Of a DNA stretch of 47,255 nt, positions 1 to 47,255 are shown one piece after another. The notes beneath the pieces were generated by a model. It saw only the letters and a list, made by a program, of their open reading frames with translations, ran no database searches and had not been told where the DNA came from. This DNA comes from a virus, in the UHGV virus genome UHGV-1361018. One strand, 5' to 3'. Within the stretch, counting starts at the first letter, position 1; each line of letters starts with the position of its first letter. A program made the position numbers and the translations under genes.

Positions 1-852
1 GAGAAGGCCAGATTGCACGAATCTTATCTTTCAGGTTATCAGGTATTGATTTTGCCTCTTCCTTCAGGCCTTCCATGCCTTTTGCGGCAGAAAGCTGAAG
101 TCGTGAGCGCCATGACTCAAACTCTTCGTCAACTTTAACGCCAGAGTCCACCCATTTGATGAGTCCGCGACCGTGCGCCTCGCCAATATATCCATGGCGA
201 ACGCTTTCCCGACCAGATTCAAAGAAGATTGGGCGAAGCTCTTCTGGTAACTTGGTGAACTCCTGTATTTTACCGCCATCGTGCATCATCATGCTCACAG
301 TCATTTCGAACATGAAGTCTTTTTCACATACTGGCTGTAACCCAAGTGATACAGGTTCCTTCGGGTTTGCGAAGTCGGTTTTCTGGCGAGCACGGAGACA
401 TACAATGATATGCATATTGCTTTGCAGCATGGCATTCATGAACTTCTTGTGTTCAGCTTTGGCGCGCTTCCAGTCTGCCATCTTTTTCCCGTTAAGCAGA
501 GGCTTTTCAGCAATCTCCGTGCAACTTCCTTCCCCTTCCCATTCGTGCGAACCTGAATCAATAACAAGAACCTTAACGCCAGCAGCCTGAAACTCTTCAA
601 TGGCCTGACGGTAACGTGCGGGGCTGAATGGTGCGTACATATCTGCGTGCAGGAATTTCCCATCAAGGATGTTTGAGTACAGGCGACCTCGCCCATTTTC
701 AGTATCAAGGAAGCCGATTTCTTCCGGTGAATCAACCATCCCACGAGCCAGCTTAAGTGCGCTATATGTTTTGCCGCTACCAGACTGCCCTGAAATACCG
801 ATTACCACGCGAGAACCTGAACGCTCTGCTGGTTTAATATTGAGAATACCCA
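1..852 (-). CDS. Sak4-like RecA-fold ATPase (AAA_24-type), C-terminus runs off window edge
   Basis: Open minus-strand frame from ATG at 852 (RBS GAGGTG) to the window start. Walker A VVIGISGQSGSGKTYS; LDTENG and VLVIDSGSHEWEGEG motifs typical of phage Sak4/AAA_24 recombination ATPases. Not in the ORF track because it has no stop within the window. Confidence 0.6.
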
Positions 853-870
853 TTTGCATCACCTCACTAA

Positions 871-1827
871 TTATAAATTAAATTGCTTCTTGAACCATTC
901 AGGCGTTTCCATTTCGATAACAGGATTGCCCATTGAGTATCCCGGCCATGAATTGGCTTTTTTGCACGCCTTGTAAATTTCCATAGCGCCATGCAACTGA
1001 ATTCGACCTATATGTAATTGCTCCTCCGTCAATCGAATTAACGCAGGAATAAAAGGTGCTTTCTTTTCCTGAACTAAAAGGTTTACCGAACGCGGAGCGT
1101 GACCGTATGCGGCAACAAACATGTCGTGCTGCATTGCCATTTTCATAAAGTAGCCAAGTCGCGCAGCGTGACGGAAAAACTCATCAGGCTTGGCGCTAAC
1201 TGCTGTTTTGTAGTCAATGATGTCTCCACCTTTGGTAAGGCAGTCAAAGCGAACTTTTGCCTTTTCTCCGTAAAGCTCACCGAGAATTGACACTTCAGCA
1301 TAAGCACCAGAAAGAAGACTGCTGTAATAGCTGTTTGCGTGGATTACAGCGCGCATTTGCTGTATTGCGTCATAATCACCACCTTCCAGCATTTGCTTTC
1401 CTGCAGCAGCTTTTTCAGCTTCTTCACGGATAACATCGTAAATCTTCACTGGTTCACCAGTAGCCTGAATGATTTTGATCACATCAGCTTTCGATTTGCC
1501 TGAAAGACCTTTGATTCCTCGTTCTTTCGCCCATGAGTTCATATCCGAAGTCGTTACCAGCACGGTTGGTTTTCCATCTTTGTCTTTTGGAAAATCATCT
1601 ACAACCGGCATGCGTGCATATTCCGCATCGAATCGCTCAGGTTCAAGCAGAGCTGTATGGCTTCCTGTTCCGAAGATAAGTGCTTTTGACTGCTCATCTT
1701 TTTCGTCTTTGTAGCGCCATGCTGCTGGGCAGCGGTCATAAATGTTCCACAAACCAGAGCCATTAATATGCTCGGTGTCAGCGTGGTATTGCTCATTAGT
1801 TAATTCATTATTGAAATAGACTTTCAT
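871..1827 (-). CDS. PD-(D/E)XK exonuclease (RecE/lambda-exo/YqaJ-like recombination nuclease)
   Basis: 318 aa with motif FDCLTKGGDIIDYKT (D...D-x-K). Lies between the Sak4-like ATPase and a VRR-NUC nuclease in one leftward operon. Confidence 0.55.
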   Translation of the reverse strand: MKVYFNNELTNEQYHADTEHINGSGLWNIYDRCPAAWRYKDEKDEQSKALIFGTGSHTALLEPERFDAEYARMPVVDDFPKDKDGKPTVLVTTSDMNSWAKERGIKGLSGKSKADVIKIIQATGEPVKIYDVIREEAEKAAAGKQMLEGGDYDAIQQMRAVIHANSYYSSLLSGAYAEVSILGELYGEKAKVRFDCLTKGGDIIDYKTAVSAKPDEFFRHAARLGYFMKMAMQHDMFVAAYGHAPRSVNLLVQEKKAPFIPALIRLTEEQLHIGRIQLHGAMEIYKACKKANSWPGYSMGNPVIEMETPEWFKKQFNL

Positions 1828-1828
1828 T

Positions 1829-2170
1829 TTATTTACCTAATGCCTTGTTAATTGCAGCATCCATTGATTCAGTATTAAACCCTCCTCTATCTGGCGAATC
1901 AATCCACCACTCATCTGATTCTTCTATGATTTTTCTAGCCTTGATTAGTTCAGCAAGCAACTCAGGTGCCGCAGAAATTAAGTTTGCATTGGCAATAGTC
2001 ACTTCGCGACCATAATCTTCCTCCCAGCCACTAAAACTTTGCAAGTATGCAATCTGCGGCCCATTTGTTGATACTTCAATGCACGTTGATCCATGTCGGT
2101 CGCTTGCGCTATTCTCTTCCCACAACCACTCACCTTTTGTACCTTTAAATTCGTTTCCCATCCTCATCAC
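1829..2170 (-). CDS. hypothetical protein (113 aa)
   Basis: ORF immediately upstream of and translationally coupled to the exonuclease gene; no recognisable motif. Confidence 0.45.
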   Translation of the reverse strand: MMRMGNEFKGTKGEWLWEENSASDRHGSTCIEVSTNGPQIAYLQSFSGWEEDYGREVTIANANLISAAPELLAELIKARKIIEESDEWWIDSPDRGGFNTESMDAAINKALGK

Positions 2171-2199
2171 CTCTCTTGTTATTGTTAGTTGAATCTACA

Positions 2200-2640
2200 T
2201 CAATCCACATCAAAAGGCAAGCCAAAATACGTCAACACTGCAATCTTTATCTGGTCGAGTCCACACGCCACCGCAGAGAATGCACCAGCGCTGGCGCTAT
2301 CGTTGAGAAACGGTATCTGTCCTGGTTGCCATTTGCTAAGCGTTGAATCGTGTCTCTTCAACTCTATCGTCGCTTTATGCCACGCACCACCAGGAGTCAG
2401 GATTATCACATCAGACACCCCTGACCTGACACCTTTCCTTGCGCGCGATGCCAGATGCTGCACTGAGTTGCTTTTAGTCTCCTGAGACGGATGGAACCAC
2501 AGAACATCAGGAAACCGGTAATCCATCCACCACTTGAACGCTATCAAGTCGGAATCCTCAAGCGGGCACTCGCCGCGGTAACCATCATCAAAAATTAATA
2601 CCTTGTCACTCAGCTCATGCTGCTTGAATCGCTTTTTCAC
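2200..2640 (-). CDS. VRR-NUC domain nuclease
   Basis: PD-(D/E)XK-like ...DVIILTPGGAWHKATIELK... Start moved to GTG 2640, which is preceded by AGGAGAGAATA; the track gives a TTG start at 2655. Confidence 0.5.
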   Translation of the reverse strand: MKKRFKQHELSDKVLIFDDGYRGECPLEDSDLIAFKWWMDYRFPDVLWFHPSQETKSNSVQHLASRARKGVRSGVSDVIILTPGGAWHKATIELKRHDSTLSKWQPGQIPFLNDSASAGAFSAVACGLDQIKIAVLTYFGLPFDVD

Positions 2641-4564
2641 TATTCTCTCCTGCAAAATCTTTTCTGTGGATTATGTCGCGACCTTTATCATTAATACGAT
2701 GCGTGATGCGTTTTGGCGCTTTAATCAATCCCGCATACATCATGAACTGCTTGGCGTTCTGGCATTTCAGGATTTTCCCCGCCATTGACTTATCATCAAG
2801 GTGAGGAAAGACCGCCTTTGCCTTGAACATGTTTTTCATGTGAGTTGCGCCGCCGTATGGATAGAAAACCTCATTAGCCCAGCCTTCTTTGCCATCACAA
2901 CGATTAATCCAGTAGCGATATAAAATACCTTCTCCATCCTTCGTTAACTGAACCTTGAAATCCATAACATCAGCCCACTCGTTATCTGTATAAGCACGTT
3001 CATTCAATGCCGCATTCGGGTCGCGCAAAACGTGATCGCAATGTCGGCAATAGCGCGCCGTTGGGTCGTTTTTAGTGCCACATCCATCATCAAAAATCCT
3101 GATTCCGTGCTTGTCAAATCCGCAACGGATGTAACTGAAAAATTCTTCGCAGCGACCATCTGGCGACAATGCATCTTTGCCAATGCAGCGGCGCGCATAT
3201 GGGCTGTTCATTGTTCCGCACTTAGGACACGGGACTTGTTCGCCACTGCGTTTCGAACGTTGCGCTTCAGCCTCTTCCAGAATGGGGTCTTCATAAAGGC
3301 TTCCTAGTTCGAACATTGTTCCAGTGAAATCAAGGCACAAATGGTCTTCCTTGATAAGCCCGGCTTCTATCTGATCCTTTTTTAGTAATCGCATCGGGCG
3401 ACCAAGTAACTGTGTCAGCAATGTCAGAGACATAATTTTTCTCAAAATAACTGACGTATCCCAGTATGGGATATTAACGCCAGTGGTTAGGCACCCTATT
3501 TGCAATGTGTATTTTTTTCTACCAGTGGCAGCATCTTTTAATGCCTTTCTTCTGGCCTTTGGTCCCATATCATCGGTAACAATGGAATAACTTCCTTCTG
3601 GAAGATATTTTGCAGCTTCCTTGCAATGTTTTTTTCCGGCGCAGGTAATAAGCACTCCAAGCCTATCTTTTGTTAACTCCATAACTTTGAGCATGATTTT
3701 TTGCGTCAGCGTTCCCTGCTCAAGTATCTCCTTCTCCATTTGCTTCAGTTGCGCGTCAGTGAAGTCCTGAACACCATCAACTCCACTGCTTTCGAATTCA
3801 TGAAGGTCATATTTCAATTCATCTACGTCAGGCGCGCCGAAAATTGTTGGAACAAGGAAGCCCAAATCAACAAGATATTTTGTACCAATATTAACTATTT
3901 CGTGTTTCCAGTACGGACCCTTAATTGACTCAGTGCCACGGAAAGGGCTTCCAGTGTAACCAATAACAATAACATCGTGACCATGCTTTTCCTTGCATCT
4001 GCGGTTAAGCTCAGTCATTATTACGCCGTATTGTGTTGTTGGCTCACCGCTTACTATATCCTCCCAGTTCATCTGGTGACATTCGTCAACGAGGATATAG
4101 CGAGGAACAAAATCTGAAAGCATTGATTTTTCAGTAACATTTCCATTTTCATCTTTTTTATCAAACAGACCATTTATTATGGTACCCTCAGTGCCAGCAA
4201 TTAAAGGATAAGCAGTTGATTTCCTTCCCAATGAAGCACTAAAAAGTGAATTTTTCACGCTGAGATTCCAAAGCTCCTCAGCATCCTGCTCAATGATCTC
4301 TCCCTGACGTGCAATAACAAGCCCTTCCCATCCCATATCCTGAAATCGGCGCGCAATCATGGCAATCATAATGGTTTTTCCCGCACCTACAGATGCAGTC
4401 ACGAAACTTGGTTTCGGGTCTTTGCCAAACTTGCGGATAATTTCAGCCGTCTTTTCATAAACCAGCCACTGATAAGGTCGTGGCTCAATTTCCCCTGTAT
4501 GAACAACTGACCGCAATTTGTCTATATCCAGCTCCGCAATCATTGCGTCTATTTTATGCGTCAT
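2615..4564 (-). CDS. SF2 (DEAD/DEAH-like) DNA helicase with C-terminal Cys-rich zinc ribbons
   Basis: Walker A ASVGAGKTIM, motif II ILVDECHQ, motif III GYTGSPFRG, motif VI QLLGRPMR. C-terminal CPKCG...C..C / CRHCDH clusters. Confidence 0.75.
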   Translation of the reverse strand: MTHKIDAMIAELDIDKLRSVVHTGEIEPRPYQWLVYEKTAEIIRKFGKDPKPSFVTASVGAGKTIMIAMIARRFQDMGWEGLVIARQGEIIEQDAEELWNLSVKNSLFSASLGRKSTAYPLIAGTEGTIINGLFDKKDENGNVTEKSMLSDFVPRYILVDECHQMNWEDIVSGEPTTQYGVIMTELNRRCKEKHGHDVIVIGYTGSPFRGTESIKGPYWKHEIVNIGTKYLVDLGFLVPTIFGAPDVDELKYDLHEFESSGVDGVQDFTDAQLKQMEKEILEQGTLTQKIMLKVMELTKDRLGVLITCAGKKHCKEAAKYLPEGSYSIVTDDMGPKARRKALKDAATGRKKYTLQIGCLTTGVNIPYWDTSVILRKIMSLTLLTQLLGRPMRLLKKDQIEAGLIKEDHLCLDFTGTMFELGSLYEDPILEEAEAQRSKRSGEQVPCPKCGTMNSPYARRCIGKDALSPDGRCEEFFSYIRCGFDKHGIRIFDDGCGTKNDPTARYCRHCDHVLRDPNAALNERAYTDNEWADVMDFKVQLTKDGEGILYRYWINRCDGKEGWANEVFYPYGGATHMKNMFKAKAVFPHLDDKSMAGKILKCQNAKQFMMYAGLIKAPKRITHRINDKGRDIIHRKDFAGENSEKAIQAA

Positions 4565-4579
4565 AGCAACTAACCTTTG

Positions 4580-4623
4580 TTGATGTTTCTACATCAGTTA
4601 GCTTATACTCAATCTACACCAAC
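4580..4623 (+). promoter_or_regulatory. promoter/operator between the divergent helicase and primase genes
   Basis: Perfect 16-bp palindrome TGATGTTTCTACATCA at 4581-4596 embedded in TTGATG, 18 nt, TATACT (4604-4609). This is followed by AATCTACACCAAC at 4611-4623 around the +1 position. Confidence 0.6.
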
Positions 4624-4639
4624 AATCAAGGGTCAATTT

Positions 4640-5593
4640 ATGAGATACGACTGGAAAGACATTGAGCCAAAAATGCTCGGCAACTGGCAGGCTGCCATCA
4701 TGTCTATCGTCAATGTGGATAGCAGAGTTTTCAATGGCAAGCACCAGCCATGCCCGTCATGCCTTGGCAAAGACAGGTATCGTTTTGACGATAACTTCGA
4801 AACAAAAGGCGATGGAGGGGCAATCTGCAATCAATGCGGTTCAGGCAGCGGCATGAACTGGCTGATGAAACTCTCAGGCATGACCTTCCCTGAAGCACTT
4901 GAGGCGCTGGGAGGATTCCTCAACATGCACCCGCGAGAAAAACTGGAGGCAATCAGGAAGGAGCTGCCGAAGATAAATTACAACGATGATTTCATTACCG
5001 AGCAAGACGTCGCCGCAATTATGGCTAAAACCACGCGTGTCGCGATGAATGAGTGGACGTTGATAAATGGTATTGGTTGCGACGTTAATGTCGTCAGAGG
5101 TAAATCTGGAGAGCTTATTGCGGTTGAGATGGTTCGCGCTGACACAATGAAGCCGTGCAACGTGGCATTCATTGGCATGGATGGTGATGCATTCCGAACA
5201 TTTTATAAAGCAGGATATAACAAAGACTCAGCCATCAACGGCAAACTCACACGCGGCGCGATAAGCACAATCGGAGAAGATAACGGAAAGTTCATTTACC
5301 TGGTATCTGATTATGCCGATGCGTGGAAATGCCATTACTTCACTGGCGCTCATGTCTGGTGTTGCTGGTCGCCGGAAAATATGTGGGAAGTGGTGCGTTC
5401 TGTTAGCGATGAGACGAAGGCGAGGTTACGCTGCATAGTTAATTATAAATTTGACGAGCTGTGCGCTGCGGAAAACGCAGGGCTTCCGGTGATGCTTCCT
5501 GATGATGCTGACACAATCAGGATGGCAAAGAGAATCAGAAGAAAGATTTATGACGCTGGCGAGTTGATAGAGAAAATGTTAGTCAGAAGATAA
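4640..5593 (+). CDS. DNA primase (primase-helicase-type zinc-binding domain + Toprim-like domain)
   Basis: QPCPSCLGKDRYRFDDNFETKGDGGAICNQCGSGSGMNWLM matches the zinc-binding domain of T7 gp4/P4-alpha-type primases. Start set at ATG 4640 (MRYDWK), downstream of the promoter at 4580-4623; the track start at 4577 lies inside that promoter. Confidence 0.6.
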   Translation: MRYDWKDIEPKMLGNWQAAIMSIVNVDSRVFNGKHQPCPSCLGKDRYRFDDNFETKGDGGAICNQCGSGSGMNWLMKLSGMTFPEALEALGGFLNMHPREKLEAIRKELPKINYNDDFITEQDVAAIMAKTTRVAMNEWTLINGIGCDVNVVRGKSGELIAVEMVRADTMKPCNVAFIGMDGDAFRTFYKAGYNKDSAINGKLTRGAISTIGEDNGKFIYLVSDYADAWKCHYFTGAHVWCCWSPENMWEVVRSVSDETKARLRCIVNYKFDELCAAENAGLPVMLPDDADTIRMAKRIRRKIYDAGELIEKMLVRR

Positions 5594-5597
5594 AAGA

Positions 5598-5622
5598 AAC
5601 CCTCCGACTGGAGGGTTTTTGT
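5598..5622 (+). terminator. rho-independent terminator after primase gene
   Basis: CCCTCC-GACT-GGAGGG hairpin followed by TTTTTGTT. Confidence 0.7.
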
Positions 5623-5724
5623 TATTCCTTGAACTCTGTGGTCTCAGTCCAGAAAGCTACATTTCATGGATTTCTCTTTCTCATCACGTATAAAACTTTA
5701 TCTTTCACATCCATTTCCTTTCAC

Positions 5725-5919
5725 TCACTTAATCATCAATTTTGAAATATCAACATAACCAACACAAAATCTGTGCCAGTAATCATCAAGCACGTGGTAA
5801 TTAGAGCGAATCCATGCTTTGTTCATTCCACTCCAGAAAAACCATGTCGAATAACCATGCGGTCTGAAATGCCATGAACCTTCTGAGCGGCAAATTTCGC
5901 CTGATATTGTTCTCATTTT
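5725..5919 (-). CDS. hypothetical protein (~64 aa)
   Basis: Minus-strand ORF coupled to the 543-aa gene; internal Met start chosen to avoid an 88-nt overlap. Confidence 0.3.
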   Translation of the reverse strand, partial: KMRTISGEICRSEGSWHFRPHGYSTWFFWSGMNKAWIRSNYHVLDDYWHRFCVGYVDISKLMIK

Positions 5920-7544
5920 AAGTTCCTCATAAATCTCATTCTCTTCATTGCTGATGACAGGATATTCCTGACTGATGAGTTCATTCGCAAACCAGACCAT
6001 GAGCCGCCACCAGAAAGCCTGATATTGGATGGATTTTCAGGGTCCAACTCTATTGGTGAATGCCTGTTTTCAGATATCGCAATGATGACCTCGTAAGTAA
6101 ATTTATCCGGCGTAACCTGAATTGAGTTTGAATCGGCAGCTGAAATTATCTTACTGATTCTGTCGCGACAAAGTTTGTTTTTGACAACTGAAATATAAGG
6201 CTTTTCAGCGAAAGCCTTTGATTCAATGCATTTTTTAACCTTCATAACAATGTTGTCCCACTCAGTGTTTTCAAGGCCATCAAACTCTGCTTCTCCCTCC
6301 AGATAATCACGCAGGTCGTACATGCTGTTCATTACGGTTGCATACGCCCATTCAATATGGCATTCCTTTATCTGCGGAGTCATGCCATTGCGCGATGATA
6401 AATCAGCAAATGCACAAAGAGTCGCAAGCTCAATAACCATCTGAGCAGAGCGAGGGCCGACGCTACCAATTACACCGGGAATGTTGCTTGACTTGTCTAT
6501 GCGCCTGCGCAACATCTCATAGTATTTCGAAACGCCATCATTTGCATATTCCACATTAAAGAATCCACCTGGAATTCTTGGTTTCCATTCGTTTATTATT
6601 GTTTTATTTATTTCCATGTCAGGAGTATTCTTAAGTTCTGGCATGTGTTCATGACCTTTAATGAAAAGAGATCTCCCCATGCCGCCATCCTTTTCCCATC
6701 TCCTTACTGTTGCGATACCCTGCTCTGGGGTCACAGTTATGAACGGAATGAACCTTACGTTCTGTATTCCTTTCTCGTTAATGCACAGGTCATAACATTG
6801 CATGGCGTGATTTAATCTTCTTCCAATGTCATGGTTCATTTTTGCAAGCCGACGATAATCTATCGCGCCATCTGATTCACCGATGCGAGGTATCATCCAC
6901 CCCTGAGCCTGCGCGGCAGAGAGTATTAACTTCGGGTTTTGAGCACTAGCAAGCTTCTCCTGAAACAATGTAACAACAGGTGACTCAGGAAACCAGTCAC
7001 CACTAATGGACGTCCTGAACCATGAGGCAGTTTCACCAAGCGGAGAGCGCGTATCTGACCAAGCCTGAAGATGTTCAGGGCAGTCATCTGCGATATAAAG
7101 CAAGAAACCATCAGCCTCAATGAGACGCTCTTTAATTTGTCGCAATGATGTTACGGTGCTTTTTGATACGCGCGGAGTTATTCCAAGATTCTCTGAGTAA
7201 GCCTTAACAAAATCAGATGGAGCACCCTTACCTGCGCCAGAACGCCCAACAATAAATGTCCCCGTGGCACACTTGTTTTTTGCGCTTGGGCCAATTATGT
7301 ATCTGCCAGCCATCACCTGAGCAAGCGCGATAGCACCCGGCAATCTGTAAACCTCTCCCTCTTCGCGATTTTCGAAATGATTCTCTATCTCGCACATGAA
7401 TTCACCAAGAGAGCCTGGAGGGATTTTGTATCCTTCACGGAATTCTGGCACGTCAATTTCATCAAGTGGATTTCCAGAATCAGGCTTACCTGTTGGCTTC
7501 AGAGATTCCTTTAGTTCAATGATTTGCTTTGAATCAGTCATCAC
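5913..7544 (-). CDS. large hypothetical protein (543 aa), putative replication-associated/origin-proximal protein
   Basis: Long ORF with coupled neighbours (ATGA overlap with the 92-aa ORF). Lies between the primase and the iteron region. Contains GRSGAGKG, which is not a canonical P-loop. Function not recognisable from sequence. Confidence 0.5.
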   Translation of the reverse strand: MMTDSKQIIELKESLKPTGKPDSGNPLDEIDVPEFREGYKIPPGSLGEFMCEIENHFENREEGEVYRLPGAIALAQVMAGRYIIGPSAKNKCATGTFIVGRSGAGKGAPSDFVKAYSENLGITPRVSKSTVTSLRQIKERLIEADGFLLYIADDCPEHLQAWSDTRSPLGETASWFRTSISGDWFPESPVVTLFQEKLASAQNPKLILSAAQAQGWMIPRIGESDGAIDYRRLAKMNHDIGRRLNHAMQCYDLCINEKGIQNVRFIPFITVTPEQGIATVRRWEKDGGMGRSLFIKGHEHMPELKNTPDMEINKTIINEWKPRIPGGFFNVEYANDGVSKYYEMLRRRIDKSSNIPGVIGSVGPRSAQMVIELATLCAFADLSSRNGMTPQIKECHIEWAYATVMNSMYDLRDYLEGEAEFDGLENTEWDNIVMKVKKCIESKAFAEKPYISVVKNKLCRDRISKIISAADSNSIQVTPDKFTYEVIIAISENRHSPIELDPENPSNIRLSGGGSWSGLRMNSSVRNILSSAMKRMRFMRNLK

Positions 7545-7819
7545 AGGACTCTCCAGATATACATGAATTTTTTGCTTTCACTGGTTTTTGTTTTGATGAC
7601 CATGCCTTGTTCATTGGCTATTCTGGTGCAGTAAGACCTGAACATGTTGTGCGTCATTCGGTACTTTTCATCAATAACCACGGAACGGCAATTCTCCTTG
7701 TCTCCTTTGATGATTTCGCTTGAATATTCATTCTCGAAGTGAATACCAACCAGCTCGCCAGATTTCATTGAAGATAACAGCTCGTATGCAAACATTAATT
7801 TAGTGCCATCTGGGTACAT
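7541..7819 (-). CDS. hypothetical protein (92 aa), first gene leftward of the origin region
   Basis: ORF translationally coupled to the 543-aa gene. Confidence 0.45.
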   Translation of the reverse strand: MYPDGTKLMFAYELLSSMKSGELVGIHFENEYSSEIIKGDKENCRSVVIDEKYRMTHNMFRSYCTRIANEQGMVIKTKTSESKKFMYIWRVL

Positions 7820-7910
7820 TCAGCCCTCCTTTTGTCATGTAAAAAATATACATGAATATTATGTACACGTCAATGACAGCAAGATAATGGATTCACTTAC
7901 GCATCTTTAC

Positions 7911-8275
7911 AGTAGTTACCGGAGTTACCGGGTTTTTACCTGGCAGTTACCGACGCAAGCTATTGATAAATATAGAGTTACCGGAGTTACCGGATTTTTT
8001 GCATATAAGTCTATAAAAATTTCAAAAATGAGAATTTGCATAAAAATTGAATAAAATGCTTATAAATCATATATATAATAAGAAATTCAACCCTTTTATA
8101 TATGTAAGGAGTTACCCGGTAAATCCGGTAACTCGCCTGAGAGCCTTGGTACATGCGGGTTTCAAGTTACCGGACGTCCGGTAACTCCGGTAACTTTTTG
8201 ATGGTAAAATGGCATAAAAACAACATAAGCAATTGATTTGTAACAGTTACCGGTTTTTATGCTCCTGGTTACCTG
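7911..8275. repeat. iteron array: about 12 copies of GTTACCGG in direct and inverted orientation with an AT-rich stretch; putative origin of replication
   Basis: GTTACCGGAGTTACCGG at 7915-7932 and 7977-7994. Inverted GTTACCCGGTAA...CCGGTAAC at 8111-8133. A 20-bp perfect palindrome GTTACCGGACGTCCGGTAAC at 8166-8185. Further copies at 7946, 8186, 8246 and 8268. AT-rich 8040-8100. Confidence 0.6.
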
Positions 8276-8361
8276 ATTTTGCGTGATTTGGGTAAATTGA
8301 TATTGACGTAGAATAACCATTGATGTAGATTGAACTCATCGAAACAAACTATGGTGAAGAG

Positions 8362-8577
8362 ATGAGTAATAAAAAAACTGAGTTCAGCGCATCAATGAAA
8401 AACAAAAGTGGTGATGACATCATGATTACAGCCAAGTTTAACCGTGTAGAGCTGGAGACTGAGAATGCCTTCATGTTTATGACACCAGAGCAGGCAACAG
8501 AACTTGCAGGAATTCTTTTATCAGCGGCCGAAGTAGCCAATGAGCAGTTAGGGTTAGCGCAGCAACAAAAAAACTAA
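8362..8577 (+). CDS. hypothetical early protein (71 aa)
   Basis: First ORF of the rightward early block, downstream of a motif promoter at 8303-8335. Confidence 0.45.
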   Translation: MSNKKTEFSASMKNKSGDDIMITAKFNRVELETENAFMFMTPEQATELAGILLSAAEVANEQLGLAQQQKN

Positions 8578-8591
8578 ACGAGGGTGAAGGG

Positions 8592-8771
8592 ATGAAAGAA
8601 GAAAGCACGTACAGCATCGACCAGATGAAGTTATTCAGCGATATATGCATGGCATTGTCGCAGCAGGTTCCAAGCCTTCCTGCTGATATGCGCTCAAATG
8701 CAATCATTGATGCAGCAGACATGATTTGCGAGGCTTATGCGATGACTGAAGATGAATATAAGGCTTCATAA
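8592..8771 (+). CDS. hypothetical early protein (59 aa)
   Basis: ATG preceded by GGGTGAAGGG; tightly packed with neighbours. Confidence 0.4.
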   Translation: MKEESTYSIDQMKLFSDICMALSQQVPSLPADMRSNAIIDAADMICEAYAMTEDEYKAS

Positions 8772-8774
8772 AAA

Positions 8775-8969
8775 ATGACAAGAGTGAAAGCTATCGAGGT
8801 AGAAGAGACATGTCGTTATGTGACGGTTGGCAAAGTATATGATTGCCACGATTACTTGCCTAAGAAAGGGCTTGTATTTTTAATCGGAGATAGAGGGTAT
8901 GAAGTTATTGGTAAGATTTCAAACGAAAAAGACGCACATGGCGTTAAATGGGAGTTGGTGAAGAAATGA
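8775..8969 (+). CDS. hypothetical early protein (64 aa)
   Basis: ORF in the packed early block. Confidence 0.4.
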   Translation: MTRVKAIEVEETCRYVTVGKVYDCHDYLPKKGLVFLIGDRGYEVIGKISNEKDAHGVKWELVKK

Positions 8970-9065
8970 CAGGCGCAAAACTCGAGCTTATAGCCAGTCT
9001 GGTTATCGTGGCATTCATCATTATCGCAGTGGCAGTTTCTAAATCAGGGTATGAGGAGTAACAGA

Positions 9066-9224
9066 ATGAGCAACAAACCAATCCAACCAACAGAAGAAAT
9101 GATTGAGGCAGGTATTCGTGAAGTTATTGAAAACTTCGATATCGACTACCTCACTGATGATGAGCTAAGCGATGCAGTTGTGTTCATCTGGCAGGCAATG
9201 TATCAGGCGCACGTGGAGAAATAA
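9066..9224 (+). CDS. hypothetical early protein (52 aa)
   Basis: ATG preceded by GGAGTAACAGA; acidic small protein. Confidence 0.35.
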   Translation: MSNKPIQPTEEMIEAGIREVIENFDIDYLTDDELSDAVVFIWQAMYQAHVEK

Positions 9225-9227
9225 CAA

Positions 9228-9410
9228 ATGGCAAAGACTATCTATCGTCGCGAGAAGCTGGAGCAGGAACTCGGTCACGTTGGCGCGCAGAACTTTATGA
9301 GCAAGCAGGCACGCAATGCAATGGAATCTATCCGCGTGAATCGCGTTGTGCGCGTGTTTAATGGTGAAGGCAAGCGCAGAGTAATGGATGAGCTGATTAT
9401 CGTGTTCTGA
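9228..9410 (+). CDS. hypothetical early protein (60 aa)
   Basis: ORF in the early block. Confidence 0.4.
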   Translation: MAKTIYRREKLEQELGHVGAQNFMSKQARNAMESIRVNRVVRVFNGEGKRRVMDELIIVF

Positions 9411-9446
9411 CATCGATTCAGCGCTCTTATTTTTAATGGCGATGAT

Positions 9447-9680
9447 ATGGAAAAAGTAAAAACATACGAGTTCTGGTTTACGGGGAACAAAATGTATGCA
9501 AGCAGGACAATCAAGCGAGTGCACTGGTGGAATAAGTGGTTAATCCTGTCCGGCTGCATTGTGCTGGCAAAGTGCAAATTCAAAGCGATTGACATCACAG
9601 ATGAAGATGCGCTCACAATCGCAAATATTGAGTTTGAAGAAGATGGTTATTACGAAGAAATTATGGGGGTTAGGGTGTGA
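9447..9680 (+). CDS. hypothetical early protein (77 aa)
   Basis: ORF; its stop overlaps the next gene's start (GTGA). Confidence 0.4.
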   Translation: MEKVKTYEFWFTGNKMYASRTIKRVHWWNKWLILSGCIVLAKCKFKAIDITDEDALTIANIEFEEDGYYEEIMGVRV

Positions 9681-10117
9681 GTGAAGTTAAGCGTTATGAC
9701 CTTGTTGGTGACATGGATGGAAATTGCAACCTTAACGAAGCAAGAATGGAACTTTCGGCTGATGGTATTTATGTAAGGCACCGTGACTATGCAGCACTTG
9801 AAGTTAAATGCGCGGCGCTGGCAGCGGAGAATGCGTGGATGAAGTCTGGCGCAATGGACGAAATCAAGGTTATCAACCGTGGAGGGCAGGCATATTGCGT
9901 AAAAGATGGAGTGCAAGTTAATCCCATGTATGCAAGAGGGTGGAATGACTATCGCGCAAAGTCTATGCAATCAGACACCCCAGCCACAGATGCTTTCCTG
10001 GCTGAAGTACGGGCGCATGGCGTGGAGATGTTTGCTGACCATCTGTTGTGCCAGGACCTTGATGACACTATCCGTGACTTCGCCGCACAGCTTCGCAAAG
10101 GAGGTGAGCAAAAATGA
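9677..10117 (+). CDS. hypothetical early protein (146 aa)
   Basis: GTG start after GGGGG; coupled to neighbours. Confidence 0.45.
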   Translation: MSEVKRYDLVGDMDGNCNLNEARMELSADGIYVRHRDYAALEVKCAALAAENAWMKSGAMDEIKVINRGGQAYCVKDGVQVNPMYARGWNDYRAKSMQSDTPATDAFLAEVRAHGVEMFADHLLCQDLDDTIRDFAAQLRKGGEQK

Positions 10118-10416
10118 CAATCACAAAACAACGTGTAGAAGAAATCATATCACGCATTGAAATGTATGGGCATGGTGCAGGGTATACCGCTGACGAGGTT
10201 TATGACTTAGCTGTACTGGCGCTGAATTTATCAAATATCGCAAACCTGAAGCGATACGAGCTTGATATGGGTGGTTGTGACTCGTGCGGTCAGGATTGCG
10301 GTGCTGACATGAGTGAAGACCCTGAAGGCGAATTTGTCATGTTCGACGATGTTATCAGTCTGGTTCAGTTTGACACCACAGCACAGCAATTCGAAAGCCT
10401 GGCTAAAAGTGAATAG
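10114..10416 (+). CDS. hypothetical early protein (100 aa), Cys-rich CDSCGQDCG
   Basis: ATGA overlap with the upstream gene; RBS GGTGAG. Confidence 0.45.
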   Translation: MTITKQRVEEIISRIEMYGHGAGYTADEVYDLAVLALNLSNIANLKRYELDMGGCDSCGQDCGADMSEDPEGEFVMFDDVISLVQFDTTAQQFESLAKSE

Positions 10417-10479
10417 CTACCCGTTCATATTAATTATCAGTGCGCTCTCTGTGGCGCACGGCTTAGTGGAGGTGTATGG

Positions 10480-10866
10480 ATGAGCAATAGATATATTTAT
10501 CACTACAACGCATTATCTGCAGGCGGTACATCATCAGTGTCTGGCATTGCTCAGTTGACGTTCAGAATTAAATCGCAAGAAGATGTTGAGGCGCTGAAGA
10601 GTTTGATTAACAGTGATAGGTTCAAAGCAGTAGCAATCGCATCTCTTTCATATCTCGGACGAGAGAATGACGACGAAGAGTATGACGCAACAAAATTCGA
10701 CCAGGCGTTTTTGATTAACAAATTCTATGAGCGTTATCCGCTTTCTGGATTTAAGAGTGATTCAGAGCGAGCTGAGGCGCTTGGTTATTTCATGGCTGGT
10801 GCAGAATTACAGCGACTTGGAAAGTTCATCGAATACAATGATGAGGATGATAGCGATGATTACTAA
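10480..10866 (+). CDS. hypothetical early protein (128 aa), acidic C-terminus
   Basis: Strong RBS GGAGGTG upstream. Confidence 0.5.
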   Translation: MSNRYIYHYNALSAGGTSSVSGIAQLTFRIKSQEDVEALKSLINSDRFKAVAIASLSYLGRENDDEEYDATKFDQAFLINKFYERYPLSGFKSDSERAEALGYFMAGAELQRLGKFIEYNDEDDSDDY

Positions 10867-10940
10867 ATACCAACGACGCCGATACACCACTGGCGCTAAA
10901 ATCTTCCTTGCTGTTTATGCTCTGGCGCTAGTGGCTGCTA

Positions 10941-11279
10941 TTGCAGGAGTTTTGCACTATGTTTAATCAATTATCTGAGTTTTATAATGCATATTCCGAC
11001 TGGATTGATGCTGGCGCACCAGAAAGTGAACCATTCAGTAGAAGAGTTGGTCTTTGCGGTTCTTTATGCTCACACCTTGCAAGCAAAGGTTGCAGATTCC
11101 ATGTAAGGGATATGACGTTGCAGTTAATGAAATCGCAATTCATTAAGGCCGGACTCAGCCGTGATTACCCGTTTAATAACGCAGATAACTCATACTATGT
11201 GGAATGTATTAACGGGACAATCCACACCAACAAGAATCGCATTGCATTGGTTAAAAAGGAGTGGCAACATTATGTTTGA
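10941..11279 (+). CDS. hypothetical early protein (112 aa)
   Basis: ORF; its stop overlaps the next ATG (ATGTTTGA). Confidence 0.45.
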   Translation: MQEFCTMFNQLSEFYNAYSDWIDAGAPESEPFSRRVGLCGSLCSHLASKGCRFHVRDMTLQLMKSQFIKAGLSRDYPFNNADNSYYVECINGTIHTNKNRIALVKKEWQHYV

Positions 11280-11451
11280 CAATATCAACGACGCAATGGA
11301 ATTCATGTGGAAAAGATACTGGGACGGAATGATGACATGTCATTATATGATGGTTCAGCTCTGCAATCGCATTGAGGTTGTTCCTGATACCGGTGTGCAC
11401 AACATTAAGTGCATGTGCTCTACGAGGGCTTTTGCTAATGCAAACCACTAA
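11272..11451 (+). CDS. hypothetical early protein (59 aa)
   Basis: ATG overlapping the upstream stop. Confidence 0.4.
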   Translation: MFDNINDAMEFMWKRYWDGMMTCHYMMVQLCNRIEVVPDTGVHNIKCMCSTRAFANANH

Positions 11452-11611
11452 ACAAAAAGTCTGGCAACTCGCAAAGCAGCACGAACTTGACGATTTTATC
11501 GCGAAGGTCGCCAAAACATTCCCTGATGCGCTTGAAATCGTTCACGTGCAGACGCGAAATGAAAATGCATGGTGCTATGCTGGCAAGTGTGATAATCATG
11601 GTGTACAATAA
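11438..11611 (+). CDS. hypothetical early protein (57 aa)
   Basis: Internal ATG of track ORF 11372..11611. Last ORF before a strong terminator. Confidence 0.3.
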   Translation: MQTTKQKVWQLAKQHELDDFIAKVAKTFPDALEIVHVQTRNENAWCYAGKCDNHGVQ

Positions 11612-11650
11612 ACACATAACCACCATTGCTTTCCTCATATCATCACCCAA

Positions 11651-11690
11651 CCTTTAACCCGCCTTGTGCGGGTTCTTTTTTATCTGTGTT
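11651..11690 (+). terminator. rho-independent terminator ending the early block
   Basis: AACCCGC-CTTGTG-CGGGTT followed by CTTTTTTAT. Confidence 0.8.
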
Positions 11691-11728
11691 AAACTAACGA
11701 TATCGAAATACGAAAAGACGAAAACAGA

Positions 11729-12175
11729 ATGGCTAATCCAAACCCTGTAATGAAATTTTCCTCTGAGTACCAGCCAGCTGGAAGAGGATTAAGCTACAGA
11801 AACAGGCTTATTGAAGCATTAAAGCGGTGCGGGCTTGGGGAAGAGGAGTTCCTTGACGCATTCATCAGAACGTCAATCAAGATGACGGAGGAAAACCCGA
11901 CTCAGGGCGTGCAAATGCTGAAGGAAATATTCCTGCGCATCAGTCCCGTGCAAAAAAGCATGGCACCTCCTGTTAATTTTAAATACCGCAAAGATGCCAC
12001 GCCAGTAGAGCAGATAGAGGACGTCATTCAATCTGTTTCCAGTGGGGAACTTCCAATCGATGTGGCGTCTCAGGTTGTATCAATGATTAAGGTTGGTCTT
12101 GACGTGAAAGAGTTAACAGAACTCGCCGCGCGACTCGAACGACTGGAGAAATTACTGGAGCAGCAGAATGGGTGA
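11729..12175 (+). CDS. putative terminase small subunit
   Basis: 148-aa ORF immediately upstream of the large terminase, following a terminator. Assigned by position only. Confidence 0.4.
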   Translation: MANPNPVMKFSSEYQPAGRGLSYRNRLIEALKRCGLGEEEFLDAFIRTSIKMTEENPTQGVQMLKEIFLRISPVQKSMAPPVNFKYRKDATPVEQIEDVIQSVSSGELPIDVASQVVSMIKVGLDVKELTELAARLERLEKLLEQQNG

Positions 12176-12303
12176 TTCAGTTTATTATAAACAAAGATGT
12201 GATGAAGTGATTCTGACACGCGGCAGCGGTGATGAGCGAGGCGTTGTGTTTGATGAGCCAATGAGTGATGATGATGTGGCCGACATTCTTCAGGAGCTAA
12301 CCA

Positions 12304-13725
12304 ATGGCTCGTAAACGTCTCTCCGCACTGGCAATAGAAAAGCTGGAGGCGCAGATTGATGATGCAATGACGGATGTTGCAGAGTCCGCCATCTTCGGCA
12401 TCTGCGACATGCAGAAGAACGTCATTAAGCGGTTAAGGATGACAGCCACTGGCGTTGATGATGTGACTAATGCAACCACTCATGCTGACCACCTGATTCC
12501 GGCAAAGCTGGAGCGCCTGCTTTATCCGAAGCCGTGGAAGGTTGTCTATGGTGGCCGTGGGTCGGCAAAGACTCGCACGGTGTCGACAATCCTCACTGAG
12601 TCGGCAAGGTTTAAATCAGAGCGTATTGGCTGCTTCCGTGAGATTCAGCAGTCCATTGAAGACTCCAGCTATCAGGAGCTGGTGGACGAGATTGATCGCA
12701 AGGGAGAATCAAAAGAGTATCGCTGCATTGATGGCAAGATTACCCACAAAAAAACGAAATCCAAGTTCAGGTTCCGTGGCCTTTATCGCAACGTAACTGG
12801 CGTTAAGGGGTTCGCTGGTATTACGAAGGCATGGATTGAGGAGGCTGAAAACGTCAGTCAGGCATCGTGGGATATCCTTGAGCCTACCGTGCGTAACCCG
12901 GGAGCTGAGATATGGGTAACATTCAACCCCAACAAAGAAACAGACGCCACATGGACTCGGTGGGTAGCTCCGTGGCATGACAAAATGGTAAACGGCATTT
13001 ACGAGGATGATGAGATACTCATCATTGAGTGTAACTGGACCGATAACCCGTGGATGACAGAGGAACTAATCCGTTCAAAAGATAAAATGAAGCGCGTCGA
13101 CTTCGATCGCTACATGTGGATTTGGGAAGGAAAATTTAACAAACGCAGTGACGAGCAGGTGTTTGGTGGCAAGTGGCGCGTTGATAACTTTGAGGTCAAA
13201 CCTGAATGGCACGGCCCATACTTCGGGATGGACTTCGGGTTTTCTACGGATCCCACCGCAATGGTTGAGGTTTACATCGAAGAATTACCAGGCGGGCGTC
13301 GCAACATTTATATTAATCGCGAGTACGGAAAGGTCGGACTTGAGATTACCGACACGCCAGCCGCGATGGAACAATCATTCCCGATGGCTAAGCGTGCGCG
13401 ATGGTATGCAGATTGCGCTCGACCAGAAACTATCAGCCACATCAAGCGTTCTGGCTTCGATATTCATCCATGCACAAAATGGCCGGGAAGCGTTGAGGAT
13501 GGCGTGACATGGTTGCGCGGATGCGACAGCATCATTATCCACGAACGATGCAAGGAGATGCAGAATGAGGCGGCAATGTACAGCTACAAGGTCGATAAGC
13601 TGACAGGGAATGTGCTGACTGATATTGTTGATGCATATAACCACTTCTGGGATGCCGTTCGCTACGCACTCAATGACCATATCGTTCAGCGCGGCAGCGG
13701 GATGCTAATCCGGCGCAGAAGATAA
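12304..13725 (+). CDS. terL: terminase large subunit
   Basis: 473 aa with Walker A VVYGGRGSAKTRTVS and a C-terminal nuclease-like region; followed by a terminator. Confidence 0.85.
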   Translation: MARKRLSALAIEKLEAQIDDAMTDVAESAIFGICDMQKNVIKRLRMTATGVDDVTNATTHADHLIPAKLERLLYPKPWKVVYGGRGSAKTRTVSTILTESARFKSERIGCFREIQQSIEDSSYQELVDEIDRKGESKEYRCIDGKITHKKTKSKFRFRGLYRNVTGVKGFAGITKAWIEEAENVSQASWDILEPTVRNPGAEIWVTFNPNKETDATWTRWVAPWHDKMVNGIYEDDEILIIECNWTDNPWMTEELIRSKDKMKRVDFDRYMWIWEGKFNKRSDEQVFGGKWRVDNFEVKPEWHGPYFGMDFGFSTDPTAMVEVYIEELPGGRRNIYINREYGKVGLEITDTPAAMEQSFPMAKRARWYADCARPETISHIKRSGFDIHPCTKWPGSVEDGVTWLRGCDSIIIHERCKEMQNEAAMYSYKVDKLTGNVLTDIVDAYNHFWDAVRYALNDHIVQRGSGMLIRRRR

Positions 13726-13729
13726 AAAT

Positions 13730-13758
13730 AAAGCCCTCATTCTAGGGCTTTCATTTCG
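13730..13758. terminator. bidirectional rho-independent terminator
   Basis: AAAGCCCT-CATTC-TAGGGCTTT hairpin between the convergent terL and a leftward ORF. Confidence 0.7.
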
Positions 13759-13763
13759 TTTTA

Positions 13764-13979
13764 CTATTTGGCGTATATATTAATCGCTTCCCTGATCTGT
13801 TCTTCATTATTAAATTTGCCAATATAAGTATATCCATCACACTTAATATGAATTAGCAGATAAACCTTTTTATTTATCAGGTGAGCAAAGAAGAACATAT
13901 CGTTATGATTAATTGTCATACTTCCGCTATCATGTCTCTCAATAATCATCTTTATCATCATCCTCAAGTAACTTATCAA
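13764..13979 (-). CDS. hypothetical protein (71 aa)
   Basis: Minus-strand ORF downstream of the PAPS-reductase-like gene. Confidence 0.35.
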   Translation of the reverse strand: MISYLRMMIKMIIERHDSGSMTINHNDMFFFAHLINKKVYLLIHIKCDGYTYIGKFNNEEQIREAINIYAK

Positions 13980-14799
13980 GAACCTTATCGGATGTATTAA
14001 ATAACGCCTCGCAGCTCTCGCTGCATGAACCAGTATCGTACTGGCGCATTGACGTCATTCGTGATGCCAGCTCATCCCTGCTTACATCGTTAAATAAAGC
14101 TATAACGTCGCCAAGACTTCTGTTTGAACGATACATTATCTTGTCTGATTTTTTATCTTCAGCCTGAATCATCTGCCAAAATTCAGCAGCAAGTTCCGGC
14201 TCATCCTTTGAAGCAAGCGCAACTTTCTGGAGGCTCTTCTTGATACAGAAAACGCAATTACCAAGATGCTCCTGAATGCCAAGGTCGAATTGTTGCATTG
14301 ACCACCAGTCAAGGATATCCTGCTTTTCAAAGTCACTGATGTCTGCAAGGTAATGAAAACCTTCACCTCGGTTCTTTAACCGGTTTGGTTCATCAGTCCT
14401 GACGCCAAGCCATCTCTCGTAATTTCCTTTCCCGTATTTTTCGTTGCAGTATTTTGTGAATGGGACTGTTTTCATGCGGTCAGTGCAGAACGCCCCACCA
14501 ACATATGGATGACCGTACTTGCGCAACATTCTACGCCATGGCTCAAGGTCTGGGCCAATCTCATCGACGGTCAACTGCTCATACGTACTTGCTTTGCGCA
14601 TTTCATGATTTGGCACCACACGAAGACATGTTATAGCGATACTGAAGTGCTTTGCGAAGTTGCGTATAAACTCATACGTTTTTGGGTGCTCTGCTCCAGT
14701 ATCCATAAAGATAACCTCCGCTTCTGGGTGTATCTTTAGCACCTCCAGCGCCATAAACGCTGAAGTTCTTCCGCCTGAAAAGCTAATGACTTGATTCAT
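13939..14799 (-). CDS. PAPS reductase-like (PP-loop ATP pyrophosphatase family) protein
   Basis: N-terminal PP-loop ISFSGGRTSAFMA (SGGxxS). 286 aa. Confidence 0.65.
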   Translation of the reverse strand: MNQVISFSGGRTSAFMALEVLKIHPEAEVIFMDTGAEHPKTYEFIRNFAKHFSIAITCLRVVPNHEMRKASTYEQLTVDEIGPDLEPWRRMLRKYGHPYVGGAFCTDRMKTVPFTKYCNEKYGKGNYERWLGVRTDEPNRLKNRGEGFHYLADISDFEKQDILDWWSMQQFDLGIQEHLGNCVFCIKKSLQKVALASKDEPELAAEFWQMIQAEDKKSDKIMYRSNRSLGDVIALFNDVSRDELASRMTSMRQYDTGSCSESCEALFNTSDKVLDKLLEDDDKDDY

Positions 14800-14960
14800 T
14801 TTAACTCCACCTTATCTAAAGGATGCGCCACGGAAACACCAAATGTGTGGCATATAATAATCTTACCATCTGACAACCCAATAGATTTAACTATTGTCCA
14901 TCCATTTCGCGTCATAATTATGTCGCCAACGGTTAAATTTCTGTTTAACTTGTAAGTCAT
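14796..14960 (-). CDS. hypothetical protein (54 aa), translationally coupled to the PAPS reductase-like gene
   Basis: RBS GGAGGTGATT; its stop overlaps the downstream ATG (ATGA). Not in the ORF track (<60 aa). Confidence 0.4.
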   Translation of the reverse strand: MTYKLNRNLTVGDIIMTRNGWTIVKSIGLSDGKIIICHTFGVSVAHPLDKVELK

Positions 14961-14987
14961 AATCACCTCCAACGACTCTATAAATCC

Positions 14988-15090
14988 AATCTACATCACC
15001 ATCATATCTACGTCAACATTTATTGTTGTTGATAAATCTGCATCACTACACTTGACCAATCTACACCGAGCGCATAGTATATCTACATCA
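14988..15090. promoter_or_regulatory. divergent promoter region with five TCTACRTCA-family motifs
   Basis: Leftward: TTGACG (rc of 15011-15016), 17 nt, TAGATT (rc of 14988-14993). Rightward: TTGACC 15052-15057, 17 nt, TAGTAT 15075-15080, then ATCTACATCA at about +1. Confidence 0.55.
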
Positions 15091-15110
15091 GGTTTATCGG
15101 AGATATCGCT

Positions 15111-15317
15111 ATGCGCAGCTATGCAGGATTCACACAGGAGGAAAAAGAACAGGTTTATTCACTGGCGCGGGCTGGTGTGCCTGACGAGGTGATTTGCCGT
15201 CGGTATGACATCGATGAGGACTTTCTGCTGCGCGTTCTGGATGATGTTTTCGTTAACCTGCAAGAGAAGCGCGGGTACAAGGGCATCTGCTGCAAGAATG
15301 ATTTTTTGAGAGGGTGA
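15111..15317 (+). CDS. hypothetical protein (68 aa)
   Basis: ORF downstream of the rightward promoter. Confidence 0.45.
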   Translation: MRSYAGFTQEEKEQVYSLARAGVPDEVICRRYDIDEDFLLRVLDDVFVNLQEKRGYKGICCKNDFLRG

Positions 15318-15318
15318 T

Positions 15319-15516
15319 GTGATGCTTAAGATAAGCAAGATGAGCAACAGAAGCAAGATCGGAAGGATTGCTTTACTGCCATTTTTTGTTCCTGTGTGGT
15401 TATTGTGGGTTTTATTTTTTGGTGCAAGAAATTTATTTGAGTATCTTGAGTTTTGGCAGAAAAATGTTATGCGAAAATTCCATGATGTTATTGATAAGTG
15501 GTTTCCGATTGGTTGA
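15319..15516 (+). CDS. hypothetical small membrane protein (65 aa)
   Basis: Hydrophobic segment IALLPFFVPVWLLWVLFFG. Confidence 0.4.
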   Translation: MMLKISKMSNRSKIGRIALLPFFVPVWLLWVLFFGARNLFEYLEFWQKNVMRKFHDVIDKWFPIG

Positions 15517-15521
15517 GGTGA

Positions 15522-15707
15522 GTGATGATTATTGAAAAATCAAATGGCAATGTAGAAATGGAGGTTTTCTCATATAAGATGGCTGGATATGATGATGATA
15601 TTAAAATCATTCAGGGTGACGCTGATGAACTTAATATAAGCAAACGTCAGGCGATGGAGTTGATTGATATTTTGCGGAAGTTTGTTAATGGTGAGGAGAT
15701 TGAGTGA
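15522..15707 (+). CDS. hypothetical protein (61 aa)
   Basis: ORF coupled to neighbours. Confidence 0.4.
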   Translation: MMIIEKSNGNVEMEVFSYKMAGYDDDIKIIQGDADELNISKRQAMELIDILRKFVNGEEIE

Positions 15708-15892
15708 TGAGCGTTTATTTCATTCATGCCGAAGTGCTTGATGGTGGTAATGTTGTTACCAAGGTTTGCGCGACAGCCACAACATCTAACGCCAATGAAG
15801 CGTTCGATTGGTTTTTGGGTTGCGAATTGGTTGCAAAATACGAAATAAAAGGCTATGACGTTATCATTGATAAACTGGAAAAGGTGGAGTGA
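15704..15892 (+). CDS. hypothetical protein (62 aa)
   Basis: ATGA overlap. Confidence 0.4.
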   Translation: MMSVYFIHAEVLDGGNVVTKVCATATTSNANEAFDWFLGCELVAKYEIKGYDVIIDKLEKVE

Positions 15893-16050
15893 TGGAAAAA
15901 CCAGAGGTTTACTATATGCTGGTGTATATCAGCAACCCACAATGGGGAACCACTGAACGTGAGATTTTCGATTCAATGCACGAGGCTCTTGAAAAGCAGC
16001 GTGATATTGGCGGAGGTGGCGAAATCGTGACACTGTTGCGCGTATCATGA
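15892..16050 (+). CDS. hypothetical protein (52 aa)
   Basis: GTGATGG overlap; RBS AAGGTGGAG. Confidence 0.35.
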   Translation: MEKPEVYYMLVYISNPQWGTTEREIFDSMHEALEKQRDIGGGGEIVTLLRVS

Positions 16051-16060
16051 CTGCGTCTAC

Positions 16061-16106
16061 ACATTGTGACCATGCTATAATCCCTCCATCGTGAGGGATT
16101 TTTTAT
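16061..16106 (+). promoter_or_regulatory. extended -10 promoter (TGcTATAAT) overlapping a terminator-like hairpin upstream of the portal gene
   Basis: TGCTATAAT at 16072-16080. Hairpin CCCTCC-ATCG-TGAGGG followed by a T-run at 16081-16106. Confidence 0.45.
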
Positions 16107-16115
16107 TGGTGACAT

Positions 16116-17528
16116 ATGTCCAAAATTGATGCTTTAAACGCCTACATACGCGACCGCGTGGCGAATAATAACCGGGCGCTTCAGCAACAACGGCTTTGTG
16201 CTGGCGGGAAGAATCTCGACCAGAAACGTGAGTTCATGTGGAAGGAGCTTGGATACCCGCAGGAAATCACCGCAGAGATGTTCCGCTACGCCTATGAGAG
16301 ACATCCAGCCGCCGCAGCTGGCATTAACCGCATTATTAATAAATGCTGGCAGAAATACCCTGAGGTGGTCGAAGATGGCGAGGATGACAAGAACTCTACG
16401 CCGTGGGAATTGTCAATCAACGACATGATGAAGCGCGCATATCCGTTCATCAAAGAAGCTGACAAGCGCAACGCAATCAACCGCTACTCTGCTGTCATCC
16501 TGCAAATCCGAGATGGTCGCCAGTGGAGTGAGCCGGTAGACATTACCAAAACCCGCCGCATTAAAGATAAATCCATCGTCCGCTTTATTCCGGTATGGGA
16601 GGAGCAGCTCAAAGTCAGTGCGTGGAATAACGACGAAACCAGCGAAGACTACGGAATGCCTGAGATGTACGAATATCAGGAAAGCGCCGTGGAAGACTTC
16701 GACAGCGACGGCAAGCCTGAGCGTTCCGTGCAGATTCATCCAGACCGCATCATCATTCTGGCTGAGGGTAGCTTTGATGGAAGCATGTTCAGTGGCATCC
16801 CGATGTTGCGCGCTGGCTACAACAGCCTTATCGACATGGCGAAGGTTTCCGGTAGTTCTGCGGAAGGCTTTCTGAAGAATGCCAGTCGTCAGCTGGCTGT
16901 TAACTACACGAAGGATAACGTAACGCCAGCAAGTCTTGCGCAGTCGATGGGTGTCGATATCGAAGAACTTACCGACATCATGAATGAGAACATTGAGGCG
17001 CTAAACTCCGGTATCGACAGTGCCATGTTCACAATGGGCGCGGATGCAAAAGTTCTTGCTGTAACGCCAGCCGACCCGAAACCAACATGGGAGGTAGCCG
17101 CCAACCAGTTCGCTGCGTCAATGGCGCTTCCATTCACCGTCATTTTTGGTCAGCAGACCGGGCGTCTTGCGAGTGATGAAGACAAGATGCAGGAGGCGAT
17201 GACCGCCAAACAGCGCCGCGAAACATGGGTTGATTATGTTATCTCAATGTTCGTTGAGCGCATGATTCAGTTTGGCATTGTCGATAAAGCACCGGCAAAT
17301 GGCTACAAGGTTAAGTGGGATGACTTGCTGGCACCATCGGAGCTGGATAAGGCTGAACTGCTGGCTAAACTCGCAACTGCGAACAAGTCCTTCTTTGATG
17401 CTGGTCAATCCGCACTGCTGACTGTTGATGAGGCTCGCGGCATGGTAGGTATGGAGCCGATTAAACTCGACGAAAGCTACCGCGAAGACACACCACCGGA
17501 AGACGAAAATGAAGATACTCCGGTTTAA
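16116..17528 (+). CDS. portal protein
   Basis: 470-aa ORF with an acidic C-terminus. Assigned by size and by synteny: terL, then portal, then head morphogenesis protein. Confidence 0.65.
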
Positions 17529-18459
17529 CGCCAGACTTCCCCAGCCGCGCATATCGCAGAGCCTGACTGACCCGTTAGGCGCTGCGACTCGCCTGTCGAA
17601 GATGGACAAAGTGATAACGCGCAAATACAAACAGCTCAGTACTCGTGCGCTTGAGTTGTTTCGCACCATCCCGCATAGTCAGACTAACGCAGAATCAAAC
17701 GACCTGTATTTCTATGATTTCAGTAGTGCGCGGGCAGCCACGTTCATGGATGAGCTACAGGCGCTGATTGACGAGATTCTGCTGGAAGGTGATGATTTCG
17801 GTCACGGCAGGATGTGGGCTAACGTGTTTATTGGTGATGCGTATCAGGCCGGCACACAGAAGGCAAACTCAGAGCTATCAAGCCTGTCTCCGGTTTACGC
17901 TGAGCAGCGACCGATTGCCGCGATACTCTACAGTGAGCCTTACCTGAATCGCCTGCAGCTGGCGTACACACAAGGATACTCAGACTGGCGCGGATTGAGT
18001 GATTATTCCCGCCAGCAACTGGCGTCTGTCATTATGGAAGGCGTTGCCAGGGGTGCTAATCCTCGTGATGTTGAAGCTGACATTGTTAAGCGCGTCGATG
18101 TGTCTCACAGCTACGCTAAACAGTTGGCGCAGACTGAAATCACCGGAACGCTACGGCAGGCAAACAGGAGAGAAGTCATTGAGGCGCGCGAGGAGTTAGG
18201 TATTGAGACGGTTATGCTGTGGCAGTCAGCATTAATGCGCACAACACGCCAGACGCACGCGGCGCGACACGGAAGGTTTTACACGCCAGAGGAGATTGAT
18301 ACGTTCTATAGCGAAGTTGCTAACCGCAGGAATTGTCACTGTTCTCAGAGTCCAGCATTGCTAATGGATGGTAAGCCAGTCATTCTTGAATCGTCGCAGG
18401 AAAGGCTTGATAAGCAGCGAGAGGCTTGGCAATCGGCAAACAAAAAGCCCTCTAAGTGA
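17509..18459 (+). CDS. head morphogenesis / minor head protein (SPP1 gp7 / Mu F-like)
   Basis: 316-aa ORF overlapping the portal stop, followed by a terminator. Assigned by position; weak family resemblance. Confidence 0.5.
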
Positions 18460-18476
18460 GGGCTTGGTTTTATCTT
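18443..18476 (+). terminator. rho-independent terminator
   Basis: GCCCTC-TAAGT-GAGGGC followed by TTGGTTTTAT. Confidence 0.7.
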
Positions 18477-18542
18477 ATCAGCATACACAGAACGAATATT
18501 ATTATCGCATAGCACAATATCTCTACGACGCTGAATATTGTT

Positions 18543-19082
18543 TTAATCATCCAGCTTAACTCCGGGAATCTTGCCTGCTGCGATGGCGTCGTAAATGATT
18601 TCGTATTCACTATAAATCCAGTTGTTACCCTCGTCATCCTCTCTCTGCATTGCCTCTATTGCTGCATCGCGCTTAATTTCTGCTTCTGTGCGGAATGGGA
18701 TGAAAACATCCTTATTGGATGGGGTTATTGCATAGTAAATTTCACCAGATGGTCTGATGACTATCTTTTCGCCATCAAGACCAATAACCTTAACTTTTCC
18801 CCATGAAGTTCCGTTGCTGATATACTCGCATTCACACCCCACTGGCGGCAGGCCTTCGCCGTTCCATGCTGGCTTTTTCGATGCAGCGAGTGCGGATTCA
18901 TATTGCTGCTTAGTAACCACATCAGCAATCCAGTCGTCGCATTTTTTGAGCTTAAAGTCACTGCAATAGTCAGATTGCATTTCAAACAACTGGCCCTCAC
19001 TGTCCTGCTCTACAGCGTCAACACCGTTAGGCCACCCACCACGCTTAGGTAATTCTTGAACTAACAGGTCGATAAGTTTCAT
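18543..19082 (-). CDS. hypothetical protein (179 aa)
   Basis: Leftward accessory operon driven by the promoter at 19690-19716. Confidence 0.5.
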   Translation of the reverse strand: MKLIDLLVQELPKRGGWPNGVDAVEQDSEGQLFEMQSDYCSDFKLKKCDDWIADVVTKQQYESALAASKKPAWNGEGLPPVGCECEYISNGTSWGKVKVIGLDGEKIVIRPSGEIYYAITPSNKDVFIPFRTEAEIKRDAAIEAMQREDDEGNNWIYSEYEIIYDAIAAGKIPGVKLDD

Positions 19083-19360
19083 TTTGTTTCTCCCAACGCT
19101 TTATTAACCGCCTCGCGCGCATTATCCAGAGCGCGACGCTTGCTTGATGTTGTCCAGACTTTGCCGGATTGGTCGTCGTAGATTTCCAGTAGTTGCTGGA
19201 GAGCCGATAACATAGATTTACTGTTTTCGTGACAATAACCAACAGAGAACCCAAGCCAAATCCAGTCCTTTTCCGTATCAGTCATGCCGACAAAACCAAC
19301 GGAATCGAACCATTTGCTAAATAACTGGTACACTTCGCGCTGCGTCATAGCCTGCCTCAC
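19079..19360 (-). CDS. hypothetical protein (93 aa)
   Basis: ATGA-coupled to the 179-aa ORF. Confidence 0.5.
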   Translation of the reverse strand: MRQAMTQREVYQLFSKWFDSVGFVGMTDTEKDWIWLGFSVGYCHENSKSMLSALQQLLEIYDDQSGKVWTTSSKRRALDNAREAVNKALGETK

Positions 19361-19674
19361 TTAATATATTCAACAATCTCAACTTCACGCATCTGCACCA
19401 GACCCAATGGCGCAACCACCTTACCGCACGGACGGATTTTGATTTGCTCAAGGTTGAACACTCCGCAGCGTCCGTTTTCTTTGAATTTGACTATTACCAT
19501 TTCGCAACCATCCATCTCATTTCTTTGACCATGCGTTGAGCTGCCTTCTTAGTATGGCCAGCAGCCATAAACTGCTTCACCTTTGCTTTCTTGTTAGCAA
19601 CCTTTGCAGCCTTCGGATTTGACTCGTTGTAAAACGTGATATCACGTGGATTCACCTTTGTCACCTCACTCACG

Positions 19675-19734
19675 ATTTGATGTAGATACTATGCACCACA
19701 GCTCAATCTACGTCAATAGTCATTGTGATAGAAT
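19675..19734. promoter_or_regulatory. divergent promoter region
   Basis: Leftward: TTGACG (rc of 19711-19716), 17 nt, CATAGT (rc of 19691-19696), then TCTACATCA. Rightward: extended -10 TGATAGAAT at 19726-19734. Confidence 0.5.
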
Positions 19735-19760
19735 TAATCATAATTTGAACAGGAGGCAGA

Positions 19761-20039
19761 ATGAAGCTATCGCAACGCGGCGAGGAGATGCTTGGAATAA
19801 CCGATGCCGTAGATATATCTCCTTACATCACCACCGAGACAACTCAGAATCAGTTTGATGCACTGACAAGTCTCGCCACCGACATTGGTATTGACACCTT
19901 CCGCAAATCAACGCTTCTGAAGAAACACAATCTCCGCTGCTTCTCATGTGCTGTTGCGCATTTCATCGTGTGGGGTGAGAAGACTGGCGACAAAGCAAAA
20001 CGCAAGGCTGAAAAAGAGGTTTACTGGTATGGCTATTAG
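19761..20039 (+). CDS. hypothetical protein (92 aa) in the holin position but not hydrophobic
   Basis: First gene of the lysis cassette; no transmembrane segment evident. Confidence 0.4.
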   Translation: MKLSQRGEEMLGITDAVDISPYITTETTQNQFDALTSLATDIGIDTFRKSTLLKKHNLRCFSCAVAHFIVWGEKTGDKAKRKAEKEVYWYGY

Positions 20040-20493
20040 CAAAAACATGAAGGCATTTCTGGATATGCTGGCGTACAGCGAGGGTACGGATAACGGACGG
20101 CAGAAAACCGATAATCATGGCTATGATGTGATTGTTGGCGGCTCACTATTTACCGACTATTCCGATCACCCGCGCAAGCTGATTAGCCTGCCAAAGCTGG
20201 GTATCAAGTCCACTGCTGCAGGGCGCTATCAGGTGCTGGCTAAGTTTTATGACGCGTACAAAAAACAGTTGCGCCTGCCTGACTTTTCTCCTGCATCGCA
20301 GGACGCCATTGCAATGCAGCTAATCCGTGAATGCAAAGCTACTGCCGACATCGAGGCTGGTCGCATTGCTGATGCAATCCATAAATGCCGCTCCCGTTGG
20401 GCCTCACTGCCGGGCGCTGGCTATGGTCAGCATGAGCAGAAACTGGATAAGCTGATTCAGGTATACAAGGATGCTGGCGGAGTTGTGGCATGA
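20018..20493 (+). CDS. R: endolysin, lambda R-like lytic transglycosylase
   Basis: 158 aa. KAFLDMLAYSEGTDNGRQKTDNHGYDVIVGG...SLPGAGYGQHE closely matches lambda R. RBS AAAAGAGG. Confidence 0.9.
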
Positions 20494-20729
20494 AAAAGCT
20501 AAGCAACTGGCTTCTCGGCGCGTGGATTTCGTTCTGCTCGCTATTACAGCTATGGCCTGATGCAATGATGCATGTATGGGTAATGATGCCGGATGACCTG
20601 AAAGCAGCGCTGCCGCCAATCGTGGTCAAAGGCGTGAGTTATTCAATCATGCTGGTTGGCATTCTCGGCAAGATGCATGCGATGAATAAGGCGAATAAGA
20701 GGTTAAAAGATGAAAGCAAGAATGCGTGA
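20490..20729 (+). CDS. putative holin (79 aa, two transmembrane segments)
   Basis: TM segments LLGAWISFCSLLQLW and VSYSIMLVGILG, with a charged C-terminus. ATGA overlap with the endolysin. Confidence 0.5.
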   Translation: MKKLSNWLLGAWISFCSLLQLWPDAMMHVWVMMPDDLKAALPPIVVKGVSYSIMLVGILGKMHAMNKANKRLKDESKNA

Positions 20730-20851
20730 AATACATAAACTGATGAAGATGCGTAGTGGATTTTACTTTGCATACCAGACCACCAAGGGATTGCACTTTA
20801 TAACCAACTGCATAGCCCATCCTCACTTATGGCTGGCTGGAGTTTCGGGAA

Positions 20852-21343
20852 ATGGAAACAGTACTCAGTAGATACTGGCGACCACTGGCAATTATTATAA
20901 TTGTTGCCACTGGTGCGCTGTGGGTGCGTAGCGAAATCATCAGCTACGGAAACCAGCGATACGCCGCCGGATATGCAAAGGCCGTCGCAGACCAGAAGGC
21001 CGCAGACAAAAAAGAGGAGCAACGACGCAATGCAGAACTGCAAAAGATTCAGGCCGACGCACAGCAAAGGATTGATGCTGCGCGCAATGATGCTGTCAAT
21101 GCTGCTGCTAAGTCTGGCAGGTTGCAGCAACAGCTCGCAAATATCCGCAAGCAGCTCGTCGGATATTCCACCGCTGAGTCCATTGGCAATCCAGCCGCAG
21201 ACACCGGAGTTCTGCTTGGAGACGTGCTCAGCAAATCTGTCGAAAGAAATCGACAACTGGCAGATTATGCTGACAAAGCAAGAGAAGCAGGACTAGCGTG
21301 TGAGGCGCAGTATAATTCGTTACGCAATAAAAAAGCCCCGTGA
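20852..21343 (+). CDS. Rz: i-spanin (Rz-like)
   Basis: N-terminal TM segment, coiled-coil periplasmic domain. Embeds a +1-frame lipoprotein gene. Confidence 0.75.
   Translation: METVLSRYWRPLAIIIIVATGALWVRSEIISYGNQRYAAGYAKAVADQKAADKKEEQRRNAELQKIQADAQQRIDAARNDAVNAAAKSGRLQQQLANIRKQLVGYSTAESIGNPAADTGVLLGDVLSKSVERNRQLADYADKAREAGLACEAQYNSLRNKKAP
21075..21296 (+). CDS. Rz1: o-spanin (Rz1-like lipoprotein), embedded in Rz
   Basis: MLRAMMLSMLLLSLAGC lipobox; Pro-rich 73-aa product entirely within Rz in another frame. Confidence 0.7.
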   Translation: MLRAMMLSMLLLSLAGCSNSSQISASSSSDIPPLSPLAIQPQTPEFCLETCSANLSKEIDNWQIMLTKQEKQD

Positions 21344-21358
21344 TGGGGCTTGTGTTTT
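21333..21358. terminator. bidirectional terminator
   Basis: AAAAAGCCCC-GTGAT-GGGGCTT followed by GTGTTTT. Confidence 0.75.
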
Positions 21359-21520
21359 ACTTTACTCGCTCACGATATTCATCAAGAGCTTCTGCGATGG
21401 TTTGTATTGGGTTATGCTCCTGACCAATGATCTCCATGATGGATTCTTCACTGGCCATTAACTCACCATCACCAAAATAATAACCAAGGGCAGCCATTAA
21501 TTCATCATAAGCATCCATAT

Positions 21521-21721
21521 TCACTCCTCATACAGTGGTTTAATTTCATACCCAAACATAACAGCATTTTTGTGCTCTACGCTACCAGAAAACACCAGAT
21601 AGCGTTTACCTCGGTTATCCGTAACGATGTAGGCAGCTGGCTCACTCTGCTGGTAATGTTGTTGGCTCATCAACAGATTCCTCAACTGCATTTTCAACGA
21701 TTCGCACCAACGAACACTCAA
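21521..21721 (-). CDS. hypothetical protein (66 aa)
   Basis: ORF in a leftward island. Confidence 0.35.
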   Translation of the reverse strand: MSVRWCESLKMQLRNLLMSQQHYQQSEPAAYIVTDNRGKRYLVFSGSVEHKNAVMFGYEIKPLYEE

Positions 21722-21950
21722 GGTTAGGTGTGCTGTAATTACCAGCCAGAAACAGAACGCTACCCGTGCTAATCAGCACCTGTTTTGCGCTCACCTGCGA
21801 CAGATTCTGCACGATGAATTGCGCTGTTTCTGTGCCGATTTTCAGCACTGCGCTGCCGTCGCTGTTCAGTGATACCAGTTGCGCTGAAGTGTCAGCAATG
21901 TTGGTGTAGTTCGCGTTTCGTTGCGCGATGGTGATGTCGCAGAATGCCAT
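21642..21950 (-). CDS. hypothetical protein (102 aa)
   Basis: Internal ATG with strong RBS AGGAGCATAAA. Confidence 0.4.
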   Translation of the reverse strand: MAFCDITIAQRNANYTNIADTSAQLVSLNSDGSAVLKIGTETAQFIVQNLSQVSAKQVLISTGSVLFLAGNYSTPNLECSLVRIVENAVEESVDEPTTLPAE

Positions 21951-22164
21951 TTTATGCTCCTGTAGTGATATGGATTTTGCCGTTTTCGCCATATGTTGCC
22001 GATTCGATTGTCGCGGTGATTGTAGATACTCCATCAAAAAGATGCGTCGAGATTGAAGTTAACCACGCCAGCAACCCTGAGTCCGTCTTGATCGACAATC
22101 ATGCTTCTACCATTAATTTGCTCAACATGGAGATAGACAGGCTCGTTATGTTTTGGTGGTACCA

Positions 22165-22668
22165 TTATTTAATCTCTCCGTTTAGTTCATTAACAATTAA
22201 CGTCGCATAGCCAGCAATATCTTTCCAGCTGTCATCATAGGTTGGGTCACCATTCAGGATGCGCCCAATCTTGTGCTGAATCATATCGAGTGCCTCGCGT
22301 TGGCTTGGCGTGAGATTGTGCCAGCCATCCACTTCGCGCATCACATCTTTCAGCTCCTGCATGATTTCAGCGCCATCTTTGAATTTACCGTATCGATTGC
22401 CGCGTTCGGTAATGAGTTGCTCTGTTGCGTCATCCTCCGGTGCGCCAATGCAATCGTTGAGGTCTTGTTCGTCGTTAATTGGCTCGCGGTATGCAATAAC
22501 AACATCCCCGCAAACCTCAATCACTTCAATGCGACCAGCATAATCTATGCTTAGATAGAAAATCTCACCAGTACTTCCTGACTTAACTACAAGACAAGCC
22601 GTGTCATGGTCAGCAAAATCTGCCTCACAACCCTTCCGATATTCCCACTTTTTCATTTTTCTCTCCAC
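22165..22668 (-). CDS. MazG-like nucleotide pyrophosphohydrolase domain protein (tentative)
   Basis: C-terminal ERGNRYGKF...SQREALDMIQHKIGRIL...DSWKDIAGYATL resembles all-alpha NTP-PPase. Confidence 0.4.
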   Translation of the reverse strand: MERKMKKWEYRKGCEADFADHDTACLVVKSGSTGEIFYLSIDYAGRIEVIEVCGDVVIAYREPINDEQDLNDCIGAPEDDATEQLITERGNRYGKFKDGAEIMQELKDVMREVDGWHNLTPSQREALDMIQHKIGRILNGDPTYDDSWKDIAGYATLIVNELNGEIK

Positions 22669-22877
22669 TTAATTATCTCGCGTCGCGGCATTGTGACGCG
22701 GTTATACTCATCAACATTAAAATTTACCCGAATCAAATCGTACATCTCATCCTTCGACATATCAGCCAGCGCCACATAGCAACGGGCAAAGTAGCGAACA
22801 TCACGGAGTGTCAGCGGCTGCCGCTTCTCCACAATGCTGGTGATAATGTCCATCGGCTCGCGTCGTGGTCTTGGCAT
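22653..22877 (-). CDS. hypothetical protein (74 aa)
   Basis: First ORF of the leftward island. Confidence 0.4.
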   Translation of the reverse strand: MPRPRREPMDIITSIVEKRQPLTLRDVRYFARCYVALADMSKDEMYDLIRVNFNVDEYNRVTMPRREIIKWREK

Positions 22878-22903
22878 ATTTACTACTCCTTCTCGAAAAA
22901 CAT

Positions 22904-22952
22904 CTTGACGTTTCTACATCACTTAGTCAATACTTATTGACGTAGATTGTAC
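22904..22952. promoter_or_regulatory. divergent promoter/operator region
   Basis: TTGACGTTTCTACATCA at 22905-22921, near-palindromic. TTGACGTAGATTG at 22937-22949. Confidence 0.5.
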
Positions 22953-22975
22953 CACAACGGAAAAGGTGATGTGGA

Positions 22976-23179
22976 ATGAGTGCAGAAAAAGTAATAACAG
23001 AAAGATGTGAGTATTTACGCTCCATGCTTGAAGCTCGCGGATTAAGCGCTGAAGACATTGACCTGTGTCTTACGCATCTCACAAACGCGGTCCTTGAAGG
23101 GTATCATCAGGGGCAGGTAGATTACTCGACCGGGGTGCTTCCTGAACTGCTGAGAATGGCAACGGTTGGTAAATTTTGA
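22976..23179 (+). CDS. hypothetical protein (67 aa)
   Basis: ORF with RBS AAAAGGTGATG. Confidence 0.45.
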   Translation: MSAEKVITERCEYLRSMLEARGLSAEDIDLCLTHLTNAVLEGYHQGQVDYSTGVLPELLRMATVGKF

Positions 23180-23189
23180 GGAGCACACA

Positions 23190-23384
23190 ATGACAACTGA
23201 TGAACTGTACGAAAAATCGTTAATCCAGCGACTGAATGAAGTTGAACGCACTCGTGAATGGCTTGAATGCGAACTGCGTGAGGTGCGCAACCGCCTGCAA
23301 CGCAAGCGCAGTCAGCAGAAGGACGTTATAGACTGGTCAGGTGATACGCCTAAATTTAATAATCTTGGGGAGTGGATAAAGTGA
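23190..23384 (+). CDS. hypothetical protein (~64 aa)
   Basis: ATG after GAGGAGCACACA. Confidence 0.4.
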   Translation: MTTDELYEKSLIQRLNEVERTREWLECELREVRNRLQRKRSQQKDVIDWSGDTPKFNNLGEWIK

Positions 23385-23695
23385 ATGATTTAAGCGTTGG
23401 CGACAAAGTTGTCATTAGAAATAGATATGGAGTGACTATCTCAAGAATAGTTCGTGAAACTACCAAGCAATGGATTGTTGATGGTGTAGAGAACGGCAGC
23501 GTGAGGAGATTCAGAAAAAAAGACCTGATTGAAGTTGGTTGTGATGTGTGGCACATCACTAGCATATCAAAATGCACTGACGACATAGAGAATAAAGTTC
23601 GCAAAAAACAAATAATCAGGATGATTAAAGGCAAAGGTGACCTAAGCAAGCTATCACTTGCTGATTTAGTTTCTTTATGGGAGAAAGTTAAATGA
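23372..23695 (+). CDS. hypothetical protein (107 aa)
   Basis: ORF coupled to neighbours. Confidence 0.4.
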   Translation: MDKVNDLSVGDKVVIRNRYGVTISRIVRETTKQWIVDGVENGSVRRFRKKDLIEVGCDVWHITSISKCTDDIENKVRKKQIIRMIKGKGDLSKLSLADLVSLWEKVK

Positions 23696-23937
23696 CAGCG
23701 CCACGTATGCCAATGATGAATGACGAAATGCTGCTTGAGTGTCCATTCTGCGGTAGCAACGAAGTTAAGCTATATAACGATGATGGGATGTATTTTGCCA
23801 TGTGTGAATGTGGCTGCTCAAGTGATGTTCACGTAACGAAGTTGGCGGCGGCTACGCAATGGAATACAAGAGGAGGACACCTCTACACTGCCGAAGACCT
23901 CAATCAAACAGCAGAGGAGCGCGATTATGGACTATAA
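23692..23937 (+). CDS. Lar-family restriction alleviation-like zinc-ribbon protein
   Basis: CPFCGSNEVKLYNDDGMYFAMCECGCSS zinc ribbon typical of Lar-family proteins. Confidence 0.5.
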   Translation: MTAPRMPMMNDEMLLECPFCGSNEVKLYNDDGMYFAMCECGCSSDVHVTKLAAATQWNTRGGHLYTAEDLNQTAEERDYGL

Positions 23938-24415
23938 ATCACAAATCATGCGCGTGATTATGATGCATCCCGGCGCAACGCGTGCATACATTGAAAAGCA
24001 TTGCGGAGGGAAGCATTCAAGCACCACAACGCATCGTCTGCATGAGATGCTTGCGCTTGGCTTTATTCGCCGCGAGAAGTCCGTAATTCGCGGTGGCAAG
24101 TGGCAGTACAAATACTTCATCTCTGATGATGCGGCAGGTATTGATGATGCGATTAAGTGCCATTTGCTTGATAACGCTGGCGCAGAGGTGAAAGAAATCA
24201 GCGCAGCCACTGGCGTTGATTATCGCATCGTGAAAAGCCGCATCCGCATTATGTTTCATAACGGAGATGTGACACGAAGCTATGACCACCACAAGAAACT
24301 GTGGCGTTACTCATGGAAGGAGCGGGAAGTAAATGTGAGCAACCTGTTTAATTCACTTCTTCGCAATGCAAGAGGTCATCATGGGAAAAGCGAAACGCAA
24401 GAAGCAAGAGTATGA
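23927..24415 (+). CDS. winged-helix DNA-binding protein (162 aa)
   Basis: RVIMMHPGATRAYIEKHCGG...LHEMLALGFIRREKS wHTH-like repeat. Confidence 0.4.
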   Translation: MDYKSQIMRVIMMHPGATRAYIEKHCGGKHSSTTTHRLHEMLALGFIRREKSVIRGGKWQYKYFISDDAAGIDDAIKCHLLDNAGAEVKEISAATGVDYRIVKSRIRIMFHNGDVTRSYDHHKKLWRYSWKEREVNVSNLFNSLLRNARGHHGKSETQEARV

Positions 24416-24557
24416 GCCGCTGCCGCCGTGTGAGATGTCAGGAATGCCACAGCAAGAGGATGTGATTCTCACCGAGGCAGAGTGGCGCAAGGTGGCGAGA
24501 GTGCAAATCATGTTCCGCAAACTTGCTGAGGATGTACTAAATGAGATGGGCTATTAA
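24381..24557 (+). CDS. hypothetical basic protein (~58 aa)
   Basis: MGKAKRKKQ... start downstream of the track start. Confidence 0.3.
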   Translation: MGKAKRKKQEYEPLPPCEMSGMPQQEDVILTEAEWRKVARVQIMFRKLAEDVLNEMGY

Positions 24558-24891
24558 GCATAAGTCTGGCAGAACTCTGTTTGTGACATCAGATGAGTTT
24601 ATTGCCAATAACCGCAGAAAGATGGGCTGGATAGCGGAGGAAGTGAAGATGAGGAGTAGAGAGCAGTTTAACGAATGGTTTTATGAATATACCGGATGCA
24701 ACCCAAAGGACAGTAGATATGTGAATATGGTCGAGATGTACTGGATGGCATGGCAGGCATCTCGCGCAGCAATTGAGATTGAATTGCCAGAGCCGTGCTC
24801 CCAGGGTGATTTCTGTGTTGATATACCAGCACAAGCACATCATGAAGTTATTGAAGCAATCGAAAACGCAGGCTTAAAGGTGAAAAAATGA
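24541..24891 (+). CDS. hypothetical protein (116 aa)
   Basis: ORF. Confidence 0.4.
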   Translation: MRWAIKHKSGRTLFVTSDEFIANNRRKMGWIAEEVKMRSREQFNEWFYEYTGCNPKDSRYVNMVEMYWMAWQASRAAIEIELPEPCSQGDFCVDIPAQAHHEVIEAIENAGLKVKK

Positions 24892-25217
24892 TTATCCAGT
24901 TAAACGACATTATGAAAGCAGATATCATTCAGCTTGAGGATTATGACATGCAACTTGCGTTTGAAATCGAAACCGTTGAGCGTCAACTGCAATATGCCGA
25001 TAAGAAGAATGATCGCGTCTGGCATGAGAAAGCACTTAAGGCACGCGACCACATGAAGCGCACGCGAGCACTCATCAAAACGCGACTCGATAAGCTGTAT
25101 TTTGGCGAGGAAAGGATGATTCACGGGGCTATATTGGCGCAAATCCGCAAGGAAATGCCGATTGGTCGCTTCATGGAATTTGTTCATAAAGCCAAACGTA
25201 ATGCGGGGTTGTTATGA
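24888..25217 (+). CDS. hypothetical protein (109 aa)
   Basis: ATGA coupling. Confidence 0.4.
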   Translation: MIIQLNDIMKADIIQLEDYDMQLAFEIETVERQLQYADKKNDRVWHEKALKARDHMKRTRALIKTRLDKLYFGEERMIHGAILAQIRKEMPIGRFMEFVHKAKRNAGLL

Positions 25218-25465
25218 TGAAATTCAATATAAATGAGTCCGTGAAAATTAAGCTAAACGATAACGGAATCGACATTCTGCGCAAGCGACACGATGAACTT
25301 CGTTTGAGGGTTCCTAGTATTGGTGATTTTGTCGAGCCAGAAAAAGATGATGATGGATATTCGTCATTTCCGTTGTGGGCGCTATTCGATACATTTGGAG
25401 AATATGTCCAACTTGGGTGCGTTCCACCATTCGATACTACAATCATCATCCCGGAGCGAAAATGA
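25214..25465 (+). CDS. hypothetical protein (83 aa)
   Basis: ATGATG coupling. Confidence 0.4.
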   Translation: MMKFNINESVKIKLNDNGIDILRKRHDELRLRVPSIGDFVEPEKDDDGYSSFPLWALFDTFGEYVQLGCVPPFDTTIIIPERK

Positions 25466-25608
25466 TGCCTCTTCTATGGGTGCTTTCTGCTTACGCATTC
25501 GCAAGGGTATTTGAGGCTGAAACTCTGTACCAGATGATTTGCTATGGTGCTCTGTTCTGCCTTTCAGGCGCCGCGCTTGCATTCATGGATGATGTTATTT
25601 CAGACTAA
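25462..25608 (+). CDS. hypothetical membrane peptide (48 aa)
   Basis: RBS GGAGCGAAA; hydrophobic sequence; ATGA-coupled. Confidence 0.3.
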   Translation: MMPLLWVLSAYAFARVFEAETLYQMICYGALFCLSGAALAFMDDVISD

Positions 25609-25762
25609 CACCGTATATCTTTTGTTCATCATGGGCTGCTATTATTTAATCAGGAGGTAGCCCATGAACATAATCCCTATCACTTACTTTCTCACGCTCT
25701 ACGCGCTCACTGATTCGCCATTATTTGCACTGGCTACCGCCTCATGGTGCTATATCTCCCTG

Positions 25763-25771
25763 TGTTATAAT
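25763..25771 (+). promoter_or_regulatory. extended -10 promoter element TGTTATAAT upstream of the scaffold/capsid genes
   Basis: TGnTATAAT with no good -35; same class as the elements at 16072, 32795, 35703 and 37424. Confidence 0.45.
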
Positions 25772-25802
25772 TCGACCACAAACTAACCGTGGAGAGTTAA
25801 CC

Positions 25803-27682
<1,880 letters not shown>

Positions 27683-27684
27683 TA

Positions 27685-28755
27685 ATGGAAAAGATTATTT
27701 TTACCAAAGACTTGGTAGCCAACTCCGCAGTAGTGGCTGACCAGTGGAAACATCTCACCATCGACCGCAAGGTGTTCTGCAATGCAGAAGCTGAACTGGC
27801 GAAAACCTATGGCGTTAACGCCACCGCGCTGGTAACGAAAGATTACTGGCGCGACGTGGACAACGTCACCACCCGCGTTTTCCGTAACGAAGCTGGTCAG
27901 GACATGATGGCTGACCTGATGGGTATCGCGGCAAACATCAACATCGGTAAGACCGTGGCAATCAGCCGCATTGCTTCCGATGCTGGTAAAGTCGTCCGCA
28001 CCCTGTCTGGTCAGGAGCCGGAAGATTTGGATAAAACTCGCTACGATTACACTGGCGATGTGATTCCAATCTTCAAGACTGGCTACAGCCGCGAATGGCG
28101 CGAACTGCTGGGTATGCAGTCTGAAGGTTTTGATCCACTGCTGGACGATCAGGCTAACGTCACCTTCAACCTGCGTTCCGACATGGCGCAGTATCTGCTG
28201 ACTGGCGACCAGACTCTGAACGTGAACGGCGTTTACACTGGTTACGGCATCACCAACCACCCGAACACTGTTCAGGTTAACCTGAACGCCTCCGGCGGAC
28301 TGAATATCGACCTGCAAACCGCAACGCCTGACCAAATCGTGAAATTCTTCAATCAGGATTTCCAGGCTATTCTGGATGCGCAGAACGTATTTGAGCAGGT
28401 TACTCTATGGGTTTCCCCGGCAGTGCGCCGTAGCTTCATGCGTCCGTATTCTGATGCAGCAGGCTTTAAGGGCGGCACGGTTGAGCAGTACATCACGCAG
28501 TTCGGTAATGGTCGCATCGGCAAGATTGGCACCAACTTCCTGTTGACTGGCAACCATTTCGTTGGCTATGTTCGCAACGACATGTACATCCGTCCGCGTG
28601 TTGCTCAGCCTGTTTCCACCTATGCGGCAGCTCGCGCCAACCCGCATGATAACTTTAACTTCCTCGTATGGTCAGCTTTTGGTTTGCAAATTCGGCGCGA
28701 TTATTCAGGAAAATCAAAGGTTTTCAACGGGTATGGAACACAAACAGCGTTGTAA
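27685..28755 (+). CDS. major capsid protein
   Basis: 356-aa ORF coupled to upstream genes, with strong codon bias and followed by a strong terminator. Assigned by position and size. Confidence 0.65.
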   Translation: MEKIIFTKDLVANSAVVADQWKHLTIDRKVFCNAEAELAKTYGVNATALVTKDYWRDVDNVTTRVFRNEAGQDMMADLMGIAANINIGKTVAISRIASDAGKVVRTLSGQEPEDLDKTRYDYTGDVIPIFKTGYSREWRELLGMQSEGFDPLLDDQANVTFNLRSDMAQYLLTGDQTLNVNGVYTGYGITNHPNTVQVNLNASGGLNIDLQTATPDQIVKFFNQDFQAILDAQNVFEQVTLWVSPAVRRSFMRPYSDAAGFKGGTVEQYITQFGNGRIGKIGTNFLLTGNHFVGYVRNDMYIRPRVAQPVSTYAAARANPHDNFNFLVWSAFGLQIRRDYSGKSKVFNGYGTQTAL

Positions 28756-28769
28756 TTGATAAAGGGGGC

Positions 28770-28795
28770 GTTAGCCCCCTTCTTTATACCTTATC
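28770..28795. terminator. bidirectional terminator after MCP
   Basis: AAAGGGGGC-GTTA-GCCCCCTT followed by CTTTAT. Confidence 0.75.
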
Positions 28796-29568
28796 TCGCC
28801 ATAAACCATCCACTGAAGTATATAGCACCACTCCCATTCTGTAATATCATCCCTTAGCCATCGGCTATTCTTTTTGAAGTTGTACTCTGCTGGTTCAGCT
28901 TTAAGATTGTGCAAGCAGTTCACTAGCTCTGGATATACAAGTCCATTCTTGACAAACCAGTTCACAGGTAAAATGTGGTCAATGTGCCAATTACTACGGT
29001 CATCAAAGCTCATCCATGGCTCCATGGTTGATTCTATATGGTTAATAAATTCACTCTTTGAGTAACCAAGCACTTCATCAACACTTGAATCAGAAAGAAT
29101 GGCACCGATCTTGATGTCCATCCTTTCCAGCGTTTTCCTCAGTAATCTATGGTGTGGATTGTCTATCGCCCATTGTTTTACGTTTTGCAAGGCCTTTGCG
29201 TTACCATTTTTTGAGTAATACCATTTACGATAAATCTTCCTTTTCTTCTCCAGAAACACCTCACGCTTTGAGGGGTCAGACTTTACGCGCCTTATGTAGG
29301 CCTTATCTTTTTCTGATTTCTTTTTCCTGTTTTCAGGAATGGAGTAATATTTATCATATGATTTTTTTCTGCTAATGCGCTCCCTATCCTGGCCCTCGCT
29401 TGTTGCGCGCTTAGCTCTGGTGAATTCATACAAGCAATCCTTGCATCTTCCTCCGCCGGCAGTAAAAAAGGTAACGCACCCACACTTTGCGCATGGGAGT
29501 TCGGTGCAGACAAACTGCTTTAATCCCTGCTCTCTGGCTTTAATGGCTAGCTCTTTTCTTGTGGTCAT
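28771..29568 (-). CDS. HNH endonuclease (putative homing endonuclease) with N-terminal zinc finger
   Basis: WHIDHILPVNWF...NCLHNLKAEPAEYNFKKNSRW HNH motif; CAKCGC...CKDC. Start at ATG 29568 with RBS AAGGATTACATC. Confidence 0.55.
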   Translation of the reverse strand: MTTRKELAIKAREQGLKQFVCTELPCAKCGCVTFFTAGGGRCKDCLYEFTRAKRATSEGQDRERISRKKSYDKYYSIPENRKKKSEKDKAYIRRVKSDPSKREVFLEKKRKIYRKWYYSKNGNAKALQNVKQWAIDNPHHRLLRKTLERMDIKIGAILSDSSVDEVLGYSKSEFINHIESTMEPWMSFDDRSNWHIDHILPVNWFVKNGLVYPELVNCLHNLKAEPAEYNFKKNSRWLRDDITEWEWCYILQWMVYGEIRYKEGG

Positions 29569-29659
29569 GATGTAATCCTTGCTGGTTTGGTTTTGCCATC
29601 TTAGCACGGCCATATTTGATGTGTTATAATTAATCAATATCAAAATAGAGGTATTTATA

Positions 29660-29884
29660 ATGGCTAAATACGAAGTCATCGCACGCGGAATCTTTGTTAA
29701 GGAGAAAGGCAAGATTCGTGAATTGCAGCTTGGCGAGGTTATTACGGAACCTGCTGAGCATCTGATGTCAAAGCTGCGAGCAATGCCTGAGCTTCCAAAA
29801 TCATTTGAGGTTGCAACGCCAGCAAAAAAATATGGGGATGAAAAGACAAAACGTCGCCGTCGCTCAAGTAATGAAGATGAATAA
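29660..29884 (+). CDS. hypothetical basic protein (74 aa)
   Basis: RBS AGAGG; Lys/Arg-rich C-terminus; followed by a terminator. Confidence 0.4.
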   Translation: MAKYEVIARGIFVKEKGKIRELQLGEVITEPAEHLMSKLRAMPELPKSFEVATPAKKYGDEKTKRRRRSSNEDE

Positions 29885-29885
29885 A

Positions 29886-29910
29886 AAAGCCCCGTGAAGG
29901 GGCTTTGTTT
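29886..29910. terminator. bidirectional terminator
   Basis: AAAAAGCCCC-GTGA-AGGGGCTTTGTTTTAT. Confidence 0.8.
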
Positions 29911-30107
29911 TATCTATGCTTTATGTATTCATCAACAATATCAACAATATATCTATTGTCTATTAGCCATGCCAGCATATCTTCAGGCTTAACGTCACCG
30001 TCAGGCGTGCTTCCATATAATTTGCAGTCGTTATAGCATTCCATGAAGTTTTTAATATGCTGTGCTTTATTAATTGTTTTGCTTATATCTTCTTTAACGC
30101 CCATCAA
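29910..30107 (-). CDS. hypothetical protein (65 aa), last gene of the leftward accessory operon
   Basis: ATGA-coupled to the DnaN-like gene. Confidence 0.4.
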   Translation of the reverse strand: MMGVKEDISKTINKAQHIKNFMECYNDCKLYGSTPDGDVKPEDMLAWLIDNRYIVDIVDEYIKHR

Positions 30108-30646
30108 TCAATCCTCATCGGCATAACAACAATCTTCGCAGTCTCGCCAGATGGCGCGCTAAGGCAGCAAACTGCGGCATTTGTGTTTCCATTCAGTTCA
30201 AATCTGACACCACAGAATTTAGGGTTAAACAGCTTCGCCACTTTCTCAATATCAACAAGGTAGCCAGCATTGAACCCGATGCAATAAGCAGCTTTCGTTT
30301 CCTTTGGTATCACGCGATCAATATCAGGGAATCGACCATCAATCTCTTCGCAGATACCAGAGCCAACCATCTCGCCAGCTTCATCATGATACGTTGCAAT
30401 TTTCGACTTTGTATCAATGATGGCGTACTCATAACGTTTTGTTGGAGATTTGCCGATCTTGATAATCACATTTTCTGTCAGCTTATTGTCATGACTGTCG
30501 CCAATAAATGCGCGATAACCGTCAGTTGACGCAATGCGACCATCAGTCATGAAGCAGATGCCGTTCAGGTAGTAGCGCACATCATTTCGAGCCTGAAATA
30601 TTAATGCTGATTCAAGTAATAGTTTGCTGATTTTTAGTTTCATCAC
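30104..30646 (-). CDS. truncated DNA polymerase III beta sliding-clamp (DnaN)-like protein, 180 aa
   Basis: Motifs IDGRFPDIDRVIPKE, IGFNAGYLVDIEKV and KIVVMPMRI parallel E. coli DnaN DGRFPDYRRVLPK, IGFNVSYVLDVL and YVVMPMRL. N-terminal LLESALIFQARNDVRYYLNGICFMTDGRIASTDGYRAF resembles a DnaN domain start. About half the length of a bacterial beta clamp. Confidence 0.55.
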   Translation of the reverse strand: MMKLKISKLLLESALIFQARNDVRYYLNGICFMTDGRIASTDGYRAFIGDSHDNKLTENVIIKIGKSPTKRYEYAIIDTKSKIATYHDEAGEMVGSGICEEIDGRFPDIDRVIPKETKAAYCIGFNAGYLVDIEKVAKLFNPKFCGVRFELNGNTNAAVCCLSAPSGETAKIVVMPMRID

Positions 30647-30816
30647 TTCACCTTAATCATGTGCTGTTTTGCAACTTTCAGGCATTCTTCAAAAATGCCA
30701 CCCTTCTTTGCACTCTGGTTGCGCTTGTAATACTGAATCGCCGCATCAATTGCCCTCTGGTCGATGTCTGGCAGCTTGGAGCGAAGTTGTTTTTCGATGA
30801 ATTGTTCAGCGTTCAT
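30645..30816 (-). CDS. hypothetical protein (57 aa)
   Basis: ORF with a TGATGA stop overlapping the DnaN-like start. Below the 60-aa track cutoff. Confidence 0.3.
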
Positions 30817-30825
30817 TGTTCTCGC

Positions 30826-30903
30826 CTATTTGCAGTATGGGCACGTTGATTTAGTTCCGCTACCACCATGTCGTGGGCAACATATTTTCTCCATTGGCGT
30901 CAT
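30826..30903 (-). CDS. Cys4 micropeptide (25 aa, MTPMEKICCPRHGGSGTKSTCPYCK)
   Basis: ATG overlaps the ParB-like stop (TGATG); CC...C..C pattern. Very short, so speculative. Confidence 0.2.
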   Translation of the reverse strand: MTPMEKICCPRHGGSGTKSTCPYCK

Positions 30904-31712
30904 CACATCTTCTCCAGAATTGCCATGACCTCGTGAATGTCAGCAACAGGAATCTGGATAAACTCCTCATCCTCCTTCAACTCATGGCCAGCGGGAAGAA
31001 TCACATGGTCTGCTGGCTTCAATAACTCAATCAGGCGGTCCACTGGCTTAATCTTTTTCGACTTCAGTACCTTCGCTGTGACCTTGTCTTTGCCTTGAGC
31101 TTTGGCCTCTTCGACTGCCTCGTCGATAACCTTTACCGCATCGTCACCATGCTCACGCGTTACTGCTACGGCATTTGCATAGCTGATTTGTCCTGCAGTG
31201 ATGCGCGCTTTTACTTCGGCAGGAACATCACCCAGCGACAGGTGCATTTGCACGTCAGATACTGAACGACCTACCTTCTTGGCGATTTCTTCATTCGTCC
31301 AGCCAAAACCTTTCAGTCTCGTGTAAGCCTTTGCGCGTTCAAACGGGTCGAGCTGCTTACCCTGACTGGATGACACCATGAAGGCGATTTTATCCGCCTC
31401 GTCTCCAGTGAAATCCTTACATTCAATGCGAACGATTGGTGCGCCTCGTTCAATGGCACGCAATGCGCCGAGATAGCGATGCTGACCATCAAGGATGCGG
31501 ATTCCCTTCTCGTCCGGAATAACTGTTAATGCTGGTAATGGCTGACCTGATTCCCAGCACTGCGCGAAATATTCGACATGCTGCTCATCTGCTTCACGGA
31601 TGTTATATCCCGGCTCCAGGTAGATTTGCTCCACTGGCACGAGATAGGTTTTGTTAACAGCGATGCCGTTTCGCGTTTCTTTGTCTGAATATATTTTGCT
31701 TAGTGTTTTCAT
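30903..31712 (-). CDS. ParB N-terminal (ParB/Srx-fold, DGQHR motif) domain protein with HTH
   Basis: ILDGQHRYLGALRA; HTH WTNEEIAKKVGRSVSDVQMHLSL; 269 aa. Confidence 0.65.
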   Translation of the reverse strand: MKTLSKIYSDKETRNGIAVNKTYLVPVEQIYLEPGYNIREADEQHVEYFAQCWESGQPLPALTVIPDEKGIRILDGQHRYLGALRAIERGAPIVRIECKDFTGDEADKIAFMVSSSQGKQLDPFERAKAYTRLKGFGWTNEEIAKKVGRSVSDVQMHLSLGDVPAEVKARITAGQISYANAVAVTREHGDDAVKVIDEAVEEAKAQGKDKVTAKVLKSKKIKPVDRLIELLKPADHVILPAGHELKEDEEFIQIPVADIHEVMAILEKM

Positions 31713-31909
31713 TTAACTCTCGCCTCCATCATTCTTTCTGCGATAAGGTAAGCATGTTCAGCCTTCTCGCCATAACCCATATTTGGTGATGTAATTAACA
31801 GAGATTGCATTGCTTTTGCGGCAAAATAATCACGCAGCGTTGCATCAGAAGCCATTTCTTGGCGCTTAACGTCATAATCAATAAATTCATCTTTCATATC
31901 ATTCACCAC
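31709..31909 (-). CDS. hypothetical protein (66 aa)
   Basis: ATGA-coupled. Confidence 0.4.
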   Translation of the reverse strand: MVNDMKDEFIDYDVKRQEMASDATLRDYFAAKAMQSLLITSPNMGYGEKAEHAYLIAERMMEARVK

Positions 31910-32090
31910 CTTCTTCTAACAATTGCTCGTAATATGCGACGTACTCATTGGCAAGATGGTACAGGCGCTCAGCAGACTTGCGTTCTAAATTACTTAAGTC
32001 ATCAATAGACTCAATGTTGCCAATTGCATCAACACAATCATTGAAGTCTTGCTCCGTGTTACGAAATCTACAGTAGGACATGTTTCCCAT
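31899..32090 (-). CDS. hypothetical protein (63 aa)
   Basis: Overlap-coupled. Confidence 0.4.
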   Translation of the reverse strand: MGNMSYCRFRNTEQDFNDCVDAIGNIESIDDLSNLERKSAERLYHLANEYVAYYEQLLEEGGE

Positions 32091-32092
32091 GA

Positions 32093-32734
32093 TTATTCCT
32101 CATCACCAGAATTAGCAATATCGTAAAACTGACCGTATGTTATCCGCTTAAAGTTATCAGGTATCGTTACCTGTCCGTGACCTTCATCTTTTGTATTTGG
32201 CACTGCAAAAATCAGACAATCATCCTTTTGCGGATGTTTTCCGCCATAAGTAGACAGCATTGCAAAACCAAATCCTCGAGCAGATTGCTCACCAATGCCT
32301 GTGCGTGCGATGCCATAATGGTTAACAATGTAGTCCTTCCATTCTGGCAATAACTTCAATTTCTCGTTTGCCTCGCGCATCACTGCGTCCAGCTTTTTGT
32401 TGTACTCTCGCCCATCCTTTGTGTTTCCCTTACCGCGAGCAATAACTACTCGTTGACCATCCCAAAACTCTTCACGTTTTATTGTCACTTGGCACGGGAA
32501 TTCAAAATGATTGCTCCATACAAAACTCTCAAGTAAGCCACCGCCGACCACGCCCCAGCTACGTGTCGTAGTAAAAGCTATGGCGCCAACCTTTTTCATG
32601 GCATCGCCGAGAATTTCATTGCGGCGCTTTTGAATGTCATCATATGCGTTAATAACTTTCTTAACATCATCACCTTCAACCATGTAGTAATCATAATGTT
32701 TTGCATTGCTGCTCATTTTTATCACCTCTAACAT
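32093..32734 (-). CDS. hypothetical protein (213 aa), first gene of the leftward accessory operon
   Basis: RBS AGAGGTGAT. No motif recognised. Confidence 0.5.
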   Translation of the reverse strand: MLEVIKMSSNAKHYDYYMVEGDDVKKVINAYDDIQKRRNEILGDAMKKVGAIAFTTTRSWGVVGGGLLESFVWSNHFEFPCQVTIKREEFWDGQRVVIARGKGNTKDGREYNKKLDAVMREANEKLKLLPEWKDYIVNHYGIARTGIGEQSARGFGFAMLSTYGGKHPQKDDCLIFAVPNTKDEGHGQVTIPDNFKRITYGQFYDIANSGDEE

Positions 32735-32738
32735 TTAT

Positions 32739-32805
32739 TGTTGTTTCTACGTCACTAACTATAAACACCTCATCAATCTACGTCAACAGGAATATGCTAA
32801 AATCA
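32739..32805. promoter_or_regulatory. divergent promoter region
   Basis: Leftward: TTGACG, 17 nt, TATAGT (rc of 32755-32787) with the palindrome-type operator TGTTGTTTCTACGTCA 32739-32754 at about +1. Rightward: extended -10 TGCTAAAAT 32795-32803. Confidence 0.6.
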
Positions 32806-32833
32806 TGCTAATCAAACAGCAGGGGATTTAAAC

Positions 32834-32953
32834 ATGGGTTCAACAAACGGTCCGTCTCGTTCACGCGCTACTGGCAACACCAAAACTGGCGGCAAAACTG
32901 GCGCAGTGAAGCCAAACGGCTCTACTCGCTCACCATCGCGCGGTAAAAAATAA
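32834..32953 (+). CDS. small basic Gly/Ser/Thr-rich protein (39 aa)
   Basis: RBS AGGGGA; MGSTNGPSRSRATGNTKTGGKTGAVKPNGSTRSPSRGKK. Confidence 0.35.
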   Translation: MGSTNGPSRSRATGNTKTGGKTGAVKPNGSTRSPSRGKK

Positions 32954-33393
32954 TGTTCGGCGCAGATATTGCCATCATGATCATGTATGTGTTGGGTTTT
33001 GCCTGCACAGGCATGGTCGCGTTTCTGGTATTCATTCCGGCAATGGTGATATCTGTGTATCTTGGATGGGTGCTTGTTGATTCATTTCCCGCCGAATATC
33101 TGTATTACCTTGCGCAGTCTATGGTCTGGTTGTTTCCGGCTATTGCGCTGCGCAAAAGTGCAAAGATGGCGCTCTGCGTGCTGACGATGAGCCTTTACGA
33201 ATGGCTGGTTGCGATAGAGTCATTCGTATGGGAATTTATCACGCCTGTAGAAACGCCGCTTCATGCGCAGTACGCATTTATTATTATCGGCATCCATCTG
33301 TTCATCCTTTCCATCACTTTTAAATGGGGCGGCGAAATTGGACATTATTCTTGGCGTGGTCGCCATTGTTTTTTCGCTGATTCAAATCTATAA
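32953..33393 (+). CDS. hypothetical membrane protein (146 aa, about 4 TM)
   Basis: Multiple hydrophobic helices. Confidence 0.45.
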   Translation: MFGADIAIMIMYVLGFACTGMVAFLVFIPAMVISVYLGWVLVDSFPAEYLYYLAQSMVWLFPAIALRKSAKMALCVLTMSLYEWLVAIESFVWEFITPVETPLHAQYAFIIIGIHLFILSITFKWGGEIGHYSWRGRHCFFADSNL

Positions 33394-33425
33394 GTGCTGG
33401 AAACATATCATCAGCGAGACACGCA

Positions 33426-33710
33426 ATGAACGGGACACTAAGGCAAGTCGCAGAGCAGATTATAAGCGGAACGACAGGGCAGGTGATTGACAAGGCCGGA
33501 TACGCTTCTATTGGCACCGGTATCGGTCTGAAAGTTGCAGAACAAACACCTGTCACGCAATCTTATTTTGAGGCTATGATTCCACACAGCCTGACAGAGT
33601 GGGCGGCAGTAGCGTCAATCCTCGGCGCTCTGTCTCTGGTAATAAAGAACCTGTTTGAAATGTGGTGGAAGGTACGGGAGTCGAAAAGAAATGGCAGCAC
33701 CAACACCTGA
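33426..33710 (+). CDS. hypothetical protein (94 aa) with C-terminal TM
   Basis: ORF. Confidence 0.4.
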   Translation: MNGTLRQVAEQIISGTTGQVIDKAGYASIGTGIGLKVAEQTPVTQSYFEAMIPHSLTEWAAVASILGALSLVIKNLFEMWWKVRESKRNGSTNT

Positions 33711-34083
33711 AGAACTGGTCAGTCAGATGGCGTCGCGCGGGATGACCATCACCACGACAGATGCGTCCGGTATTCTGTGCCTTGTGGCATCAATCAGTGA
33801 ATGCCTTGAGCTGAACTACCCAAACGATGAATGCCGACAAAATGCGATCATGCTGTGGGCTTCAATCCTGATTAGCGCAAACACAGCAGGGCGCTACGTC
33901 ACCAGTCAGAGCGCGCCTTCTGGCGCATCACAATCATTCGCGTATGGCAGCAAGCCGTGGGTGGCACTGTACAATCAGATGAAACTACTGGACACAGCCG
34001 GATGTACTGGCGATTTAGTGGAAGACCCTGACGGAAGCGGGAAGCCGTGGTTTGCGGTTGTGCGTGGGAGTAAGTGCAAATGA
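33691..34083 (+). CDS. putative head-tail connector/head completion protein
   Basis: Internal ATG with RBS GGGAG; lies between the capsid and tail modules. Confidence 0.35.
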   Translation: MAAPTPEELVSQMASRGMTITTTDASGILCLVASISECLELNYPNDECRQNAIMLWASILISANTAGRYVTSQSAPSGASQSFAYGSKPWVALYNQMKLLDTAGCTGDLVEDPDGSGKPWFAVVRGSKCK

Positions 34084-34421
34084 CTTCGCTGGCTCGGTTT
34101 TCCTATACGCAACCATGCACTATCTGGCACAAAAGCGGCACTGACAAGTACGGCAAGCCGACTTTTGATGCGCCAGTGAGCATCATGTGTGATTACGGCT
34201 TTAACGATGATGTATCGACCGATGCGAAAGGCAATGAGATTGTGCAGAAGAATACCTTCTGGACTGAGTATGTTGGCGCTAAGGTAGGTGATTACATCAT
34301 GATTGGTACGGTTGCAGAAGCTGACCCGCTGGCGGCTGGTGCAAACCAGATTCTGAATGTGATTAATTATGGCAATACGTTCAATCGAGCTGAACCACCT
34401 GATTTTGCATTGGTGACATAA
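34080..34421 (+). CDS. putative head-tail joining protein
   Basis: ATGA-coupled; positional call. Confidence 0.35.
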   Translation: MTSLARFSYTQPCTIWHKSGTDKYGKPTFDAPVSIMCDYGFNDDVSTDAKGNEIVQKNTFWTEYVGAKVGDYIMIGTVAEADPLAAGANQILNVINYGNTFNRAEPPDFALVT

Positions 34422-34819
34422 TGCCAGCGAAATTAAGGGGCGTCCGGCAGGCCGTAGAAAGAACATCGCAGATTGTGGATGAGATAATCGCCACGAAAGC
34501 TGTGCGTGCTCTGAAGTCAGCGACATACATCATCCGCACCGAATCAGCTACATTGACGCCAATTGATACATCAACGCTGATTAACAGTCAGTTTGATACT
34601 GTGGAAGTTAGCGGAACGCGAATCACTGGCAAGGTTGGATACTCTGCGAAATATGCGCTGTACGTCCACAATGCCAGTGGCAAACTAAAAGGAAGACCGC
34701 GCAGCAACGGCAACGGCACGTATTGGTCGCCGGGTGCTGAACCGCAATTCCTGACCAAAGCAGCGCAACGCACAAAAGACCTGGTTGATGGTGTGATTAA
34801 GAAGGAGATGACACTTTGA
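34421..34819 (+). CDS. putative head-tail adaptor / neck protein
   Basis: Coupled ORF; positional call. Confidence 0.35.
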   Translation: MPAKLRGVRQAVERTSQIVDEIIATKAVRALKSATYIIRTESATLTPIDTSTLINSQFDTVEVSGTRITGKVGYSAKYALYVHNASGKLKGRPRSNGNGTYWSPGAEPQFLTKAAQRTKDLVDGVIKKEMTL

Positions 34820-35193
34820 TGAATATGCTTGAACTGGTTGATGCGTATCTTCAGGATGCCGGATTGTATGATGGCTGGACTTCGCAGTTGCAGTTCTGGA
34901 ATGACACCGGAGATGGCAACGAGCAATTTATTGTTCTGCAATCCAACGGCGGAACGCAGGTGATGGATGGCATCGGCGGTGACTTCTATTTCTCGCTGTA
35001 TGTCGTTGGCAAACATGGGCAGTATAACGTGTCGGATGTTGATGCGAAGGCGCTTGAGATTATCGAATACATCAAGGCGCATCCTATTGATTCATGCGTT
35101 AACTACATCCAGTTGCAAGCACCACTGGGGAGGCCAATGCTGACGGAAGAAAAAAGGCCTGTACATGAGTTGCTTTTGCGGGTTGTGAAATAA
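34816..35193 (+). CDS. putative tail terminator / neck protein
   Basis: Coupled ORF followed by a hairpin at 35195-35222; positional call. Confidence 0.35.
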   Translation: MMNMLELVDAYLQDAGLYDGWTSQLQFWNDTGDGNEQFIVLQSNGGTQVMDGIGGDFYFSLYVVGKHGQYNVSDVDAKALEIIEYIKAHPIDSCVNYIQLQAPLGRPMLTEEKRPVHELLLRVVK

Positions 35194-35689
35194 ATAAAGC
35201 CGCAATTGGCGGCCTTATTACTGGTTTAAGCATTGCCAGCGTGCTTTCTTAACATCCAGCCCCGTAACCCATACATACCCCTACATATGATTGCGATAAT
35301 GCTGGATATTAAGTGTTGTGGCTCTGGTGCCTCCAGATTGCTGGTCGGTAAATCCAGCAGGCAATCTCAAAACCGAAGTAGTGTATCTTTACCTTGCCGC
35401 ATGCGCATAGCCGCATTACCACAACGGAAAGAGCATTCATTGCATCGACCAAACAGAATCGTCTTTTCGATTATGACTCTACTTTGACGGTTGCTCTGCT
35501 GCGCTAACCCAATGCTCTTTCCTGTTGTGTGCCGGTTACGCGTCCGGCGTCTCTCGACCGCTAATTATTTTTAATTCTTCAAATTGAGATTTCATTCATT
35601 TTGGCCACCTTCCTTTCAGAAAGTTGAAAATTCACGCATAAATCAATTCATATCTTAAGTAGACTTTAATCTACACCACAAAATAATCA

Positions 35690-35712
35690 CTGTCAACACA
35701 TGTGATATAATC
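35690..35712 (+). promoter_or_regulatory. late-type promoter TGTCAACAC-N6-TGATATAAT upstream of the major tail gene
   Basis: Near-identical element at 37408-37432 (GTGTCAACAC...GATGATATAATCA). Confidence 0.5.
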
Positions 35713-35747
35713 ACCACGTTAGCAGCTAACACAATTCGGAGATCGAA

Positions 35748-36464
35748 ATGGCTATTTGTGCAAATGATAAAGGCGCTCTGGTCGGTCGCATGACCCGACT
35801 GTTCCTTGCTGAGGGGTGCGGCGATGCAGTTCCTGAGGCGGGAGACTGGAAGTATTTAGGCTCAACCACCAGTAAAGGCGTTGACTACTCACCGCAGACC
35901 ACCACGTCGGAAGCGGATACCGCTGGCGGCTTTGTTTCCACTCTCGTTACCAGCTCTGATATGACCATCAGTGCAGAGGTTGAAATCCGCAAGAATGACC
36001 CGAGCGATGAGTTTGGCTTCCATCGTCTGGTTGAGATTTACGCCACTGAACTGAAGGCTCGTCGCCAGCCTTCCCTGTGGGTGCGCCAGGTGACTGGTGC
36101 AACTATCGTTACCGCGTACTGCAACATTACCAGCATCAGTTACGAAGGTGGCACTAACGACATCGTTACTGGCAGCCTTGAGTTTAAGGTGTATGACTCT
36201 GACAGCGTTACAGTAGAAAGCCTTGAACCTCTGGCATTCACTACCGACCTGTCATCAACTGGCACGGCTGGCAGCCCGTTAACAGTTGCTGTTGAAGGTG
36301 GTGTTTCTCCTTACACTTATGTATGGCGAAAAGATGGTGTGGTTGTTGGTGGCGAGTCTGGCGCAACACTGTCAAGCCCAACCGCTGGCGTGTATACCGT
36401 CACGGTAACTGATTCATCTACTGACCCTGAGATTATCATCAGCACGGCTTGCACTGTGTCCTGA
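35748..36464 (+). CDS. major tail protein with C-terminal Ig-like (Big_2-type) domain
   Basis: C-terminal PLTVAVEGGVSPYTYVWRKDGVVV...GVYTVTVTD. Followed by a strong terminator and positioned before the chaperone and tape measure genes. Confidence 0.65.
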   Translation: MAICANDKGALVGRMTRLFLAEGCGDAVPEAGDWKYLGSTTSKGVDYSPQTTTSEADTAGGFVSTLVTSSDMTISAEVEIRKNDPSDEFGFHRLVEIYATELKARRQPSLWVRQVTGATIVTAYCNITSISYEGGTNDIVTGSLEFKVYDSDSVTVESLEPLAFTTDLSSTGTAGSPLTVAVEGGVSPYTYVWRKDGVVVGGESGATLSSPTAGVYTVTVTDSSTDPEIIISTACTVS

Positions 36465-36467
36465 TAA

Positions 36468-36496
36468 AGAAAAAGCCCCGAAAGGGGCTTTGTTTA
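36468..36496. terminator. bidirectional terminator
   Basis: AAAAAGCCCCG-AAA-GGGGCTTTGTTTAT. Confidence 0.8.
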
Positions 36497-36694
36497 TTCT
36501 TGTGGTGGTTGTGGTAGTGGCATCCAGTGCGTTACATATTTTCCGTAGTGATTCCAGAATGACTTTCTCTCGTCGTCAGGAACAATGTAGTAGTCGTGCT
36601 GAACGGCATTATTCAAAGTTTCATACACCAAGAACTCTTTATCTGTACTACCGTTACCAGGTAGCATTTCACTACACTTAATCCACTGGCTCAT
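36494..36694 (-). CDS. DUF551-like phage protein (66 aa)
   Basis: N-terminal [12 protein letters not shown] resembles the conserved WI...LP start of DUF551-family lambdoid proteins. Confidence 0.4.
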
Positions 36695-37017
36695 AACTTA
36701 TCCTCATTCATTTTAAGGAAGACGATCATGGCTGCGCGGAGAGGTCTGGTATCAAATATTGGGCTTACGCCTTTTGCATCCACACACCATTCAGTTAACT
36801 GGTCTAAGATAGAAATCCTGTATTTCTCAATAATCGGCCATGCGTCGGCTGGGTTGTTGCATGGGTCAAACTTTTGCTTAATGTTCTTGTCATCAAAAAA
36901 GAAAAAGCCATCTGAACTGATATGAGCCAACCCTCCTTTTGGGCAAAGATTGCTACTCACAAAAAAGAAAACCTTTTGCGCTATTTGTGAATCACTCATC
37001 TCTTCATAATTTTTCAT
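36691..37017 (-). CDS. hypothetical protein (108 aa)
   Basis: ATGA-coupled. Confidence 0.4.
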
Positions 37018-37153
37018 ATCACCTTATCCTCATCAAAAATCACACCAATCACACGAAGCAAGTCTTTCGCCATTCTCTCTGCTTCTTCGTAGTCGTAACC
37101 TGCATCGACATACAGTTCAGTATAGAAAATCAGGTCGGCTTTTGTTTGTTCGT

Positions 37154-37348
37154 TCATTTCTTATCGTCGCTCTTAACTAATGCCCAAACAAGAGCCGCAA
37201 CCCAGCCAATAAAACTCCATCCTACAAGAATATTCAGCACACAGATTGCTGTCGTATTTGTGTGCTTTCTTTGCAATGCCACAAATGATGGGAGAAGATA
37301 AGCAAATACAACCAATCCAGCGAAAAGCAATAAAATAACAACATCCAT
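37154..37348 (-). CDS. small two-TM membrane protein (64 aa), Pmp3/YqaE-like
   Basis: Two hydrophobic helices: VVILLLFAGLVVFAYLL and ICVLNILVGWSFIGWVAALVWAL. Confidence 0.4.
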   Translation of the reverse strand: MDVVILLLFAGLVVFAYLLPSFVALQRKHTNTTAICVLNILVGWSFIGWVAALVWALVKSDDKK

Positions 37349-37452
37349 AACTCACCTCAGTCATATCTCGTTTAGATGATTTGAATCTACATCACCACCT
37401 CGCAGGTGTCAACACTACTGAGATGATATAATCAACATCAGTCAAATTCAGG

Positions 37453-38169
37453 ATGCAAAACATGAGCAATCGCACGCCACTAACAGAAATCGGGGAGATG
37501 CGCATCTCGCTTTCTGACAGGAGTTTTTTCTTTAAGCCATCATTCCGCGCCATGAATGAAATCGGCACACCAAAAGAAATCGTTGAGGTGTACGCCAGAC
37601 TCAATGGCATTGATTATGTTGCACCGTTGCAGCACGTCGAATACCTGCCATTTGGCGCTCAGATGCAGGTTATGAAGACCATCAGCAAACCCGTATATGG
37701 TCGCCATGTGCTGAGTGCAGCCTATATTGTCATGCAGTCATGCTGTGAAGATGATGCTTCAGTGCTTATTGGTGGATGGAAACCAACGCCGCGCGGCGTG
37801 CGGTACGTGCCGGGCATCATGCCAGTGAACGACATTATTATTATTGCGCGCAACCTGATGCAGCACGGAATCATCGGCAAGTCACCACTCAAGGTTCCTG
37901 AGCGTCTGGAAGAGCAGGGCAAGAAAACAACAAACGAGTTTCACGCGTCGCAATACATCATCTCGGCGCGCACGCACTTCGACATAACGCGTGATGAGGC
38001 CGAAAACCTGTCTATGACAGAGTTTCAGATGATGATTAAGAATAAATATCCAGAGCCGAAAGGGTTAACGAAAGAAGAGCGCGCGGCGGAGTACGATCAG
38101 GCTAAAGCAGACCGTGAGCGCATGAAGGCACTGGCTGAACGCAAAGCGAAAAAAGCGAGGAATACATAA
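37453..38169 (+). CDS. putative tail assembly chaperone (gpG-position protein)
   Basis: 238 aa immediately upstream of and ATGG-coupled to the tape measure gene, with a basic C-terminus. No second-frame extension seen. Confidence 0.4.
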   Translation: MQNMSNRTPLTEIGEMRISLSDRSFFFKPSFRAMNEIGTPKEIVEVYARLNGIDYVAPLQHVEYLPFGAQMQVMKTISKPVYGRHVLSAAYIVMQSCCEDDASVLIGGWKPTPRGVRYVPGIMPVNDIIIIARNLMQHGIIGKSPLKVPERLEEQGKKTTNEFHASQYIISARTHFDITRDEAENLSMTEFQMMIKNKYPEPKGLTKEERAAEYDQAKADRERMKALAERKAKKARNT

Positions 38170-40504
38170 TGGCTAAAGAAGTCGGCGGAATTGTCTATGA
38201 AGTCGGGATGGATGTTAAAGGCCTGAAAGCTGGCGCAACAACAGCCAACAAGGCTTTAGATGACCTTGAATCATCAACCAACAAAACCACAAATGCGCTT
38301 GGCAAGTTGGATAAAAACGCCAGAAATGCTGGCAACGGGATGAAGAATGCTGGCGGCGCAGCTTCAGGGCTTAAAACCAGCATGTCGATGCTTGCTGGCG
38401 CAATCTCAGTGTCGTTAATCATTGGATGGGGCAAGGCTTTCCTTGATATAGCTGATAACATGACACAGCTACAGGCAAGGATAAAAAGGTTAACAGGAGA
38501 TGCTGAGACCGCGAAGGAAACCTTCAATTCGCTGACAAACATCGCCTCAACCACTGGCGCAAGCCTAAGTGATACCACAAAGCTATGGGAAACATTAACT
38601 TCATCACTGAAAGAGGCAGGCGCGACAAACGCGCAGGTTCTTAACCTTACAGATACCCTGCAAAAAATAGGTCGAATCGGCGGGTCATCAACTGAAGAAA
38701 TGGCTAACGCCCTGCGTCAGTTCGGTCAGTCAATCGCTTCTGGCACAATCCGTGCAGAAGAATTTAACTCTATCCTTGAGCAGATGCCTGAACTTGCGCG
38801 CCAGATAGCGGCAGGTCTTGGCATCTCAATGGGTGAACTTCGCGCCAGAATGCTTGACGGCAAGTTGACGGCAGAAGATGCGCTAAATGCCATTCAGGAC
38901 AGAACAAGCGTAGTCAATGCTGAGTTCGCAAAACTACCGCGCTCTATATCTCAGGCTACTGGCAGTCTTGAAACATCATTTGCAAAAATGATAGCAAGCA
39001 TAAACGAAGCAACCGGAGCCAGTTCCACTTTTGTTTCTGTTATTGATTCCATCACTTCAGCAATAAACAGACTTACTGGCCAATCTGCAAGTGCGGCAGA
39101 GGTTATTTCTGATTTGACGTCAACTGCCGAAATGTTCAGTCGCAGGGCGAGAACTTGGTCATGGGTTGGCATTGATGGATGGGCGGCACAAAATCAGGCA
39201 ATAGCGGCGTTAGCAAATCAGGCTGCAACTTTGGTTTCAGACATGGATGCCGTAACGAAGTCAACAGGAGAAGCAGCAGAAGCGCAGTCGCATTTGACAG
39301 TGCCGCAAACACCACCAAAAGACGGGAAAGGAAAGGGCAAAAGCGCCGAAGAAAGACAAGCTGAGTCAGTAGCTGAAAAGCTGGAGAAATTACGCCAGCA
39401 AACCATGCTCAATGCCACATCTACCAGCGAACTATCCCGCGAACAAGCCATTCTCAACGCGCAGCAATCACTTGGCAAAGCTGCCACTCAGGAGCAGATA
39501 AAACTGGCTGGTGAGTACGCTGCTAAGATTTGGGACCAGAAGAATGCGCTGAAGGAACAGGCGAAAGCGGAGAAGGAAAGGATAGATGCAGTAAAAGGTT
39601 ACAGCGCATTAAAATCGCAAACCTCACCAATGTTTGCTGTTGAAACGTCATATCAGAAGGATATGGCTGATTTGGATGCGTATGCCAAAGCATATCCTCA
39701 AAAGATGGCAGAGATACAGCAAACCAGAGCCACCATTGAAGAGCAGTACAGACAGCAAAGAATTGAAGCAATGTGGCAGGAATGGAGCCAGCAGAACGCA
39801 GCCACACAAGCAGCCGCAGCAGCTTTTGATGCTTTCGGGCAGACTGCTGGAAACGCGTTAACTGGCATCCTCACTGGCTCAATGTCTGTATCAGATGCGC
39901 TGCGATCAATTGGTTCAAATATTCTGTCAAGTGTTATCAATGCGTTTGTGCAAATGGGTATCCAGTGGGCGCAGTCGGTGATAATGGGTCAAGCTGGCAT
40001 GGCGGCAGCTTCTGCTGCAACAATTGCTCAAGCTGCGGCAATATCGGCCGCAATGGCTCCCGCCGCGGCAATGACATCTCTCGCAACTGCTGGCACAAAC
40101 TCAGCGCCCGCTATGGCTGGCATGTCTGCAACTGTTGGTCTTGCAAAAACGTTATCCATTGCTGGCGCTCTGAAAAACGGTGGTCCCGCGCAGGAAGGTT
40201 CAATGTACCGCGTCGGCGAGAATAACCTTCCTGAGATATTCCAGGCATCAAACGGTCATCAGTACATGATACCGGGCGATAGTGGTCGTGTTATTAGCAA
40301 CAAAGACATTACCGGAGGTAGCAGTGGCGTTGTGGTTTATAATAACGTGATAAATAACAGTTCAGCACAGGTTAGCAGCAGCGCCAGAGATAACGGTGAC
40401 GGCAGTGTGACGATTGAGACGATTGTGAGTGATATAGAAAACAACGGCCCCATTGGGCAAAGCATTAGTCGCAACTACTCAGCAAACCGGAGAGCAACAG
40501 AATA

Positions 40505-40505
<1 letters not shown>
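38169..40505 (+). CDS. tail tape measure protein
   Basis: 778 aa, Ala/Gly/Gln-rich with long coiled-coil regions; sits in the tail cluster. Confidence 0.85.
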
Positions 40506-41911
<1,406 letters not shown>

Positions 41912-44333
41912 ATCAAACCTGCCAGCCAGCATTTCAATTGCGGTAAATGGCAGAGTGCTTGGTGAAGATGATGAGCTTTCATTCTGCCTGCGCGATGGCG
42001 ACGTGGTCAACGTTTATTGTCAGCCATCTGGCGCAATTGGCGACCTTATCGGCGCGATACTGAAACCAGTAACGAAGATTTTCTCATTCCTTACTCCGAA
42101 GGTATCCACACCAAAAACTGATACCAGTTCAAAAACGTCACCGAATACCAGCCTTAAAGCGCAAACCAACATTGCACGAAATGGTGAGGCGCGCCCTGAT
42201 AATTTCGGACAGATTCGTGCGTTTCCTGACTTGCTTCAGGAATCATTATTCGAATACATCAATAACATTAAATATGTCACTGAGTTCATGAACTTTGGTC
42301 TCGGCAAATATGATGTCTCTTCCGTGCGTTACTCTGAGTCAAACCTCGGTTCACTGGCTGGTGCGAGCTATACAATTTATCAGCCGGGAGAAGTTATTCC
42401 GGTTGTTCTTGAGCCTTACGCATTTGATGATGTTGATGGGCAGGAGCTGTACGGGCCAAACGACACTAACTCTGTTGTCATTGAGTCGGCTACAACAACA
42501 TCAGTGACCAGCACTGACTTTGCTGGTGGGCAAATAGCTGTAAAAATACCAAAAAATTCCGCTTTCGATTACTTCGTTGATCTGGTTATGCCTCATGATG
42601 TGGTTTTCAAACTAAACATCACTTACGCGCTTGGAGGTGGCGCGTCGGTCACTGAAAACGTCACCTTATCAGGTAGTCTTGTGTCAGCATCAAAAACAGA
42701 TGATGGGAATATTCCACCTGTTGATTACTGGTACACATTTATAATTAATAACATCAACTACTCAGGCGCACCGATATCATCTCTGAATGGCGTAACCATC
42801 AATAACACTTACTTCAACCTTACCGATAACCAACCTCTTGTTTCAGGACCGTATTTCTCACCAATAGAAGGTGATCAGCTGTGGTTCCACTTTGTTGCTC
42901 AATTTGGTGAAGAACAGGGTGCTATTGTCAAGGCTGAGTGGTGGGCCGTGGATGATGATAACGTGCAGATTGCAGGTTCATACCAATCAACCACATATAC
43001 TTTTGTAGCTGGCGGGGCAGATACCTACTATTACACGAGAAAAATAACGCCATCATATGGGAATGCAAGATACGCTGTTCAGTTCACAAGGACCAACAAC
43101 AGCACCCAGCAATCAATCATTCAGCTTGATGAAGTGCATTCAATCGTCACTCGCACCAATGTCTCGTATCCAGATGACACGGTAGTTAAAGTCATTGTCC
43201 GCGCCACAGAGAACGCAACTGGCAGCCGTGACAGGAAGTATAATGCGTTAATCACACGCCACACCATCGGATACAACCGTGATACTGGCGCGGTGCGCTA
43301 CACACTTGCGCCATCACGTAGCTTTGCTGATGCCGTTCTGCATAACTGGCTTATTACCGCTGGCAATCCAGAAAACACGATCGACATAGTGAAGTTGTAT
43401 GAAATTGCCGACAGCCTGCCTGATGAGCGACTTGGTTATTTTGATTACACGTTTGACGATGAAGATAAGAGCATCGGTGAACGTCTGCAAACAATCTGTG
43501 ATGCGGCGCGTGTTACCGCATTCTGGGATGATGGAGTGATGAGCTTCTCGCGTGATGAAAAACGCAAATATCCTGCGACTGTATTTAATACCAGAAACAC
43601 GCAGAGCGACGGATATAAGTTAAGCTACGACGTCAGCCTGCCTGGTACGTTCGACGGCGTTAACGTCGAGTATCGCGACCCAATAACAAATAAGCAGGCC
43701 AATGTTTATTATCGAATTACCGACAGCGGCATTGTCGAGGGCGAACCAACGAAAGCTAAGAAATTCGACATGCTTTATGTTCGCAATCGCTATCAGGCTG
43801 TTGACCGTGCAATCCTTGAATGTCGCAGACTAATTTACTCACGTCGCAGTATGGAAATTAAGGCACTGGCAGATGGCGAATGGGTTAATGTAGGTGACAT
43901 GATTCAGGTCGTCGACATGTATGATGATGTGCAGCAGACTGGCATTATTGAGGCGAGAAACGGAAACGTATTCACAACCAGTGAACAGCTTACTGCTGAT
44001 GATAATCTTTATGTTGTGATCACCAGTTCTGATGGCAGCGTGTCAGACAGATTGCCAGCAACAGTAACCGGATTGCATACATTCACCTGCAACCTGACGT
44101 CTGATTTTCAGCTAAATATCTGGGACGGAACAAATGTGCAATCCGAATCTCGTTACGTTCTGAGCACGGAGAAAGAACTGGATACCACGCTGTGGGTTGT
44201 AAGTCAAAAGAATCCGGGAAGCGACGGCACAACAACTCTGACCATGAGCGAATACAGCGACGACATGTACGAATATGCCATCCCGTCATCGTGATACAAT
44301 ATACATCAAATTCACAAAGGAGCATTTATTATA

Positions 44334-46541
44334 ATGGCTACCACACCAACTAATAAACCAATTCCGTCAGAAGACCCTCGCGACCTGAAATTTAATGCCG
44401 GGAAGATTGACGAGGTTGTCAACTCTGACGCGCATTACTATACCGATCGCTTTGGCGTACGCCGCTGGACAATTGCTGGCTTTCAGTACACCGCAGAAGA
44501 AGCCATCCGTAACTATGGCTATATCACGATGGACAGCTTCGAGGACGGTGCGACACTGACGCTTCCCAATCAGACACTGCGTTATGAAGCAAATGGAGAA
44601 TATTATCGCTGGGATGGGGAGTTTCCAAAAATCGTTCCCGCTGGTTCAACTCCTGAGGATGCTGGCGGTGTTGGTTTAGGTGCATGGATTAGCGTTGGCG
44701 ATGCTTCATTAAGGTCGTGGGTTAATAAAAACACACTAATAATATTTAATAGTGTTTCTGAATTAATATCTGGAATCCTACCATCAGGAGACAGTGCTGC
44801 TTTCAGCGAAGGAATGACTGTAAAAACATATAAAAACAAACATGGAATAAAATCTGAATCAGAATGGTTAATATCAACAACACAAAATAATGCTACATAC
44901 TCCATCCCAATAGCTGGTGGTTTTAATGCCAATTTGATTGTAAAAGATAGTATGGGTTATGATGAATTTGGTTTCGGAGGGCAAGACGCAGATGAAAACT
45001 CGGCAGCAGTAGATGAAGCAAACAGAGTTGCAAGGGCTAACAGTATAATATCTAAGCTATCGTTTCCTTCCGGAAGTTATCTATCAAATACAATCAACCT
45101 TGATGTTGATCGTCGAGGATTTACTTTTTCCGGTGCCGGAAATGACGCAACAATAATCATGTCAACGTCATCTGACATTTCACTGCACCATGTTGGAATT
45201 GATCCGCGTGACAGGAGTAGAGACCGTCTACACTGGCATCAAACCGTCGAAGGGTTCACCGTAAATGGTAACATTTCTGATAATGGGGCCAGCGCAGCAG
45301 CCAGAGCCATCTATACTGCGCCTTATGCTACTGTTCGTAATAAATCAATTGATCACCGTATTAGCAACTACGATCTTTTACATCTTGTTATGTATTGGTA
45401 TGGACACTCACAGGGAACAAAAAACGGCGCTACGGCTACTAAATACGGTGTTCGAGTTCGTAATAACTCCATCGAGTTGATGGGTTACATTGGCAGTAGC
45501 TACAAAACCCAATGTACTTTGTCTATTGAGGGTATGAGCACCACACTGACATCGCCAGCATCTATCAATGACAACACTGTTACTGTTGCAGATGCCTCTG
45601 GTTTTGATACCTGGTTTGAGATTGCTTTTACAAACTCGACGGGCGGTGTTGAGACTCGAAGAATTACAGCAATATCGGGAAACATTATTACTCTTGATCG
45701 AGCAATGACATCTGAGTTCCCTTCCGGGACTAAAGTAGAGGTTCCGATTATTGGAACGTCTGTCATTGCTGCAACTGTTGAAACTGGTGAAATACGCATA
45801 GGAGACAGCCAGGCAACCTTTGTGGCAGGAAACTATAGCGAAGAAGCAAAAATATATGTAACTAAATATCCACGATCTCTGACAATAGCAGGAACTTCAG
45901 TAGCAGAGTCATCGCCATCTATGACAATAGAAGTAGATAAGAGATCGACAATAAAAATTGATAATAATGATGCTACATTTTCTATTGCTGTAAATATCAA
46001 AGATCGTTCAGGTTCCATTGGTGACAGGATTGACCTGTATAACGCGCCGACTATTGATATAAGCATGAGTACGCGTGTTCAGAACCCTATACTTCTGAAC
46101 GGTGTATATGGTTTAAGCAGCCTTAAAATTGAAAAGACATTCGATACAGTTGCGCAGGACAATCGTTTTACCAGAATGAAGTTCACAGGGCTTAACCATA
46201 ACTCTGCTGCCGGTGGTTCAACAGTAGAAGTATTGAAACTTTATCAGGATTCAACACAATACGGATTTGATGGATACACATTTAATCTTGACGTTACTTG
46301 CCGTCGCGACGCTGCATCATCCTTAGCAACACCAGGTATCCTGAAGCGTTATGGAACATCATCTGCTGTGCCTGCCACTCAGAATGCAAGCCCGGTTAGC
46401 CTGTTCTCGGATTTCAACGCAACTTCAGGGTATGATGTATTTATTGGGGCATCAAGTAATAGAGGCACCATTAATGTTAGACCTCATCCAACTGCACAGA
46501 TAAAAGCAACAATCAATGGTGTTGTTACTTCAGTTATATAA
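44334..46541 (+). CDS. tail fibre / tailspike protein
   Basis: 735 aa; RBS AAAGGAG. Conserved-looking N-terminal anchor region followed by an AT-rich C-terminal half. Last structural gene before a terminator. Confidence 0.6.
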   Translation: MATTPTNKPIPSEDPRDLKFNAGKIDEVVNSDAHYYTDRFGVRRWTIAGFQYTAEEAIRNYGYITMDSFEDGATLTLPNQTLRYEANGEYYRWDGEFPKIVPAGSTPEDAGGVGLGAWISVGDASLRSWVNKNTLIIFNSVSELISGILPSGDSAAFSEGMTVKTYKNKHGIKSESEWLISTTQNNATYSIPIAGGFNANLIVKDSMGYDEFGFGGQDADENSAAVDEANRVARANSIISKLSFPSGSYLSNTINLDVDRRGFTFSGAGNDATIIMSTSSDISLHHVGIDPRDRSRDRLHWHQTVEGFTVNGNISDNGASAAARAIYTAPYATVRNKSIDHRISNYDLLHLVMYWYGHSQGTKNGATATKYGVRVRNNSIELMGYIGSSYKTQCTLSIEGMSTTLTSPASINDNTVTVADASGFDTWFEIAFTNSTGGVETRRITAISGNIITLDRAMTSEFPSGTKVEVPIIGTSVIAATVETGEIRIGDSQATFVAGNYSEEAKIYVTKYPRSLTIAGTSVAESSPSMTIEVDKRSTIKIDNNDATFSIAVNIKDRSGSIGDRIDLYNAPTIDISMSTRVQNPILLNGVYGLSSLKIEKTFDTVAQDNRFTRMKFTGLNHNSAAGGSTVEVLKLYQDSTQYGFDGYTFNLDVTCRRDAASSLATPGILKRYGTSSAVPATQNASPVSLFSDFNATSGYDVFIGASSNRGTINVRPHPTAQIKATINGVVTSVI

Positions 46542-46545
46542 CAAA

Positions 46546-46572
46546 AACCCCGCTTCTGCGGGGTTATTTTTA
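46546..46572. terminator. bidirectional terminator
   Basis: AAAACCCCGC-TTCT-GCGGGGTTATTTTTAT. Confidence 0.8.
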
Positions 46573-46575
46573 TCA

Positions 46576-47064
46576 TCAGAATGGTATTGAATCGTCGAAG
46601 TCCATAGGAGGCTCATTGCCTCCTTGTGGGATTTGTTGTTTTGGTGGCTGCTGTTGTTGTCGTTGCGGTTGTTGCCCTGATTGCTGGCGTGGTTGTTGCT
46701 GACCAGAATCATCGCGCTTACCACCAAGCATCTGCATAACGCCACCCATCTGTGGAATAACAATCTCAGTGGTGTATTTGTCCACACCGTTGCTATCAGT
46801 CCACTTGCGAGTGCGAAGCTGGCCTTCTATATAAACCTGAGAACCTTTGCGAAGGTATTCTCCTGCAACCTCAGCAAGTTTTCCGAATATGACCACGCGA
46901 TGCCATTCAGTCTGTTCTTTCTTTTCTCCTGTCTGCTTATCTTTCCACTGCTCAGATGTTGCAACGGAAAGGTTGGCAATTGCAGAACCTGATGCTGAAT
47001 ATTTTACTTCAGGGTCATTACCTAAAGTGCCGACAATAATTACTTTATTTACGCCGCGTGCCAT
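46576..47064 (-). CDS. ssb: single-stranded DNA-binding protein
   Basis: [22 protein letters not shown]...[39 protein letters not shown]... Gln/Pro-rich linker and a C-terminal DFDDSIPF tail, nearly collinear with E. coli SSB. Confidence 0.95.
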
Positions 47065-47067
47065 TTA

Positions 47068-47255
47068 TTAAAATCCTTCAATTGGAGTTGGTTTATGTTC
47101 GGTTTTGGTTTCTTCCTGCGGCTCTGGCTGCTGAGGTTGCGGTTTAGCCAGTTTTGCAGGGTCGAAATTATCCTGTGGAGTGATTACAACAGGAGATAAT
47201 TGCTCATCATTGATAAAAGACTCAATGCGATCATATTCAGCAGCAGAAGCAGCGA
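47068..47255 (-). CDS. hypothetical protein, C-terminal fragment (gene continues beyond the window)
   Basis: Open minus-strand frame ending ...KPTPIEGF* immediately upstream of ssb, in the same leftward operon. Confidence 0.35.
   Translation of the reverse strand, partial: AASAAEYDRIESFINDEQLSPVVITPQDNFDPAKLAKPQPQQPEPQEETKTEHKPTPIEGF

Follow-up and report, generated by a model that had tools for sequence, protein, structure and literature searches.

The window analysed here, the whole 47,255-nt stretch of the virus genome UHGV-1361018, derives from a Guernseyvirinae-like (Jersey/Kaguna-type) virulent siphophage, a coliphage. Within its head gene cluster, flanked by the major capsid gene at 27685-28755 and by the head-tail genes (from 33655 onward), lie eight tightly packed minus-strand ORFs (29910-32734), all of them where an earlier note on this DNA had placed them. 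They are listed here with their flanking signals; counts of loci refer to a comparison set of 52 related loci, in which presence was scored by gene cluster at this position.

32758..32786, minus strand: sigma70-type promoter (-35 TTGACG at 32786-32781, 17-nt spacer, -10 TATAGT at 32763-32758)
32746..32785, minus strand: two direct copies of the 9-mer TGACGTAGA, at 32785-32777 over the -35 and at 32754-32746 around +1
32093..32716, minus strand: EaC/DUF5420-family protein, 207 aa, ATG at 32716 after a GAGGTGA ribosome-binding site
31899..32090, minus strand: 63-aa acidic ORF (phrog_8760, E 8.5e-25), variable cargo
31709..31909, minus strand: 66-aa ORF (phrog_2201, E 3.9e-10), variable cargo
30903..31712, minus strand: ParB-like DNA-binding protein, 269 aa, conserved core gene (52/52 loci)
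30826..30903/6, minus strand: Cys4 micro-ORF, 25-26 aa (MTPMEKICCPRHGGSGTKSTCPYCK), its start overlapping the ParB-like stop (TGATG)
30643..30816, minus strand: 57-aa ORF (phrog_4439, E 2e-22), conserved core (50/52 loci)
30104..30643, minus strand: mini beta-clamp (DnaN-like), 179 aa from ATG or 180 aa from GTG 30646 (51/52 loci)
29910..30104/7, minus strand: 64-65-aa ORF with weak, sub-threshold likeness to Ral, at the 3' end of the operon
29886..29906, both strands: bidirectional intrinsic terminator, 8-bp stem (5 GC pairs) flanked by T-runs

The promoter has the highest promoter-like score between 27 and 35 kb (10 of 12 matches), and 50 of 51 related loci have TTGAC[AG]-N16-18-TA[TC]A[AG]T in the same place, with differing spacer letters. 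The terminator is common to the operon and a convergent 74-aa gene (29660-29884, plus strand); on the minus strand its RNA fold has an energy of -15.6 kcal/mol (z = -5.1), and U6 comes directly after it. Five of the seven gene junctions overlap (three by TGATG, one by ATGA and one over 11 nt), the remaining two have spacings of 2 and 9 nt, and none leaves space for an internal promoter or terminator. Read from the sequence, the block is supported as one leftward transcription unit of non-structural genes, probably expressed early or in the middle of infection. The earlier note's leftward eight-gene operon is thereby recovered with all of its ORFs, its sigma70-like promoter and its bidirectional terminator, and its products are indeed not structural components; the accompanying statement that all genes are overlap-coupled holds for five junctions and fails for two, and was slightly overstated.

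The promoter does carry a repeated motif at +1, the downstream copy covering about -3 to +6, as had been proposed. The motif is not the palindromic operator described before, being instead a direct 9-mer repeat (consensus TGAYGTAGA) that recurs genome-wide at promoter-like sites. Seven exact copies of TGACGTAGA occur in the window against 0.31 expected, with TGATGTAGA variants besides, and these sites lie mostly in intergenic, promoter-like regions across the window rather than at the operon specifically. The related phage Bas79 has 12 copies of TGAYGTAGA against 0.77 expected, at equivalent promoter-like sites including those of its replication genes, and most relatives keep both copies at the operon, spaced 30-31 bp. 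The pair is therefore a probable operator or promoter element that the operon has in common with other intergenic, promoter-like regions.

The region is matched by 205 GenBank phage records; the module has already been sequenced in more than 200 phages. Comparison of the 52 loci separates a fixed core, consisting of the ParB-like gene, the 57-aa ORF and the DnaN-like gene of about 180 aa, from three hypervariable slots, one upstream of the ParB-like gene, one separating it from the 57-aa gene and one downstream of the mini-clamp gene. In the window the slots hold the EaC/DUF5420 gene, the 63-, 66- and 25-aa ORFs and the weakly Ral-like ORF, and in relatives they hold C5-MTases, N6/N4-MTases, an Endonuclease VII domain, HNH/homing endonucleases and other small ORFs. 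Even ECO95 1-6-1, the closest GenBank relative, differs at two slots. The earlier description of the block as an accessory island, judged by presence and absence in relatives, thus fits the five variable ORFs and does not fit the core trio.

The slot genes are cargo, putatively of the moron or anti-restriction type. The EaC/DUF5420 ORF (phrog_2260) could also start at an upstream ATG (32734), giving 213 aa, but the 32716 start is better. Proteins bearing the name Eac or DUF5420 match it at 52-73% identity, many of them on long bacterial contigs where the homologues are probably prophage-borne; it occurs in only 10 of the 52 loci, and no relative of this ORF with a solved structure was found. 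The 63-aa cluster occurs in 16 of 52 loci. The 66-aa ORF is a singleton among them, 29 relatives having an ORF of about 103 aa in that slot; ECO95 1-6-1 has the 66-aa ORF at 98% identity. The 25-aa Cys4 ORF, whose slot in relatives is taken by DNA methylases or other ORFs, is kept at 85-92% in at least five other loci, with several synonymous differences in Cys and Gly codons suggesting translation. The Ral-like ORF reaches E 1.4e-3 against Pfam Ral (18.5 bits, below the cut-off of 25) and E 8e-4 against phrog_1055. It is absent from all 51 related loci compared and has homologues in only seven phage records, the best of them (65% identity) in unrelated E. coli phages of 68-72 kb. The EaC identity, the weak Ral likeness and the dispensable, patchy genes in an early-type operon recall lambdoid early cargo such as the P22 ea genes (e.g., EaC) and lambda Ral, although here the phage is a virulent siphophage, the genes lie inside a head-gene cluster and the Ral likeness is sub-threshold.

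The ParB-like protein begins with an N-terminal ParB/Srx-type domain, has a ParB/KorB helix-turn-helix at its center and ends in a C-terminal tail. It is 97-99% identical in most closer relatives and about 80% identical in a subgroup that is more distant, in phages with a methylase and in those lacking one alike. It matches HTH_ParB (PF17762; 2.8e-11) and KorB (5.7e-6), and aligns to Spo0J (1vz0) with E 8.5e-13. Its likeness to the CTP-dependent clamps ParB, KorB and Noc (RK2 KorB, PMC11790492) thus extends to the ParB-type HTH, to the KorB-domain match and to an N-terminal domain that aligns to Spo0J, ParB and Noc, and, as with KorB operators, a motif is repeated at many promoter-like sites. 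It departs from these proteins in several respects. DG[Q/H]HR stands where GERRxR would be (ILDGQHRY at residues 73-80, with G76, H78 and R79 invariant), the ENLQR CTP-binding box is replaced by SSQG, no ParA or KorA partner is evident, the candidate site is asymmetric and directly repeated where a palindrome would be usual, and the protein scores under the family cut-offs of the noc, parB and DGQHR models. A homologue in Morganella prophages lies directly upstream of a lambda-P-type replication gene, with a 316-aa gene between.

The DnaN-like protein had been called truncated, yet about 180 aa is the normal full length of a widespread, mostly phage-borne family, and the gene is not damaged. 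The family comprises 152 clusters (50% identity; E < 1e-10), nearly all of 170-215 aa and found in many unrelated phages, and its members are routinely annotated "DNA polymerase III beta subunit". The window protein corresponds to domain II of the beta clamp and to the C-terminal half of its domain III, with the clamp-binding-motif pocket kept; since domain I is missing, as is half of domain III together with the I272/L273 dimer-interface segment, it would be unable to form a canonical ring. In the structure model only two long helices (8-17 and 127-140) appear, and domain II's second helix has no counterpart. By the published residue list for the pocket (PMC11139829), 15 of 18 residues in subsites I and II are identical to E. 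coli beta, including M362-P363-M364-R365 at the C-terminus; H175 is replaced by Tyr and L177 by Ala. Across 102 family members the mean match to E. coli beta is 0.72 in the pocket columns and 0.32 in the other aligned columns. Although the protein has these 15 cleft residues in common with the bacterial beta clamp (DnaN; E. coli 2pol, 1mmi), it is half the size and belongs to a separate family. The pattern shows that the cleft is under constraint and does not distinguish between ligands or purposes; recruitment and sequestration would both leave it.

Several observations bear on a link to replication. In distant phages the mini-clamp gene lies inside replication modules, with the orders cI-cro-cII-miniclamp-O-DnaB and cII-miniclamp-...-helicase-primase, and also as a primase followed by a divergent ORF of about 200 aa, ParB-like gene, mini-clamp, SF2 helicase and VRR-NUC. 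The helicase, VRR-NUC and primase of this last arrangement are homologous to window genes 2615-4564, 2200-2655 and 4577-5593. Both the window and Bas79 encode an SSB, an exonuclease, an SF2 helicase, a primase and a primase/helicase-like protein, and no DNA polymerase was found among the proteins of either. Based on these comparisons we favor, with about even confidence, the explanation that this operon serves DNA metabolism early or midway in infection and combines a replication-linked core, in which the mini-clamp would couple the host polymerase, with anti-restriction cargo. The trio would represent a displaced part of a replication module. Because no ring is expected and yet the hydrophobic cleft is preserved, we propose that the mini-clamp docks a host protein through the QL[SD]LF-type motif that the cleft would bind, most likely Pol III alpha or the clamp-loader delta subunit. 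Docking would link the host polymerase, which is needed because the phage encodes none, to the phage's own helicase-primase replisome. Among the recognisable proteins the ParB-like protein is the sole sequence-specific DNA-binding one, and it is the leading candidate to bind the TGAYGTAGA repeats at promoter-like sites in the manner of KorB. Against this assignment, ParB-family dimers normally bind palindromes, whereas the repeat is asymmetric and direct. Counted against the replication role itself are the position of the trio in the Guernseyvirinae-like group, 20-25 kb away from helicase, primase and origin-like region, the replacement of H175 and L177, and the finding that phage proteins contain no canonical clamp-binding motif able to tie the mini-clamp to the phage replisome, the sole match being QMHLSL, inside the ParB HTH fold.

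The same absence of motifs can be turned toward a different function, since it implies that the natural ligands are probably host proteins. It is possible that the mini-clamp is a decoy, titrating such proteins (the clamp-loader delta subunit, Hda, MutS/MutL, Pol II/IV/V) off the real beta clamp and shutting down host replication or repair, with the ParB-like protein acting through TGAYGTAGA as a KorB-like global repressor of early promoters. Pocket conservation fits this equally, the lack of ring-forming parts agrees with it, and the KorB domain match and the many promoter-like motif sites would suit a repressor. N4 gp8, which targets the clamp-loader delta subunit, counts as a precedent. So does Twort Gp168 in its complex with the beta clamp (PDB 7evp); a decoy would, as they do, disturb or make use of the network of host clamp interactions, although these two are unrelated small binders and the mini-clamp is a clamp homologue copying the cleft itself. 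Sequestering Pol III or the clamp loader would nevertheless hurt a phage without its own polymerase, and the location of the mini-clamp directly upstream of initiator, helicase and primase genes in distant phages better suits the constructive role that we favor. It is extremely unlikely that the DnaN-like protein acts as a real sliding clamp (processivity ring), say as a higher oligomer in which 1.5-domain protomers encircle DNA to serve the host polymerase or a different one. Its homology and routine annotation point that way, and its three beta-alpha-beta-beta-beta-like units per chain would give twelve ring units in four chains, but domain I and the I272/L273 segment are absent, the missing equivalent of the second helix of domain II would leave the channel lining incomplete, and the most conserved residues are those of the cleft.

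A more doubtful possibility places the ParB-like protein at the center of an anti-restriction platform, as a DNA-loading activator of DNA-modifying enzymes, either the neighboring methylases of relatives or a PAPS-reductase-like gene elsewhere, so that the operon would shield phage DNA from restriction with EaC, the acidic 63-aa protein and the Ral-like ORF as further factors. The post-ParB slot holds a C5 or N6/N4 methylase or an Endonuclease VII-domain protein in 11 of 52 loci, Bas79, ZCEC08 and HC6 have such enzymes there too, and the PAPS-reductase-like gene lies behind the same promoter motif, a gene of this type being found near a ParB-like homologue in a Brenneria prophage. The DG[Q/H]HR motif weakly recalls DndB, and to the weak Ral match can be added a KFS-SE2 slot gene annotated "anti-restriction protein". 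An activator precedent comes from a phage ParB homologue that activates its cognate thymine dioxygenase on dsDNA (PMC13229309), and here too a phage ParB homologue has beside it a slot often occupied by DNA-modifying enzymes (methylases). However, the 5mYOX-associated ParBs pair with dioxygenases and have no obvious DNA-binding domain (PMC13229309), whereas the protein here has a clear HTH, is always linked to the mini-clamp and is kept with or without a modifying neighbor; the window slot itself has no methylase. The Ral and DGQHR matches fall under curated cut-offs, and the mini-clamp and replication-module context are left unexplained.

The idea in the earlier note of a self-contained island, whose eight overlap-coupled products form one stoichiometric complex of a new, unnamed system, draws on the tight gene coupling and on the lack of a named counterpart. 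The latter point stands, as PADLOC on the region returned no defence or anti-defence system and the literature on the combination consists of genome-annotation statements only. The complex as such is very unlikely. Overlaps between start and stop codons are normal for phage operons, and the finding that close relatives exchange or lack five of the eight genes, with three present in all, speaks against a single obligate complex of eight proteins. In addition, the module belongs to the set genome layout throughout this phage group, and its core genes are found separately in other phages. On sequence grounds a tighter link is plausible for one pair only, the 57-aa ORF and the DnaN-like gene, where stop and start overlap (TGATG) at a junction kept in most of the 50 loci with both.

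The block transcribed against the head genes is best described, judging by its sequence, as a DNA-metabolism operon of early type, whose core of a ParB-like gene, a 57-aa ORF, and a gene for a short DnaN-like protein (the mini-clamp) is accompanied by exchangeable cargo of anti-restriction type. The operon itself is not new, since hundreds of genomes already carry the module with loose annotations. At 60-95% identity, region 29500-33000 finds counterparts in 205 phage records of GenBank; most are 45-48-kb siphophages of Salmonella, Klebsiella, and Escherichia (for example, ECO95 1-6-1, ZCEC08, Bas79, Akira, KFS-SE2, and vB_Se_STGO-35-1); these phages are Jersey/Kaguna-like, that is, Guernseyvirinae and neighboring genera. 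Literature searches on Guernseyvirinae, Jerseyvirinae, Jerseyvirus, ParB, and DnaN-like returned annotation-level mentions of the module and no functional or transcriptomic paper on it. The operon is set among its neighbors as follows.

27215-28755, plus strand, decoration and major capsid genes
28771-29712, minus strand, Endonuclease VII/HNH-like 313-aa gene (phrog_1035), between the capsid gene and the operon terminator
29886-29906, bidirectional terminator with T-runs on both sides
29910-32734, minus strand, the eight ORFs of the operon
30104-30643, minus strand, mini-clamp
30643-30816, minus strand, 57-aa ORF
30826-30903, minus strand, 25-aa Cys4 ORF
30903-31712, minus strand, ParB-like protein
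32786-32758, leftward sigma70-like promoter (TTGACG, 17-nt spacer, TATAGT)
32834 onward, all plus strand, 39-aa ORF, then lipoprotein-like, membrane-protein, and head-tail genes

The anatomy proposed in the earlier note, eight leftward ORFs between a sigma70-like promoter and a bidirectional terminator, is borne out: minus-strand ORFs fill the block, the promoter outscores every other sigma70-like site in 27-35 kb, and the terminator, as minus-strand RNA, has a predicted folding energy of -15.6 kcal/mol (z = -5.1) with U6 after it. The promoter pattern is kept at the same place in 50 of 51 related loci while the spacer sequence varies, which argues that the promoter elements are under selection. 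For the first gene, the ATG at 32716 (207 aa) is the likelier start, as it follows GAGGTGA and gives a length that agrees with relatives. The claim that all genes are coupled by overlaps holds at five of the seven junctions (TGATG at three, ATGA at one, and an 11-nt overlap at one) and fails at the other two, which have gaps of 2 and 9 nt; the stoichiometric complex read from this coupling was not confirmed. Promoter, terminator, junctions, and the lack of internal signals all fit a single polycistronic operon. The 313-aa gene overlaps the 5' end of the convergent 74-aa gene and is found in only a minority of relatives, and is thus probably a homing endonuclease insertion; being sporadic, of this type, and beyond the terminator, it was rejected as a member of the operon.

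We collected 51 related loci from IMG/VR with the DnaN-like protein (52 including the window), called the ORFs from the promoter to the convergent 74-aa gene in each, and clustered them. The earlier note had taken the whole block for an accessory island and proposed to check its presence or absence in relatives with conserved flanks. With flanking synteny kept, this check divides the block into exchangeable cargo and a universal core trio: the ParB-like gene is found in 52/52 loci, the DnaN-like gene in 51/52, and the 57-aa ORF in 50/52. The variable ORFs include EaC (10 loci), a 63-aa cluster (16 loci), and an ORF of ~103 aa (29 loci), while the 66-aa and Ral-like ORFs of the window are singletons; the closest GenBank relative, ECO95 1-6-1, has the 66-aa ORF and lacks the Ral-like and 25-aa ORFs. 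The slot between the ParB-like gene and the 57-aa ORF may hold a C5-methylase, an N6/N4-methylase, an Endonuclease VII-domain protein, an HNH gene, small ORFs, or the 25-aa ORF, and in the slot that follows the DnaN-like gene the 52 loci carry a wide variety of small ORFs. Three slots are hot spots that exchange methylases and small candidate anti-restriction genes, and are therefore useful places to seek new anti-defense genes. At 4880-5100 of one compared locus, L008, a duplicated junction borders a C5-methylase cassette and joins the 3' end of the ParB gene (...MAILEKM*) to the 5' end of the 57-aa gene (MNAEQ...), which suggests that cassettes enter by recombination at short conserved gene-boundary sequences.

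Within the cargo, the 207-aa protein belongs with EaC/DUF5420 (PF17457). Over its full length it shares 52-73% identity with named Eac/DUF5420 proteins, one of which carries PF17457, and many of its homologs lie on long bacterial contigs; its own direct score against the family is 13.5 bits, below the threshold of 26. A profile search of PDB sequences found nothing for this protein, and the literature yielded no functional study of EaC/DUF5420. The 64-aa ORF scores 18.5 bits against Ral (PF11058), below the threshold of 25 (E 1.4e-3), and matches phrog_1055 at E 8e-4; its homologs come from 7 phage records only, the best of them in unrelated 68-72-kb phages, and we treat the Ral assignment as a lead only. 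At least five further loci conserve the 25-aa Cys4 ORF, and its Cys and Gly codons show synonymous substitutions among them; it is probably translated as a micropeptide, possibly with a zinc knuckle. We also considered it as a methylase remnant and rejected this reading, because the ORF is distinct, conserved in its own right, and can stand ahead of a methylase. PADLOC, at E <= 0.01, gave no match for the eight proteins searched, a set that did not include the 25-aa ORF.

The DnaN-like member of the core is the mini-clamp. The beta sliding clamp (DnaN) carries three similar domains in a chain of about 366 aa, and its ring is a head-to-tail dimer joined through an interface of domains I and III (the I272/L273 region). 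Instead of three domains, the model of the mini-clamp comprises domain II and one half-domain: the protein (179-180 aa) aligns to residues 136-289 of E. coli beta, and its C-terminal 58 residues to 316-366 (E 5e-11), with the best PDB clamp match at 2.6e-12. Domain I and residues about 255-315 are without counterpart, as is, in the model, the second helix of domain II. Because domain I, the I272/L273 segment, and this helix are all missing, a canonical ring appears to be excluded. The hydrophobic cleft, by comparison, is predicted to persist. Among the 18 residues listed for subsites I and II of the clamp-binding-motif cleft (PMC11139829), 15 are identical in the aligned mini-clamp of the window. 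Across the family, cleft columns match E. coli beta at a mean of 0.72, versus 0.32 for other aligned columns, and cleft residues account for 10 of the 12 most conserved positions after the initiator Met.

An earlier description of this protein as a truncated DnaN does not hold. An exhaustive search at E < 1e-10 yielded 152 clusters (50% identity), almost all with proteins of 170-215 aa, so the short form is a stable family rather than a truncation; only one full-length DnaN was found among the best 150. AF2 with a 102-sequence alignment modeled the protein at pLDDT 95.8 and pTM 0.90, superseding an unusable run with 24 close homologs (pLDDT 42.6). According to BFVD, numerous unrelated phages share the fold, with examples from phages of Pantoea, Serratia, Burkholderia, and Rhodococcus; within the limits of our searches, this widespread family is unstudied. 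The protein has also been called "RusA-like Holliday junction resolvase" (phrog_3007), a label passed from PHROG/Pharokka into RefSeq that appears to be wrong, given that sequence and structure comparisons return only the beta clamp; Pfam, PDB-sequence, and fold searches gave no support for RusA. Both this label and "DNA polymerase III beta subunit" are misleading names: as alignment and model indicate, the "DNA polymerase III beta" of Jersey/Kaguna-like phages is a cleft-only clamp paralog that has been under-appreciated.

Many virulent phages, Jersey/Kaguna-like and T1-like among them, encode their own helicase and primase and no DNA polymerase, and to our knowledge the capture of host Pol III by such phages is largely unexplored. 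The window and Bas79, a complete relative, both encode SSB, a PDDEXK exonuclease, an SF2 helicase, a primase, and a primase/helicase-like protein, and no DNA polymerase gene is encoded in either. In distant phages, where the mini-clamp is 46-65% identical, its gene stands in three arrangements.

Arrangement 1, in temperate phages: cI-cro-cII-miniclamp-O-DnaB
Arrangement 2: cII-miniclamp-...-helicase-primase
Arrangement 3: primase, then a divergent ~200-aa ORF-ParB-like-miniclamp-SF2 helicase-VRR-NUC

The helicase (E 1e-31), VRR-NUC, and primase of the third are homologous to window 2615-4564, 2200-2655, and 4577-5593, respectively. In Morganella prophages, the early-right operon carries a ParB-like homolog shortly before a lambda-P-type replication gene; ParB-like homologs are also found elsewhere in other phages. 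These distant contexts, together with the lack of a DNA polymerase in the window and Bas79, favor reading the trio as a piece of the replication module that has been displaced. We hypothesize that the mini-clamp copies the partner-binding cleft of the host clamp and would thereby capture the alpha or delta subunit of Pol III, and that in polymerase-less phages, with the ParB-like and 57-aa proteins, it could couple host Pol III to the phage helicase-primase replisome. Recruitment of Pol III by the conserved cleft is a step that we infer; it is plausible but unproven. Alternatively, the same cleft might serve a decoy that disarms host clamp partners. A search of the phage proteome for clamp-binding motifs gave a single match, within the ParB HTH and probably structural. 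That pocket-only clamps are a widespread phage device for capturing host replisome proteins, linked by the ParB-like and 57-aa proteins to the phage replisome, is a tentative proposal that we would ourselves call doubtful. If true, the mini-clamp would be a new class of replisome-hijacking adaptor, and a cleft-only clamp homolog that occurs across unrelated phages and in replication modules offers a concrete, testable candidate for Pol III capture.

The "palindromic operator" described at the promoter of the operon is instead a direct repeat: TGACGTAGA occurs twice, over -35 and around +1, with no palindrome. The exact 9-mer has 7 copies in the window versus 0.31 expected, and with the TGATGTAGA variant the motif also stands in promoter-like intergenic stretches ahead of other non-structural genes. 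Its sites across the genome are as follows.

2202, motif site
4596, helicase operon
8304 and 8321, rightward early genes
14998-15090 (14998/15015/15090), PAPS-reductase-like operon
19678/19715 and 22921/22938, two divergent regions
32754/32785, promoter of the operon itself
37394, motif site

The fuller motif is TGAYGTAGA(TTG/AAC), often in two copies ~17 or 31 bp apart that overlap -35 and -10 or +1, and Bas79 has 12 copies of TGAYGTAGA versus 0.77 expected, in equivalent places. Since the motif is common to the operon and to replication and early genes, it suggests common control, and the operon is probably early or middle in timing. Beside the ParB-like genes of two distant phages (loci L058 and L062), nothing convincing was found as a shared repeated motif.

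The ParB-like protein is the leading candidate for binding TGAYGTAGA, a role as yet unproven, because it is the only recognizable sequence-specific DNA-binding protein annotated in this phage type. It has a central ParB-type HTH (PF17762, 43.9 bits; cut-off 22.6) and a KorB domain (PF08535, 26.6 bits; cut-off 22.3), and aligns to Spo0J, ParB, and Noc structures. A proper CTP box is not retained, as the Spo0J alignment shows GQHRYL for GERRYR and SSSQG (SSQG) for ENLQR, and family scores fall short (TIGR00180 parB_part, 38.4 bits versus 58.45; TIGR04285 noc, 38.5 versus 315). DG[Q/H]HR, which stands in place of GERRxR, is invariant in 24 homologs, down to 36% identity; membership in the DGQHR/DndB family (TIGR03187) was rejected, since the protein, although it has the motif at residues 75-79, reaches 16.2 bits where the cut-off is 58.85. 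As for parS-like sites, the enriched TGAYGTAGA is an asymmetric direct repeat, and the palindromic iterons (7914-8253) show no co-variation with ParB. An asymmetric repeat is an unusual binding site for ParB-family proteins. No ParA is annotated in Bas79, and "ParB-like partition protein" is a misleading name in a virulent phage without ParA. Phage ParB homologs can activate DNA-modifying enzymes (PMC13229309), with which the methylase slot beside the ParB-like gene fits, but the gene is also kept where there is no methylase.

The iterons themselves form an origin-like cluster, which has the leftward replication genes on one side and the rightward early genes on the other; in it, twelve copies of the 9-mer AGTTACCGG flank a very AT-rich core.

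7914 and 7976, direct doublets of the 9-mer
7995-8105, AT-rich core
8116 and 8178, inverted doublets of the 9-mer
8165-8186, 22-bp palindrome

They were rejected as the site of the ParB-like protein, because that of Bas79 is 98% identical and yet its genome is without them. At the same place, Bas79 has different repeats, CGTGGGG[C/A]A, beside a non-homologous replication gene, and it lacks homologs of the adjacent 543-aa and 92-aa genes of the window. From this comparison, the iterons belong with the adjacent initiator-type gene rather than with the ParB-like gene, and origin and initiator appear to have been swapped as one cassette.

Two minor observations concern other genes. No tRNA gene was found in window 1-47255, and several relatives (ZCEC08, vB_Se_STGO-35-1) have a tRNA just downstream of the head-tail genes. 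The PAPS-reductase-like gene (13939-14799, minus strand; PF01507, phrog_33262) has its three TGAYGTAGA copies clustered in front, and the PHROG profiles are ~160 residues longer at the N-terminus; in a Brenneria prophage (locus L090), a PAPS_reduct gene lies two genes from a ParB-like homolog.

Follow-up and report, generated by a model that had tools for sequence, protein, structure and literature searches.

Bacterial replication and repair are organised around the beta sliding clamp (DnaN), whose peptide pocket serves as an antibiotic target. DnaN proper has three domains in one chain of about 366 aa. In the E. coli protein (PDB 1MMI, 2POL) the pocket that accepts the clamp-binding motif (CBM) is formed by the subsite I residues R152, L155, T172, G174, H175, R176, L177, P242, R246, V247, V360 and M362 and the subsite II residues H175, N320, Y323, V344, M362, P363, M364 and R365 (PMC11139829). 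The dimer interface involves I78, F106, K74, R96 and R103 on the domain I side and, on the other side, in the first half of domain III, I272, L273, E298, E300 and E304; in this head-to-tail interface I78 and F106 pack against I272 and L273, and ion pairs complete the contact (PMC11139829). An engineered monomeric beta carrying the I272A/L273A substitutions bound the clamp-loader subunit delta about 50-fold tighter than the dimer did, and did not tether Pol III for processive synthesis (PMC11139829).

Clamp folds without a closed ring are known from the herpesviruses, where UL42 is a monomer and UL44 a C-shaped dimer. Both are PCNA-like, have two domains and a demonstrated basic DNA-binding face, and bind the polymerase through the region equivalent to the pocket. 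A shortened clamp, beta*, is made in E. coli as a UV-inducible internal dnaN product that comprises roughly domains II and III and starts near DnaN residue 135. Skaliter, Paz-Elizur and Livneh reportedly found in 1996 that beta*, the C-terminal two-thirds of DnaN, acts as a clamp in another oligomeric form. Phage proteins acting on the clamp, such as Twort gp168 (PDB 7EVP) and Mu MuC, bind host beta.

The protein studied here, which we call the mini-clamp, is encoded by the viral genome UHGV-1361018. The window, i.e. the whole stretch of DNA that was analysed (47,255 nucleotides), is essentially the complete, about 47-kb genome of a siphovirus of the Skatevirus group. With bacterial DnaN the mini-clamp shares the motifs DVRYYLNG, TDGHR, DGRFPD..RV, IGFN..Y and VVMPMR and a CBM pocket in which 15 of 18 residues are identical. 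It differs from it in length (179 versus 366 aa), in its higher pI, in scoring below the TIGR00663 and Pfam cut-offs and in lacking the interface residues and most DNA contacts. The engineered monomeric beta (beta-delta complex, PDB 1JQJ/1JQL) likewise cannot close the ring and keeps the pocket, but it has all three domains, whereas the mini-clamp is natural, much smaller and without the domain III loop touched by delta. The mini-clamp also resembles beta* in being a clamp shortened at the N-terminus, with its start at nearly the same place; beta*, however, has the whole of domain III with one half of the interface and is reported as a clamp, while the mini-clamp has half of domain III. UL42 and UL44 are similar in having a clamp fold without a closed ring, and the mini-clamp family is basic as well; their DNA-binding face has been demonstrated, whereas DNA binding by the mini-clamp is hypothetical. 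Finally, in contrast to gp168 and MuC, the mini-clamp imitates part of beta instead of binding to it.

Homology of such genes to dnaN is already known from many GenBank annotations, and genome papers treat the gene at face value as the sliding clamp (PMC9825357 is an example). Our literature searches found no functional or structural study of short phage clamps. The architecture described below, in which the pocket is kept and the parts that close the ring are lost, appears to be new, as does its implication.

The mini-clamp gene and its operon

In the ORF list the reading frame occupies 30104..30646 on the minus strand and counts 180 aa from a GTG at 30646. The codon after this GTG is an ATG (30643). 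Together with the stop codon (TGA) of the ORF upstream it forms an ATGA overlap, and a Shine-Dalgarno sequence, AAGGTG, stands before it. Of the 96 family members that align with a residue at this start position, 95 have Met. Because of the ATGA overlap, the AAGGTG and the family-wide Met, translation is likely to start at the ATG at 30643, and the product is most likely 179 aa long (CDS 30104..30643, minus strand, stop codon included).

The gene had been proposed to lie in an accessory operon, and it does belong to a minus-strand cluster situated between the major capsid gene (27685..28755, plus strand) and the tail genes. From 32734 down to 29910 the operon encodes, in this order, proteins of 213 aa, 63 aa and 66 aa, a ParB-like protein of 269 aa, a 57-aa protein, the mini-clamp and a 64-aa protein. 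The three promoter-proximal genes (31709..32734, minus; phrog_2260 for the 213-aa and phrog_8760 for the 63-aa product) are followed by that of the ParB-like protein (30903..31712, minus; HTH_ParB/KorB, phrog_1033) and by the 57-aa ORF (30643..30816, minus; phrog_4439), whose TGA overlap with the mini-clamp ATG suggests translational coupling. The last gene, a 64-aa ORF (29910..30104, minus), has an ATG that shares one base with the mini-clamp TGA, and its product gave a weak Ral-like match (phrog_1055, E = 8e-4).

A candidate sigma-70-like promoter, TTGACG-17-TATAGT (32758..32786, minus; 10/12), lies 5' of the first operon gene; it is defined by its consensus match alone, in a region whose promoter count was not above that of the shuffled control. 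Directly after the last gene there is a hairpin with an 8-bp stem and T-runs on both strands (29886..29906), typical of a bidirectional intrinsic terminator. PADLOC found no defence-system match among the operon genes. In relatives a DNA methyltransferase or an anti-restriction gene adjoins the mini-clamp gene. Phages of E. coli, Salmonella and Klebsiella (such as Bas77-81, Akira, KFS-SE2 and IME207) are about 90 per cent identical over much of the queried region.

Elsewhere the phage genome encodes a primase, helicases, SSB, a RecE-like exonuclease and a VRR-NUC protein. No polymerase domain was recognised in the polymerase-length ORFs of the window, in which a 543-aa ORF (5913..7544) was left without assignment, and no clamp loader was recognised among the scanned ORFs.

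Relationship to DnaN and domain architecture

When PDB sequences were searched with the mini-clamp by phmmer, all matches were beta clamps, with E values from 2.6e-12 (best) to 5e-11 (E. coli DnaN). A profile of 98 diverse family members aligned to E. coli DnaN in hhalign with E = 2.7e-22 and 6.4e-23. Curated models scored the mini-clamp below their cut-offs: DNA_pol3_beta_2 and DNA_pol3_beta_3 of Pfam reached 17.2 and 13.8 bits (cut-off 27) and TIGR00663 34.8 bits (cut-off 137.65), and the Pfam model of the N-terminal DNA_pol3_beta domain gave no match. The profile comparison called for by the original prediction was clearly positive for the family profile against E. coli DnaN and sub-threshold for the curated models; these low scores account for the disagreement among annotation pipelines on this gene.

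An AF2 model computed from the family alignment showed a compact monomer with very high confidence (pLDDT 96.7, pTM 0.91), consisting of 11 strands and only two long helices. Its fold is that of the beta clamp, built from beta-alpha-beta-beta-beta repeats. Sequence searches, profile alignment and fold agree with the initial view of a phage-encoded, half-size DnaN homologue, and the prediction for the protein alone gave the expected clamp fold.

In the hhalign comparison residues 8-116 (30299..30625, minus) corresponded to DnaN domain II (E. coli 136-251, E = 2.2e-20) and residues 119-179 (30110..30292, minus) to the second beta-alpha-beta-beta-beta half of domain III (E. coli 313-366, E = 4.9e-10). 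Domain I was not matched by the family profile, and the first half of domain III (251-312) gave only E = 0.0034. A placement of the third unit on this first half, obtained with phmmer, was discarded in view of the difference between the two profile E values. As aligned, the mini-clamp combines domain II with the later half of domain III; domain I and the first half of domain III (252-312) are absent, so that the protein does not have the three domains in one chain that define DnaN proper. The expectation that roughly one and a half clamp domains would be missing was correct. The region that had been likened to the first beta-hairpin of DnaN is indeed DnaN-like, but it matches the start of domain II (136-177) and not the DnaN N-terminus.

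Within domain II, helix alpha2 is predicted to be lost. In the AF2 model, as analysed by DSSP, strands 60-64 and 74-78 have no helix between them, a 9-residue loop being found at the alpha2 site, and the hhalign alignment has a gap at the alpha2 position of domain II. The loop GKSPTKRYEYAII (30416..30454, minus), for which no helix is predicted, occupies the site of DnaN residues ~197-208. Pro68, which lies in this loop, is conserved in 82 of the 98 family members.

The peptide pocket

All 18 published pocket residues of beta map to segments kept in the mini-clamp. The DVRYYLNG loop (residues 22-29; 30560..30583, minus) corresponds to DnaN 150-157 and holds the equivalents of R152 and L155, and STDGYR (residues 40-45; 30512..30529, minus) corresponds to DnaN 171-176 with T172, G174, H175 and R176. 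The three DnaN signature motifs noticed in the original prediction were found in the translation in the order given there. The first, DGRFPDIDRVIPK (residues 103-115; 30302..30340, minus), is equivalent to DnaN 238-250 in the domain II-III connector and contributes P242, R246 and V247. The second, IGFNAGY (residues 123-129; 30260..30280, minus), is equivalent to DnaN 317-323, contributes N320 and Y323 and extends as IGFNAGY..D to residue 132. The third, VVMPMR (residues 173-178; 30113..30130, minus), is equivalent to DnaN 360-365 and contributes V360, M362, P363, M364 and R365. The three pocket positions at which the mini-clamp deviates from E. coli beta are H175 (Y44), L177 (A46) and V344 (T155).

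Conservation in the family is concentrated at the same positions. Among the 98 members, pocket residues make up 9 of the 15 columns of lowest entropy (hypergeometric p = 6e-7), and mean entropy is 1.22 bits in pocket columns versus 2.66 bits elsewhere (Mann-Whitney p = 7e-7). Individual residues are close to invariant: R24 was found in 94, Y26 in 95, L27 in 91, P107 in 97, M175 in 95 and P176 in 93 of the 98 sequences. Other near-invariant positions, D22, Y26 and G29, are within the DVRYYLNG loop that carries the R152 and L155 equivalents. Since the pocket is also the best conserved part of DnaN, retrieval of homologues by sequence is somewhat biased towards proteins that keep it. Tyr at the position of His175 (Tyr44) is rare within the family, which counts against capture of host proteins by the pocket as the function of this particular protein. 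Judged by these alignments, the hydrophobic CBM pocket is almost fully retained in the mini-clamp and is the most strongly conserved feature across the family.

Loss of the ring-closing interface

Every listed interface residue of beta falls in DnaN 1-135 or 252-312, two segments that have no counterpart in the mini-clamp. By homology, the protein is a probably ring-incompetent clamp derivative that lacks all known ring-closing interface residues. The original prediction had assigned to the C-terminal part both the protein-binding cleft and the head-to-tail interface; the cleft is present, with its 15 identities in 18 positions, but the interface is not. Poisoning of host beta by capping of its interface, which had been suggested as well, has no basis in the sequence because the residues concerned all lie in the absent segments. 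It is plausible that the cleft serves to retarget or sequester clamp partners.

Assembly into a ring of new stoichiometry was another suggestion. Four subunits of 1.5 domains could form a six-domain ring, or the mini-clamp could enter a mixed ring with host beta, and in either case serve as a processivity clamp. A clamp ring contains 12 beta-alpha-beta-beta-beta units, to which four times three units would fit; beta* (see above) offers a precedent for a clamp in another oligomeric state, and no measurement in this analysis speaks against self-association. However, neither half of the known head-to-tail interface is present, the AF2 model is a compact monomer with two channel-lining helices where three would be expected, fused or tandem mini-clamps did not occur among the best 150 representatives of the family, and two new symmetric interfaces would be required, for which no support was seen here. 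A novel small ring is disfavoured because both interface halves and one channel-lining helix are lost, and we regard a ring clamp as very unlikely. The same slight chance is given to its specific forms, namely a D2-symmetric tetramer, a crescent of complementing half-domains or a hybrid with host beta monomers, any of which would provide a phage-specific sliding platform with four CBM pockets.

Because the pocket is kept while the parts that close the ring are lost, capture of host proteins that dock on the clamp is probable, rather than work as a clamp. Our preferred explanation, to which we assign a probability of roughly 0.4, is that the mini-clamp may be a free, non-ring module of the CBM pocket that binds the clients of the host clamp. 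Off the ring, it would bind motifs of the Q-L-x-L-F type in such clients as the delta subunit of the clamp loader, the alpha and epsilon subunits of Pol III, Hda, Pol I, II, IV and V, MutS, MutL and ligase, and would compete for them with host beta. If the operon were expressed in the manner of a takeover operon, host replication and repair factors that depend on the clamp could be diverted or titrated during infection. The behaviour of monomeric beta, which binds delta so much tighter than the dimer, is a precedent that therefore favours competitive capture, be it as a decoy or as an adaptor. The self-contained minus-strand operon with its ParB-like and small genes also counts for capture, as do the DNA methyltransferase or anti-restriction genes beside the mini-clamp gene of relatives. 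The decoy outcome taken by itself, in which clients of the host clamp are captured competitively, is the one we prefer; it is a more doubtful proposition than the general one.

Against capture stands its cost to a phage reliant on host Pol III: with delta or alpha sequestered, the phage would suffer too, except where the dose or the timing of the mini-clamp is tuned.

If client binding by a free pocket module were confirmed, it would constitute a new viral route to interfere with the clamp hub or to exploit it, by imitating the docking site instead of binding it. The mini-clamp would then also be a natural, 20-kDa minimal scaffold, consisting of the pocket without the ring, on which pocket ligands could be studied or screened. 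Several of the phages that carry members of the family are in public collections (BASEL Bas77-81), and the hypothesis is therefore directly testable.

DNA contacts and surface charge

Of the residues that contact DNA in loaded beta (Q15, G23, R24, R73, R80 and Q149), Q149 is the single one with a counterpart in the mini-clamp. The charge of the family is nevertheless unlike that of DnaN: its median pI is 8.3, with 57 of the 98 members above 8, whereas E. coli DnaN has a pI of 5.25 and the DnaN segments equivalent to the mini-clamp one of 6.1. In viral clamp homologues without clamp loaders a raised pI has been linked to direct DNA binding (Kazlauskas and Venclovas 2011, PMC3201878), and UL42 and UL44 are precedents of non-ring clamp folds. 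Lysines are conserved at positions 20, 135, 138 and 143, and Lys20 is in the loop equivalent to DnaN 148-152, beside the DNA-contacting Gln149.

These data are relevant to the alternative that the mini-clamp is a UL42-like, loader-independent tether without a ring, whose basic surfaces would lie on phage DNA while the pocket held a CBM-bearing polymerase. Host Pol III, host Pol I or, in phages that have one, their own Pol A could be the polymerase held, and the mini-clamp would recruit it or make it processive without help from a loader. The presence of primase, helicases and SSB in a phage with no recognisable polymerase agrees with such a role, and so does the location of the gene, in some phages, within the replication module near helicase, primase or nuclease genes. 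On the other hand, the mini-clamp of the window is itself near neutral (pI 7.55, net charge +0.6), nearly all known DNA contacts of beta are in the absent domain I, and one channel-lining helix is lost by prediction. In addition, monomeric beta fails to hold Pol III processively, and neither the Pol I of phage SE1 nor the replication proteins of the window phage yielded a CBM. Taken together, a tether seems an unlikely function, although it is the main rival of the free pocket module.

The raised pI of the family, which a pure decoy leaves unexplained, points to nucleic-acid binding.

Candidate ligands encoded by the phage

All ORFs of the window and the ORF termini of related loci were scanned for CBMs. 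The number of matches was consistent with chance, and none was found in the helicase, primase, SSB, exonuclease or SE1 Pol I. Two matches were discarded on inspection: QMHLSL of the ParB-like protein is inside the HTH domain, and QMKLF of Bas79 is upstream of the annotated start. The sole possible CBM protein to come out of the scan is a candidate 59-aa ORF (8592..8771, plus strand), which begins with the CBM-like QMKLF (..DQMKLF..); the corresponding motifs are QMALF in phage sortregn and QIALV in N15 gp42.

Such a protein could be a partner if the pocket had been repurposed for a phage-specific ligand or process, which might be a phage protein, ssDNA or, for example, control of transcription as with T4 gp45 and Mu MuC. 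Use of a clamp by phages in late transcription is known for Mu MuC (PMC12867686) and T4 gp45, and according to a figure legend in a review the beta pocket binds ssDNA as well. The 59-aa protein, however, was found in 13 phage records compared with 285 that have a mini-clamp, there was no phage gene that consistently co-occurred, and the pocket is near-identical to that of host beta, as would be expected were its ligands host motifs. We therefore consider a phage-specific ligand quite improbable.

Annotation and distribution of the family

A homologue of the mini-clamp was present in 285 phage records, and the match covered at least 80 per cent of the query in 279 of these. The hosts of the phages include Salmonella, Escherichia, Klebsiella, Vibrio, Acinetobacter, Proteus, Burkholderia and others. 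A library of representatives at 50 per cent identity gave 1591 matches at E <= 1e-3 and 152 at E <= 1e-10; one only of the best 150 representatives had full DnaN length (373 aa), and full-length members of the family had about 170-215 aa. Over the 98 diverse members the length was 169-203 aa. BFVD contained many viral proteins of 178-209 aa whose structures matched the mini-clamp model with TM scores of 0.75-0.89. Comparison with the Bas79 orthologue yielded a dN/dS of 0.14, indicative of purifying selection.

The mini-clamp matched PHROG 3007 with E = 1.4e-61, residues 2-179 aligning to positions 1-186 of the 190-position profile. This PHROG is labelled 'RusA-like Holliday junction resolvase', a name since taken over by records in RefSeq and GenBank. 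Other members of the family, in Skatevirus, Dhillonvirus, Guernseyvirinae, Gorganvirus, Obolenskvirus and Vibrio phages, are annotated as 'DNA polymerase III beta subunit' or 'sliding clamp'. The copying of the PHROG 3007 label to many records, also through Pharokka, might be taken as support for a resolvase, and the shortness of the protein together with its failure to reach the curated DnaN thresholds as support for a decaying fragment of a captured dnaN. The RusA Pfam model (PF05866) did not match even at E <= 10, and the fold is that of a beta clamp. A decaying fragment is contradicted by the dN/dS value and by the maintenance of architecture and length over more than 150 clusters (50 per cent identity) in several phage genera. 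Fold and conservation rule out both possibilities, which are left with next to no probability. The RusA-like label of PHROG 3007 is wrong, and 'sliding clamp', as judged from the aligned segments, says more than the architecture permits. If the free pocket module is real, it would correct two systematic annotations that phage genome papers accept at face value, the one as sliding clamp or DNA pol III beta and the one as RusA-like resolvase.

Gene neighbourhoods in other genera were taken from annotated phage records. In Dhillonvirus EP23 and in SE1 (Guernseyvirinae) the mini-clamp gene stands alone on the opposite strand in the head module, in Gorganvirus it is part of an opposite-strand cluster adjoining tail genes, and in the myovirus Obolenskvirus it is on the same strand between head and tail genes. 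Phage ST22 and Hungariovirus have it in the replication module, where its neighbours are helicase, nuclease, primase, dUTPase or Dam genes. No constant neighbour and no constantly co-occurring phage gene were found across the examined genera, which counts against capture of host clients. The idea that the family marks phages without a polymerase was dropped, as SE1 has its own Pol I in addition to the mini-clamp; this combination fits a host-directed role. The mini-clamp is distributed widely in tailed phages of Gram-negative hosts, both in those that have their own DNA polymerase and in those that do not.

Sequence features of the mini-clamp

The residue that bridges the pocket in which E. 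coli DnaN binds clamp-binding-motif peptides, His175, has Tyr44 as its counterpart in the mini-clamp, the half-size DnaN homologue of the window (codons within 30512-30529). Histidine occupies this position in 113 of 117 close relatives and in 89 of the 98 diverse members of the family alignment. With tyrosine in place of histidine at the bridging position, the mini-clamp may have a different ligand preference.

The loop NPKFCGVR (mini-clamp residues 141-148, window 30203-30226) resembles residues 275-282 of DnaN (NEKFRGVR), a loop that delta contacts and that belongs to the first half of DnaN domain III. The mini-clamp unit containing NPKFCGVR, taken whole, matches the second half of domain III. 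The likeness to the first-half loop could be ancestral, convergent or the result of a mosaic origin.

Short clamps such as the mini-clamp (30104-30643, minus strand) match PHROG 3007, a family labeled 'RusA-like Holliday junction resolvase'; numerous phage entries of RefSeq and GenBank have taken over this label. The fold is nevertheless that of a beta clamp, and no RusA signal was seen.

Genomic surroundings

In several unrelated siphovirus genera (phages EP23, PM-CJR and SE1) the mini-clamp gene is encoded on the other strand than the head or tail genes around it. It is solitary or has a single neighbor in EP23 and SE1, and in PM-CJR it is one member of a small cluster that also runs counter to its surroundings. 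Such recurrent placement is moron-like.

In the window, a hairpin with a perfect 8-bp GC-rich stem and T-runs on both strands (29886-29906), a bidirectional terminator, divides the minus-strand mini-clamp operon from a plus-strand 74-aa ORF (29660-29884). On one side of the terminator lies an HNH/EndoVII-like ORF (phrog_1035; 28771-29712, minus strand), and on the other an ORF of 64 aa (29910-30104, minus strand) whose Ral-like match is weak; the related phage Bas79 lacks both. Conversely, a DNA methyltransferase gene located between the 57-aa gene and the ParB gene in Bas79 is missing from the window genome. Because the two genomes differ in these ORFs, the operon is a hotspot of gene exchange.

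A candidate clamp ligand and other genes

A 59-aa accessory protein (8592-8771, plus strand), present in only 13 phage records, starts with MKEESTYSIDQMKLF, which fits the clamp-binding consensus well. The counterpart of this motif is QMALF in gp36 of phage sortregn and QIALV in gp42 of N15. The protein may be a ligand of the clamp or of the mini-clamp.

The 543-aa replication-region protein (5913-7544, minus strand) gave only a weak match to the PHROG 'DNA primase' and no sequence match in Pfam or PDB; among the ORFs lacking an assignment, only this one is so large that an unusual polymerase or helicase could lie concealed in it. A PAPS-reductase-like gene (13939-14799, minus strand; phrog_33262, E 5e-102) is situated between the terminase and portal genes, on the opposite strand.
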